The notes beneath the pieces are model-generated. The model worked only from the letters and a program-made list of their open reading frames with translations. It was not told the DNA's origin and ran no database searches. A program made the position numbers and the translations under genes. Of a stretch of DNA of 64,000 bases, positions 1 through 64,000 are shown piece by piece. Position 1 is the first letter of the stretch, and each line of letters begins with the position of its first letter. This stretch comes from Glaucostegus cemiculus (lineage: Eukaryota): positions 22,444,001 through 22,508,000 of the forward strand of contig CDPCPM010000106.1 in the NCBI GenBank assembly GCA_976551045.1. Reading direction: 5' to 3'.

Positions 1-938
1 AATATATGAGGGAATGTTTTTAAACTGGTGGATTGATTGCTGTTTATCCTCAGCACTGTGGTTGTATCATTGTAAGAGGATGAGAGAAGCAAAACAAGGA
101 AGCCAAAGCAGGAATTGGAGAGGCACCCAGGATGTGACAAAACAGAAAAGGAATTTGAGCTAATTAGTGTTTCCATGGCAAGACTGTACTGAAAAGGATG
201 CACATATTTTCCCTTAAAATTCTTACATTACATTGGCTGAACTTGTCTTATTGAAAACTCTTTTGCATTGCACATAGGATTTATTTTTGTTAATTAAAAG
301 GATTGTTTTGTTGAATTCAAGAGTCACCTTGTTAAATAATTTAATATTCTATAAAATCCCTGATGAGCCAACATAAATATTTATCATAAGATTATGTAAC
401 CATTCACAGTAGGATTTTGTAAATAAAGCAATTTGTAAGAAGTTTAAAGAAGTGTAAAAGGTTTAAGATCAAATATCTTTATTAGTTTGCTTTTAAATTA
501 AAAGCAAGTTTATATCATTTTTCAATGCTAAATTAAATACATGGTGTGGAATTTTCAAATTTTTAATTCTTTTAAATCTTATATTTTGATTTGGAATGAA
601 AACTGACAGGGTAGAGTTGACGTTCCTGAGGCATACTTTTTGCTGGCTAACTTGCAAAGTACTTCAACATAGAGTTTTAATCGGGAGATTGGAAGGCTTT
701 TTCTCCTGTAGCACACTTCCCACAGTTAAGTCTCATATGCAAACTAAAGCAAACGCAGGAGACAAACAGTCATTAAAGAGTCAACTTTCTGAGAAGCTGC
801 AGTTTGACCACATGGGGCTGAAATGTAATAGGGGAAGGGGAGAGTGCACAAGGTCGAATCTTCAGTGGCATTCATAATGTTGCACGATTGGCGGTGAAAA
901 TAGGATCACAACAGATGCTATTCAGTGTTGTGTGTGAC

Positions 939-956
939 AGAGAGAGAGAGAGAGAG
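939..956 (+). repeat. (AG)9 microsatellite
   Basis: AGAGAGAGAGAGAGAGAG read directly, preceded by a short TG run and followed by AGAGAGAG. Confidence 0.95.
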
Positions 957-2291
957 CACAAGAGAGAGCGACCAAAAAAGGGCGTTTCTTTGTCTGTACA
1001 GCAGGGAGACACTGAAATCGGTTGAGAGAAAAAAATGCAGTGGAAACCATTTGCCCAGAGTACTGCTTAAGATCCTGTGGCAGTTTTACAATCGAATAAA
1101 AGAAGTAAGTGTTTAAAACTCTTTTTAACCTCTACCTAAGTTCTGGAAAGTTGACAGGGCTGCTACAGGATTCTTTGTGGCTGAGAAAGCGTAACTGCAT
1201 CTAATTAGCCACAGAAGCTGACGTAGGCTATGGGATTAATCACAGCAGCTTTAGATTGCCCATGAGCCAACCAGTCGTGCTAACTTTCTTTAGACAGCAC
1301 ATGCTAAGGAAGGAGCTGCCCTGGGATTTTTGGAAAAGCTGGATAGAACGTGGAAGCTCTCAACACTCTTTTGTTCAACAGTAAAAGTTTGCCTTGCACA
1401 ACGTGACAGCTGGACACAACGTTTTCAAGGAAATTAAGTCAGTCATACCTCTTGCAGCTGGTTGTTACTGTTCATAAACCGAGGAGAAAGGATTTTTTTC
1501 CCCCAACATCTGGAGATTTAAGAAAAAAATTACCTGGATTAAAGCAGGAATAAATAAATAAGTGAACCTTGTCGGATGAGGATCTGAGCTGTTAGGCACC
1601 AGTGCATTTTAAATTGGAGTTAAACAGTGTAAACTTGTGCACCGACTGGAGTTGCAGGATTATGTCAAATATCTTCAACCTGAAAAGGATTGATTTATAA
1701 GTAATAAATGAACAATATTCTCTTTAAAGGAAAGCTCATCTGGAAACTTTTAGCCATTGTTCTGAAGTTGCACAGTTTTAAAAAATGCCATGATGTTGCT
1801 AAGAAAGGAAGCAGCTGAAGCTCCACTGATTGAAGAACTTCCTGTCTTTGAATCTGCCGGAATATCCGCCAAGAATCACTTTTCAAAAGAAAACATGTGG
1901 AATTTCAAGGACTGCCTCTCTTGCAGCAGCCGGGTATTTGGGCATTGTAGTTTGTGGTTAAAATGAAAGGAATTTACACAGAGTTGGAATACAGCAGTTG
2001 AAATACCTTATTCTTATCAGCCATGATGCATTTGAACAGAAAACTAGAGAGAATCTGACTTGAATGCACAAATGTGATCTGGCTGTTTCTCGTGGAATGA
2101 TTTTATAGATTGCCTGAGCTTCATTGATATGACAAGTGAGTAATATGTTGTTGGAATATCTAAACATTACAGAGTGTCTTTTGAATTAAAATATATGTGC
2201 ACACTTCTATTTTGGATTTGGAATACAGTTCATTAACTGTTTAAAACAAAATTGATCTATCTCTGTGGATTTTTGAAATTCCATTATAATT

Positions 2292-5200
2292 ATGGGGAAG
2301 CCACTCAGCAGGCCGGACTGTTTGCGACGTAATAATCCCACCTGTTTAAGAAAAAGTGAAGAGGACGATATGTACATTGAAGATTGTTACATTCCACAAA
2401 GATCCATATATGACACTATGAGAATTAATGAACAGATAGACCTCGGGACAAAGGCTACCCAGCCATCAAGAAGTTTTGTTGATCACTCACATTCGCAAAG
2501 CCAGAGAGCTGTAGATACTAGCACTTTATCAAGTAATGGAACTCCCACTACATCAAATGTATTTGAAACACGGACTAGTTCTGAAAGTAAAAAATTAGAT
2601 GAAAGACTCATATTTGATGCATTAAAACTGAGCAGTGATGTTATTCGGTCCTCTGGTCCACCAAAGAGGAGACCCCACGTAGAGAGGAAAGAAAACACAA
2701 ACAGGAGGTCCTGGAAAGCTTTCCTGCCTCCAAACTTCCCAGACTTCACAGAAAGAACAGAGGTCTCAGCAAATGAGCCGACAGGTAGTTCTAATTCAGT
2801 TAAAGAGAAGAGGCATTCTAGCCACTTGCCTATTGAAAGTCCTAATCTATCTCCTGAAAAAGAACTAGTCATAGTTAAGTCATCATTAAAAAATGAAAAC
2901 AAATCTGCAGGAACCCTGGCCTTTCAGCAAGGAGCAGAAAATAAATTGAAAGCTGCTGCAGTTTTATCTCAAAGTTCAGAAAGTGAAAGTGTTCCATTAA
3001 TGGAGTACAAAAATGTACTGGAGGTGACAAGATTTTTACCAGAGCATCATACAAGTATATCTGCAACATGGCCGAGAGCATTCAAGGCCAAAGGGATGTT
3101 GGAAGATGCCTCATTTCTACATAAGAGGACAAATGATCTGGCACAAGAAAGGAAAGTTACATATGCAGCATCTATAGAATGCCGAGGGCTGTTGGATTCT
3201 GGTGCAACCAAACTAGATATGCAAGAGGTTACAGCTGAATTTAATGAACAGAATTATGAAGCAGAATGTAAATGCCATGTAAATCTTGAAGTGGTGCAAC
3301 AGTGTGAAACTGAAGAAATGCTTTTTGCTTCAGAATTTCTTAGTGAAGAATTAGCGCTTCAGCAATTAGATGCAATAATCCTGGAGGGCAGAGGGGAAGA
3401 CACTGATTCCTTATTACAGTTTGAGCAAGAAGAGCGAAGGTTGACTGAGGAAAAAGACCTCATTGAAGATTTAGCACTTCAACAGCTGGATGGCGTAATC
3501 ATTAAAAATATAGATGACATGCTTATGCCAAGATTCGAAGAAGGACAAAAACTGATTGATGATGTAGAACCTGGAAAGAAACCATTTCAACGGTACGCTG
3601 TAATAGAAACCATGCAGGGAGATACTGAATCTCTTATACAATTTAAACATAATAGAAACCCTGTTGAAGATAAAGGATGTATTTCTGAAGAATCATTTCA
3701 TCTAGATGCTGCAACCTTGAGGGAGACAGAGGGGGATACAGATTCTCTGATACAGTTTGAAGAAATAGAGCGAAGCCTGATTGAAGACAAAGAATTTTAT
3801 GATGAGTTGGCATTTCAGCAACTCAATGCTGTCATTTTGGAAAACATGGAGGGATTCAATTTGAGGCTGCAGTCTGAAGAAGAAGATCGAAGACTGATCA
3901 AAGATGCAGAACTTCTGGATGAAAGATCGGCACTTCAGCATCTAGATGCTGTCATCTTGGAAAATACAGAGAGAAATACCGACTCTCTTACACGGTTTGA
4001 AGAAGAGCAAAGCCAGGCTGAAGATGTAAAATTCCATTTTGAAGATTCTGCACTTCCATTGGAAGCTATAACCTTGGAAAGCAATGAAGGAGATGCCGAC
4101 TCCCTCCTACAGTTTGAGGAAGAAGAGCGAAAGATGATTGAAGACAGCAAAGTTCTCTATGAAGAATCGGCATTTCAGCAGTTGGATGCTGTAATGCTGG
4201 CAAGCACAGATGGATGTTCAAATTCTTTGAGGTTTGAACAAGAAGAGAAAACAGTAATGGGCAAAGGTAAAATAATGGATACTGACATGTTAATAAAAGG
4301 GGAAAAAGAGTTTGTAGCTTTTCAAAAATTAAGCACTCCAGTTAATAGGAGTTCAGAGGAAGAGAAAATCTTTGAAGAGTTAGAAAGTAAACAGCAACAC
4401 AGGAGAATGACTACAACTGAACAAAGATCAACAACTTGTACAGATTGGGAAAATAACACTGATCGGAAAGAGGTATTGGAATGTACCCTTCTACAAGAAT
4501 GTGAAGCTAATCTTGGTGCCAGTGTAAATCAGCAAGAGGTTACAAATGTATCTAAAGAGGACTGTAATTTAAAAATCAGTCATGATGCCTCTGAAGAAAT
4601 TATGATCGATGCAGATGAGGTGTGCATTGATGAAAACATTAACAATGATGAAGAAACTGTATTTGCAACAGGAACTACAGGTATTGAATCAGAAGCCTTA
4701 ATTGATGGATGTGGAATGCTTAATACTATTATAGAGCATGAACAACTAAACTCTATTCAGTTGGAAGAATATGGAATGATTGCTCTGTGTCCTACAGCAG
4801 ATCCATGCATAACATCAGATTTAAATCTTGCTTGTTATGCTCAGGAAGTGGTCATGTTGCCTACTGTTGATGAAAATCAAGATATGCAGACAAACTTAGT
4901 CCAATCAAATGAAAATTTTGTTATTGAAAATTGTTCAACAGACTCCATTGAAGCGTCTTGTCTCGATCTCTCACATTGTGCTCAGCAGATGGCAACATTG
5001 CACAATGTGGTGGAGACCAAGGCTATACAGGCAGCTTGTGTCCAGTTAGAAGAATGTGAAATGGTTGTTGAGCCACCTACTACAAGTTATTCTCTCTATC
5101 CTTTAATACCTAATGTAGATCTCACAAACTGTTCTCAGGAAGAAATATGTTCAAATGTAATTGAAGAAGACTCTGATGTGGAGCAACTTCCTGGTGACTT

Positions 5201-5951
5201 TGGTGAAGGAGAGCAAGATTTTATTTCAGAAATTAAGAGCAGTAAATGCCTTGAATTTGAAGAATGCAAAATGCATGTTCAATCAGAGTTATCAAACTTG
5301 GAATTGGAATCTAAAGCAAGAGAGGTTCATGTGCTTCAGAAAGACAATCTCACTGATTTTCAGTTGGATGAACAGAAAGGTTTGATAGAGTCTGATGCAA
5401 TAATGTGCTCAGATGTTATAGACCCTGCTGCTTTACATCCAGTGGACATAGATACTACAGAAGAACCATGTGATAGTGATACCTCAAAAATAAATTCTGC
5501 ATCCAATATGGTTGTTGAAAACATTACATGTTGTAATGAGGTATTGTTGATTGATGATGATACCCAGCAGCCACTTGAAGCAATCAGGTTCCTTTTCCAA
5601 TCTGATGAAGATGAGGATATTGTCAAAACAACTGTGGAAGTACAAGCAAACAGAGCTCAAAGTTGGAAATCTGGCCTGCAGGCTGATTTGCAGGAAAATG
5701 TCTCCAGTTCATGCCTTGGTGATGACTTTATTGAAGTGGGAATGCTGGAGTATTTATTTGAGTCAGAGACACAGGAAGAATGCAATGAATCCAGTCCATG
5801 GGGATTGTCCTTGGACTCAGGTCCACTTGGTAAAATTTTAGAGACCAGTGGAGACTGCTTCAATGTGAAAACAGATAAACTCGAGTCTTCTGCTTTAAGT
5901 GAAGAGTTGGATACAGATGATGAGGTATTTATCTTCCTGTCTGATGCTTGA
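2292..5951 (+). CDS. KIAA0754: KIAA0754-like large single-exon ORF (1219 aa); probable alternative first coding exon of MACF1
   Basis: Uninterrupted 3660-nt ORF with strong Kozak context (A at -3, G at +4). The N-terminal ~150 aa (MGKPLSRPDCLRR..YIEDCYIPQRSIYDTMRINEQID..KKLDERLIFDALKLSSDV..NRRSWKAFLPPNFP) match my recollection of mammalian KIAA0754, which is nested in MACF1. The remainder is very acidic and repeat-containing. A candidate in-frame donor GAG|GTATTT lies at 5924/5925. Confidence 0.88.
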   Translation: MGKPLSRPDCLRRNNPTCLRKSEEDDMYIEDCYIPQRSIYDTMRINEQIDLGTKATQPSRSFVDHSHSQSQRAVDTSTLSSNGTPTTSNVFETRTSSESKKLDERLIFDALKLSSDVIRSSGPPKRRPHVERKENTNRRSWKAFLPPNFPDFTERTEVSANEPTGSSNSVKEKRHSSHLPIESPNLSPEKELVIVKSSLKNENKSAGTLAFQQGAENKLKAAAVLSQSSESESVPLMEYKNVLEVTRFLPEHHTSISATWPRAFKAKGMLEDASFLHKRTNDLAQERKVTYAASIECRGLLDSGATKLDMQEVTAEFNEQNYEAECKCHVNLEVVQQCETEEMLFASEFLSEELALQQLDAIILEGRGEDTDSLLQFEQEERRLTEEKDLIEDLALQQLDGVIIKNIDDMLMPRFEEGQKLIDDVEPGKKPFQRYAVIETMQGDTESLIQFKHNRNPVEDKGCISEESFHLDAATLRETEGDTDSLIQFEEIERSLIEDKEFYDELAFQQLNAVILENMEGFNLRLQSEEEDRRLIKDAELLDERSALQHLDAVILENTERNTDSLTRFEEEQSQAEDVKFHFEDSALPLEAITLESNEGDADSLLQFEEEERKMIEDSKVLYEESAFQQLDAVMLASTDGCSNSLRFEQEEKTVMGKGKIMDTDMLIKGEKEFVAFQKLSTPVNRSSEEEKIFEELESKQQHRRMTTTEQRSTTCTDWENNTDRKEVLECTLLQECEANLGASVNQQEVTNVSKEDCNLKISHDASEEIMIDADEVCIDENINNDEETVFATGTTGIESEALIDGCGMLNTIIEHEQLNSIQLEEYGMIALCPTADPCITSDLNLACYAQEVVMLPTVDENQDMQTNLVQSNENFVIENCSTDSIEASCLDLSHCAQQMATLHNVVETKAIQAACVQLEECEMVVEPPTTSYSLYPLIPNVDLTNCSQEEICSNVIEEDSDVEQLPGDFGEGEQDFISEIKSSKCLEFEECKMHVQSELSNLELESKAREVHVLQKDNLTDFQLDEQKGLIESDAIMCSDVIDPAALHPVDIDTTEEPCDSDTSKINSASNMVVENITCCNEVLLIDDDTQQPLEAIRFLFQSDEDEDIVKTTVEVQANRAQSWKSGLQADLQENVSSSCLGDDFIEVGMLEYLFESETQEECNESSPWGLSLDSGPLGKILETSGDCFNVKTDKLESSALSEELDTDDEVFIFLSDA
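3345..4250 (+). repeat. Coding tandem array of ~8 degenerate 37-40 aa acidic repeats in the KIAA0754-like ORF
   Basis: Units such as EELALQQLDAIILEGRGEDTDSLLQFEQEERRL, DELAFQQLNAVILENMEG, ERSALQHLDAVILENTERNTDSLTRFEEE and EESAFQQLDAVMLASTDGCSNSLRFEQEE recur about every 115-120 nt. Confidence 0.85.
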
Positions 5952-6031
5952 CATGTTTCCTGGGAAAATAGGTACTTAGGCATTACATGGAAACATTTTC
6001 AATTACTGAGCTTTATTCTCAGTGTCCTGTG

Positions 6032-6037
6032 AATAAA
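6032..6037 (+). promoter_or_regulatory. Candidate polyadenylation signal AATAAA
   Basis: Canonical hexamer 80 nt after the TGA at 5949-5951, followed by T/GT-rich sequence. The region is AT-rich, so chance occurrence is possible. Confidence 0.4.
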
Positions 6038-6314
6038 TTAGAAATGTGGAACTTCTACTTTTCAGTGGATTTTCAAACATATCTGCAGTATTTGTGGAAG
6101 TTTCAAGAAAACTGTAATGCCTCTTGTGTAAATTCAGCTTCTCAATGTCTTTCAACTCAAGGTGTATTAACTGTAGTGTTTGTGAAATATATTTACAATA
6201 ATGAGGAGGGAACATAAGCTGTCCTCAAGGCACAAATACTGAAGCTACGTTGTTGTCTGTTATTCATCTAATTATTTAGAACACAAAATGTATTTGTCTA
6301 CAGTGATGGCAAGT

Positions 6315-6705
6315 TCAGTTATGAGGAGAAGCTGGATTGGCTGGGTTTATTTTCTTTGGAGCAGAGGAAGCTGAGGGGGAATGTGACAGAGATGTACTGT
6401 CCCAAGAGGCATAGGTCAGATGGATAATGAGATACTTTACCCACAGCCAAGATGTCTAGAACTAGAGGGCATAGGTTTAAGGTGAGGATTAGTGGAGATC
6501 TGATTCCAGAGGGTGGTTGCAGTCTGGAATGTACTGCCTGAAAACGTGGTGGAAGTTGGTTTTCTCACAACATTTAAAATTTATTTGGACAAGCACTTGA
6601 ATCTCCAAGGCAAAGAAGGCTACAGACTAAGTACTAGTAAATAGGATTAGTGTAGATGGTCGGCATTAACATGTGGGCTGAAGGGCCTGTTTCTATGCTG
6701 TATGA
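6315..6705 (+). mobile_element. CR1/HER1-like LINE 3' fragment (decayed)
   Basis: Typical CR1 3'-end motifs (gttatgaggagaagctgg..., ctagagggcataggtttaaggtg) and tail gggctgaagggcctgtttctatgctgtatg. Confidence 0.75.
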
Positions 6706-7039
6706 GCATCCTGCTCAAAATTTCAGTAACATAACAGCGCAAGGTATAATGGGAGAAAACAAATGCACAATGGGTTGTCATGATTACTTCAGACAATAAT
6801 AGGTTAATATTTCAATACTGAAATAAGGATTATTTAGATTCATATTGTATAAAGATTGCTTATTCAGTAGCTCTGAAGTCTACAAGTGCATACATCAGAT
6901 TACAAGTCAGGCCTCAGACTTAACTTTTTGGTGATTTGTATGTATGACTTGAATCTTAATGTGCAGATGCAGGCAGACATATGTTTGATTGTTAAAAATA
7001 TTTCTGTTGATCTGATTTAAAGAATGTTTTGTGTTCATT

Positions 7040-7600
7040 CACCAGATGGAGTTGTAGCTGGTAAGGCGAACATTACCCTTCACTCATTGTGTGAGCATCC
7101 AGTGGTGTACTGCCTTCTCTAACTGTTGCATTCTATTGATGAAGATGCTTAGAGAAAGCCGTTAGAGAGCTCAGCATATTTTCTCAGCAATAATAATGAC
7201 ACAGCAAGATGGTGTGCAACTTGGAGTTTGTATTCTCTTGCACCTGCAGCCATTGTCCTCCTAGTTAGAACAGGTCATGAGTATAGTCAAAGAAATTTTG
7301 GCAAGTTGCTGCAATATTGACAATAAACACGACTGCTGCTGGATGCTGGTGGTGGTGGGTGGGTGGGTGGCAAAGATTGTGCATGAGGAGATAATTAAGC
7401 AAATTGCTCTGTCCTGAATAGAGTGAGTTTCTTAAATATTTTTGCACTCTGCGGGTGATGGAGAGGTGTTAGTTGGTTGGGAGATGAACCCATTCACTGC
7501 AAAATACCAATCATTTTATTCTTATTCATTTTCTGGGATCTGGGCTTAGCTAATCCATACCTAGTACCTAATGCTCATACCTAAACAGACCTGTGATATA
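7040..7600 (-). mobile_element. 3' fragments of a CR1/L2-clade non-LTR retrotransposon
   Basis: Resembles the minus-strand copy at 54520-54990 and the reverse complement of 61900-62225. Boundaries approximate. Confidence 0.5.
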
Positions 7601-7609
7601 TTTCCAAAT

Positions 7610-8545
7610 TGGTCATAAAGTGTACAACACAGAAGCAGGCCCTACAGCTCATCACATTTTTGGCAACCGTTTGGCCTATATACACTAATTCCATTTGTCT
7701 GCATTAGGACTGTATTCTTCTGTACCCTGCTTATTTAAGTGCTTGTCTAAGTATCTCTACAATGTGGTGATTGTATCTGACTCCATCTCTTCCTCTGGCA
7801 GTGAGTTCTAAATATCAACCATTCTGTGTTGTTTAAAAAAACATTCCCCTCAAATCCCCTTTTAATTCCCTTCCTCCCACCTTAAACCTCTGCCATCTTG
7901 CTTTTGATACCCCTACCTTGGGAAAAGGATTCTGATCATCTACTCTACCTGTGCCTCTTGTAATTTTATACACTGCTGTCAGGCCACCCCTCAGCCTCTT
8001 TCACTCCAGGGGAAATAAACCCAGCTTATCCAAACTCTTCACATAACTGAAGAGCAACATCCTGGTGAATCTCCTCTGCTTTCTGGCACAACCACATTCT
8101 TCTTATAGTGTGGCAACCAGAACTGCACACAATACTCCAAGTGAGCTCTAACCAGTGTTTTGTAAACCTACACAATAACGTCCCAACTTTTATATTCTGT
8201 GCCCTGACCTATAAAAGCAAGCATGCCAAATGCCTTCTTCACCAGTCTCCCTGTCTGTGTTTCTACTTTACGAGAACTGTGGACTTGAACCCCAAAGTCC
8301 CTTTGTTCATCAGCATTCTGTAGTGCCTTACTATTTACCATATGTATACCACCCACTATTTTACTGCCAAAATGCATCACCTCGCACCTCCTCAATAAAG
8401 GAACAACACTAGCTATCCTCCAGTTTTCTGGGACCTCATCTCTGGCTAACAAAGAGATGCAAAAATCTCCATCAGGGTTGCAACTATCTCCTCCCTTGCT
8501 TCCCATGGGCACCCTGAGGTAGATCTCATCCAATTTATCAACCCT
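7610..8545 (-). mobile_element. CR1/HER1-like LINE fragment
   Basis: Minus-strand ORF 8168-8608 has CR1 ORF2 remnants (EVPENWRIASVVPL; CEVMHFG; QRDFGVQVHSS..VKKAFGMLAFI). The reverse-complement tail is at about 7612-7650. Confidence 0.85.
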
Positions 8546-8549
8546 TGTG

Positions 8550-9620
8550 CATTCCATAATGGTTTGTGACTTGGAGGAGATACTGTTGGTAGTGATGCTC
8601 CCAGGCACAAGCTGTCCTTGTCCTCCTCCGTGGTTGGAGGCTTGGGAGGTGCTGTCAAAGCATTTTGTAGGTGGTACACTCTACAGCCACTCTGCGCCAG
8701 GGAATGAATGCTTATGTTAGTGGATGGGCTGCCAGTGAAGCTGGCTATTTTGCCTGGATGGTGCTATACTTACTAGGAATTGCACACAACCAGGCAAGTA
8801 TCCCATTATACTCTTCACTTCTGGTGTGCAGACAGGAAGTCAAGAGGTGAGACATTTGCCATACGACACTCAGTTTCTGACCTGCATCCATAGCCATGGT
8901 ATTTGCTTATCTGTCTGTTCAGTTGAGATCTTGGTTAACAATGACCACTTGCCCCTAGGTGTTGATGATGGGGGCAAAGGTAGGTGGTTAGATTCTCTTT
9001 TGTTGGAGGTGATCTTTGCCTGACAGGTGATCCATATGCTATTTGCTACTTGCTAGCCCATGCCTAAATGTTGTCTAAGTCTTACTGCATGCAGGCGTGA
9101 ACCATTTTATTTGCTGAACAGTTGTTAATGAAATTGAATATTGTGTTACATCCCCGTGAGGATCTCCTGCAGTGATGATTGACCTCGAAAGGTTGACCTC
9201 AAGCTACCACAGTCATCTTCATTTACTTGAGGATGACTCCAGTCAATGGACTGATTTCCTTGTTAACCAGTCTTACCAATGCTCTTTGCTGTCACACTCA
9301 GTCAAATGCTGCCTTGACATCAAGGGCAGTCATTCTGGTCTAACCTCTGGAATTTAGCTCTTTGGGCCATGCTTGGACTAAAATTGTGATGAGATCTGGA
9401 GCCAAGTGATAACAAAACCCAAATTGGGCATTGGCAAGCAGCTTATTGGTGAGTAAGTACTGCTGGATAGTATTGACAATAACATTTTCCTTCACATTGA
9501 TTGAGAGTAGGCAGATTGCAGTAATGAACCAGAATGGGTTTGGCCTGCTTTTTGTGAACTGGACATTCCTGGGCAATTTTCCACAATGTCGAGTGAATTG
9601 AAGATTGGCTTCTCTGATGG
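8550..9620 (-). mobile_element. CR1/L2-clade LINE fragment (RT and 3' region)
   Basis: ORF 9340-9576 contains LLANAQFGF..APDLITILVQAW..ELNSRG (RT region). Same family as the + strand copy at 60640-62225. Confidence 0.75.
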
Positions 9621-9874
9621 TGTGGGTCTCAGCTGGAGACCTACTCCGCCAGCCACAGGATTTTGTGCGGATAGTTAAGTTGATTATTTAGTCAATGGGT
9701 GACACCCCTATGCAGCTCGGGATAGGTCAACAATATTCTACCTCAGTTGTTGCTCATAACAGAGAGGCTGGGAAAGAGATTCAGCAGGATGTCGTCAAGG
9801 ACGGAGCATTTCAGCTACGAGGAGCAACTGGTAGACTGTTTATTTTCTTTCGAGTAGGAGATGGGGGGGAGAGA

Positions 9875-10110
9875 CCTGGCTGAGGTATATGAAATTACGA
9901 GAAAGCACAGATGGGGTAAAAGTTTAACGTAAGGGGTGGTTGAAATCCGGAATGCACCACCTCAGGTGGCTAGTCAAGGTAGCTATTCTGACATTTAAAA
10001 AGTAATCAGATGAGCAAATGGTAGAGAAGTTCATGGGTCGAGTGCTGGGAAATGGGCAGCACACACACAATGCGCCGAAGGCCCTGTTTTTGTATTGTCT
10101 GATTCTTTAG
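9875..10110 (+). mobile_element. Short CR1/HER1-like 3' end
   Basis: gaggtatatgaaatta... and tail gccgaaggccctgtttttgtattgtctgattct resemble other CR1 tails in the window. Confidence 0.6.
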
Positions 10111-10779
10111 CTGAGATTTGCTTTTTTTTCCCTATTTTCAGGTGTTTTATGTGCATTAGAAGTATTCATATTGCATGATAAGTATATGCCAAGGTCTTGT
10201 GCTTTCACATTCCTTCTCTATTTTGAATGTACTGTGTTTACAACTGTGAAAGCTATTAGATCATTTTCTGGTGTTGATCATTTATAAGGTCATGCTTGGA
10301 TTCTTGGATCAATTCATTCTTGGATCTCTAAAAGCAGAAGTCTTGAAAACATCTTGAGTATTTGCACAAGGTTGGCGTGATGGAATCAATAACCTGTGTA
10401 GCATGCTGTCAAAATTTTTTTTTCAAATGTTCATTTGAAGTTGTCTGTTTTGTGTCATGGCCTAACACAAAATGAAAGTGTAATCTTTAGTTAATAACCT
10501 GCACATACTATGCCCTTTGGTTTGGGAAATCACTTGAATGTTAAGACATGGGAATATAGAATCCATGGGCATTGGCTTTGTGTGGCAGACAGCTGGAATT
10601 GAAAGTTGATTCTTCCATTCGTTGCTGAAACTGCTAACAAATTGGTCTTTCCGGATATATTTAAAAAATAGATTTAGTTTTAATTAAGATAAAATGTTAT
10701 TGGTCAGTGTTTTCAGTTGCTTTGCTGGTGCCAAATAACACACACTTCTCAACCATTGGGGAGGATTTCCAATCCCATT

Positions 10780-12590
10780 GACACAAGAATTAGAAGCTCC
10801 GAGTAAGTTATCTGATCACGTGGCTGTTCTCCTATTCAGTGAGATCATGGCTGATCTTTTGCTTTAGTGCCTCTTTCCTACACTAACCCCATATCCCTTG
10901 GTTCCCTTAATTATTTAATAATCTTTTGCTCTCTGTCTCAGCAAAGTCACTTTACAGCCAACCAGAGTGGTGAATTTCCAAGATTCGCTGCCTTCTAGAT
11001 GAAAAAATATATTTCCTCATCTCCATCCTGAATGGCTAACCCCTTATTTTGAGACTGTGACCACAGGTTCTAGACACTTAAGACATCTCAGCCAAGGGAA
11101 AATTCAGTTTTGTATTGGCCTTGTCAAGCCCATTTTGATGTTTCAATGAGATTACCTCTTTTAGACTTACAGGCTTGAGAGTACAAGTCTAGTCTGCTTA
11201 ATCTCTTATACGATAAACCTGCCATTTCAGAACTCAACCCATTGAACCTTTGTTATGCTGCTTCTGTCACAGAATATCCTTCCTTGGGTAGGGAGACCAA
11301 ACCTGTACCCGATATTTTCAGTCACCTGAGACTCTATAATTAGAGAAAAACAGTTCATCTTGTACTAAAAGTCACTTTTATTAAAGACCAACATACCATA
11401 TGCATTCCTAATTGCTTGCTGAATCTGCATATTAACTTTGTGACTCAGGTACAAGGATTCCCAGACTTCTCTTGACACCAATAACTTATGATCTCTCTCC
11501 ATTTAAAAACAAAACTGTCTTTTATTTTTTCTTCTTCCAAAATGACTGATTCACATTGTCCATGGTATGTTCCACCAGCCATTGCCCATTCATTTACTCT
11601 GACTGTATTCCCCTGAGGCCTCTCTGCCTTCTCCTTGCAGCCCATTTTGGTACTTAAGTAGTATTAGTAAGGGAACATGGCTACATTGTATTTGATCCCC
11701 TTATCCAAGTCATTGTTAAAGACTGTGAATAGCTGATGCCTTAATACCAATCCCCTCGGTACCCCATTCGTCACAACTTGAAAATGACCCATTTATCCCT
11801 CTGTTTTTTGTCAGGTAACCAGTGCTCAATCCACACAAATATATTGTCCACAATATCATGTGCTCTAATTTTATTTAATGATCTCTTACCAAAGGCCTTG
11901 TGAGAGTCAAAATATACCACATTAACTGGTTCGGCATTGACTATTCTGCTAGTTGCAGCCTCAGAAATTCCAATGGATTTGTCAAATATTTTTCTCTTTC
12001 AGAAATCCATGTTGATTCTCCAAAATCCTCTTTGTTTTCCACTTCCCTAACAACAAATTCCAGCATATTTCCCACTGGCTGGTGTCAGGCCAACTGGATC
12101 AATAGTCTTCTCTCAAGTAGTTGGTCCCTTCCAATCTGTAGGAAATCTTCCAGAATCTAATGTAGAATTTTGTAAACTGATAATGATTCTACCATCACCA
12201 ACGTAGCTTCCTTGAAAGCCGTAGGATGCATGTCATCAAGTCATAGGGATTTATGTCCTTTCAGTCCTATTAATTTTTCCAACACCTTGTTGCATTTTTC
12301 TTTTACTAATGCTGATTACTTTCAGCTCCTCATTCACTCTAGACCTAGATACCTCCACAACTTCTAAGCTTTTTTTTTTCCTGTGTCTTCCACAATGACA
12401 ATCAAAATGCTTGTTTAATTTCTTTGTCATTTCCTTGTTCACTAATATAGTTCTCCCCTCTCAGTCAAAAAATGACCCTCTTTCACTTGTGCTAATCTTT
12501 TCCTTTTACATTATTTATAGGGGCTCTTACAGTTAGTTTGCTTCTCACTAGCTTACACTGGTATTCTACTTCCCCTTTCCTTATCAATGC
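10780..12590 (-). mobile_element. Old CR1-like LINE, heavily degenerate
   Basis: Reverse-strand CR1-like segments (gagatcatggctgatct; cccttattttgagactgtgacc; tcccaccagcc..gcccattcatt) and ORF remnant NKEMTKKLNKHF. Confidence 0.65.
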
Positions 12591-13781
12591 CTGTTAAATC
12601 ACTAGGCTCATGCATGTTGGATTTATACTTAATGTTTATAAATTGTTATCTGAAGACTGATCATCCGAAATCACGTATTTGGCCTCTGCAAACTATTTCT
12701 GAACATTTGGTGTCAGCATTTTTTGTATGACTTTCCTTGGTATGACTATAGTGTGCAATGATTACTCCAAACCTAAAAGAATTAACCTAGTGACTTTTTA
12801 TCTAGCTAGTTTTATACATAGTTATCTCAAAAGCTATAATATGCATAAAAACCATTTTGTAAGAGTTGGATATCTGTTTCCATTTCCCAGAAATGTGCAG
12901 GTGAATTCTGCAGTCAAGGAAATGTTTTATACCCAAGTTTATGCTCCTCGAAGATAAATTCCACTGATAGAATTAAATCAAAACATGATTTTGTTTTATA
13001 CCTGTAGGAACAGACCAAGCGAGAGGTATATTCTCTTCTGCAGATGACAAGCAAGAACTTCTCTTGAAGGGCTGAAATTAGTTTAAATAAAATCTTAAAC
13101 AAATAAAGGAATTATTTTAAGTGATAGTTGTGAATAACTAAAATACAGAATCTTCAAAATTTTACCAAAGACTACTAATAGAATCAGAAAAATGTCAACA
13201 CAGGAACTCCACTGAAAAGATGATGATAAGAAATATCAACAAACCACATGCCTTTCATACTCTTTTTTTCCAGGCCTGTGATATGTATAGAATATCATTA
13301 TTTATAACGTGAGGGAAAGGTTGGAGTTTCTATAGATTTTTACGTTTATTTGGTCATTATACATGTGTTATTCACATTTCTTAGTGTTCTTTTAAATATT
13401 GAGTAACGAGTTTTTTTTTACATATCTAGGTTGAAATGTGATCTGAGTTCCTATGTTTTCAGATCCCTGGAGGTAGCATTACTTTCACGTCAACTTTATT
13501 ACCATCTTTGGCTTGCTCTTTGTCTTGGATAATGTTTGTTTAAAAAAAATTGCATAGACCTCTCAAACTAAAATTCAAGCTATCCTTCCATTTTGTACCT
13601 TTGAGCTTGATTTCAATCTGTCCTGTTTTCCAAGAGATCTTTGTATCTAAGTTATTTTAATTTTGCATTGTCTTTAGTACAGTTCACACCATAAATCCTA
13701 TATCCCTTGAGGAAATTTCATTGGATAATATTTCATTGTGACCTTTTGTGAGCAGTGTTGTTTTTCATTCTTCCATTTCAG

Positions 13782-13943
13782 ACATTCCAAAAGGTTCAGG
13801 TGGATCCTATACAATACAAACTTCAGCAGGCCAATGGAGTAGGCCAGGGTCTTATTCAGAGTGCTGCAAAGAATGCTAATACACAAGGACTTGAACATGA
13901 TCTAGATGAAATTAATACCAGGTGGAACACACTCAACAAAAAG
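13782..13943 (+). CDS. MACF1: MACF1 spectrin-repeat exon ([11 protein letters not shown]...RWNTLNKK), phase 0-0
   Basis: ttccatttcag| acceptor, |gtcagt donor, 162 nt. Peptide matches the recalled MACF1 rod ([24 protein letters not shown]). Confidence 0.95.
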
Positions 13944-15180
13944 GTCAGTTTTTCCTTTTCATTTGTGAAAAGCAACTTTTTTTGGTGGGGGGGTGTGAGG
14001 GTAATATAAGTCATTTATTCTAAAGGAAAAGTATTAGAAACTATCTTTAATAATCTCTGTACACTGAGACTGTATAAGCAATGATTAGTTCAAAGGAAAT
14101 TTGGTTCGTTCCTTAAAATAACAAGTTGATCCATCAATTGAGACTTCACCACTTGTCTCTGGGTCTTTTGCAATTTTGACTTTGCAGAATTATAGCAGGT
14201 CAACATACAGAAGTGGCAGGCACAGGTGACAGATCCCTCTCAAGAAAATCAAGACCACCCATATTTTGTGACCATTCGAAACGTGTAGTATAGAACACAT
14301 TATTTAGAAGTGCAATCACAGTTGCTTTTGAGTTGAACCTTGCGGCCATTTTCCATGTGTAGATGCCAACAAGTCTTCCATTAAATCAAGCCAATAGTTA
14401 TAGAACAGAAAGAGACCAACTTCAATCCAGCCCATATGAATGATATTTAGCTTTGGTAGGGTAGCACTAAAGTGATTATAATTGACTTTGCTGCACGTTG
14501 TTTCCACTCCTGAGAAGTTCCAGATATCTCTGTTGAAACTGTAAGTACACATAACAGATGATGGAAGATCTCGGTTCCCTCTGTGTTCCTAAGCAATTGA
14601 ATAACCAAACATCACTCATTGTGAGCTGATACAAATTAAAAGGCAATTGGATGAGCATGCGAGTGTACTTAAACACCATTACACATAGAGCAATGAGAAA
14701 AAGATTTTACGAAAATCATAAATTGATAAAGATAATTAGATGTTTAGGTTCCAGAGTTGAAAGAAATATTTGCAATTTAGACAAGAAAAATGGGCTCTGC
14801 TTCAGCTGAAATACAAAAGAATAATTCAACAGGTCTTAATTCATAAAAGCAATGTCTGAACATTTGCCTTGTTTCAGTTACGGTTTTAAACCCATTGATA
14901 ATCATCTACCCCCTGTTGGTGCCCTGTGGGACAGCAGGTGGTGAGTCATGTCCACCATGGCAGATGATTGTCCACTTTCAGTTACTCCTTTCCTTTGCCT
15001 CTGCCACTTCATCTCTTCCCTATCCCCAACTCTTACCAGCACCACCCCCACTTCCCAGCCCTCTCTGTTCTTCTCTTCTTTCCCTCCAATCAGTTCACTC
15101 TTAATATTTGCCTTGTTATTTGCTTTCTACTTGAGGAGCGGAAATTAAAATTGTTAATACTGTTTGTAATTTTTTTCCAG

Positions 15181-15351
15181 GTGGCAGAACGTATATCACA
15201 GTTACAGGAAGCGCTATTACATCGTGGAAAGTTCCAGGATGCTTTGGAACCTTTGTTGAGTTGGCTTACTGATACAGAAGAGCTAATTGCCAATCAGAAA
15301 CCTCCTTCAGCAGAATATAAAGTGGTGAAGGCACAAATTCAGGAGCAGAAG
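15181..15351 (+). CDS. MACF1: MACF1 exon ([13 protein letters not shown]...VKAQIQEQK), phase 0-0
   Basis: ttttttccag| and |gtattt, 171 nt, spectrin-repeat peptide. Confidence 0.96.
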
Positions 15352-17849
15352 GTATTTTCTGTTCTACAGAGTGGTGTTATATGTGGAATGTTTTCAGTAC
15401 TTGCACTTGACTGTTTATATTTCAATAGCCATACACTAAAAGGGTAAAACTTAAAACGTGAGGCAAACTTGTGAAGTACCTTATTGCATTTTTCATTTCC
15501 AGCATATGGGCTACAAAGAGACATTTGTTCCATTTGCAGAGATGAACAAATGGCTCTCCATTGGATCTATGCCAAATTGGAATAGCTAAAATCACTGCTT
15601 CTCTGCAGTTCTTTGGAAGAATGATACTCATTTCAATGCCAGTTTTCCATCTTTTCTTAAAGGGTCCTGGCCTGACGAAAGTATTTGGAAAAACAGGCTC
15701 CCCCCCCCCCGCCCCCCAACAGATGCACAATGTGATAACTTAACTCCATGAAAATATCTCTTGTGTTGCTTGTGTAACTTGAACATAAGGAAACAGATGT
15801 TCAGTCTTTCACTTCCCTCAGCTCAAAAGCAGCAGGCCAGCAAATGTTTTCTTCAAGGCCATGTCACTGCAGAATTCAGTGGTGTGCAAGACCACTACAC
15901 GTCGCTTTAAGGAAATAAACTAAATGTGGGTCTAGTAGATCACTGGATGGGCAGACTGTTATCAAGGATTAAATCAGTCTGGGGTGCCAGTCATAGTAGA
16001 TCAAGAAGTAAGTTAATTTGTATCATCAAATATGGGTCATGATTGGCAAAGAAGTTGGGCAAGAAGTCATTCTGAGAGGTTGGTAGGGAGCTTTGAGAAG
16101 AAAGTTGGCTTCTGATAAATAGTAGGCAAAATGAGGGCAAATGCCATGTGCCAAGGCTAGATAGAGGGATTGGGTTAAGATCTGAACCATAAGGTAGGGG
16201 GCTGAAGCAGCAGATGATGAAGAGGGAGTGTTGCATGGCAGATCAGTGGTTGGGGCATTCAGGTAAGGGAATCGATGTCGTAAAGGGGGTATTAGGGTTT
16301 GTGATAAGGATGGCGCCGAAAAATATTATGGACAATAGAACTCATTAAGTGCACCATTTTCCTTTACAAGTGATTTTTCATTGAAATTGAATTGCTTAGT
16401 GCCCAAAAATGATGCTGCGCAATCCACCATTTAATCAAATGACTTTTCAAGCCCATTCAGTGCTGAGCATATAACCACTGTTTTGAAACTCTAGTGCACC
16501 CTAAAGGGCATATTATACTAAGCATGAATGTAGTGGAAGAATGATCACAATGGTTGTTGTCCCATTGCATCAAAATTCAGGTGCAGACAAGGGGAAAGTG
16601 TGGACATTCTGCTTGGTGATCAGGGTGTGTGTGGTAATGGGATTCAGATGGGAAGGGAGGGTCTCATAGGTAGGTTGAAGATCTGATGAAAGGCTGATGG
16701 GGTTAATCAGTGCAGGATTAGGATTTTGTGTGTGCCTCAGGACCTAGCTGAGTATTATACTTGCAGTCCACTTAAGGCAATGCTGCATTTTAAGCCTGTG
16801 TTTTCCAGGGACCATCCAATTAAGACATCTCTGTGACAATGTAAAGGCAATTTACGCCAGATTAAATTGATTTTCAATGAACTTCGTGGTTCACATTTTA
16901 ATAAAACACTTAAACCATAAGGCTATGAGAGGTGTTTAACATTGTTGAAAATGGCTTAGCAGTGGGGTAAATGTGATTTAGATAATATGTTTATATGAAT
17001 CATTCTAAAGTAGTTTTGGAATTCTAGAGTTTCATTTGTGTTGTATATTGTTTTAAGCTCAGTGTTCCATGTTCCTGTCCCGTTTATAGTGTGGTAGAAT
17101 TTGTGGATGAGAGGATTCAATAACAAAGTAAACAAACAGAGATTTCAAGTGGGAGAGATTAGTTCCAGGCTCCCAATAAACTTTTCAGATTTTACTGTTA
17201 AAAAAAATGATTTTTCTGCATTGAGGAAGATCAGAGTTGTGTTTATGGATATCTTTGGAGATAAGGGAATGCAGTTCTGTCGGGGTTGTGATGTGGACTA
17301 CTCTGATGGGACTGGAACAGTTCCAGCTTTGTGAAGTTAAATTTGCCTACTCATAGTTAGAAAAGCATAAGTCCTGGAAGTTTGAAAAGGTTGGCAACCT
17401 GGTGATACCTCACAATCTGCCTGCAGTAGCATTCTTGAATGTTATTGTTGCATTAAACTCAGATGTAAAACTAATCAAATCAATGGAGTCTTTATCATGG
17501 AGCATTTTTGGCTGACAGTTTTGGCACAGTTTCCGGCTGCTTTTCTGTGAGCACTGCTATGTTTAATCTTTATATTTGTAGTCTTCCCATTGCCCGTTTT
17601 GGAAAAGCACATGGTAAGTGTGTAGGTTAAGAGAAGGAAAAGTAAATTTATTCATGCTTGATATAACTGCCATGGAATTGAAAAACTTTTGCAGAACAAA
17701 TGCTTATTTTTCCATTAAAATTCAATCAGTCTTACAGGACAGTATGGTTTAAGATATGGAAAAGAAAATTCTGCATATTTTAAGTTTATGGAAAGTGTAG
17801 GAAAGCTTGGATAATCCAATACCCAATTGTTGGACTTCCTGATATTTTG

Positions 17850-18041
17850 GCAACAAACAATCTGCTGGGGGAACTCAGCGGGTCAAGGAGCATCAGTGGA
17901 AGGAAAGGAATTGTCAACGTTTTGGGTCAAAACCCCATATCAGGGTCCTGATACAGGGTTTTGAACTGAAATGTTGACATTTCATTTCCTTCCACAGATG
18001 CTGCTTGACCCACTGAGTTCCTCCAGCAGATTGTTTGTTGC
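17850..18041. repeat. Fold-back (palindromic) element with ~95-bp arms, probably Penelope-derived
   Basis: Arm 17850-17944 is the reverse complement of 17947-18041 with about 12 mismatches by manual alignment; centre atcagg-gt-cctgat. Confidence 0.9.
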
Positions 18042-18548
18042 TCCATATTCCAGCATCTGCAGTCCCTTGTGTCTCTGATGGTCCAGCATCTGGTGTAGTT
18101 ATACATCCAGAATACGAGCTGGGGATCCAGATGTGTGGCCAGACAGAAGTTTGCATGTGGCCAGGGCAAGCATCGTGACTATGAGTCAGGTGTTTTGTGG
18201 TGCTGGGGCCAGGAACGTGAATAAGTTTGTGGCCAGAGACAGGGTCTGGAGGGCTTATATATTTGATACTTTTTTTAAACTAACCAGGTTCACTAGGAAA
18301 TTGTATCATGTAAAATAAAATGAAATAAAAGTGTGTTTAGGTTAGTAACAAGAGTAACATCCAATAGTCCAAAAATCCACAAGTTTAGCAGTACAAAAAT
18401 CCCAAAAGTGTCTTGCTATATAAAGAAATGTTGGTACCTTTAGGTATTCAGGGCCAATGCTTCACAATATTGTTCTATGGGGAAAGCAAAAACACATTTA
18501 AATCTCAAGTTCTTGAAACTATTTGTGCTAATTGTTTTTTTCCCTCAG

Positions 18549-18715
18549 CTCCTGCAAAGACTACTAGATGATCGCAAATCCACAGTGGAGATTATTAAGG
18601 CTGAGGGAGAGAGGATCGCAGAGTCGGCAGAAGCGGTAGAGAAGGATAAAATCCAGAAACAACTGCAAAATCTGCGAGAGAGATGGGATGGTTTGCTCAA
18701 CAAGGCTGCTGCAAG
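18549..18715 (+). CDS. MACF1: MACF1 exon (LLQRLLDDRK...NKAAAR), phase 0-2
   Basis: tccctcag| and |gtataa, 167 nt. End phase matches the next exon. Confidence 0.95.
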
Positions 18716-20761
18716 GTATAAGGCCTTTTTAGTTTCATGTAGGTGGAGACAAATCAAGAATGGTCTAGAAACGTTCTTCACTTTTTCAGAACTAGTCATT
18801 CTTAGCCAGGCACAGAATTTGAGGTTCAAATATCTTAGGATATATTTTAATGAGCCAGATCTCCACCCATTCTTGTCACCCACCTATGTGGTGAGTGCAA
18901 GCGTATCTAATTGAGGTCCACACTTGTCAGCTTGACTCCCAAACCTCAGTGGTAATCACCTGCATGGCATAAGGAACTTGCACAATATAATATCAGCGCT
19001 TTTCAGAATCGTTGGAAACTCACTTTGAAGAATTTAAAATATTTTTATTAAAATGATCACAAACTGAAACACTTCAAAAGCTGCCAGCACTATTTAAAAA
19101 AAAACAAACCATGCTTAAATAATTTACATTTTTCTAATCAATTATTTTCTTTTTCCCTCAGACCCACCTCTCTATTCAAATGAATGAGTCACAGTTTGTT
19201 CACTTGATGCAACCTGACAAGGTTTCAAAAGCGGGTTTCCACTATAAGTGCTGGAGAATTGCCAAACTACCATGATCTGCTGCTGGATTCTGTGAGGTGT
19301 CCAACAGCAGACTGTACTCACGAAATGACAGGTGAAGAATGCCCTGCAAATCTGAGATTTTTCTCTTTCTGGCATTTTTCACCTGGTGACATTTATGCAG
19401 GGAAATGCCAGAAGTTCAACTTTGAAATGTCAACATTTCCCGGCAAAATCCAGCCCAAAAACCCGGTTGCTCGAATAATAGTGTAATGATGCAGTAATTG
19501 CTGAGATTCATATCAGTATTATGGGAGGACAAACAATAAAACCGCATTTACAGAACTTTCAGTGTTTCTAAAATTATAGATGTGTCATTATACAAAGAGA
19601 ATGTCAGAGGAGAGCACTTAAACTTGATCTACATCTATATTGTTGATTATATTATTTTCATACATTTGAAAAGGGAAACTGACTTAATGGAAAAGCTTGC
19701 TCTTGTTGCATTTGAACTCAGAAAAATCTCAACGTATGCTTTAAAAACCTTTGTATGAGCACTGTGTGTGAACTAATGATAAGGTTTTGTTGCAGCTGGT
19801 GTGGAGTAGATTTTGTAATAATTTTTGGGTTGGTAAACATTTGACTGCATTTGTGCTATAATAACTTCATGAATCATGTGTGTGTGCAGCTGCATAGCAG
19901 ATCACTGTCAACATCCTTTACAACAGCTTAATGTAGACGCAACATAATAGTTTCTCCATTTTAGGTTCATAGTTCCATTCATGTACTCAAGTGTTTACGA
20001 TTTGGAAGAAATGCAAGTGTTTCTACTGAGGATCATACACTAGGGGAACAACTCATTTTATTTGAAGATTTCATTTTAAATACTATGTATATGGATAAGA
20101 CTTGGTATGAATCCAATGATACTGATTATAGATACGTGTCCTTATTTAAAAAGGAACACCCTTATTTAGGCATTTGCAAATGGAAAATTCTGCACAGAGG
20201 TTCACATAGTTCCTATGGCATTCATCTTAATCATAGTAATCACACAGGATAGATTTAAAAATACATGTCCTTTTTCCTGTAGCTTAGTGAAATCTTCTGA
20301 ATCCATGGTTGTGTAGTAACATTAGGATCTGAATTATACATTCTGCAAATCCAGGAGCTGGTGTTTCTCCCCCTCAAGGAATATACCCCGCAGAGCTTGC
20401 AAAAGATATTGCAATTTTATTTTGCAAACTCTAAAGCAATTGTGCAATTTGCTACATCAAAAACTATGATTAGTTGACAATCCTGTTTATTTGATTTAGT
20501 CACATCTTCACGTTAATTTTTTCTTGTGTGGGGTCAAATGATGTGAAGCAGCTGTTTTTGCACATTAACTGATTTAAGCAGTCACAGCTTGGTCAGTTAG
20601 CTTAGCTGGAAGTTGTTGCTGATCTCTCTAAGTTGGGATATATTAAATGGCACATTTGCTTTATATTGATTTGTGATTCTGTTTGCATGAATACTTACAC
20701 TGCAAAAATACTTAAAGCCGATTAGAACTATCACAGTGCCTTGCTTTATATATTAATACAG

Positions 20762-20921
20762 GCAGAGGCAGTTGGATGATATTTTGGTTATTGCAAAGCA
20801 GTTCCATGAGACTGCAGAACCCCTGAATGACTGGTTGACCAGTAAAGAGAAGAAATTGGCCAACTCTGAACCTGTAGGAACTCAAACTGCTAAAATACAA
20901 CAGCAAATTACACGCCACAAG
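20762..20921 (+). CDS. MACF1: MACF1 exon (QRQLDDILV...QQQITRHK), phase 2-0
   Basis: aatacag| and |gtaaga, 160 nt, contains [20 protein letters not shown]. Confidence 0.95.
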
Positions 20922-21891
20922 GTAAGAGATAGCACTCCATATCAATTCAAACTTGTGTATGGACTATTTTTAATTGAAAACTATCCTCACGGTGCAGTTT
21001 CTTTGTTCTTGATATTGAAACATATAGTAACCTGTTAGAACAAGGGATGAAACGCACAGGATCCCCTAACCTATGGTAAAAAAGTGCCCAATGATTTGGA
21101 ATAAATTTCTGAAATGTACAAGATTCCAGATTGATTTCAGGTAATTGCAGTGCTGGGATGAAAATCTCTACCCTTTATAAGACAAAATGTACCCAATACA
21201 GGAAGTAGCAAAAAAATACTTGGGCTTAAATTTCAGGCGTTGTTAAATTTTTCATGAATAGCATGGAAGAAAAGATAAGCCAGGAGTAGGCCACTTGCAT
21301 AATGCTGTTACCTAAAGGAAGCAATACTACTAATGTTGCAAATAAGCCAGAATCTGGCCGTTTGAACTTACAGACTTTGACTTTGTCTTTAGCAAAAGTC
21401 TTGTCTGCAATGCATGTGAATGAAACAATTATGCAAATTCTTGCCAAAACACTTATGCAAGTTGCATAAGCAATCTACTCACATATCTTACAATCTCTTT
21501 GGTGCTAACTTCATAAATAGTTATGATGTACATCTCCCTACTATAAAAGAAATTAATATTAGGATTTTGTGTCTTACTGCATTGATTTTGTATTCAATTA
21601 AGACATTTCCATAAATGTACCCCCTTTAAAAAATATCCCTGTAACTTGTAGTGAAGCTCCTCCACCCTGCCCCCATCAATTCATCATGAGCAATTGGACT
21701 CCAATCAAGACTCTTAATTTCTAGTGTCCTCACCTCGTTTATTAGGTGTCCACTGGGAACTTCTAATGCTCCATGCAGGTGGCCTTAAGTGTTGGCAGTA
21801 ATCTCAGCAGAGGGCATGGAAGAGGTGGAATCAGAATCAAGCCAGTCATATCTTTCTCTAACGTCCATGTGTGGCCAAAGGAATGATCAAT

Positions 21892-22131
21892 TTTAAATTT
21901 AAATTTTATTTACAGCGTGGTAATGGGCCCTTTCGGCCCAACGAGTCCGCGCCGCCCATTTTAAACCCCCAAATTAACCTACCCGTACGTCGTTTAGAAT
22001 GTGGGAGGAAACCGGAGCAAACCCACGCAGACACGGGAGAACGTACAAACTCCTTACAGTCAGCGACGGGAATCGAATCCCGATCACTGGCGCTGTAACA
22101 GCGTCACGCTAACCGCTATGCTATTGTGCCG
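21892..22131 (-). mobile_element. tRNA-derived V-SINE (HE1-like)
   Basis: Reverse complement of the 46461-46710 copy with a small internal deletion. Contains A/B boxes, the V-domain-like core and a LINE-like tail. Confidence 0.88.
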
Positions 22132-22620
22132 ATTTTCTGAGATACTGTACAGCAAAGTACGAATATATGGTTAGTAGTGTCTGTGTGGAGCATTTGCTAA
22201 CACTGTTGTTTTATGTTTAGAGCATGTGTTAAAATAATGCCCAAATTAATGATTTGAGTCTCCAGTATCCAGTTATAAATAATCTGTGCGCAATATGTTA
22301 GCCAAACGTAATTCTCTATCTGTCTTTTTTAAATTGTACAATATTAATGTAGAAATGTTGCACAATAAAAGCAGTATCAGCACAAGAATGTTTTCAGCAT
22401 TACCAAATTGTGAAGAATTAGCTTTGCAGATGTTTGCTTTCTTGCACCGAGAGCTCATTTATTATTCTGTTTGATTTTAGCTTTAAAAGTGTTTTAGAAT
22501 TTTCTTTGAAGTTGTATCAAGATTTTTTTGTTTGGCCCAGCTATCGTAATTTTTGTTGCCGTACATTTTAAGCTTTGTCAAATTTGCCAGTTTATAGCCT
22601 ACTTTTTTCTGCTAGGGCCT

Positions 22621-22692
22621 ATAAGAATTGTATCTGTTCTAATTTGGAGATTTTCCATAAGAATTGTATCCATTCTAATTTGGAGATCTTCC
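22621..22692 (+). repeat. 36-bp tandem duplication (2 copies)
   Basis: ataagaattgtatctgttctaatttggagattttcc followed by ataagaattgtatccattctaatttggagatcttcc (3 mismatches). Confidence 0.95.
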
Positions 22693-22895
22693 AGCTCAGT
22701 CTAAACGTTTATTCTTTCCTCCCTTTTTGCCACACCTTGGAAGAATTTGCAATGTTGAAGATTCAAATTAAGTGCAAGTTACTGAGTTTATGTTGATGCA
22801 TGTCTTTCATATATTAGTTCCATTTTCTTTTTTTTGTTGAAATTTTTCAATTCATAATTCATTTTCTTCACGCTGTAATTTTATCCTTGGTTCAG

Positions 22896-23222
22896 GCATT
22901 AGAGGATGACGTCACAAACCAAAGGGAGAACGTGCAACAGGCAGTCGATGTCGGCCAGTTTCTCACGACATTAAGTGCAAAACCAGACCAGGAAATGGTA
23001 GAGGACAAGTTGGAGTCTATCCAGACTCGGTATAGGGAGATTAGGGACAAGTGCAGCCGAAAGGCAGTCCTGCTCCAGCAGGCCCTTGCCAATGCCAAGA
23101 TCTTTGGAGAGGAGGAGGTGGAGGTGTTGAATTGGCTGGCTGACGTTCAGGACAAACTAAGTCTGGTGACCATCAAAGATTACAAATCTGACATCCTGCT
23201 TAAACAGCACAAAGAGCAGCTG
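22896..23222 (+). CDS. MACF1: MACF1 327-nt exon (ALEDDVTN...QHKEQL), phase 0-0; likely cassette
   Basis: ggttcag| and |gtattt, 109 aa, contains FGEEEVEVLNWLA. Confidence 0.93.
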
Positions 23223-24992
23223 GTATTTCATTTTTTATGTGTTTTTTTTCATCTGTTATATTAATTTATTTAATTAAATCTCTGCTTCTCTATTTTTATG
23301 TTCCATTGATTTTCACTTAGTTTGATTTGAGTTTCTTCATATTGTTTCTGTTATAGTTTTTGGTTGAATTTTAGCACATGTTCCAAGGCTGTCTCTAAGG
23401 AGTATAAAAGGTGCGATTAAAGTAACCTTTTCCAAACTAACTTGCTGAGAACCAACTTTCTTTAATCAGTCTTAAAAATAATAGCCTAAAAATTCAACTG
23501 CATAGAACAACAGTTATAATGATTCCTTAGTAAATTCGTGCCACAACAGAAATTTCAGGAGGGTACATTCAATTGTAAATAACAGTTGCAGGGTTTGAGC
23601 ATTTTCCAAGTCAAGGCATATACATGAGAGCATTGCCAGGCGATGTTAGCAGTCTCAGTCCAACCAAGTTGTTCTGCAGCAGGGTAATTTAAAGCCTGAG
23701 TATCGTCTGAGACTGGTGCTTGGAATCATCCAATTTCCAGTCCCAGTCACTAGAACCAAGCCAATTCTCACTACCCACCCACTCACCCACCCCATAAGCC
23801 CTTCTGACCACAAATTACAAGACCCTGACTCATTGACTCCACCACCTGTCAGTCACTGATCATGGCCCCAACCCATCACTCACTGTCATGCAAATCTCAT
23901 CGCCTGCGTGTCATTCCATTTTATGACCTTACCTGCATCTTCCAATCTATAACGCTCTTTCCCCCCGCCCCTCTTAAATCTACAGATTCCCCGACCCTAT
24001 CGCAGGCCATCTACCCCCTAACACCTGGGTCCCTTCCTGTTCTCCTACTTGCCTCTGTGAACAACAGTGAATTTCTGGGTCATTGTCTTGTTGTTTTACA
24101 AATCAGAATGTTTTCTTCAGTTTTCTTCCTCATCTGCAGTACTGGATGTCTCAATATGTCTTGACACATTGTGCTATTCTTAAATATTTTAAAATAAAAT
24201 AAAATGCACTGAAGTGTTGTCAGATTAATGTAGTAATCAAAAATTCAAATATATTTAGGTATATAATCACAATAACCATACCACCTTGACCATTTTAGAA
24301 ATCTGTTGATTTGTTTTAAAAAAGGATTATTTTATTTAGGAGTTAACACTACTTTGATTCTTCATAACATAATCATTTAATTGTTGCATACCAAAGGCCA
24401 GCTCAGACCCATCTACCATCCAAGGTAAATGGAGTAAACACATTTGGAATAAGGGTTTCGTCTAAGTTCTGTGGATACTTACAATAAAATAGTCAAATAG
24501 GTTGAAAGAAAAAATGTTTTAAAAGCAGGAACAGGGAAATGAATCTTCAGATATTTAGTATTTTAGTTTAACTATGGATTTTCTCTCAAAATATATTTCC
24601 CTTATTCAAATTGCATTTAGTTTTAAATGGCATCTATTTGGTTTTAAGAGCTTTAACTTTTGTGGGGATTAACAAGTAACAATTCATAATTGATACATAG
24701 AACAGCTATGCTATGACTAACTTTTAGGTTAATTTTAGCTTAAAATAATTTAATGACGTAACTAGAGCTGAGGAAGGCATATAATTCTGTATTATAAGAG
24801 GAGGTTTTAAGAATGGCTGCTCATCTCACTGTACTTTCAGCACTGGTAAAAGCAGCTGCTCTTTAATTTTACTTTCTTTTGGCTGCAATTCAATTTTAGT
24901 TCCCTGGTGTTAGAACCATGAGAAGTAGGAATGATGTTTCCATAGAAACCTCACCATCCTTTTATTAAGCAGCTGCAATGATCTTTTTGTAG

Positions 24993-25077
24993 GCTCTGAA
25001 TGATGACATTATATCCCGGAAGAAGAATGTAGATCAAGCAGTTAGAAATGGGCAGGCCCTTCTTAAACAAACCACAG
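24993..25077 (+). CDS. MACF1: MACF1 exon (ALNDDIISRKKNVDQA...LLKQTT), phase 0-1
   Basis: tttttgtag| and |gtaaca, 85 nt. Not in the ORF track; translated manually. Confidence 0.95.
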
Positions 25078-27187
25078 GTAACAGTTCAGAAAAATTTACA
25101 ACATTTATTTTGAGTATTTGGTGTCTACTTTCTACATATATTTTGATGGTGCCTGTAGTTACTGAACACTGAACTTGTACAATAAATGGCGAAGGATTTT
25201 TCTTTGTTCAAGGATGTAAACTTTATTCAAGTCTTTTAATTCATTTATTCTGTGTTGCCATTGTGTTGTCACTTGAAGTCCAACATCCATTGTAATCTAT
25301 ACATAAAGACACCATCTGCCCAGTTCCTGGCATCAAGAGTTGCAGTTGTAACAAATCCCTTTCACATCCTTAGTAGTGAATGCTAAATATGCACTCCTTA
25401 GAAACATGTCAATTAATGCTCGACAAGGCAATAAGATTTCCTTTTAAAAAAGGAAATTACATTCCAATCTTAACTTTTTTTCAACTTTTTTATCATTTGG
25501 ACCTTTTCTATCAAATTAGAAACAGAATTTCTGAATTATAATTGCCTACAGGATATAAATTTTGATTTTATGCAACTTCTATGTTATTGATCAAAGATCT
25601 CTATCAAAGATCGCAAACAAGCAGCCTGGTTCTCATCTTTCTCTTGAACTGGCTGCTAAGAGATGGCAGAATTGAACACTTGATTTTTTTTAAAACTTCC
25701 TCCCTAGTCTTTGCAGTGCAGCCTTTAACAGCAGAACCTTAGTTGGAAACTTGGTAGAGATTGTGGGCATGAATTGGATGTTGTAACTTTGGGGCAGGGA
25801 GGCACTGTGCCATCCTGCAGTACTTAATTGAGTGAGATCCTTATCTTATGGCAACAGTAATAAGAACATGTCTGAAACATATTTGATTTTACAGTCAATC
25901 TTGTCCTCATGAGATCCTCGAAAATAGCGTGTGTTAATTTGAGAAAAGTTTCCAAATATGATACAAGACTGTTACCACTCTCCATGAGAAGTTTTTCAGA
26001 AAAAGAACAGCAGGTGTTCAATTCTGTTTTTCAGCTGCATTCTCACTTCAGCAGTAATCAGGTCACTTGTCTCCACGTTAGTTATCCACAGCTTTCTGAA
26101 GTCGGTTTCACAAAGCAACTTGCATTTTGTTGCTTTTGAATGAGTGGCTTCCTATCAATTTAATGCAGTGAAAGCCAAGTTATGTTGGTTTAGTATTTAG
26201 AATTCTGAACTTATTTGAAAAATAATATGTAAGGAAAATTTAATTTTGGCATGTTATCACATCAGTCCCTAATATCCTCTTGACAAAAGTTTCCATGGGT
26301 ACACTGAATACTGTTTTGCTGAGCGCCAACCTTAAAAATGCTTACGTGATGTGGAATTTTGTTACCTTGAATTGTGATTAGTTGCTAAGCAAATCAAATT
26401 TTTAAAACAAAAGAAACTCATATTTATTCACACACAATCTTGATGCACAATCACAAAGGTTAAGAACAAGATAAGAAAATATATTAGTTCAAGATAGTGC
26501 ATTGCATGCTATTACCAATTTCCAGTCTGCCTGATTTTGTTTTTAAATAAGACCTTCACCACTGGGGCACCTGCAATTTAGTTGCATTCTCCTGACTTTG
26601 CTGAGCAAAGCAACATGGCTGTTTGTGCATAAGCATATACAAAGCTGTAAGTGCAAATGTGCAAAATGAGAATATGTGCAATTTTGTGGTTGGTTAATTT
26701 TGAGATACATACTTATTCATTTATCCCTGTTGGTTGTGCTAAACACGTTATGCCATGGCAAAAGTAGGTCGTACTCTGGCTCTGAAATTCATTCCACTGA
26801 AGTTAGTGGAATACGTTTCAAAGGCAGGGTTAACCCCAGTTCCCCACAGTTCATAGTGCACTTGAAGCTACAGCGTGAAATGAATTTCTAAGCAAACAGT
26901 CAAAATAATACTCGGAGTCCTGCAAGTAAGACCAAATCTCACGTCAGCTATTTATTGCTGAGATTTTATAATGTTTTAAGTTGGCGATTTTCTACCTTAC
27001 TGTGAATCAAATATTAGAGCAATGTTTAAAACAAAACTGTGAAATATGCCTGTAGTATGCAGGTGTATTGACAATGTAACTTTTAATACCTGTTTAAATA
27101 ATTTGTTAATTTCATTGAATATTCACATGGTCTTATTTCTTTGAGGTTAACCACCCAGTATTTTGTTTACTAATATTGTTTTCTTAG

Positions 27188-27429
27188 GTGAAGAGGTGAT
27201 TATAATTCAGGAGAAATTGGATGGTATTAAGAGTCGTTATGCAGAAATTACTACCTCTAGTTCCAGGGCGTTGAAAACATTAGAGCAGGTTCTGCAACTT
27301 GCCACAAAATTCCAAGCCTTCAACGAAGAGCTTTGTGGCTGGCTTGATTCAGTGGAAGCTGAGCTTACTGCAACCACGCCACAATCACCAATTGGAGAAC
27401 AGATTCCACAGCTCCATGAGAGACAGAAG
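27188..27429 (+). CDS. MACF1: MACF1 exon (GEEVIIIQEKLDGIK...HERQK), phase 1-0
   Basis: ttcttag| and |gtaagc, 242 nt. Residues fit MACF1 better than the paralogue DST as I recall them. Confidence 0.95.
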
Positions 27430-27519
27430 GTAAGCAGAACAGTCAGACATCCAGACTCGACAGAAGTACGTTGTGAGAGGAAGGAAAATGGGATAATGTA
27501 TCTGTGTTCTTCCAGTAAT

Positions 27520-28270
27520 CAAAGAATATGAGAAATAGCAGGGGTAGGTCAAAGGACCCCTCAAACCTCCTCTGCCATTCAGTTAAATAATGTGCGCTCT
27601 GTATCTCAAGTACCTTTACCTACCTCGTACCTCTTTACTCCCTCACTGTCTAGAATCTGCTGATCTCAAGATTGAATGTTGTCAGTCACAGAGCACCATG
27701 AGCCATCTGATAACCATCAAGATTTGCACCACTCTTGAGCAAAGAGATTTCACTTCATGTCAGTTGTAAATGTCCAGGACCCTAATTTGTCCAGCAGAAG
27801 CAGCATCTCATCGTCAATCCATTTCAAATGTATTGTTTCAACAGCGTCACCTCTTTTCTAAGTGTTCTCCAGTAGCTCCTCATGAGACAACTCCCAAATT
27901 CCAAGACTCAACATGCTGTCTCCAAGGGGAGAATATCCTTCCTTAGGTGTGGAGCCCCAAGTTGCACACTGTACTCAATCCAAAGCCCGTCCATATGTAC
28001 AAGGTGTTAATCTAGATCCCCAAATCCCTTGCAGTGAAGGTTGATGTATCATTTATCATCAAAATTGCTTGCCAAACCTACACATTAACTGTCTACATTT
28101 CAGGAATCTGCTCACCTAGGTCTCATTGTACACCAACATTGGCTGGTTTCTCACCATTTACAATGTATTGCCTTCTGTTCTTCTTTGCATTCTGGCATTT
28201 TCTGCCACCATCATGTCTACTCATTTATCCTGTGTGGAACTCTTGATATTCTTTTCCTAGCTCACTTTCC
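27520..28270 (-). mobile_element. Old CR1-like LINE 3' fragment
   Basis: aagaatatgagaaatagcaggggtaggtc...ctgccattc and atatccttccttaggtgtggagccccaagttgcacactgtactc resemble reverse-strand CR1 ends. Confidence 0.6.
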
Positions 28271-28731
28271 CAAATGGCCTCGCATCATTGTTTGAAAATA
28301 AAATGCTGTGTTTATTTATTTACGACTTTTTCATGTAAGTTCAGTGAAAGTGGCTTTTATTCCATGTCTCACGTTTCTGCGCAGTGATTTGTGAATTCAG
28401 TAAGGCTAAATCACTATTGGTGGGGGTCATTTGTACTCTTTTGTTTCCTTTAACCAGTCCATGATAATATGATAATCTAACCCCTTAAATTCCACCTTAT
28501 GTAATGGCTTTTGAAATTTAGATGTGCTATATCCTCTTGATCTTCCTTGTCTAATCAAGTAGTTAATCACAAAAACCCAGATTGTTACTTGCTCCCTTTT
28601 ATAAACAATGCTGATTCTGCCAAACTGTATTTTGATCGAATTGCCCTGCCACTATGCAGAAGTATCTGATGTGTTCAATTAAATAATACAGATGATGTTC
28701 TGTTGAACTGATTAACAAGCTTAATGTTCAG

Positions 28732-28938
28732 GAGTTGAAGAAAGAAGTAATGGAATACAGGCTGGTCCTGGACACCATTAATGAAGTGAGCAATGCATTA
28801 CTGGAGTTGGTGCCATGGAGAGCACGAGAGGGCCTGGATCGACAAGTGGCAGAAGCCAATGAACGGTACAGAACGGTCAGTGACACTGTGACACAGAAAG
28901 TTGAAGCAATAGATGCTGCTATTCAGAGGTCACAACAG
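28732..28938 (+). CDS. MACF1: MACF1 exon ([14 protein letters not shown]...AIQRSQQ), phase 0-0
   Basis: tgttcag| and |gtaggt, 207 nt, contains [14 protein letters not shown]. Confidence 0.96.
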
Positions 28939-30774
28939 GTAGGTTGAATTTAATATGCATGTTTGTTCATTAGTTTAACCATGTAAGTTTTATGTCCAGG
29001 TGTTCTTAAAAACTAAGTGAGATTGACCAGGACAAATAGTGAATACTGCAAACACGACTGCAAAGTAAACATGAACAGGAGCTGTAAGATGTTTATTGTA
29101 GCAATAATATCTGAAGAGTGGGATTGTGCAAATTGTATCCTGTATGGCCCATGAGTTGCAGAAATCTGGACTGGAAGTTGACTTACCTCCTTACTACTTA
29201 TGATTCAATGATTGCTCCTCTTAGAATTTTATAGGCCCGTACTTAGTGACTTTGATGATGGCTTGGGAACAGATTGCTTGCTCTTCAGTCAGAAATGGAT
29301 TATAATATAAAGATATCTGGGGAAGAGAAGAAAACCCCTCACATTATCTTCTAGTGAGTCATTGTTGATAATAACCTGAGTAATATAGATACTGTAAACT
29401 ACCTGTATTCTGGCATGATTGTTGATAATCAGAGGCAAATGTTGCCCCATCTGCTATATAACGGCTCTATAAATGCACAAGCAGAATATGTTTGACCCTA
29501 AACTAACCTCATATCTTTCATAATAAATATTGCCAGCTCCTAACTAAGCTCCACCGCTGGTCCTACCTCAATCCATCCATTGATGAAATCTTTATTTGAG
29601 TCTTCAAGACTTGATTATGTCTTATTTTTTCCTGACCTGGCATACTCTTAAGAGTTCTTAAAACCCATTTCCAGCAACCTTATAAACTGCTTTCTTTGAT
29701 ACAGTGTCAGTTTTCCTTGCATCCTTGGAGTAAATTAAATGGTCCTCTGTTATATGATGCGAATATCAAAACCCATTGCTACCAGAGATACCTTCCCCAA
29801 ACTCCAAGAAAAGTAACAACAAAATAATTTGTTTATGCATGTGATAATTTTGAAGTTTATTTTTGTGTGCATGTGAATCAACATTCTGGTACTGTAGTGT
29901 GAATTCACTGACCATTACAGCAATGGCCTAGGTAAGCCTAGATATTTGCGTGCTACTTGTTGCAAACATTAAAAATCTGTTTCATATTTGTACTTTGGCT
30001 TCCTTGCTGGATAGCACATTCACCCTTTGATGATTTGCAGAATGTAATGTATATTACATAAGATGCCCCAAATGATAGTGTTTCCATAAACTGGAGGAAC
30101 GACAGAATCTAACCAATATCTTCCAGCAAATGGAACGTCTAAAGTAGAAATTAAATTTACCTGATTTAATATTTCCTATACTTGCATGGTTGTCTAATAC
30201 TTGCTTAAAGCTGTGAAATAATTTTGAAAATTATTAAATGTATTTTTTTCTGAATGGGCATACAATTGAAATCAGTAACATTATTTGTAAAGATGTGATC
30301 TAGCTTAACTGACCAAATTGCTCAGTTACAACCAGGTCACATCTTTACAAATGGTTATCAGCATCACAGACAAAAGTCTAGACTACTCTTTCTGCATCAG
30401 GAAAATGGGTACCAGTCGGTGATTTTATGATATAAACTCATGATTGACGATAAGGACAAGTCATTACACAAAAATGTCCTTATTAATGTTGTCAGTTTTA
30501 ATTCAGAGGCAATGGTCGCTTAATAATCAAAAGATGGTGGTGTATTTTTTTTTACCATATATGGTTTCACTTTGCTTTAAAGTCTGTACACATTTGCGCA
30601 CTTAAGAATGTTTGAAAGCAGTCGATCACACACTAGTTTTCTGTGGCCTAGTATTTATAAGCTACCAAATATTTATATATATTCAGTTTACCATGTTTGT
30701 GGGTGTTTTATTTGTATATATGAGAATGGTTTACATGATCCTAACTCTTGGTTCATATATCAGTAACTGGTAGC

Positions 30775-31905
30775 CTTGACCCCAAATAAATCTGATAAAT
30801 CCCCAGAACCTGATGACCCTCATCTTGAGGTTTTTGAAGAGGAAGGTATGAAGATAGTGGAAACAGTGGAAATTATCTTGTATAATTTCATAGATTCTAG
30901 GAAGGTTCTCACCAATTGGAAGGTAGCAAATGTAACCCCACCAGATAGGAGAGGGGGAAAATGGGTATCTACAGACTAATTAACCTGACATCAGTAGTAA
31001 AGAAAATGCTAAAATCCTTTATTCAGGCATTTAAAGGAAATGAAAATAGGATTGGTCAAAACCAACATAGATTGACACATTTTCTAGAGATTTTCAAGGA
31101 GGATTCAGATACACCAGGGCATATAGTATAATCAGACTGAGTGAATGGACAAGGACTTGACAGATAGAATAGAGTGTGGCAAAATGTGAGGTCAATCACA
31201 TTGGTAGAAAAGAATAGAAGGACAGAGTATTTTTTAAATGATGAGAGCTTGAAAGTTGTTGGTGCTCAGCAGGACCACGGTATTCTTATATGCAGATCAC
31301 TGAAGGTGACTGTGCAAATACAGCAATCAGTTCGGAAGGCAAATGATATTCTGGCCTTTATTGAAAGAGGAATTGAACGCAAGAGTAAAGACATTTTACT
31401 GTGATTATGTAGGGCCTTGATGAAAAATTATGTACAAATGTACAAGGATTTACTTGCAATAAGAGGAAGTGCAACAAAGATTAACCAGTTTGATTCCTGG
31501 GACATGGGAGTTGTCTTGTGAGAAGAATGTAAGCAAACTGACCTTATATTTTCTTGGGTTTAGAAGAATGATAGCTAATCTCATTGAAATGTGCAAAATT
31601 CTTATGGGGCTTGACATAATTAATGCAGTGATGGAGTTTCCTCTGGCTATCAGTCTCAGCTGGAGTTGGCCATTAGTACTGAAGAAGTTTCTTCATCCAG
31701 CGAGAAGTAAATCTTTGAAATCCTGTGGTCAAGGCTGAGTCACTGAGCTTATTCAAAACAAATGCTTAGATATTAGAGGAATTGTGGAATATGCAACCTA
31801 TGCAGGAAGATGGTACTGAGGTACTAAGTCAGCCATAATCTTGCTGAATTGTGGAGCAGGTTGCAAGATGCTGAATGACCTACTCCTGCTTCTGCTTCTT
31901 ATGTT
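30775..31905 (+). mobile_element. CR1-like LINE, internally deleted and decayed
   Basis: ORF remnants DKSPEPDDPH..NWKVANVTP; QIQQSVRKANDILAFIERGIE; QQRLTSLIPG; tail ctgaatgacctactcctgcttct...cttatgtt. Confidence 0.85.
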
Positions 31906-31982
31906 TATATAAATGTTTGGCTACAGCTTATTGCAGTATTGTGTGCTTCATCACAAATATTTGTTTATTGTTGTTTGTTTAA

Positions 31983-32154
31983 CCCTTTAAGGGCTAATTA
32001 TCCACAAAAAAATAAATCGTATAAGATTATTTAGTTTGTTCCTGCTTTCAAGTGCAATTTTGCAGAAGAGCAGTATTTTCAGATTAAGTCTGTTTAATAG
32101 AAACAGAAGATCTGGCCTGCAACATTCTGTTGAACAAATTTTGCACTCAAAGGG
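31983..32154. mobile_element. Candidate piggyBac-like MITE remnant
   Basis: TTAA|CCCTTTaagggctaa ... ttgcactcAAAGGG|TTAA: TTAA on both flanks and imperfect terminal inverted repeats starting CCCTT. Confidence 0.4.
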
Positions 32155-33119
32155 TTAAATCTGGCTATGATTTTTGAATCCTTTGTTTCCATGATTTTCT
32201 CCACTATTAATCCAGACTTTTTTTTCTACCTTCTAGTCTCTCCTCTTAGAGTCTTGAAGATATGTGCAGAATTTAAATGAAATATTCTAAGTTATTGCCA
32301 AATGTTTGCTGTACTTTAATCATGAATTAGGTACACAACATCTTACAGCAGCAATATTTTAAAATAATAATACGACTTGCAACTTTTTTCTTTAATGGAA
32401 CCAGTGCAATTGATCCTTTGCCTTACAGCAGGATAGAGATGATTTTGAAGCTATTCAATATGTTCTAATAACTCAAAATATCTGACATTATTTCCCTACA
32501 ATTTTTAGTACCTTGCAAGATAAAAAAGTTAACTAGCAGTTATCCTACATTTCTTTTACCTGCCACTCTTCAAGTTTGCTTTGACAAATATGTTTTATGA
32601 AGTGCTTTAACCCTCTCCTATTCAACCTTAATGAACCCAAGCCAGTGTGAACAACTGATTTCTCTTCCCATCTTTTCTTTTCTCAATTTGACTTGCATTA
32701 TTATATGTCCAAATCAGAACATGTAGATCAGAGCAGGCAGCTAAGTATAAGTTATGGAGAACCTCACGAAATCACAAATACTTTAAGCAAGATTTAACTT
32801 CCACTAGACAAGAGAACTGAAGTTGGCATTCTTGGAATTTAAATTCAGAAGTTTTGTAAAGTCTGTTCCTTTTAATATTGTCAGTTATCTTCCTTTAAAA
32901 AAAATTGTTCAACAAATATTGAATTGGAAATAGTCTTGAGGTTTTAGGGATGTCTGGATGAGAATACTTTAATCCTACTCAGCTGAGTCAGGTAATCTAC
33001 TATAATTCAAAGCAGAAATAAATAGTTAATTTATTTAGTTAAATAGATTTAGTACAGTTTCATTTAATGGTCTTTGAGTGATATATTAGAATTAATATAT
33101 TCTAATAGATAATTGACAG

Positions 33120-33302
33120 ATGAACAAGAGATTGCTGGAAATCTACAGCAACACACAAAGGTGCTGGAGGAACTCAGTGGGTCAAGCAGAATCTATGGAG
33201 GGAAGGGGACAGTCAACGGTTCAACCAAAAAAATCAACACAAATGGACACAGCAACTATCCATTTCCCTTCATAGATGCTACCTGACCCACTGAGTTCCT
33301 TC
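33120..33302. mobile_element. Fold-back element (same family as 17850-18041) with flanking direct repeat
   Basis: Arms ggaggaactcagtgggtcaagcagaatctatggaggg / cccttcatagatgctacctgacccactgagttccttc. Flanked by agataattgacag at 33107-33119 and 33303-33315. Confidence 0.8.
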
Positions 33303-33474
33303 AGATAATTGACAGTAGCCATGTTATATGGTTTGTGAAATGAACTGGCTCAGTGTATGAAGTGACCATTTTACAGTCCATACTCTTGTTCCTAAACAGT
33401 AGATTCACATGAGTTGACAAGTTATAAGATTTTAACTGGTAGCATTTGGTAAACTAAAGTGTGCAAGGACAATA

Positions 33475-33780
33475 TACAACATAGAACAGTACAGCACAAT
33501 ACAGGCCCTTCAGCCCACAATGTTGTGCCGATCTTTAAACCTTGCCTAAGACTATCTAACCCCTTCCTCCCACCTATCCCTCCATTTTAAATTCCTTCAT
33601 ATGCTTATCTAGTAATCTCTTGAATTTGACCAATGTACCTGCCTCCACCATTGCCCCAGGCAGCACATTCCATCCCCCAACCACTCTCTGGGTAAAAAAC
33701 CTTCCTCTGATACCTCCCTTAAAATTCCTACCCACTACTTTAAAGCCATGCCCTCTTGTATTGAGCATTGGTGCCTGGGA
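33475..33780 (-). mobile_element. Young HER1/CR1-like LINE 3' end (5'-truncated)
   Basis: ORF 33574-33768 encodes TRGHGFKV..RGRFFTQRVVGGWNVLP..VEAGTL..FKRLLDKHM, the CR1 ORF2 C-terminus. Tail reverse complement aacatagaacagtacagcac..aggccct. Confidence 0.9.
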
Positions 33781-34681
33781 TATCTGAGATGATAAATTAT
33801 AATTCTAACAAGAACAATTGAGCCACCTCCTCTTGAGTGGAGAAGGCAAAAAAAAGACTTGACAAGAATTTTTCAAATTGTATACAACTTTGAGGCAAAA
33901 CTATTTCCTCTGGGTAGCAGTATAAAATCCTTGCTGAAAATGAGGAGATGGAGTCAAAAAACATCCATGCGCAGTTAACTGTGAGGTTATGGAATGTTTG
34001 CTTCATGGCATCGATGAGGCTAAGAACAAAGATGTAAAAATAAATAATTGCTGTTTATGTGACATGCTGAATATAAACAGTACATTAAAATTGTTACATA
34101 GGAGACGATTAAGTTCAGGGACAAAGCTGAGTGTTGCTAAATATTACTTCCTCTATTCTTTCCCACTTGTCTACACTGCAAATCAAACTCAGACCCCATT
34201 TGGTGATGTCAAGGGTTAATATGGCAAAACAACTTTTATTGAAAAATTTTGAGGGCAAATAAATGTGTTCTGGTCAGCCTTTTAAAGCACTGTCAATTTG
34301 CACTAATCATTATTATGAATGTTCACATTTCATTTTTAAATTAAATGAATTTGTGTGTTTTTAATGAATACATTAGCATATCAATTGGGAAATAATAACA
34401 AATAATTATACATGATTTATATATATATCCATACATATTAACTTTAATTTATTACTGCTGCTGTGTATTTGCATACTATTTAAAATAACTATGAAACTAT
34501 AACAAGTGATGATGATTATAATAATTAAGGTTCAGGGTGATTTTGCTTGGTGTGATTTTCTTTTCTTGCCCTACCTGCGTCTGATTGCAGTTCTGCGTCA
34601 TTTTCATCCGTCTCTTTGTACGTACAGCTGTTTGTCTGCTTTGTTTCCTTAATGTATCCTGCTGCTTCTCCTTTCTGCTAG

Positions 34682-34801
34682 TATGAGCAAGCCACTGACT
34701 CCGAGCTTACCTGGGTGGCAGAAACTGTGCGAAAGTTAACAGCCTTGGGTCCAATAAGGCTGGAACAAGATCAGACAACTGCTCAGCTACAGGTGCAGAA
34801 G
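34682..34801 (+). CDS. MACF1: MACF1 exon ([15 protein letters not shown]...QLQVQK), phase 0-0
   Basis: tttctgctag| and |gtagga, 120 nt, contains [19 protein letters not shown]. Confidence 0.96.
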
Positions 34802-35900
34802 GTAGGAATATGTGGTGTGATGGAATCCTTGTATCTGACAATCTTTCAAACAAACGTTGTGCTTTACTACATATAGAACATTTTATTCACTGCATGACCA
34901 ATAAAATAAAACCCTTTGAAAAGAAGCTATTGTTATATTTTTGGCTTTCACTCAAAAGCCAGAATTATAAGTAATCTCACAAAGACATGACCAAAACAAA
35001 AGAAATGCTCTGGAAACATTAACACTAACAAAAAAGTAAAAAAAAATGCAAATATTACTGCTAATACAGTTTAATTCCTTTCATTTCATTCGCAGCTTGA
35101 AAATAATGGTGGCTATTCCTTTGCACGTTTACATAAATGAGATGGGGTTAAAAGGAACAAATTCTCAGAGACTGTCTTCTATTTCAGTTTAATCTGAATT
35201 CTGTAATGGATAGTGAGGCTACTTTCCATTAGTGAACGTCTGTGTCTGTTTTAAGTGGTAGATTACTGAATCTGTATTAAACCTAAAAACAGATTGGGCA
35301 GGTGGAATTTAAATTTCCATAATCAATTGTGCTCAGTATTTGAGGATATACAGAATCTGTCATCAGATTTAAGATGATTTATCATGTTTCTCTTTACTCC
35401 TCCATAATGTTCCATTGTGCATTAATATTGCTCCCTGGGCTGGTTGTTGACTGCTTTTGCCCTTGGCTGCTGACAAACTGAGTTCATCAAAAGTTTATGC
35501 TCAAATTGTTTTACACAGTCAAATCCAGATGGGATGCTTGTGTCCCCCTTCTCAATAGCCCTTGCATAAAAGACTGAAGTCTGGTTTATTTTAAATGCAC
35601 AGATAGTTGCAGCGTTCCCAAAATATAATCACAGGAGGGGAGCCAGTCTATATCCCCTGATGGACCAAATAAGCAACTAACTCTACAATTCGCATACATT
35701 CCATTTCCATGACAGATAACAATCGGCTGTCTTAAACTCTTGATTTGTTTTATTAAATCTAACTAGGATCCAGGCTTCCATAACTTTGTTTCACCATCAT
35801 GTTAAGAAAACAAAATGAAAATTAGCCATCACTGGCACTGGGGATCTTGTATCAGGGTTACCAATTTCTCATTTTAAGAAATTTACTTTGATGCCTTCAG

Positions 35901-36008
35901 GCCTTTTCAATTGACATCATACGGCACAAGGATTCCATAGATGAGTTGATAAACACACAAGATGAAATTCTTAGTACCTGTGGAGATGAACAAAAGACTG
36001 CACTGCAG
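35901..36008 (+). CDS. MACF1: MACF1 exon (AFSIDIIRHKDS...QKTALQ), phase 0-0
   Basis: gccttcag| and |gtatta, 108 nt. Confidence 0.95.
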
Positions 36009-36337
36009 GTATTATTTTTTGTATTTCTGAAGTATTCTACTATGACTCTAGAGTGGGTATTGCAAACTAAACAAATATATAGGCTCAATGGGTGGTCTTG
36101 GAAATTGTGAATTTGTGTATTTTCCATCTGTAAAATTACTATTTGCCAACCATAATACAAAAAAACTCAATAAACAGAAATATTAACATTGAGGAAAGAT
36201 TTATCATGGTTCTGATATGATATTTTGCTGTTAAGTTATAACACAAACCTAATTATTTTTTAGTCTGATACTTTCACCATGAATTTAATGACAGTGCCAA
36301 GTTTCAAATGCATATGTCCATGTACTTTTACTCATAG

Positions 36338-36556
36338 GAGAAGATGGACTTATTGCAGCAGCAATATGAGATGGTCAGTCAGATGAACACCGAAAGATAC
36401 TCCCAGTTGGAGAGGGCTCAAGTCTTGATTAACCAGTTTTGGGAAACCTATGAAGAGCTATGTCCATGGCTTGATGAGACCAGAACTCTGATAATGCAGC
36501 TCCCACCACCAGCTGTTGACCATGAGATCTTGAAACAACAACAGGAAGAAATGAGG
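36338..36556 (+). CDS. MACF1: MACF1 exon (EKMDLLQQQYE...QQQEEMR), phase 0-0
   Basis: actcatag| and |gtaaga, 219 nt, contains NQFWETYEEL. Confidence 0.96.
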
Positions 36557-37127
36557 GTAAGAGCAACATAGGTTAGACTGTTCACTTAAAGACCTGTTGT
36601 GTATGCATATTCTGGTGTAGATCAGCTACCCAGGTTCTCTTTTGCCACCAGTAGACCATGTGGGATTGAGAAAATGGCAAAAGGTGAAGGGGTCTAAGTT
36701 TGTTGTTTGTACTTACCTACTGAATATGCTGTTCTTTTTAACTAATAAAGCAGAAGACTGAAATAATATTTTGGAGGAGGTATAACATTTCTGGTTATGA
36801 AGTTATAATTTCTGGCTCATTAATTAAGTTTATGTTGTGCAAAATATGAGTAACGTGCTACATCATGTTTATATAAAATTACAAAAAAAGGATTATGTGC
36901 TCTCAACAAGCATCTATACTTGAAGCTGGTCCATGGTGGAGCATAACAATGTTGTACTCATGTCCTGACCCAAATTCCCTTTGGTCGTGGCAGGTATTGA
37001 GAGTGTCAGACAGCCAAACTTGTCCTTTAGTCCTTTTTTTCTTCTTATGATTATCTTAGATCAGAATGTATTGCTTCTGGAATCAGATGCTTTTAGAACT
37101 TAAGACCTATACATTATTTTACAACAG

Positions 37128-37331
37128 CAACTCCGTGAATCAATCTCTGAGCACAAGCCTCACATTGATAAGCTAATGAAGATTGGGCCTCAGTTGATGG
37201 TATTGAATCCAGATGAAGGCAGAATGGTTCATGAAAAACATACCACTGCTGAAGCACTCTATGCTAAAATAAAACACGATGCACGAGAGAGAGCTTTGGC
37301 ATTGGACGAAGCAATTTCACAGTCTGCTCAG
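37128..37331 (+). CDS. MACF1: MACF1 exon (QLRESISEHKPHIDKL...AISQSAQ), phase 0-0
   Basis: acaacag| and |gtactt, 204 nt. Confidence 0.95.
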
Positions 37332-38156
37332 GTACTTTCTACTAAAGATTGCTGCATATAATTGAATTTTTAATGGTTGTTTGTCAGAAAGTAAATTTGT
37401 GTTAAGTTTCCCATTGCTGCCACAACCTACTATAATTTCTGCTGCCCATAATTATAGGTATATCATTGTTCAACATCAGTGCTCTTTAAAAATGAGAGGT
37501 GCATTCTAGAGCCTTTGCTCCTTTGTGATTGCTTTTAGAACCATCATAGACAGTAATTAAATAACAGGAGCAGATGAGCAGTGAATGACAAACTCACCAG
37601 GCAGCATGCTTGAGGTATTTGGAATTATCGACCAAATTTGTAAACAAAAAAAGGTCAATTACCTTTGCAAGCCCCATCATACTTTCCTATTATGAGATTG
37701 GGAATCCGTTTGCTTTCCTTCAGATGAAGATACCTTTATATAATTTTCAAATAGCTATTGATCCTTCAGTAGCTTAATCCTTCCATCAATAGAGTATTTA
37801 ATAAAGTTACCCATAGATTGACATGTTGTTTGACATGTTGTTCTATCTAGTTATTAATGCTGTGAAAGCAAAATTGAGGAAGCAAGCCAATCCAATAGAA
37901 TAAAAAGCACACTATGGCATCCTACTTTGTAGATGTACAGAAACACCACAACATAACATTAGTCATGTTTGTAAACTGTATTCATTCCATGTTTGTCCTG
38001 TTTAAGACACTCCCGTATGTTATCCCTTCACAGTTTTCTCATACTAACATGTCATTTGTTTTCCATTCCGCCCACCTCGTGGAATTAAATATTTATTTGC
38101 CGACACGTCCTGCTACGTTGTGTTTAATTGTTGTGTTCATCACATCCACTCATTAG

Positions 38157-38165
38157 TTTGCTGAG
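38157..38165 (+). CDS. MACF1: MACF1 9-nt microexon (FAE), phase 0-0
   Basis: cattag|TTTGCTGAG|gtaagc with a strong donor, TACTAAC at 38042-38048 and no AG between 38034 and 38154. It falls where I recall a 3-aa insert in mammalian MACF1 (SQSTQ-ITE-FHDK). Confidence 0.8.
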
Positions 38166-40023
38166 GTAAGCAGAACTCCTTGCACACTCGCTACTGCTGC
38201 ACATAAGGGTTGCTTTCTTGTTCTATTTTCTGTTTGGATATGTCATTCGCTAAAGCTGGTTGCCAAATAGCTTTGCTGGAGATAAAGAACAAAGCCTGCA
38301 TGTGTTATAGTTTAATTTATTCTAAATAGGTTACTTATTATTTAACAAATAATATTGGATTCAACTTTGCTAAGTTTTACCAAATAATAGGCTGCTTTGG
38401 ACTTTAGGATTTGAGCTCTTTCTTCTGTAGCACTGAACTAAAGAAGAGGCATTCACGTTAAAATGAATTTCCATCATTTTTAATACTCAGTAATTTTTTG
38501 TCATTATCCAGACTATTTTTGTATTTATAATTCTGTTGGAGTGCCCAGATTAGGTGGAAATGCCTCTCTTAACAACACTTAGGATGGGTTTGAGTCCACC
38601 TTCAAAAAAAAAAAGCTATCTGTGGAATAGAATAAAGATTTCATTTTCACTTCTCGTGCTTGTTGACTTTTGAGATGTGATTGCTTAATTATTGTTGGTT
38701 CTGGGCTCTTATCTGTTTCTAACTTCATTAAGATCTACTCAGACTGATTTAGATTGGGACCTCCTTAGTCATATGAGAAAGTCCAGTTTTCTCCCAAACA
38801 TATGGATTTAATTTGAATCTGGATCTCAGGGTGAAAGAAAACATTTCAAGGCTGAGTTATTATAAACACAGACATTTTTTTTCCTAAGCTAATTTTTTTT
38901 TCAAAATAGTATATGCATTTAAAAGTCCTTTCATGGCTCCCTTATTACCTGTGATTAACAATGGTCTAACTTGGGTAAACTATGGTGTATCAATTGCTTG
39001 TCCTACTGCTCTTACAAAATGAAAATACAGAAAAGGTCTCTTAAAATGACATTCGATTCCCTAGTTTTAATTTTGTGGAATGTTTTGGTGATAAGCAAAA
39101 GAAAATCTAGCACTTGTCCTCAAATTATTTAGTTTTTATCTGGTCAGTCAAACACGCAAGGTCTTGTTGAATTAGCCTTGACCAGAAAAGGTGGATTATA
39201 ATGTCTTTAAATTAGTTATTTTCTTTATAATCTCAAAACAGATTTTATATGAATTCTCTGTGGGCCCAGGCTTTGTAGGTAATAATATGCTAGCCACATA
39301 GCACTGACTAATGATAAGGTATTGCAGATCTTCTGAGGGCAACTTGCTGGCTAAAGGTGACTCCAACATCAACAGCAAAGTCCATTTGGAATCTCCCAAG
39401 CATAAATCTGTCTCAGGGGAAGGCCTGCAGAATGAGACCTTCCTCTGAAAGGTCTGTGGAATAAAAAAACATTGATAACTGGCTAAACCATGCCCTTGTA
39501 TGTTTCTGAATGACAGCATTCACAAACATTCCAAAGCTATTTATTTTCTTAGTCATTTAAAAATTAATGAAAATGTTAAAGGAATCTAAAGAGTTAACTT
39601 AAGCAGTTTAAAAACAATGAATTGAACTAAAACGGTTCAAAGATTACAAATGATGTAAAATTTAGTCCCTTGCAGCTATTCATCTCTTTTCAAATAAAAG
39701 CAGAGGCTGTTTTTGCAGTGGGTCAGGGGTCAATCCACAGAGAATAGTTTTAGATTCCCTGATGAATAAGTGCCAGTAATTTCAGCATTTCTGCATCCAT
39801 GTGTATATATTTGCAAATCCTAAACTTGCTGCAACTTATGTGGGGAAAATCTTGCAGAATGGCCAGAACTTAACCTGCACAATCTGCTTGTGTATTTTTC
39901 TGAAAATGCACTGTAAAATGAGATTATTTAATGCTTAATTAGCAATTAGACCTTTCAAAATAAATGGAAATTCTGAGAAAATCCTAAGGCAAAACCAATA
40001 ACTTGTGTTTTTGGTTTGTTTAG

Positions 40024-40255
40024 TTTCATGATAAGATCGATCCAATGCTGGAGTCTCTGGAACACATTGCTGACCGGATGCGCATGCCTCCTTCGATACC
40101 AGCTGAGGTCGAAAAGATCCGAGAGCACATCAACGAGAATAAAAATATTGCAATGGAGCTTGAAAAACTCCAGCCATCTTTTGAAGCTCTTAAACGCCGT
40201 GGTGAGGAACTGATCAGTCGGTCATCTGGAGCAGAAGAGGATCCTGCAGCCAAAG
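40024..40255 (+). CDS. MACF1: MACF1 exon ([12 protein letters not shown]...DPAAK), phase 0-1
   Basis: tttgtttag| and |gtattg, 232 nt, contains [19 protein letters not shown]. Confidence 0.96.
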
Positions 40256-40539
40256 GTATTGAATTTTGCATTCATTTCCAGATGTGTATATAAATTAGAA
40301 GTCTATTCGCTATTGTTAAGGCTGCTCTTACTCCGTGCATCACTGATCTGATGAAGATAAATGACCCAACTTCTAGATTTCAAATTAACAGCTTATAATG
40401 TTCTCGGGAATATTGGGCCCAAATTCCTCAATCTGTTCTGCTTATGTTAAAGCCAAAGTAAAAAGTACCTTAACAGTTTTTTTTCCCCGTAAGACCCAAG
40501 TTTTCAGACAGTCTGGTTCCAGTTAAAGGCTGACTCCAG

Positions 40540-40860
40540 TGAGTGTGAACAGAATTTGGAATCAGGATTAGAAGCAATAACTTGGGTCTTCATAATTTTC
40601 AGTTGAAGGAAATGTCAATATATTCAACTCTGGATATCAGTTAAAGAGGTAACCACTTGGTGGAGATGGTGCTGAAGTAAGTTGGCTGTCATTGGCGTAC
40701 ATGTTGAAATTGAAATTCTGTTCAAATAATATTGGGAAGGGGCATGTCAAAGAGAATCAGGATGGGACTAAGAATAGATCCATGGGCAACCCCAGGGATA
40801 TTGCAACTGTGGAAAGGCAAGCCTTTGCAAGTGATTCATTAAATACAATGGAACCAAACA
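40540..40860 (-). mobile_element. L2-like RT fragment (ancient)
   Basis: Reverse strand near 40750-40795 translates GVAHGSILSPIL, a decayed GVPQGSILGP RT motif. Confidence 0.5.
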
Positions 40861-41231
40861 ACGGAACTTTGTACACACGGGGCCCCAGTTCCCACACCCC
40901 CTTTTGTATGCACCGGGCCCCCAGTTCCCGTGCCTCCTTTAAGCTCATCAGGTTTGCTGGGAAACTTTTTATGCCACTGTATAGCAATCTCCTTTTAAGT
41001 TAAAAGTGTGTTGGAGTATTAATGAAATAACATCCAATAGTTGAGAAAATCTGCCAGCTCAGGAGCATCAAATTTCCTAGTGTGGCAGATTTAACAGAGC
41101 TTTACTTAAAACATTTGGGTTTTGTTCTCATTCAGTTGATGAGTGACCTAATTTGGGTGGTGTACTGCAAAATCAGCATTAGCGAACAATTCCCAGTTGT
41201 TCTATATAAAATTTTAAAATCTGCCAATCCA

Positions 41232-41358
41232 AAATAAAAGTAGAAAATGCTGGAAACACTCAGCAGATCAGGCAGCATCTGTGGAAAGAGAAACAGACCT
41301 AATGTTTACAGATGCTGCCTTTATCTGCTGACTGTTTCCAGCATTTTCTATTTTTATC
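41232..41358. repeat. Fold-back element with ~50-bp arms (related palindromic family)
   Basis: ataaaagtagaaaatgctggaaacactcagcagatcaggcagcatctgt is near reverse-complementary to acagatgctgcctttatctgctgactgtttccagcattttctatttttat. Confidence 0.88.
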
Positions 41359-41481
41359 TCAGTTGTTAGATAATAGTTCTTTTTTTAAAGTTTGGTTGTG
41401 TTTAATGCAGTTACCCCTGGGAGCAGAAATGCCATCTTAAAAATGTTAACTATATTGTTTTTCCCATTTATAACACGTAAG

Positions 41482-41708
41482 CTATTCAAGACAAGTTGGA
41501 CCAGATGGTATTCTACTGGGAAGATATCAAAGCTCGTGGTGAAGAGAGGGATATTAAGCTTCTCGATGTACTTGATCTCGCTGAAAAGTTCTGGTACGAT
41601 ATGGCTGCCCTGATGACTACCATTAAGGACACACAGGAAATAGTGCGAGACCTGGAGAGTCCCGGTATTGATCCTTCAATCATTAAGCAACAGCAGGAGG
41701 CTGCAGAG
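41482..41708 (+). CDS. MACF1: MACF1 exon ([17 protein letters not shown]...QQQEAAE), phase 1-0
   Basis: AAG acceptor (cacgtaag|) and |gtatga, 227 nt. Start phase matches the upstream exon. Confidence 0.93.
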
Positions 41709-41911
41709 GTATGAATATGGTTCTCACACAGAAAACGTTACAGTACAATTTGGATATATGAACTATGACTAATACTAAGCATGTTCCAACTATTTATTTA
41801 CTGTATTTGTCTTGTTTATATCACACAAACCAATTGATTTTCTGGAACATTGAATAGTAGTGTGCTTAAGACTGAATTGTTAATGATTTTGTGAATATCT
41901 GTTGATATCAG

Positions 41912-42034
41912 ACAATTAAAGAAGAGACAGATGGACTCCACGAGGAACTAGAATTTGTGCGAATCTTGGGAGCAGACCTTATCTTTGCCTGTGGAGAATT
42001 AGAAAAACCTGAAGTGAAAAAAAGTATAGATGAG
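41912..42034 (+). CDS. MACF1: MACF1 exon ([15 protein letters not shown]...KKSIDE), phase 0-0
   Basis: gatatcag| and |gtaaaa, 123 nt. Confidence 0.95.
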
Positions 42035-42194
42035 GTAAAATATTAATAGAAATAATAAATAAGTAATAATGTATGGTATTAGATGTGTTGAATCTTGTTT
42101 AAAAGACCAGGTTAAAGAAGGAAGAAAGTATATCAGCTCATTATTTCAACAATTGAATAGTTAAATTAATTTTCCATTTAAGCAGTGAATCCTA

Positions 42195-42750
42195 ATATAA
42201 CATAAGATCATTGTAATAGAATCAGGAGTGGGCTATTCTGTCCTTTCTGTCTGCTCTACCATTTGATATGGTCACAGTTGATTATTTTTGTTAACCTGAG
42301 TCACTTTCCTGAACTAACCACACATCTCTTCTGTCCCTTAATATCAAAAAATGTGTTGATTTGTCATGAGCGTAAGTAGTGACTGATCCTCCACAGCCCT
42401 CTTAGGAAGTGAATTCCAAAATGTCCCCACCCTCTGGGTAAAGAAATTTCATCTTGGATCTTTATTTTGGTACTGTTGACCTCTGGCTCTAAACGCCCCA
42501 GCCAGGGAACGATGCAAAGTCCTGTTAGGATTTTACATGCTTCAATGAGATCTCTTATTCTTTTAAACATAAGAGAACAGGCCTAATCTCTTGCCATATG
42601 ACAATCTTGCCATCCCAAGAATCAATCTGCTGAATCTTCACTGCACTATCTTTATCATGGGTATACCTTCATCAGACCTTCATCCAGCATTCCAGATATG
42701 TTCTCACCAGAGCTCTATATAGTTGGAGCATGACTCAAGTTCTCTTACAG
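42195..42750 (-). mobile_element. Old CR1-like LINE 3' fragment
   Basis: ORF remnant FKRIRDLIEACKILTGL; tail reverse complement aacataagatc...aggagtgggctatt. Confidence 0.7.
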
Positions 42751-42760
42751 AAGTACCTGT

Positions 42761-43590
42761 GAATCAGAATCAGAATCAGTTTTATTGTCACAACCATATA
42801 CATACATGGTACGCATAGGAGCGAGATACCGTCCTCCACAGGAACACGTCTCATAGAAAAGAATAACATAACAACCAACAGAGAGACACATACACACTTG
42901 GCAGAATACACAGTACAAAACATTACTCATTAGTTCTTACATAAATAGATCTTAAAGTGAACGGGCTGGTGTCAGGCATTTAAAGTGCTGGTGCATTTCT
43001 GTGCACCTAGCATCTCCTAGTGTTAACAAAGGAAGATGGAGGGATGAGAGAGTTTGCAGTTCTGATGGCTTGCGGAAAGAAGCTATTGTTCAGCCTGGAC
43101 GTTCTTGCCCTGATACATTTAAGCCTCCTCCCTGATGGCAAAATTGTGAAGAGGTGGTGGGAGGGGTGAGAGGGGTCGGCCATTATGCTTTTTGTCTTCC
43201 TCACACAACGGTCTTTGTATACGTCTGCGAGGGATGGAAGCGAGACACCTATGATCCACTCCGCAGCCTTAACTATCTTCTGGAGGGACTTCCGCCCAGC
43301 AGCTGAGCAGCTTCCAAACCAAACAGAGATACATTGAGTTAGGATGCTCTCAATGGTCCCCCTGTAGAAGGATTTCATGACTGAGGGGTGTGGGTACGCT
43401 TTCCTCAGTCTCCGCAGGAAGTAGAGGCGTTTCTGAGCCTTCTTCGTGAGGGCCGTAATGTTAGTGGACCAGGTCAGGTCGTCGGTGATGTGCACCCCCA
43501 GGAACTTGGTGCTGCGTACTTGTTCCACAGCAGACCCGTTGATGGTCAGCGGAGCGTGCACACGATGACCCCTCCTAAAAGACACCATAA
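42761..43590 (-). mobile_element. Rex1/Babar-clade non-LTR retrotransposon, 5'-truncated, young
   Basis: Intact 193-aa frame with KFLGVHITDDLTWSTN..KKAQKRLYFLRRL..FYRGTIESILT..DPSHPSHHLF..LPSGRR..SFFPQAIR (RT thumb plus DUF1891-like C-terminus), a 3' UTR and a (TTCTGA)n tail seen as gaatcagaatcagaatcag at 42761-42779. Confidence 0.88.
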
Positions 43591-44323
43591 TATGTTATGC
43601 AATATGTTGTATGTTTTTGTTCAGCTCTGTTCTGCTGATATCTTCTTCCATTAATTCTAGAATACTTAAGTAAATTGACATTGTGTCTTTGATCTTCTAT
43701 AATATGTGAATACCCTGTTCAAAAATTTTTTGGCAAAAATGCAAAACATTTGAAAAATCAATATGCTGCTTCCTATTTTATCAAAAATCCATTTTAAGTA
43801 AAGCTTGAGATATGGACTGGATGTTGTAAGCCATAGCAGTCCTAATGAAATAGGATTATATTTAAGTGTAAATTTCAGCTGAGAGTTCTCAATTTATTAA
43901 CTGTTAGAAATTTGTATAAACCATGATAAAATCAATGCATTACTACCAGGTTTTGAATGCTTCACGGGGAAAGCCTAAATGAGGCATGAGTGAGTTTGAT
44001 TGAATATGGGAAATGTTTATACTACAGGCAGCTTGTAGAGAATGTTGCACATCCTTATCTTCGTAGGCTGACAACTGACAGAGCTCTTCATCCTTCTGGT
44101 TCTGGCCTTTTTGAATTTTAAAATTTCCTTCCAAAATGTTATTGTCCCAACTCTGTCTCATCCATTAATAAGGTCCTTAAAACTTTGCTCTTTGACCAAG
44201 ATTTTGGTCATCCGATTGAACATCTTTTTACACAGATCAGTTTCATGCACATTAGAATATTTCACCTCATTAAAAGCACCATAAATGTTACCATTCTTAC
44301 AGATTATTTCATTTTGTATCTAG

Positions 44324-44425
44324 CTCAATCATACATGGGATAACCTGAACAAAACCTGGAAAGAGCGAATGGACAAACTGGAAGAGGCCATGCAAGCAGC
44401 TGTCCAATACCAAGATGCATTGCAA
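44324..44425 (+). CDS. MACF1: MACF1 exon ([15 protein letters not shown]...QYQDALQ), phase 0-0
   Basis: gtatctag| and |gtaagg, 102 nt. Confidence 0.95.
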
Positions 44426-44505
44426 GTAAGGAATGCTTTGCATAGAATCTATTTATTTGCAAATATGGCATTATCGTTCCTAATCTGCTTATTGTGACTT
44501 TTTAG

Positions 44506-44607
44506 GCAATGTTTGACTGGCTGGATAACACGGTAATAAAACTGGGTGAGATGTCTCCAGTTGGCACAGATATCAGCACTGTCAAGCAACAAATAAATGA
44601 AATGAAG
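44506..44607 (+). CDS. MACF1: MACF1 exon (AMFDWLDNTVIKL...QINEMK), phase 0-0
   Basis: actttttag| and |gtgggt, 102 nt. The preceding intron is only 80 nt. Confidence 0.95.
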
Positions 44608-44904
44608 GTGGGTAAATCTTGCAAGAGGAGTATACCAAACCCAAATCTTTAGAGAAGCAGCATGAAAAGATATAATGATAGTAGTTCTCTACTTTTGCTT
44701 TTTCTGTATTTTTTTTCAACCATTTCTTAATAGTTTCCATTTAAAATGAAAATTCCATTAATGTATTTATTATGTCTACCAAATATCACTTGTTAAATGA
44801 TTCAATTGATTTAGCTTTGAACAGCTGAACCCACAAAGTGGCAGGTTTGTGCTGATTTTGGCCAACTTTGGAAATAGCAGTGTCATTATTATTGGTCCTG
44901 CACC

Positions 44905-45870
44905 CATTGTGTTCAGTGCTGGGACCTTTGTTGTTCATTATTTATATAAACAATTTGGATGTGAATGTACAAGGCGTGGTTAGTAAGTTTGTGGGAGTTA
45001 CTAAAATGGTTGATATCATAGTCAGTGAAGAAAGTTATCAAAAATTATAGGAGGATCTCGAATACCTAAGTAAGTGAGCCAAGGATTGGCAAATGGCTTT
45101 GGTAAGTGTAAACTGTTGCATTTTAGGAATTCAAACCAGGGTAGGACTTGCACAGTGAATCATTGTGCCCTAGGGAGTGTTGTGGGACCTAGGAGTACAA
45201 GTACATGGTTCGTTGAAAACAGAAAAGCAGGTAGACAGGGTGGTGAAGAAGGCGTTTGGCATGCTGGCCTTCATCAGTCAGGGTATTGAGTAGAGGAGTC
45301 AAGACATTATGTTGCAGTTGTACAAAACGTTAGTGAGTCTGCACTTAAAGAATTGTGTACAGTTTTGGTTACCCTGTTACGGGAAAGGCATCATTTAAAC
45401 TGGAAAGAGTGCAGAGAAGATTTACAAGGATGCTGTAGACTCAAGGGACTGAGTTATCGGGAGAGGTTGGGCAGACTAGGATTTTATCCCTCGAAACATA
45501 AGAGATTGAAGGGTAATCTTATAGAGGTGTATAAAATCAATAGGGGCATAGGGTGAATACATAGTCTTTTTTTTATTGAAGGGGAACTAAAAACTAGAGG
45601 GCATAAGTTAAGGGTGAGAGGTGAAAGACTTGAAAGGGACCTGAGGGGCAACAACTTCATGCAGTGGGTGTTGGGATTAAGGAATGAGCTGCCAGAGAAA
45701 GTGGTTGAGGCAGGTTCACTAACAACATTTAAAACACATTTGGACGGGTAAGTGGATAGAGGGATATGGGCCAGATATGGGCAAATGGGACTGGCTTGGT
45801 CAGCACCTTGGTTAGCAAGGATGAGTTGGGCCAAAGGGCCTGTTTCCGTGCTATACTGCTCGATGATTCT
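44905..45870 (+). mobile_element. CR1/HER1-like LINE 3' ~1 kb (frameshifted)
   Basis: SVLGPLLFIIYINNLD..VSKF; KCKLLHF; GLSYRERLGRLG..LKGNLIEVYKI; tail gggccaaagggcctgtttccgtgctatactgctcgatgattct. Confidence 0.92.
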
Positions 45871-46209
45871 CAGAAAATGCCAAGACTTCCAGCAAGTACA
45901 GAATCAAGCTCACAAGGCCAGTTCCTTCATTTCAGTAGCATGTGATAAATCTGTCTGAGCTAGCATTGCATGGTATGGTATCATGCCTTTAAGGCTTTGT
46001 TCAGGTTACCACATGGGTGACCAACTTCTATCATAGCGACATGTGAACAGCTTAAGAAAAAATAAGGGAAAATACCAGTGGAAAAAAGTAGGAAGGAAAA
46101 ACAATCTGTCATTTGATCATGATTTAAAAATTGTTATATTTTTCACTGCATAAAATTGATTTACTCTTCTGCATGACATGTAACATTCCCACATGTCTGC
46201 ATGCCACAG

Positions 46210-46383
46210 GAATTTAAAATGGAGGTGTACCAGCAGCAGATAGAGATGGAAAAACTTAACCACCAGGGGGAGCTCCTACTAAAGAGAGCCTCAGATGAGA
46301 CTGATCAAGACATAATTCAACAGCCACTCAACGAGCTCCAACATCTCTGGGAAGATTTGGGAGAGAAGATTATTAACAGACAG
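46210..46383 (+). CDS. MACF1: MACF1 exon (EFKMEVYQQQIEMEKL...KIINRQ), phase 0-0
   Basis: gccacag| and |gtacga, 174 nt. Confidence 0.96.
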
Positions 46384-46460
46384 GTACGAGAGGGCATGGT
46401 ATCACCAAATTCCCAGCCGCTGTTTCTCGTATATTAAAAATCAATATGCGTTGCCAACAT

Positions 46461-46710
46461 TGGGCGGCACAATAGCGTAGCGGTTAGCGCGACGCTGTTA
46501 CAGCGCCAGCGATCGGGGTTCGATTCCCGTCGCTGACTGTAAGGAGTTTGTACGTTCTCCCACGTCTGCGTGGATTTCCTCCAGGTGCTCCGGTTTCCTC
46601 CCACATTCTGAAAGACGTACAGGTAGGTTAATTTGGGGGTTTAAATGGGCGGCGCGGACTCATTGGGCCGAAAGGGCCTGTTACCACGCTGTAAATAAAA
46701 ATTTAAATTT
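46461..46710 (+). mobile_element. Full-length tRNA-derived V-SINE (HE1-like)
   Basis: Pol III A box TAGCGTAGCGG (46473-46483), B box GGTTCGATTCC (46517-46527), core gagtttgtacgttctcc..ctccggtttcctcccaca and LINE-like tail gggccgaaagggcctgtt..gctgtaaataaaa. CpG-rich. Confidence 0.92.
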
Positions 46711-47515
46711 ATATGAGCCACAAACTGTGGTATCTTACATTGCACTTTGTTGCATGAGATCTAACTGGGTTTTAATTGCACACTAATCAATAATTATTGT
46801 TTAACAAATTCTCTGACCTTAAAAGAACCTTTTATTTTGTTTAGATGTACATAGTAGTTCCCTTAAAGTGCTTCAGATTACAAGATTTCAAAATAAATTT
46901 TCTTTCTTAAAAAGTTAATTTAAAAATTGAGCTTCTTGCTTTCTAGCATGCAGTTTGTGAGAATTTTAATTTGATTGGCACTTGAATCATCTTAGCAAGA
47001 ATATAGTTGCTGAAAGCCAGGGATCTCTTTGAACTGATGCTTGGAAACGAGGAAGTTCTCAGCACAAAGGTGGATAGATCTTTGTGAAGAACTTCAAGAT
47101 CAGTAGTGAATCTATTGCTTCATTGCAAATTCTGGTCCTATATACCTACAAATGCAAAAGAGAAGTATATGTGCTGCTCTTCAACAACTATTATTTTCAT
47201 TCAGTTCAATTACTAGAAAGCGAGCACAGGCAAATATGAATGCCAGGCTGTGGCTTCTCAGTCACTGTGATTGGTGCCATAATCATTGGCCCATGCCCCA
47301 TTACTGTAAAATATATTGGTTTGACTAACAAGCACAATGACCTTCAAAATACGATTGAGTAATCAGTACTCAATAAATCTTTTTCTGCTTTGATAAATAC
47401 TTCATAGGCCCAATCTGAACACAGTATTTTTGAGAATATTTCTGAGAAAATGATATATTTTTTCTGCCCGTTTGCGTATTCTGAATGATTATGAATTTAC
47501 TTTTTTTCTCCACAG

Positions 47516-47671
47516 CACAAGGTGGAGGGTGCACTGTTGGCACTGGGTCAGTTTCAACATGCATTGGCTGAACTTATGACCTGGTTGAATCATACAGAGG
47601 AGCTTCTGGATGGACAAAGACCAATCACTGGAGACCCAAAGGCCATAGAGATTGAACTGGCAAAGCATCAT
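47516..47671 (+). CDS. MACF1: MACF1 exon ([17 protein letters not shown]...ELAKHH), phase 0-0
   Basis: ctccacag| and |gtaatt, 156 nt. Confidence 0.96.
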
Positions 47672-48421
47672 GTAATTGCAAAATTATATATTCATTACTC
47701 CAAGTGAATTAACTGCTTGCAAAATAGCCATGATATTGTCACAGTACATGACCAATACAAATTTATTAGTTGATATCATGAAATCAAGAAAGCATGTTCA
47801 TTTTTATGTGTTTTATATCCTTCATAGAGCTGTAACGTTCAGCATAGCCATCATGTCCACTCCTCTGTCACTCAGTGAGTAGCAGGACAGAACAGGTGAT
47901 CTTGTACCGTGTCAAAATTACTAAAGACTAAATTCTTTTTAGAGATTTTAAGTGATGAACTAAAGAGAGGGAAAGAGCCCAGGGTGGCTGAAGATCCATT
48001 TGCTTTTAAAGGAGTTGAGGAATTGAGAGGGTATTCCAAAATTCAGATTAAGAAGATGATTGAGGGAGGTTCTGCATAAGTCAACAGAGCCAATAATGCT
48101 GACCAAAGCTTCTTTTAATGCTGAATTGTGTGGCTTTTTTTAAGCAATGTGTTGGAGGATGAGGAGTTAACAGTGAAAGATGATGGTTCGACTTAGCTTG
48201 TGATTTGATAGAGATGGCAGTGTTCTACCCATGGTGGAATGCTGGGCGATGAGAGGAGACTAGTTATCAGATGGTCCCTCTACCTTTTCTTATTAGAGGT
48301 GTTGAAGATCTGTTATTTATTTGATAAAGTGAGTCTTACTTTAAATATGCTTTAAGTCTGTGAAGAGCTAGCTAAATTGGACAGGAATATTTTAATAACT
48401 GGAACTTTAATATCTCCATAG

Positions 48422-48619
48422 GTCCTGAAAAATGATGTCCTTGCACATAAATCAACAGTTGACACTGTTAATAAAGCTGGGAATGAACTTCTGGAATCAA
48501 GTGCAGGGGAGGATGCCAGTAACCTAAAGCATCGACTAGACACACTAAACCAGAGTTGGCAGTCTCTGCTTAGGAAAACTGAAGGGAGAGAGCAGCAACT
48601 GGAGGCTGCCCTGCAGCAG
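48422..48619 (+). CDS. MACF1: MACF1 exon ([10 protein letters not shown]...LEAALQQ), phase 0-0
   Basis: ctccatag| and |gtaagc, 198 nt. Confidence 0.96.
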
Positions 48620-48893
48620 GTAAGCAGTGAGGGAAGGATGTGGGGATGGAGCCAGTGAGGGGGAGAATGCAGGAGGATGGAGATAAGGTTGTAAACACGA
48701 CAAGTTCTGACTTGGCATTGCTTATGATGTTATTTTATAATTGGGTAATAATGAACATATTTTAATGCTTAAACTGAACTTAATCCATAGATAATTCCTT
48801 GTCAGTGTGAGACAAATTTCATGCTGATAAAATAAATATTGACAACGTTTGTTAGTCATTATATTTTTCTGAATGGTGCCTCTTATTTCAAAG

Positions 48894-49022
48894 GCTGAAG
48901 GATTTCATGGAGAGATTGAGGACTTCTTGCAGTGGCTGAGTCGGGTTGAGAATCAATTGGCAGTTTCAAAATCCACTGGAGGTTTACCTGAGACAGCTCG
49001 AGAACAACTCAATGCACACTTG
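48894..49022 (+). CDS. MACF1: MACF1 exon ([12 protein letters not shown]...[15 protein letters not shown]), phase 0-0
   Basis: tttcaaag| and |gtaatg, 129 nt. Confidence 0.95.
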
Positions 49023-50011
49023 GTAATGACTTTGCCTATGGCTTGACAATCGAAACGTTTAACACAGTGGCATTCTTCTAAGATTTAATATGACAGAATT
49101 TAATTAGGCATTCTCATTTAAGGCATCCAAATGTAGTCTGAAAGAGTTTCAATGCTGTCAATTTTGTAAGTGAAGGCATTTTATATATGCTGCGTTTCCT
49201 ATCTAAATTCAAGCTGAAATGCCATTCGAATAGACTTTGGTGCATTCTTTGTAATTCCCATTTACAGTCGGGAAGATGACTAAATGAAGGCAGTAAAGAG
49301 GATGGAGAGAGTGTGAAATTAAGACTCATCTATGGCAGAACACAGTCTTTTCCCCTTACTCCTTTGGTTAACAAAATTGTATCAATCTTGGATTTAAAAT
49401 TAACAGTTGACCTAGTGTCAATTGTGGAAGAGTGTTCCAAATTTCCAGCACCTTTTGTATGTGCAAAATGTTATCTTTCTTTACTCCTGAACGACCGGAC
49501 CTTTGCAGGGATAAAATAATGTAATTCTGGTTTATATCTACCACTTCTGGTGCTATTTCTTGAGCAGAATTCAAAACAACAGTTGCAAAGGTCTCAATGA
49601 AGCACTTGTAAGTAGTGCCAATTAATTTCTTCAATCCCTTTTATTCTGGTAACTTTCCAAGAAATCATCTTGTAATCATCCTGTTATTTCATAGCATAGT
49701 GTGCTTATTAGTATTTTACAAGTTGTATTGAGTTCCCATTCAAGATCCAAAGAACACAAGAACTCATCCATATAACAAGGTCAAAAGATTGTAAACTTAT
49801 ACCAAATCAATGCACAATGTTTTTTGGGTTGAAGTTGTGATGTGTAATATTAATCTGTTCATGCCTTTGTATGAAATGTGTCCCCTGTTTTACTTATAGT
49901 GGATAATGTGATCTTATTCAGCAGCATTAAGAAGTAATCTGCACTTTCTCTTAGGCATTTGAATATTTACATTTTCAGTGAGCTTGAAGTGCAAATTATA
50001 AAAGGTGAATA

Positions 50012-50545
50012 CCAAAAAAAATGCATATGTTGGAAATCTGAAACAAAAACAAAATGCTGGAAAATCTCAGCAGGTCAGGCAGCATCTGCGGAAGGCAAAA
50101 ATAGCCAATGTTTTGGGCCTGCAACCCTCTATCAGGATTCTGACAAAGTCAATTCTATAAATGCTGCTGACTGGACAAGTTTTTCCAGCGTTTTCTGTTT
50201 TCCTATACATCTTTTCTATACATTAGAATTTTGTACAGAAAAACTCCAATTCATGATACTAAAATAAAAACAGAAAATGCTGGAGACACTCAGCAAGTCA
50301 GGCTGCATCCAGGGAGGAGGGAGTGGAATTAATGTTTCAAGTTTTTATTTTAGATTTCCAGCATCTGCAGTGTTTTGATTTTCTTTCCTGATACCAATTA
50401 ATTACAGAAAATGCAACAAAAAATTGCAGATGCTGGAAAAGTAAAGTCAAAACAGAAAATGCAAGAGACACTCAGAAAGTAAGGCAGCTTCTATGGCAAG
50501 AGAAGCAGAGTTAATATTCTGGCAAAGGTTCTCCAACCTGAAATT
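50012..50545. repeat. Cluster of three partial fold-back elements of the palindromic family
   Basis: The motif aaaatgctgga..actcagca..tcaggcagcatct recurs near 50050, 50275 and 50460, with partial reverse-complement arms (tttccagcatctgcag; ttttccagcgttttctgtttt). Confidence 0.78.
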
Positions 50546-50751
50546 GGTCAGTTACATATGTTTACCAATGCGCTCTGCTCTAAATAAACTACACAGTCTT
50601 TTCACAAAGTGCGCATATGCATATGATCCTTTCTGCAATAAATATTAAAATAAACAAGGTAAAGCCTTGAATGGGGGAACTATTTGCTGATTACGCTAAA
50701 AGTAGTAACATTTTAGCTGCCAAAAATTCACAACAATTCCTCTTCTTTTAG

Positions 50752-50922
50752 GACCTATATGGGGAGTTCCATGCTAATGAGGAGACATACAAGAATTTGC
50801 ACGATAAAGGTCGCCTGTTGCTGAGCAGCCGTGATGATGCTACAGGATCCAATGTTGAACAATGTGTGACGTTGTTAGAACAGAAGTGGCAATTGATGAG
50901 CACAAAGATGGAGGAAAGAAAG
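50752..50922 (+). CDS. MACF1: MACF1 exon (DLYGEFHANEE...KMEERK), phase 0-0
   Basis: ttcttttag| and |gtaaga, 171 nt. Confidence 0.94.
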
Positions 50923-51108
50923 GTAAGAGAACCAGCAACATGAGCAATGTCAGAATTTTTTTCTAACAAAAAATGGAAGATTCTATAGTTCCAACCTGGA
51001 GTCTGAAGTCTTTGCAATAAAGAAAGAAAGTCTGTTCACTATTTGTATTTATTGTTTCTCTGTAATCCTCATGGGTTTTACTGAACTTGTCCTGTTTTTC
51101 CTGTTCAG

Positions 51109-51264
51109 ACCAAGCTGGAAGAGGCTCTCAATCTCGCAACGGAATTTCAGAATTCTTTACAAGATTTCATTAACTGGCTTACACAGGCAGAGCAGAGCCT
51201 GAACATCGCAGCTCCTCCTAGTCTTATACTCGATACAGTCCTTTTCCAGATAGATGAACACAAG
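51109..51264 (+). CDS. MACF1: MACF1 exon ([18 protein letters not shown]...QIDEHK), phase 0-0
   Basis: cctgttcag| and |gtatta, 156 nt. Confidence 0.96.
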
Positions 51265-52339
51265 GTATTAAAGCTCTGCACCTGATTTTGTGTGAAGGTA
51301 GCTTATGCTGACAAATAGACCTGTGGAGTGCGAGGACGGTTAAAGGAATTACCTCACTTAAGGAATTAAGGGATAGCGCAACTTGTTCATCTCAATTCTT
51401 TGGATGGGAATGTGGTGGCTGCACTAATACTAGGGACTGTTACTGACTTAATAATGCAGATGAGAATATTGTGAGTATTAAAGGGGTGACACGTTGGTGT
51501 AAGGATGATGATGACTTGATTGCCTTGAAAATGGGGATGAGAATGAGTTGGCAGTCTGGAAGCAGGTGACTGCATTGATACAGGGAATAGGGGTGGAGCA
51601 ATACCTGGATAAGGAGTCTGGGGTGCCTGCTCAAAACCAGGCTTCGTCATGGAATAATTCCTCATGTCAGAAGTGGGTGTGTGGTAATGTTTCAATGCTG
51701 GGGATCAGTGCTGTGTGACTCGTCGGTGTTGGGAATGAATACATCGTTTATTCAAAGTTAAGGGTACTGACAGAGGTGACAGCCTCCCCTGGAAATTGGG
51801 TGACTCCTTGATAGTAGGTACAGCACTGGAATGACCACCTTCCCCAGCAAGTCTGGAAGATTGTAGCAATTCAGAACACTAAAGGTAGATTGACAATCAG
51901 AAAATATGTAATTTCATCATGGCCTTCCAAGATGTCTTAGTAGTTAGTAAAAAAAAAGATGATGACTAATATAGGCAAGTATATATAAACACATACACAC
52001 TTTGGAATTTTTGTGAAGAACTTCACTTACATTTAAAAATATAATTCTTTCATAAAAATAACATCTATTAAGCAAAGTCCTGGCCAAGAAAAACTTGATT
52101 CTTTAATTTCAATCTCAGCTGTATATTCTGAAAACAATGAGAATAAAATGCAATGATGTCTTTTCCACAGTGAGAAACCTGCAAATGTTACACAGCGATA
52201 CTGATGGATCACATGCAGAGTGCCTCTTATCTAAGCTGTAATGAGGCCCTGAGAATGGAATGAACAAAAGGGCAAAGCTGTAGAGATTTGTTTTAATTTA
52301 TCAGTTCTTGTTTAGCTAATACCTGCTACTATTTTCCAG

Positions 52340-52546
52340 ATTTTTGCCAACGAAGTAAATTCTCATCGGGATCAAATCATTGACCTGGATAAAACTGGAA
52401 ATCAGCTAAAGTTTCTCAGCCAGAAGCAGGATGTGGTCCTAATAAAGAATCTTCTGTTCAGTGTGCAATCACGCTGGGAGAAAGTGGTACAACGCTCTGT
52501 TGAGAGAGGAAGGGCACTTGATGAGGCCAGGAAGCGTGCAAAGCAG
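52340..52546 (+). CDS. MACF1: MACF1 exon ([14 protein letters not shown]...ARKRAKQ), phase 0-0
   Basis: attttccag| and |gtatac, 207 nt, contains [17 protein letters not shown]. Confidence 0.96.
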
Positions 52547-53103
52547 GTATACAAAATCAAAGTTAATATCAAAGAGACTGAATTTTTACTTTGACATTTA
52601 CCAAAAGTACACCTGGGGAGATTTGTTGGTTAACTATTTAAAGACAAAGACAGAGGAGTTAACGTTTATATGTAATCAATGCATACAAGCAGATACAGCA
52701 ATGACTGCCTTGTTTGCTAAATTCAATGTGGTCAGACACTGTGGAGGACGATGCACGACAATATGTAACGTTGGGCCATAGCTGCAAAATGGGGTAGTGT
52801 GAAAGTAAATTTTGGCTGCACTAGTCTTTGTACTGGTTAAGATTTGTAAAACTGATAAGATGTTAAGCTGGTCTTGAGAAATTGTTCTTCACTTCCACTG
52901 GTGTAGTAGGTTGCTCCACAGAGGGTTCTAAGATGAGAAATGGACAGCAGGTGGATTCAATATGTTGTCTGTAGAGGTGGGTCATGTACAGAATGAATGT
53001 TTTCAATCAGTTTGCAGGTCTCTAACTGGTGGCCTATATCTGGGGAGTAATGTTAGCAATTAAGACAGCTGAGGTAGAAGAGCTGAATAGAAAAAGTTAC
53101 TGC

Positions 53104-53165
53104 AATCATAGAACCATAGAACAATACAGCACAAAACAGGCCCTTTGGCCCACCAAGCTGTGCCA
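53104..53165 (-). mobile_element. Very short HER1/CR1-type 3' tail insertion
   Basis: aatcatagaaccatagaacaatacagcacaaaacaggccctttggcccac matches the tail of the 33475 copy. Confidence 0.7.
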
Positions 53166-54519
53166 TCCATCATCTGGGCATTCATGGGAAATCACGATAA
53201 CCAGTGCTACCAGATGCCTGATATTTCACTACTTAGTTTGAAAAGGCAAGGGGTGAAGATCTGAAATGTTTTTGCCTTGACTCCCCACATTGACTCAGAC
53301 TAGCTCAGTATTCTCCAAAATCCTAATGTGCTCACAGCTCTGGGACAATGAAGCTCTCTGGTTTCATTTAAGCTACCCACGTAATAGAACATTTAAAAAA
53401 TGTTTTGGTAAGCTTTGGAATAATTTTTAAAAGCAATTTGGTAGGCATTGAAAGATCCACAGATAATTTTTCTTTTTGTATCATGTTTACTATTTGAATC
53501 TATTTAATTTTAAGTCTCAGTATTTCTCCCATTATCTTTACATTGTGCTTATTCAGCCCAACACTGTTTAATTATTATGTTGTCATAAGCGTAAGTTCAG
53601 ATCCAGAGTGTGACTTGTCACTTTACTGCACTATTCAAAAACACTACATCAAATACGGAGAGAATTTGGAACATCAAATTGGTTGGAATTAATCCATATA
53701 TTCCACAGGCAGAAACAAATGATCTCATCTGTGCGTCTACAAGGTTAACATAACAAAACATTTGAAACTTTGTTAGTTTAGTAATTCTATAAAGTGTTTT
53801 TAATGGTTTCTTGAAAGCAGTGTAATTCACTTAAATATTTTATTCATGTTCTTTTAGACCATTTCACAATTTTGTGGTTGAAATAGAAATGTTTTCTTTC
53901 CATCTCTCGGCTAAAATCTTTATTTAATTTCTTTGGGTTGTGGACAATATTTTCAGTCATGATCAACAGTTTTTTGTTCCAGTATAACTTCATTGGTTTC
54001 TCAGCAACTCTTCCAAACTAGGAAGAAGCAAAAGCGGTCATTTTCAAAAAATGTTGTTGTGGCCCCCAATATAATATACTCTAAGAATAGCTCTCATTCA
54101 AAGTAGAAACCACAATTAAACAGAATTGTGTTTGAATATGTAGAATTATAATAGAGGAAAACATATGATAATAATGTCGTGACTAGAAATTGGTCTGAAG
54201 GTGTTCAAGAGAATCAGAGTTTCTTGGAAGCAGTGAACTTTTGTTCATGTGTTACAATGCACTGGATTCAGTATAGATGCTGTGAACGGCATCTGACGGG
54301 GTTAGAGTGCTTCTTTGTACTGAGGTCCATTTATTTTGGTTAATTATCACTTTTGTGTTACATGTATAATGTAATTCATACATTGAATGTACCTACCTGT
54401 AGATTCAAAATATATCTGCATCTAACCCCATCAATTAGGTACGTTGATACCCACTTCAGATGCAGTTCACAATGACTGTTCCCCATCCAGTATCCCAGCC
54501 TTCCACATTCCTTTTGTTT

Positions 54520-54990
54520 CGGTTTTATTCATTTTGAGGATTTTGCCATCACTGGCAAGGCCAGCAATTACTGCCCATCCTAAATAGTCCTCAAGAAAGT
54601 GGTGGTGAGCTGCCACCTTGAACTGCAGCAGTCTTTTGGTGTAGGTACTCTGAGTGAATTTCAGGACTTGGACCCAGTGACAATAAAGGATCAGAGATGC
54701 GTTTCCAAAACAGAATGGCGTGCAACTTGGAGGAGACCTTTCAGATGGTGGTGTTCACATGTAACTGGTGCCCTCATCTCTTTTAGTGGCAGAGGTCGTG
54801 GGTTTGGAAATTGCTGTCAGAGTAGCCTGGGCGAGTAACTGCACTTCACATTGTATATGGTGCACATTGCAGACACTGTGCGTCAGTGGGAGACGGAGTG
54901 AATGCTGATGGAGTGCCAAGCATGCAGGCTGCTTTGTCTTGGATAATATCAATATTCGTGAGACTCTTGGCACTGCACTCATCCAGGCAA
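54520..54990 (-). mobile_element. 3' end of a CR1/L2-clade LINE (family of 60640-62225)
   Basis: ggcaaggccagcaattactgcccatcc and ttgaactgcagcagtc are reverse complements of motifs near 62125-62205. ORF remnant DIIQDKAACMLGTP. Confidence 0.75.
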
Positions 54991-55384
54991 CTCTCCCAGT
55001 TTAGATCAGCACAATACTCTATTCGAAGTAGCACTCTTCTTTATCCCTGTGCATTTCAATTATGGCACGTTTCTCTCATCCATATCCTCTCTCGGATAAT
55101 GTAATTTTGTACCTCAGAATATAGTGTCTCCCAAGTCTTAATGTAAATTGCTTCCAGACCTGCATGCAACAAGGCTGAAACACTAACTAAGCAGTGCAAG
55201 GCATTATTTCATTGCAAAGCTTAGGAAGGAAGGCTTGACCTGCATTTATTTTTGTTAACAAATGCTTTTTCTACAATCCTAGCTTTTTGTATAATAGGTT
55301 GACAGTTGGATATATTTGAAAGCATTTCTCTCATCTATCCACTCTGTATTTTTGTCTGAAAATCGTGAAAAAATTATGTTAACA

Positions 55385-55710
55385 GAAGCTCTATATCCTT
55401 TTATGCCCTGCCTATTCAACTGCCTGTCTAAATGCCTCTTAACCATAGTGATTGTATCTGTTTCCACCACCTCCCTTGGCAGTGTGTCCCAGATATCAAC
55501 CACTCTATGTTTTTAAAAGAAAACTTTCACCTCGGATCCCTTTAAAAGCTCCTTCCTCTCACCTTAAACCTATGATCTCTTGCTTTTGATACGCCTATCA
55601 TGTGAAAAAGATTCTATCTACCCTCTCTTACAATTTTATACACCTCTGTCAGTTCAATCCTTGGCCTCCTTCACTCAAGGAAAGCAAACCCAGCCTTTCC
55701 ACTCTCTCCA
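55385..55710 (-). mobile_element. CR1/HER1-like 3' fragment
   Basis: ORF remnant VDIWDTLPREVVETDTITMVKRHLDRQLNRQGI; ctctcaccttaaacctatg. Confidence 0.8.
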
Positions 55711-56419
55711 CTTTTGCTAGTTTTAAGGAGTTGGAGCTGACCTGGGAATTCCTGGAAACTTTGCAAGCCTATGGCCAGGACAGCAAGTGTGGTGAGCAGG
55801 GTGAGGAGACAGAAGTAGACCAGCAAAGCAACCTGTGTGTTAACCCTTACTAACTTCCCATATTGTCTCTCCTAAACAGAGAGAAGACTTCATTACTCCA
55901 ATCAGTAGCACTCCATGTGCTCTCAGAAATATTCCTGACAAGTTTTCCTCCCTCCCTCTGTTACCATGGTGAAGACAGGAAAAGATTGTTTTCCAGAATG
56001 CTAGAATCTGTATTCCACAATCATAAAGTTATGATTTCAGTGTGGAGTCCTTGCGTAAAACAACTTGTTTGTAGTTTATTTTGTTAACACTTAATGGTTT
56101 GGAATATTACCGTGATTTTCAAACACTGAAGCACTGAAGATAATTCATTTGAGTATATTTATATTTCTTTACTCAATCTGAACTGAAAATAGCAAATAAG
56201 TGCAAAAGTTAAGGAATTTTTCACCAGGTTTATCCTGCCTTTAGTTTTTGAAATATTTACTAAGTCCGTCCATGAGATGGGACTGTCAACCCATTTTAAT
56301 GGTGCAAGTATTTTAGTGATGATGCAATTAAGTGGGTCCTATTGCAAATTCTCACCTGAAATGTACATCTGATTTTGATCCAAGTGAGTTTAGTTCAGAA
56401 TATTTTGTTTTAACTTCAG

Positions 56420-56539
56420 TTCTATGAAGCCTGGAAAAAGTTAATCGATTGGCTGGAGGAAGCAGAAAACAATCTGGATACTGACCTTGAAATCTCCAAT
56501 GACCCAGATAAAATCAAACTGCAGCTTACAAAGCACAAG
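56420..56539 (+). CDS. MACF1: MACF1 exon ([14 protein letters not shown]...LQLTKHK), phase 0-0
   Basis: aacttcag| and |gtaaga, 120 nt. Confidence 0.96.
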
Positions 56540-57074
56540 GTAAGAAATCTGTTGTTCCATAAAATCAGATTGAATTTGTTCAACCTCCTTCAGTACTCCC
56601 ACCTCTGTTGAGAAGGATGATTTATTTTATTGGTGTCCTTTCCCATAGGCAGCTTCAGCTCATGAATGCCGTTTTATCTTGTCTAATCTGAGGCAAGGGC
56701 TTCTGCATCATAGGGACCAGAATCCAATCCTGCAGTTTGATGTCCAAACATTCCCACTTTGGATGAGTCGCTGACTAACAAGGAGATGCAGTTAGCTAAT
56801 TTAATTTTTTTTGGCATTTACTAAGAATGTAGAGGTCCTTTTGACATTATGAACTTGGTTCCATTTGTGATTGTCTAATTGAGCTCATATGAAAGAGTCT
56901 CTTGGTTTTGTGTGTTTTGATACCACAGCAACCAATAAGTGGACTTGAAAACAACCAATGCAGAAACCTCGTATCAACTTGAATAACAAAAGCAAAATTT
57001 GTAAAGGGAGCAGAAGAGAAGAGCATCTTTTATGTATTGATACCTACCAACATCATCTCAGGCAAAGCCTCAGA

Positions 57075-57720
57075 ATACAGGATGACTTGCCTCTGCTTGG
57101 GTTTTGTGGGTCCTGATGTGACTGATAAAGCCATTATGGAGCACTATGGGCTCTTCCACAAATTGTGCAGAGGGTGTCTACAGAGGTGGATGGGTGGATA
57201 GTTCGTGAGGTTGTTTTTCCTTCTGTCATTTACATGGGGCTCCAGACTCTCAGTACCATCTCAAATGCTCCTTCTCTGCTTTGAACAGTCATGGAGAGTT
57301 GCTGGGATATGACTTTTTCTCAAGGAGGCTTTGAACACATCCTTGAATCTTTTTCTCTTTCTCCCTGGTATTTCTTCCTAAGATGGAGCTTGGTATCAAG
57401 TGTCTATTCTGTCAGTCTAATGTCAGGGTTACAGTTGACCCGGCTATTCAGTGGAGCCATCTGAATGTATGTCGAGGTTCAGTGCTGGGAAGGTTGGCCA
57501 AAGAGAGGACACGAACACTTGTTTGTTCATCATTCTGGTGAATTCGGAGGATTTTGCAGAGGCTGCATTGATGGTATCTTTCCATTGTCTTGAGGTGCCT
57601 GCTGAAGGTAATCCAGGTGCCAGCTGTCAATGCTGGTCTCTGGTGAAAGAGAAAGAAATGTGACCAATCTTGCATAACAGTGAATGGCAAATTGCTAGAT
57701 GTATAAAGTGTCATTACCTT
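57075..57720 (-). mobile_element. RTE-clade (BovB-like) LINE 3' fragment, decayed
   Basis: ORF 57448-57735 has TWITFSRHLKTMERYHQCSLCKILRI..SVRVLSLANLPS..RW, resembling the RTE C-terminal pattern TW..Y.RH...LE..HQRCLRKIL.I.W. Confidence 0.75.
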
Positions 57721-58910
57721 CGTTACCCAGACCATACAACCATGCAGAACTTTCCTTGCTCTATGTTTACAATTGTGACATTAGCAGGTGATGGGTTTCA
57801 GTAAGAATCTCACTGTTGAAGTGCAGACATCTTGCCCATTGTTCCTTGCTGAGCATCTTCCCTGGACAAGTAGTGATTCTGTGAAAACCCACCCAACTGC
57901 TTCTCTATTATTATCTGAACTGCTTGAACACTGTACCTTCTGCTCATTTCTGGTTTTGCTTTTATCCGATGAGCATGCAAACTTTTGCACCAATTTCTGT
58001 GAACGTTTTGTTTTTTCAGAAGCCTTTAAATGAGCTAATGTAAGGACTTCTCACACTGCTCCCTACAGACATTAGCAACATGAAGATCCTATGTAAAGCA
58101 CCAAACTCTATGAATCATAACACAAGTTAAAAGAAATCAACCAAAAGGCAAACTATAAGTCATAGAAGTTCCCTTTTAAATATCACTAGTGGGTGGGTCT
58201 TTGCTGCTGAATGCCTGCTGAACTGTGTGAGATTGAGAGAACATTGGGTGCAGAGCTGACTTCAAAATGACAGCACTGGAGTCGATCATCGTTACATGCT
58301 GAACAACATCATGATCTGCCAACAACATGTACTTCCTGAAGACATTCAATCTGTGCATTTTAATGCGCTCAACAAAAAGGGTTCAGCACAATTAATCCCA
58401 CAAATGTGTACCCACCCAATAAAATGGTGGTATCAAATCCAATTTCTCATCAATAGAAAGACTTCTTCCAACCTGGGGTGGTTTCTTCAGAAATTAATCC
58501 AGGGAAAGAATTAAATTCTTCAAATGGCAGCTGCAACTGTAATTGAATCTATATAATACTTCTAATTGGAAAATCAATTCTGCTTGTAAAACTGTTGATT
58601 AAATACAGCTCTGTAAATGAGCAGTTTAAATGTTACCAAAGATGTGCAGACCTCGAATTATTATTGTTTTGAACCATTTCGATCATACAAATATAATTTT
58701 GTGAAACCAGTTACAAAATTTGTTGGCAAATTCTGTGGGCTAAGAAGTCCCAGTGGCAATTAAATGTTTAGGCATGAACTCAAAAATGTGAATGCTTTAA
58801 ATGACCAAACTAGTGATTGCCAGTATGAGATCTAATGTTTTACTCAGAGATGTACACTCTGTGCTCTTTTAAATCTAATGTTGCTGAGGTTTTCTTTCAA
58901 ATTAAACTAG

Positions 58911-59080
58911 GATTTCCAAAAAACGCTGGGTGGGAAACAGCCAGTGTATGACACCACAATCCGAATGGGTCGCTCGATGAAAGATAAGGCTTCACATGCA
59001 GATGATCGTCAGAAATTGGATAACCTCCTTGGGGAAGTGCGAGACAAGTGGGACACCGTCTGTGGCAAATCAGTAGAGAG
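58911..59080 (+). CDS. MACF1: MACF1 exon ([16 protein letters not shown]...CGKSVER), phase 0-2
   Basis: aaactag| and |gtgagg, 170 nt. Confidence 0.96.
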
Positions 59081-59499
59081 GTGAGGGAGGAAAAACTAAA
59101 GTCTTAACAATTACTAAAATCGAGTGAGGTTTTCTAGTTAAGGAAGTGATAAACTATTAGCTTACCATTTAGTAAGTTAACAGTTTATGATTGGCAATTG
59201 TTCAGTTAAAAAATTTTTATTTATCTATCATAATTAAGCTAGTTTTAAGACATTTTGTTAAATAGAATAATTGCAATAGAATTTATCATTATTTATTCAT
59301 ACTTATGGAGTCTTATTGCAGAGATGATGCATGATATCACATCAAAATACAAGTGAAAACATCGATGTTTTTATACCAGTTATATACTAACAATGTCTGC
59401 CTTGTTTGGCTGTGAGATATTGTTTCATAATTGTATGCTTAGTATTTAGGTGTAACTTCCCCAGATATCAAGGATTGTTTATTTCCTAATCCAATTTAG

Positions 59500-59659
59500 G
59501 CAGCACAAGTTGGAAGAGGCCCTTCTGTTTTCAGGGCAGTTCACTGATGCGCTCCAGGCATTAGTTGATTGGCTGTACAAGGTTGAGCCACAGTTAGCTG
59601 AAGATCAACCTGTCCATGGAGATCTCGATCTGGTGATGAACTTGATGGATGCCCACAAG
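59500..59659 (+). CDS. MACF1: MACF1 exon ([14 protein letters not shown]...LMDAHK), phase 2-0
   Basis: caatttag| and |gtagag, 160 nt. Confidence 0.96.
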
Positions 59660-59871
59660 GTAGAGTTTTATTGTTAAGGCATTGCATTCACTGTTGCACA
59701 AACTAACATGAACTTGCATTAACTACTAACTGGAAGTCCCTATATGGCTATTCATTTCTGAAAAAAAGTACATTTTTCCATTTGTGCTGAAAACTTTACA
59801 AGAAATAGTTTTTGAAAGTTTTACTTATTTATCGATTTTACACACAAACATTCCGGGTTTTTTTTCTGTAG

Positions 59872-60066
59872 GTTTTCCAGAAAGAACTTGGTAAGCGCAC
59901 AAGTAGTGTACAGGTCCTGAAACGGTCAGCTCGTGAACTGATTGAGAACAGCCATGATGATACAACCTGGGTGAAAGTTCAACTGCAGGAACTGAGTATA
60001 CGATGGGACACAGTGTGCAAACTCTCAGTGTCTAAACAGACGCGGCTTGAGCAGGCACTTAAGCAG
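59872..60066 (+). CDS. MACF1: MACF1 exon ([10 protein letters not shown]...LEQALKQ), phase 0-0
   Basis: tttctgtag| and |gtgaag, 195 nt. Confidence 0.96.
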
Positions 60067-60639
60067 GTGAAGATAATTTTTGGAATCCATTTTAACTTAA
60101 ACTTGGCCAAAAATAAAGGAATCCAATTATTGCTCTTGCTTCTAGTAAACTATGATGCACTGTCTCATGCAATGCTGATAGCTAATAATGTAGGCTATTA
60201 TCAGTAACGAAAATCATTTCACGGCTGCTGAGAGAAGTCTAGAGTAACGTGTACATTTTTTGTAATGCATTTCAACCTGTTTATCTGTTACTTAGTAGGT
60301 CAGTCAGATGCATGATGCATTACGTTGTCCATAATTTTCACTCCATGCTAACTTTGTATAAAGAAATTTTCTGCCAGTTCCACCATTCATTCAGATCTTG
60401 CTTGATCTGTACTTTAGTTCCAACAACATACATTTATTTAATTACTGTTAATGTCCCAAATTAACAAAAATCTGTTGATCTGAGTCTCAGAAATTTACAT
60501 TGACCCAGCATTTTGCAGACCTGTATGATAAGAAGTCCAAATTCTGCTATCTTCATTGAAATTAAATGCTTAATCCTGGGAGCCCCCACCCTCTCAGAAT
60601 CCAATATTTGGCTAACTCATTTCACTCCAAGAAACAGCT

Positions 60640-62225
60640 GAGAGCACTGGATGCAGCAAAAGCCGTGCGACAAGACAATAGCCCCATGCAGTGATGAAGA
60701 TTTCTGTTCCAGTACTGGCTGCACCTCTAGCCAAGCTGCCCAGTGCAGTTACAGCACTGGTATTTTGTCAGCCATGTGGAAAGCTTCTCAGATATGTTCT
60801 GATCACAAAACATGACAAATCCATTATGGCCAATTAACACCTGATCAGTCTGCTCTCAGTCATTAGTGAAGTCGTGGACAGTGGTGTCATGTGGCACTTA
60901 CTCACTAAACCATTGGGTTACAGCTCTAGACCTCATCACACCCAAGGTCAAAACAAGGACTAATGGGCTGAAATCTAGAGGTGAGGTGAAAGTGACTGTG
61001 TTTGACATTAAAGCAACATTTGAGAGAGTGTGGCATCAAGGAGCCATGTTAAAACTGAACTACACAATATAAGGTTTCATGAACTTGGTTTGTGGGCCCT
61101 TAAGGTATGAATAAGAACAAAATATCCAACCGTAAAATCAGAGCTTAGGCCATTTAGGGGGCATTTATTTTAATCATTTTCTTTATCTGGGTCAGCATTT
61201 ATTGCCCATCTGTAATTTACCTTTTGATGACAAAAGTGAGTCAGGAGGGGAAAAATAACTCCAGTGGCTGGAGTCAGGTTTTGCACCAAGAACGAAGCTT
61301 GTGGTTGTTGAAGGTCTCACTGCAGGAAGTGCAAGGTGGTGGCCATTGCCCAACCATCTCCATCTGCTTCATTAATGATCGACTTTTCATCGTAGGATCA
61401 GAAGTAGGAATATACGTTGATGATTGCACTATGTTCAATTCAATTCACAATTCTTCAGCATGCAACAGGACCTGGACAACGTTCAAGCATAGGCTGATAA
61501 CTGGCAAGTAACAGTCAGGCCAGAAAAATGTCAAGAGCAACCATCTCCAACAGGAGAGAATCTTAACTACCTACCCTTAACGTTAAGTGCCATTACCATT
61601 CCTGAACCCCACCATCAGCATCCTGGGAAGGGATACCTGGGTGGGCATCATTGACCATAAATTCAATTGGACCAACTTCATGTCATAATAGGATCAGACG
61701 GTGGATATCCTATGGAGGATGATTCACCCCTTGACATCCCAAGGTCTTTCCACCATCTACAAGCCATGAATCAGGAGGATGATGGAATACTCTCCACTTG
61801 CGTAAGTGAGTCAACCATGAACAAACATCCGGAAGCTTGGCAACATCCAGGACACAGCTTGACTGGCATCCTACCCAACACCCTAAACATTCATTCTCTC
61901 CACCACCAGCAATCAGTGACTGCAGTGTGTACCATTGACAAGATGCACAACAGTTGCTTGCTTGGGCTGTTCTGATAGCACCTCCCAAACCCACAGCCCG
62001 CACTACCAAGAAGTACAAGGGCTTCAGCCGCATCCTGACTTGGAACTATGCTGGATATCTTTGTTGCTGGGTTTACATACGGAACTCCTTCCCCAGCAGT
62101 ACTGTTGAAGTACTTTCACCAGAAGGACTGCAGCAGTTCAAGGCAGTGGCTCACTTTTGTCATTGAAAGGTAAATTAGAGATGGGCGATAAACGCTGGCC
62201 TTGCCAACAATGCCCAGATACAGAA
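60640..62225 (+). mobile_element. CR1/L2-clade LINE, decayed RT plus 3' end
   Basis: SRGEVKVTVFDIKATFERVWHQG and PTISICFIND..SEVGIYVDDCT (decayed YADD) motifs; tail agagatgggcgataaacgctggccttgcc. Confidence 0.85.
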
Positions 62226-62848
62226 AACTTCTTTAAAAATTTAAAAAATAGATGCTCTCTAAATGGCCCAGCTGTGATTCTTAGGGCTGGGTATTTTGTT
62301 CTTGTTCATATCTTAAAGGTCCACAAACCAAGCTTATGAAACCTGCCAGCAAATCTGCACCTTTTGAAATGTCAGCATAGCTGGTAATGTACCAATGACC
62401 ATTCTTCCTCCCTTCCATATTCCACTCACTTTTGAGATAAAGGGATTATTCCATTTTAGCCAATTTGATTAATTTCTATACATATGCATAATCTTTGGTA
62501 ATTTACATCCATCTACTGTGCCTACCATTAAGAAAGAATTTTGATTCCTTATTTAAATTGCTTGTTAAATGAAATTTGGATGAGATGATGGGCAGTACAA
62601 TAAGAAACTAGTATAAAAATCTTCAAATTCACTGTACTCTGCAGTAATGCAGAGCCTTCAATCCACAACCTTTCTTTCTACCACTCCAAAGTAAAGTGAA
62701 GGAAAAAGCAGAACTAATATTTGCTTTATGCATATTGAAGCTTTTAGGAAGATAACTTTGCTATTTTAGTGCAGTAATCTTTCCAATAATTCTACTTTGA
62801 TTGTCAGAAAATAACTGATGTGATGGTAACTGTTGAATTCTATCCCAG

Positions 62849-62977
62849 GCAGAGGAGTTCCGCAATGCCGTCCACGTGCTACTAGAGTGGCTTTCTGAGG
62901 CAGAGCAATCGCTTCGATTCCGGGGAGTTTTACCCGATGATGTAGAAGCTCTGCAGTCCTTGATTGATTTACACAAG
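62849..62977 (+). CDS. MACF1: MACF1 exon ([20 protein letters not shown]...LIDLHK), phase 0-0
   Basis: tatcccag| and |gtgggt, 129 nt. Confidence 0.96.
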
Positions 62978-63683
62978 GTGGGTTGTGCAGTTATATGTGA
63001 TTTTCTAGAAAAAATCAGTATGTTCACTTAAAAGGGCTAAATATTTAAACTATAAAATGACAATCATTATGAAGTGTATACGTTTGACCTTCTGTATGTC
63101 CAAAAGAAAAGTATTTTAGTTGAACGTCAAAGTTACTTTTAGTTAGAGCATTATTTAAAAGTTATTTAAAGTTTTAGAGCATTAAAGGCTTAAGTACTAT
63201 TAAGTATTAACAACATTAAAGAAGGATCACCTAAATCCCAGGATTTAGGAAAATGTAAGAGAGTATTCCTGGACATAATATTTTAATATTTGCCTCAAAA
63301 AACATCGCAATGTACAGTTGTGTAATATGAGTACTTAATTAAATATTTGTCCCATAATTAATACTGATTCTGTGACTTTGCTTTAAAAATGCAGAATTGA
63401 ATTTCTTAAACAGTGAACTGATTGTGAATTTGAAAAACTTCCTTGAGCATATTTTTTTGTGTTCAATTCAGTAAAATTTAGCTTTAAATCAAGTAGCATA
63501 AAACATACTGTGCTTTTAACAGGATTCTGGGAAAATAATTTATTTTTGGACACATTTATTTGACGGTGATGAAATTGATGTAAGGTGTGCCTTTGTGCTA
63601 TGGTTTAACAGTCTTTTCTTGAATCCAATGTACGTTTTTTTTTCTTTAACAAGTATTGTGCTGTTACTTATTCAATATTTCAG

Positions 63684-63827
63684 GAATTTATGAAGAAAGT
63701 GGAGGAGAAGCGTGTAGATGTAAATAAGGCAGCGGGCATGGGAGAAGCCATATTAGCTGTGTGCCACCCAGACTGTGTTACCACTGTCAAACATTGGATC
63801 ACAATCATCCGAGCCCGCTTTGAAGAA
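63684..63827 (+). CDS. MACF1: MACF1 exon ([10 protein letters not shown]...[11 protein letters not shown]), phase 0-0
   Basis: atttcag| and |gtaagt, 144 nt. The gene continues beyond the window. Confidence 0.96.
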
Positions 63828-64000
63828 GTAAGTGGGAGTAACGCAGCAGTTCAGAGTAGTGACAAGAAGCTTTATTACATAAAATGTGATAAAGATACTT
63901 AAGCTTAAATGGACTATTTGTCACAATGCCAGTTGTACAGATTTAAATACCTGCAGGGCATTTCTTCCAATATGCCTTTCTAACAAAGGATGGACTTATT

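Follow-up and report, generated by a model that had tools for sequence, protein, structure and literature searches.

A cartilaginous-fish KIAA0754 orthologue as a likely alternative first exon of MACF1 with a predicted lipid-anchored head

The window, that is, the whole stretch of 64,000 nucleotides from Glaucostegus cemiculus that was analysed, carries on its forward strand an open reading frame (ORF) at 2292–5951, which encodes 1219 amino acids followed by a stop codon and is strongly acidic in composition (D+E 21%, K+R 9%). The ORF is located in an intron of MACF1 of about 28.6 kb that spans the window start, just before the rod exon of the xFQK-QVDP type; the flanking exons were mapped at about −14802 and at 13782, and some 14.8 kb ahead of the window the upstream canonical exon closes with a phase-0 donor, AAG/GTAAGA. 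The ORF, its phase-0 donor, the phase-0 exon that comes next and the AATAAA hexamer beyond the stop, all listed in a first-pass annotation of this DNA, were found again, and the features are collected in Table 1. The predicted spectrin-repeat rod, which had been put at at least 1692 aa and comes to 1694 aa by the 30-exon chain, has an identity of 78% with wombat MACF1 but of 67% with bat dystonin, and 5 of its 30 predicted donors read GTATT. The EF-hand/GAR tail, formerly assumed, is now placed by exons that match the genome 5–16 kb beyond the window end with 71–96% identity. No Pfam family was matched by the 1219-aa product, so that a calponin-homology actin-binding domain is not among its matches, and the Rfam search of positions 1–15000 gave no match.

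Table 1. Features of the internal MACF1 exon and its surroundings (positions in the window)
Feature	Position	Strand	Basis or content
Conserved non-coding stretch, likely internal promoter/5′ UTR	600–2291	+	DNA contigs of one related species (one sample)
Conserved head, aa 1–160	2292–2771	+	MGKPLSRPDC start; YxPQRSIYDTxRxNEQID, LDExxxFDxLKL and RRSWxxFxP motifs
Acidic, fast-evolving linker, aa 161–1211	2772–5924	+	Composition
Eight imperfect repeat copies of ~40 aa in the linker, aa 350–653	3339–4250	+	Self-profile
Phase-0 donor GAG/GTATTT	5922–5930	+	Same place in homologues
Read-through tail VFIFLSDA and stop	5925–5951	+	Translated only when the donor is unspliced
Candidate polyadenylation signal AATAAA	6032–6037	+	Begins 80 nt beyond the stop
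First shared MACF1 rod exon	13782–13943	+	AG-flanked, phase-0 acceptor, starts TFQKV; 96% to catshark
Predicted 30-exon spectrin-repeat rod chain	13782–63827	+	AG/GT chain, stop-free, 1694 aa

The head of the ORF product is 66% identical to that of mouse isoform 7 (P0094, E 3e-55, over 160 aa), 57% to the dystonin copy in the same genome and 48% to hagfish; its 91% identity to catshark against 68–70% to coelacanth and turtle agrees with the cartilaginous-fish origin that had been suspected from the letters. The four motif blocks, in the order of Table 1, were found in 332, 320, 313 and 294 of 338 head-bearing proteins (87–98%), and the start MGKPLS(R/K)PxC, present in 332 of the 338, opens the protein in 293. 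Among 1.84 billion representatives, a profile search found 56 matches; every one with a source name is a vertebrate, which suggests that the head is absent outside vertebrates. A metagenome scan gave three loci, two fish-like and one a chance match. The structure model of the head has a pLDDT of 51, a pTM of 0.18 and three short helices, Foldseek found no match to it in the PDB at E ≤ 0.001, and the head profile found none among PDB sequences at E ≤ 1; therefore, no structural claim is made. An atlas search with the mouse homologue returned only generic disordered proteins, with scores of 0.78 or below.

The linker evolves fast: the whole exon product is 71% identical to the close homologue P0067 and 49% to catshark. 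By self-profile, eight repeat copies (one of them weak) were counted here, seven in P0067 and six in catshark, and the DNA of the repeats matches itself at 65–71%. The shark repeat and the linker motif of bony vertebrates are in register pairwise, yet their profiles do not cross-match.

The head identity to P0094, the grouping with MACF1-type heads and the position in the MACF1 intron all uphold the KIAA0754-like identity proposed earlier. By this sequence comparison, the exon is the KIAA0754 orthologue, which is filed in the databases as "MACF1 isoforms 6/7". The mouse entry "Isoform 7 of MACF1 isoforms 6/7" is NP_001161390 KIAA0754, a stand-alone protein of 1115 aa, and isoform 6 would, from the names, be the fused form. 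Both protein forms are on record, so that the dual output that the first-pass annotation read from the exon is not novel; the exon and both products are already in the protein databases, and the window adds only the cartilaginous-fish member.

The donor at the end of the ORF has its G at 5925, after exactly 1211 codons and 8 codons before the TGA. Taken alone it is mediocre, ranking 10th of the 174 GT sites in 2292–6100 by an approximate weight matrix, and its score is 0.4, where 29 donors of the window span −1.0 to 8.0; it rises above chance because it is conserved in homologues. The junction could be located in 180 of 244 rod-less homologues, many of them close kin, and there the next residue is Val (GT) in 164 and the preceding residue is Glu, Gln or Lys, that is, a residue with an NAG codon, in 171. 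The conserved phase-0 donor expected across vertebrates is therefore borne out by the Val at 164 of 180 located junctions. As judged by eye, the head ends in Glu at the junction in 30 of 44 fused MACF1-type records and in another residue in 14, of which about 11 look mis-predicted. All 65 head-bearing proteins of 2135–5000 aa carry precomputed spectrin domains; they come from frog, marsupial, birds, reptiles and teleosts, and from placental mammals as dystonin. Fused MACF1 records exist for human, chimpanzee and orang-utan. P0003 and P0022, two fused homologues, match no families other than spectrin, EF-hand and GAS2 at curated cut-offs, thus neither CH nor plakin. On full-length dystonin P0223, the point at which the junction leads into the rod corresponds to residue 2916.

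It could be argued that the ORF is an independent nested single-exon gene, and that the fused records come from faulty annotation or from rare read-through splicing; according to PMC3936758, it was for a long time annotated as a separate gene overlapping Macf1, and some fused models do contain implausible junctions. However, the NAG/GT at the ORF end is kept in both paralogues, the same rod exon comes next in MACF1, dystonin and hagfish, and nine Logan contigs of 7.7–10.1 kb (three cluster representatives and six members of one cluster) encode unbroken head-plus-rod dystonin frames of 2551–2692 aa, for which spliced RNA is the only possible source. A nested gene is accordingly considered very improbable. 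No Logan contig among the matches holds a fused MACF1-type frame, and the fused MACF1 form rests on annotation records. The homologue junctions, the fused records and the dystonin contigs support well what was first proposed, a head joined in frame to the MACF1 rod in a product that has neither an actin-binding nor a plakin domain, and the 5924/5925-to-13782 splice in Glaucostegus cemiculus itself is inferred from them.

The same arrangement is also found in the paralogue. Dystonin in the same genome carries the head at G000:C292:503379, between homologues of the two exons that border the MACF1 copy. Shark dystonin has the donor AAG/GTAAAT after 423 codons, and a fish dystonin-type contig has the donor CAG/GTGCAC. 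In every fused MACF1 or dystonin record that was looked at, the exon that comes after the head is homologous to 13782–13943. In a 28-row tree, MACF1 and dystonin heads are split at 100/100 support. The hagfish model P0359 has the head, a linker of about 450 aa, the same rod exon and 10 spectrin stretches; on a long branch, it is placed outside both clades with 91/90 and 89/89 support, too weakly to order events. When the MACF1 and dystonin introns were compared for non-coding homology, only repeat-like matches appeared besides the coding match of the head. Since the exon is present in dystonin and in the hagfish model, it is older than jawed vertebrates; that is to say, the ancient jawed-vertebrate arrangement claimed in the first-pass annotation was understated in age and breadth.

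The N-terminus of the head is of the myristoylation type, a feature absent from the first-pass annotation. Gly2 and Ser6 lie in a start that is invariant from hagfish to mammals and is kept also in a divergent teleost copy. Myristoylated starts of the form MGK..S are known, for example in neuronal calcium sensors, and some myristoylation patterns disfavour a Lys next to Gly2. The first of these facts speaks against, and the second for, a real fusion whose head is not lipidated and whose rod is targeted by protein-binding motifs alone (the Tyr motif, RRSW and the short helices); the four motif blocks kept in 87–98% of the head-bearing proteins, and the missing match in two myristoylome supplements, would also fit such a head, but the invariant Gly2 and Ser6 do not, and this possibility is judged unlikely. 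Lipidation of the head is predicted from the motif only. PMC10696250 gives Ser at +5 as the myristoylation motif, and according to PMC3352950 BPAG1a3 already offers a case of a myristoylated first exon. GKPLSR, KIAA0754 and O94854 do not occur in six supplementary files of PMC4200515, nor in three files of PMC10696250 (54,000 characters, in which the tables are perhaps incomplete), an absence that is uninformative if the isoform is unexpressed or outside the searched database. The MACF1 myristoylation described in PMC4200515 is post-caspase, at G5087, and concerns a different site. PMC4171495 contains no myristoyl passage.

When the donor is left unspliced, translation would go on for 8 intronic codons. 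Records of such a stand-alone mRNA exist for mouse and human, and the layout of a composite terminal exon is present, with an internal donor followed by an in-frame stop and a poly(A) hexamer. According to the first-pass annotation, splicing competes here with intronic polyadenylation at 6032, and it is possible, though doubtful, that a regulated switch between splicing and cleavage at this AATAAA operates and that the 1219-aa stand-alone protein is itself a product under selection, for example as a membrane scaffold or dominant-negative head. The mouse stand-alone form (NP_001161390, UniRef "Isoform 7"), the weak donor, and P0067, which is 71% identical overall and shares the 8-aa tail, all lean towards such a switch, and the divergent teleost copy P0373, in which the head is present and the spectrin domain absent, suggests that a rod-less head can persist. 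The human record NM_015038 is also cited as KIAA0754 exon 1 inside MACF1 in PMC4450850. However, the tails of homologues range from 2 to 100 aa (median 22) and are unrelated among mammals, birds, reptiles and fish, and AATAAA is common, with 61 copies on the plus strand of the window (about a 9% chance per 100 nt), three of them inside the ORF itself. Nor is its place kept in either of the two dystonin-type loci compared: the shark dystonin donor is followed by no AATAAA within 4 kb and only by ATTAAA at +148, and in locus L025 the first AATAAA comes 436 nt after the stop. Many stand-alone records are, moreover, plain ORF calls on possibly genomic contigs. With one common hexamer and an unconserved tail, the proposed competition was overstated, and the stand-alone product is best read as a secondary product of a weak donor left unused.

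As for the 5′ side, the stretch before the ORF is more conserved than the intron around it: in related-species DNA, 28 of 1113 letters differ in 1152–2267, but three pieces of the intron together have 209 differences in 3651 letters (Fisher p 6e-6), and 8 of 324 differ in 600–923, all from one sample of one related species. An in-frame TGA lies at 2274–2276 and no AG occurs between it and the ATG, therefore the ORF start is unreachable by an in-frame acceptor. The 19 ATGs between 1105 and 2291 are awkward for a long 5′ UTR. For positions 4900–6060, no RNA data set was among those listed. Two sequencing runs of one sample were rejected as RNA evidence, since exon and intron are covered alike at about 94–97% identity, as in DNA of a related species. 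The 5924–13782 joint is absent among the 15 joints listed of 978 in these DNA runs, which has no bearing on expression.

In summary, the reading preferred here, to which a probability of about 0.7 is assigned, is that the ORF is a cartilaginous-fish KIAA0754 orthologue that likely serves as an alternative first exon, spliced onto the rear of MACF1 and giving a predicted lipid-anchored linker. An internal promoter within the conserved stretch that precedes 2292 would drive transcription, and the GAG/GT at 5924/5925 would join exon 13782 in frame, so that the product would consist of the 1211-aa head and linker, the 1694-aa rod and, beyond the window, a further stretch of about 570 aa that includes EF hands and GAR, which adds up to about 3470 aa. 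After removal of Met, Gly2 is predicted to be myristoylated, and Cys10 and Cys18 perhaps palmitoylated; the head would then bind membranes and offer its short conserved motifs to partners, and the GAR tail would bind microtubules, which may in this way be tethered to the membrane over a long spacer.

It is about an even bet whether this extends to all vertebrates, that is, whether internal promoters of both MACF1 and dystonin yield a hitherto unrecognised class of lipid-anchored "mini-spectraplakins". In these, an acylated 160-aa head that belongs to no known family would stand in place of the actin-binding and plakin domains and link microtubules to membranes. Such a device would be older than the MACF1/dystonin duplication, would be spared by knockouts and patient mutations that lie upstream and hit by EF-hand/GAR mutations, and its head could also be released rod-less. 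An isoform that is plakin-less, has a predicted membrane anchor and occurs in both paralogues and in hagfish would fill a gap in what is known of the spectraplakins. It would also matter for mouse knockouts and for human variants of MACF1 and dystonin: damage upstream of the internal exon would leave the isoform intact, GAR lesions would affect it, and what is catalogued under "KIAA0754" would count as coding variation of MACF1.

Among known systems, MACF1 isoforms 6/7 are close: the head (66% over 160 aa), the junction and the rod exon are shared, and stand-alone and fused records both exist. They differ in that the linker is barely alignable, with eight 40-aa repeats here versus one motif in bony vertebrates, and in that the tail has 8 aa here versus 25 aa in mouse. 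The internal first exon of dystonin (DST/BPAG1), whose head is contained in the human cDNA FLJ26213, has the same head, intron position and next exon and also a phase-0 donor, which in the same genome lies 11 codons short of the stop; in contrast, its linker is about 270 aa versus about 1050 aa in the MACF1 exon, the MACF1 linker motif occurs in 0 of 139 of such proteins, and its donor is stronger (3.8 versus 0.4). MACF1a1-3, MACF1b, MACF1c, MACF1-4 and BPAG1a1-3 resemble the proposed product in spectrin rod, EF hands, GAR tail and alternative first exons, and BPAG1a3 also in its N-terminal myristoylation motif (PMC3352950). The accessible text of PMC8012552 gives a plakin domain to all known MACF1 isoforms, with sizes of 600–800 kDa, and the isoform lists in the accessible parts of PMC8012552, PMC11989829, PMC12918444 and PMC3352950 omit a KIAA0754-type isoform. 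Unlike these described isoforms, a KIAA0754-type fusion would lack plakin and CH domains at about 3470 aa. The "novel isoform" of PMC9365387 was rejected as the relevant form, since the phrase denotes a mutant allele. In the literature outside subscription journals, no functional study of the exon was found, and KIAA0754, which occurs in 36 papers, is in none of their titles. The short dystrophin isoforms offer a further parallel. Dp260, Dp140, Dp116 and Dp71 arise from internal promoters, and, as proposed here, an internal first exon leads into a spectrin-repeat rod and the actin-binding end is lost; their first exons add few residues, whereas the MACF1 internal exon contributes 160 aa of conserved head and, after it, a long acidic linker.

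The giant exon is real, conserved and of a kind known to databases, being the orthologue of MACF1 isoforms 6/7 (KIAA0754). The ORF, of 1219 aa with 21% acidic residues, its phase-0 donor, the next exon in phase 0 and the AATAAA described in the first-pass annotation were all present on recheck. In the genomic sequence next to the window, the canonical MACF1 exon before the ORF stops some 14.8 kb upstream at a phase-0 donor, which places the ORF inside an intron of about 28.6 kb. With the first 160 aa as query, 65 long proteins were matched, all with spectrin domains, together with 230 proteins of similar length (120 listed) and 196 short ones (120 listed), and the names among the matches listed were 'KIAA0754 homolog', 'MACF1 isoforms 6/7(-like)', MACF1 and dystonin. 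In mouse the protein without the rod, RefSeq NP_001161390 (KIAA0754), is 'Isoform 7 of MACF1 isoforms 6/7', and fused records are on file for human, chimpanzee and orang-utan, so both proposed outputs were already in databases; in the available text of PMC3936758, the mouse exon appears as a small gene that overlaps Macf1. Identity of the head to catshark is 91%, versus 68-70% to coelacanth and turtle, which fits the presumed cartilaginous-fish source.

Positions of the exon, its dystonin paralogue and neighbouring features (window positions unless prefixed)
Feature	Position	Detail
GA-dinucleotide microsatellite	~924-971	within conserved upstream stretch
Donor-like site	1105	GAA/GTAAGT, strong
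Donor-like site	2136	CAA/GTGAGT, strong
In-frame stop	2274-2276	no AG from here to ATG
Giant ORF	2292-5951	
Linker repeats	3339-4250	~8 repeats of 40 aa
Donor	5924/5925	GAG/GTATTT after codon 1211; stop 8 codons further
AATAAA	6032 (start)	
High-copy interspersed repeats	6300-6705, 7600-8550	depth up to 1e5
Next MACF1 exon	13782-13943	phase 0, begins TFQKV
Dystonin paralogue of exon	G000:C292:503379-504683 (L008:379-1683)	434-aa ORF, phase-0 donor AAG/GTAAAT after codon 423
Donor-like site before dystonin ATG	L008:172	CAG/GTAAAT, 207 nt before ATG
Rod exon after dystonin copy	near C292:513523	
Divergent teleost copy	L026:390-944	
Rejected head match	L027:54-1097	

Judged from homologous sequences, the donor at the ORF end is genuine. 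The survey set comprised 318 head-bearing proteins, of which 74 were fused and the other 244 lacked the rod exon; with pre-junction probes taken from the fused proteins the junction was placed in 180 of the 244, many of them close relatives. A phase-0 GT demands Val, which comes next in 164 of the 180, and the residue before is Glu, Gln or Lys (those with NAG codons) in 171; the two regularities hold in both paralogues and from sharks and teleosts to reptiles, birds and mammals, so that the homologue search with the N-terminal region bears out the proposed in-frame fusion through a conserved donor. In human, NSDE/MFQK of the fused form stands against NSDE VIVVHF in a near-identical stand-alone record, and the catshark junction is modelled as DIE/TFQKV. 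By eye, the head ends in Glu in 30 of 44 fused MACF1-type records, and most of the other 14 junctions look mis-predicted. Moreover, nine Logan contigs (7.7-10.1 kb) carry unbroken dystonin head-plus-rod frames of 2551-2692 aa, which implies spliced RNA; no fused MACF1-type frame was found on Logan contigs among the search hits. Downstream, a stop-free chain of 30 exons with AG/GT borders gives 1694 aa of rod (78% identity to marsupial MACF1 vs 67% to bat dystonin), GTATT recurs at 5 of its 30 donors, and the EF-hand and GAR exons lie beyond the window end. Of the two products the fusion is the well-supported one, with frame and phases, domain content, and conservation shown.

The stand-alone product is less secure, and the supposed competition between splicing and polyadenylation is unproven. 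In favour of this product stand single-exon records in mouse and human (for KIAA0754, PMC4450850 in its accessible part), the weakness of the donor when scored alone, the identical tail in the close homologue P0067, 71% identical overall, and a divergent teleost copy that has the head with no spectrin domain. Against it, the tails past the donor vary in length between 2 and 100 aa, with a median of 22, and are unlike from clade to clade, which is what intron read-through would give; AATAAA has chance odds of about 9% per 100 nt and is absent at a comparable place in the two dystonin-type loci inspected. A regulated, selected stand-alone product is rather doubtful. The teleost copy (P0373, P0364, P0366, P0367, P0377-P0379, P0382; one cluster named si:ch73-305o9.3) starts with MGKPLSRPGC plus extra cysteines, showed no Pfam family in P0373, the single copy scanned, and may be a duplicate head whose rod was lost. 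The high-copy repeats start about 270 nt past the AATAAA and have matches also in the dystonin intron.

The one other head copy in this genome sits between dystonin exons homologous to the flanking exons of the MACF1 copy. This shared position suggests that the exon predates the MACF1/dystonin duplication, and the two head types split 100/100 in a 28-row tree with rows picked from the hits and cartilaginous fish in each group. When 1.84 billion representatives were searched with a profile, 56 matches came back; the named ones are vertebrates without exception and include a hagfish model with head, linker and the same rod exon, on a branch too long for ordering of events. The distribution is wider than jawed vertebrates, and the arrangement is older and more widespread than the first-pass annotation proposed. 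The L027 match was rejected as chance, by eye an unrelated P-loop ATPase resembling a clamp-loader subunit. As for the linker, its repeats number 7 in P0067 and 6 in catshark, and a single TESELxFEEDE motif near the repeat position occurs in 169 of 178 MACF1-type and 0 of 139 dystonin-type proteins; pairwise alignment alone suggests that repeats and motif may be homologous.

The same Met starts 293 of 338 head-bearing proteins, which, with the in-frame stop and the lack of an AG before the ATG, indicates a true N-terminus and not a cassette. Upstream of the ORF, related-species DNA is better conserved than in the intron, with differences at 28 of 1113 letters versus 209 of 3651 (one sample, low depth), which fits an internal promoter or UTR. 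The intron count comes from three contig pieces of run X2 that hold intron alone, two exon-containing pieces being left out. The donor-like sites before both ATGs could belong to non-coding leader exons or rod-only transcripts.

MGKPLS(R/K)PxC occurs in 332 of the 338 proteins, and the combination of Gly2 and a Ser at +5 is given in the available part of PMC10696250 as the usual motif for myristoylation; nearby cysteines could be palmitoylated. The head has no Pfam family and no confident fold by predicted model, PDB profile and structure searches, and looks like short conserved motifs within a disordered chain. Transcribed from an internal promoter upstream and spliced onto the rod in this fish, the exon would yield about 3470 aa, running from head through acidic spacer, spectrin repeats and EF hands to GAR, in which a lipidated head would supply a membrane anchor in place of the actin-binding and plakin end; such a protein might tether microtubules. 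We put the probability of a lipid-anchored class of such isoforms in MACF1/dystonin at about 0.5; two myristoylome supplements showed no occurrence, the second being small and possibly without full tables.

Together, the copy in dystonin, the one in hagfish and the lipid anchor predicted for the head make this a neglected, directly testable spectraplakin isoform. The literature searched, which covers few subscription journals, contained no functional study of the exon, and the accessible parts of PMC11989829, PMC12918444 and PMC3352950 list no head-exon isoform; in the last, BPAG1a3 gives a precedent for a myristoylated first exon. The six MACF1 isoforms of 600-800 kDa in the available text of PMC8012552 all have the plakin domain, whereas in the predicted spliced product here the plakin end is replaced.
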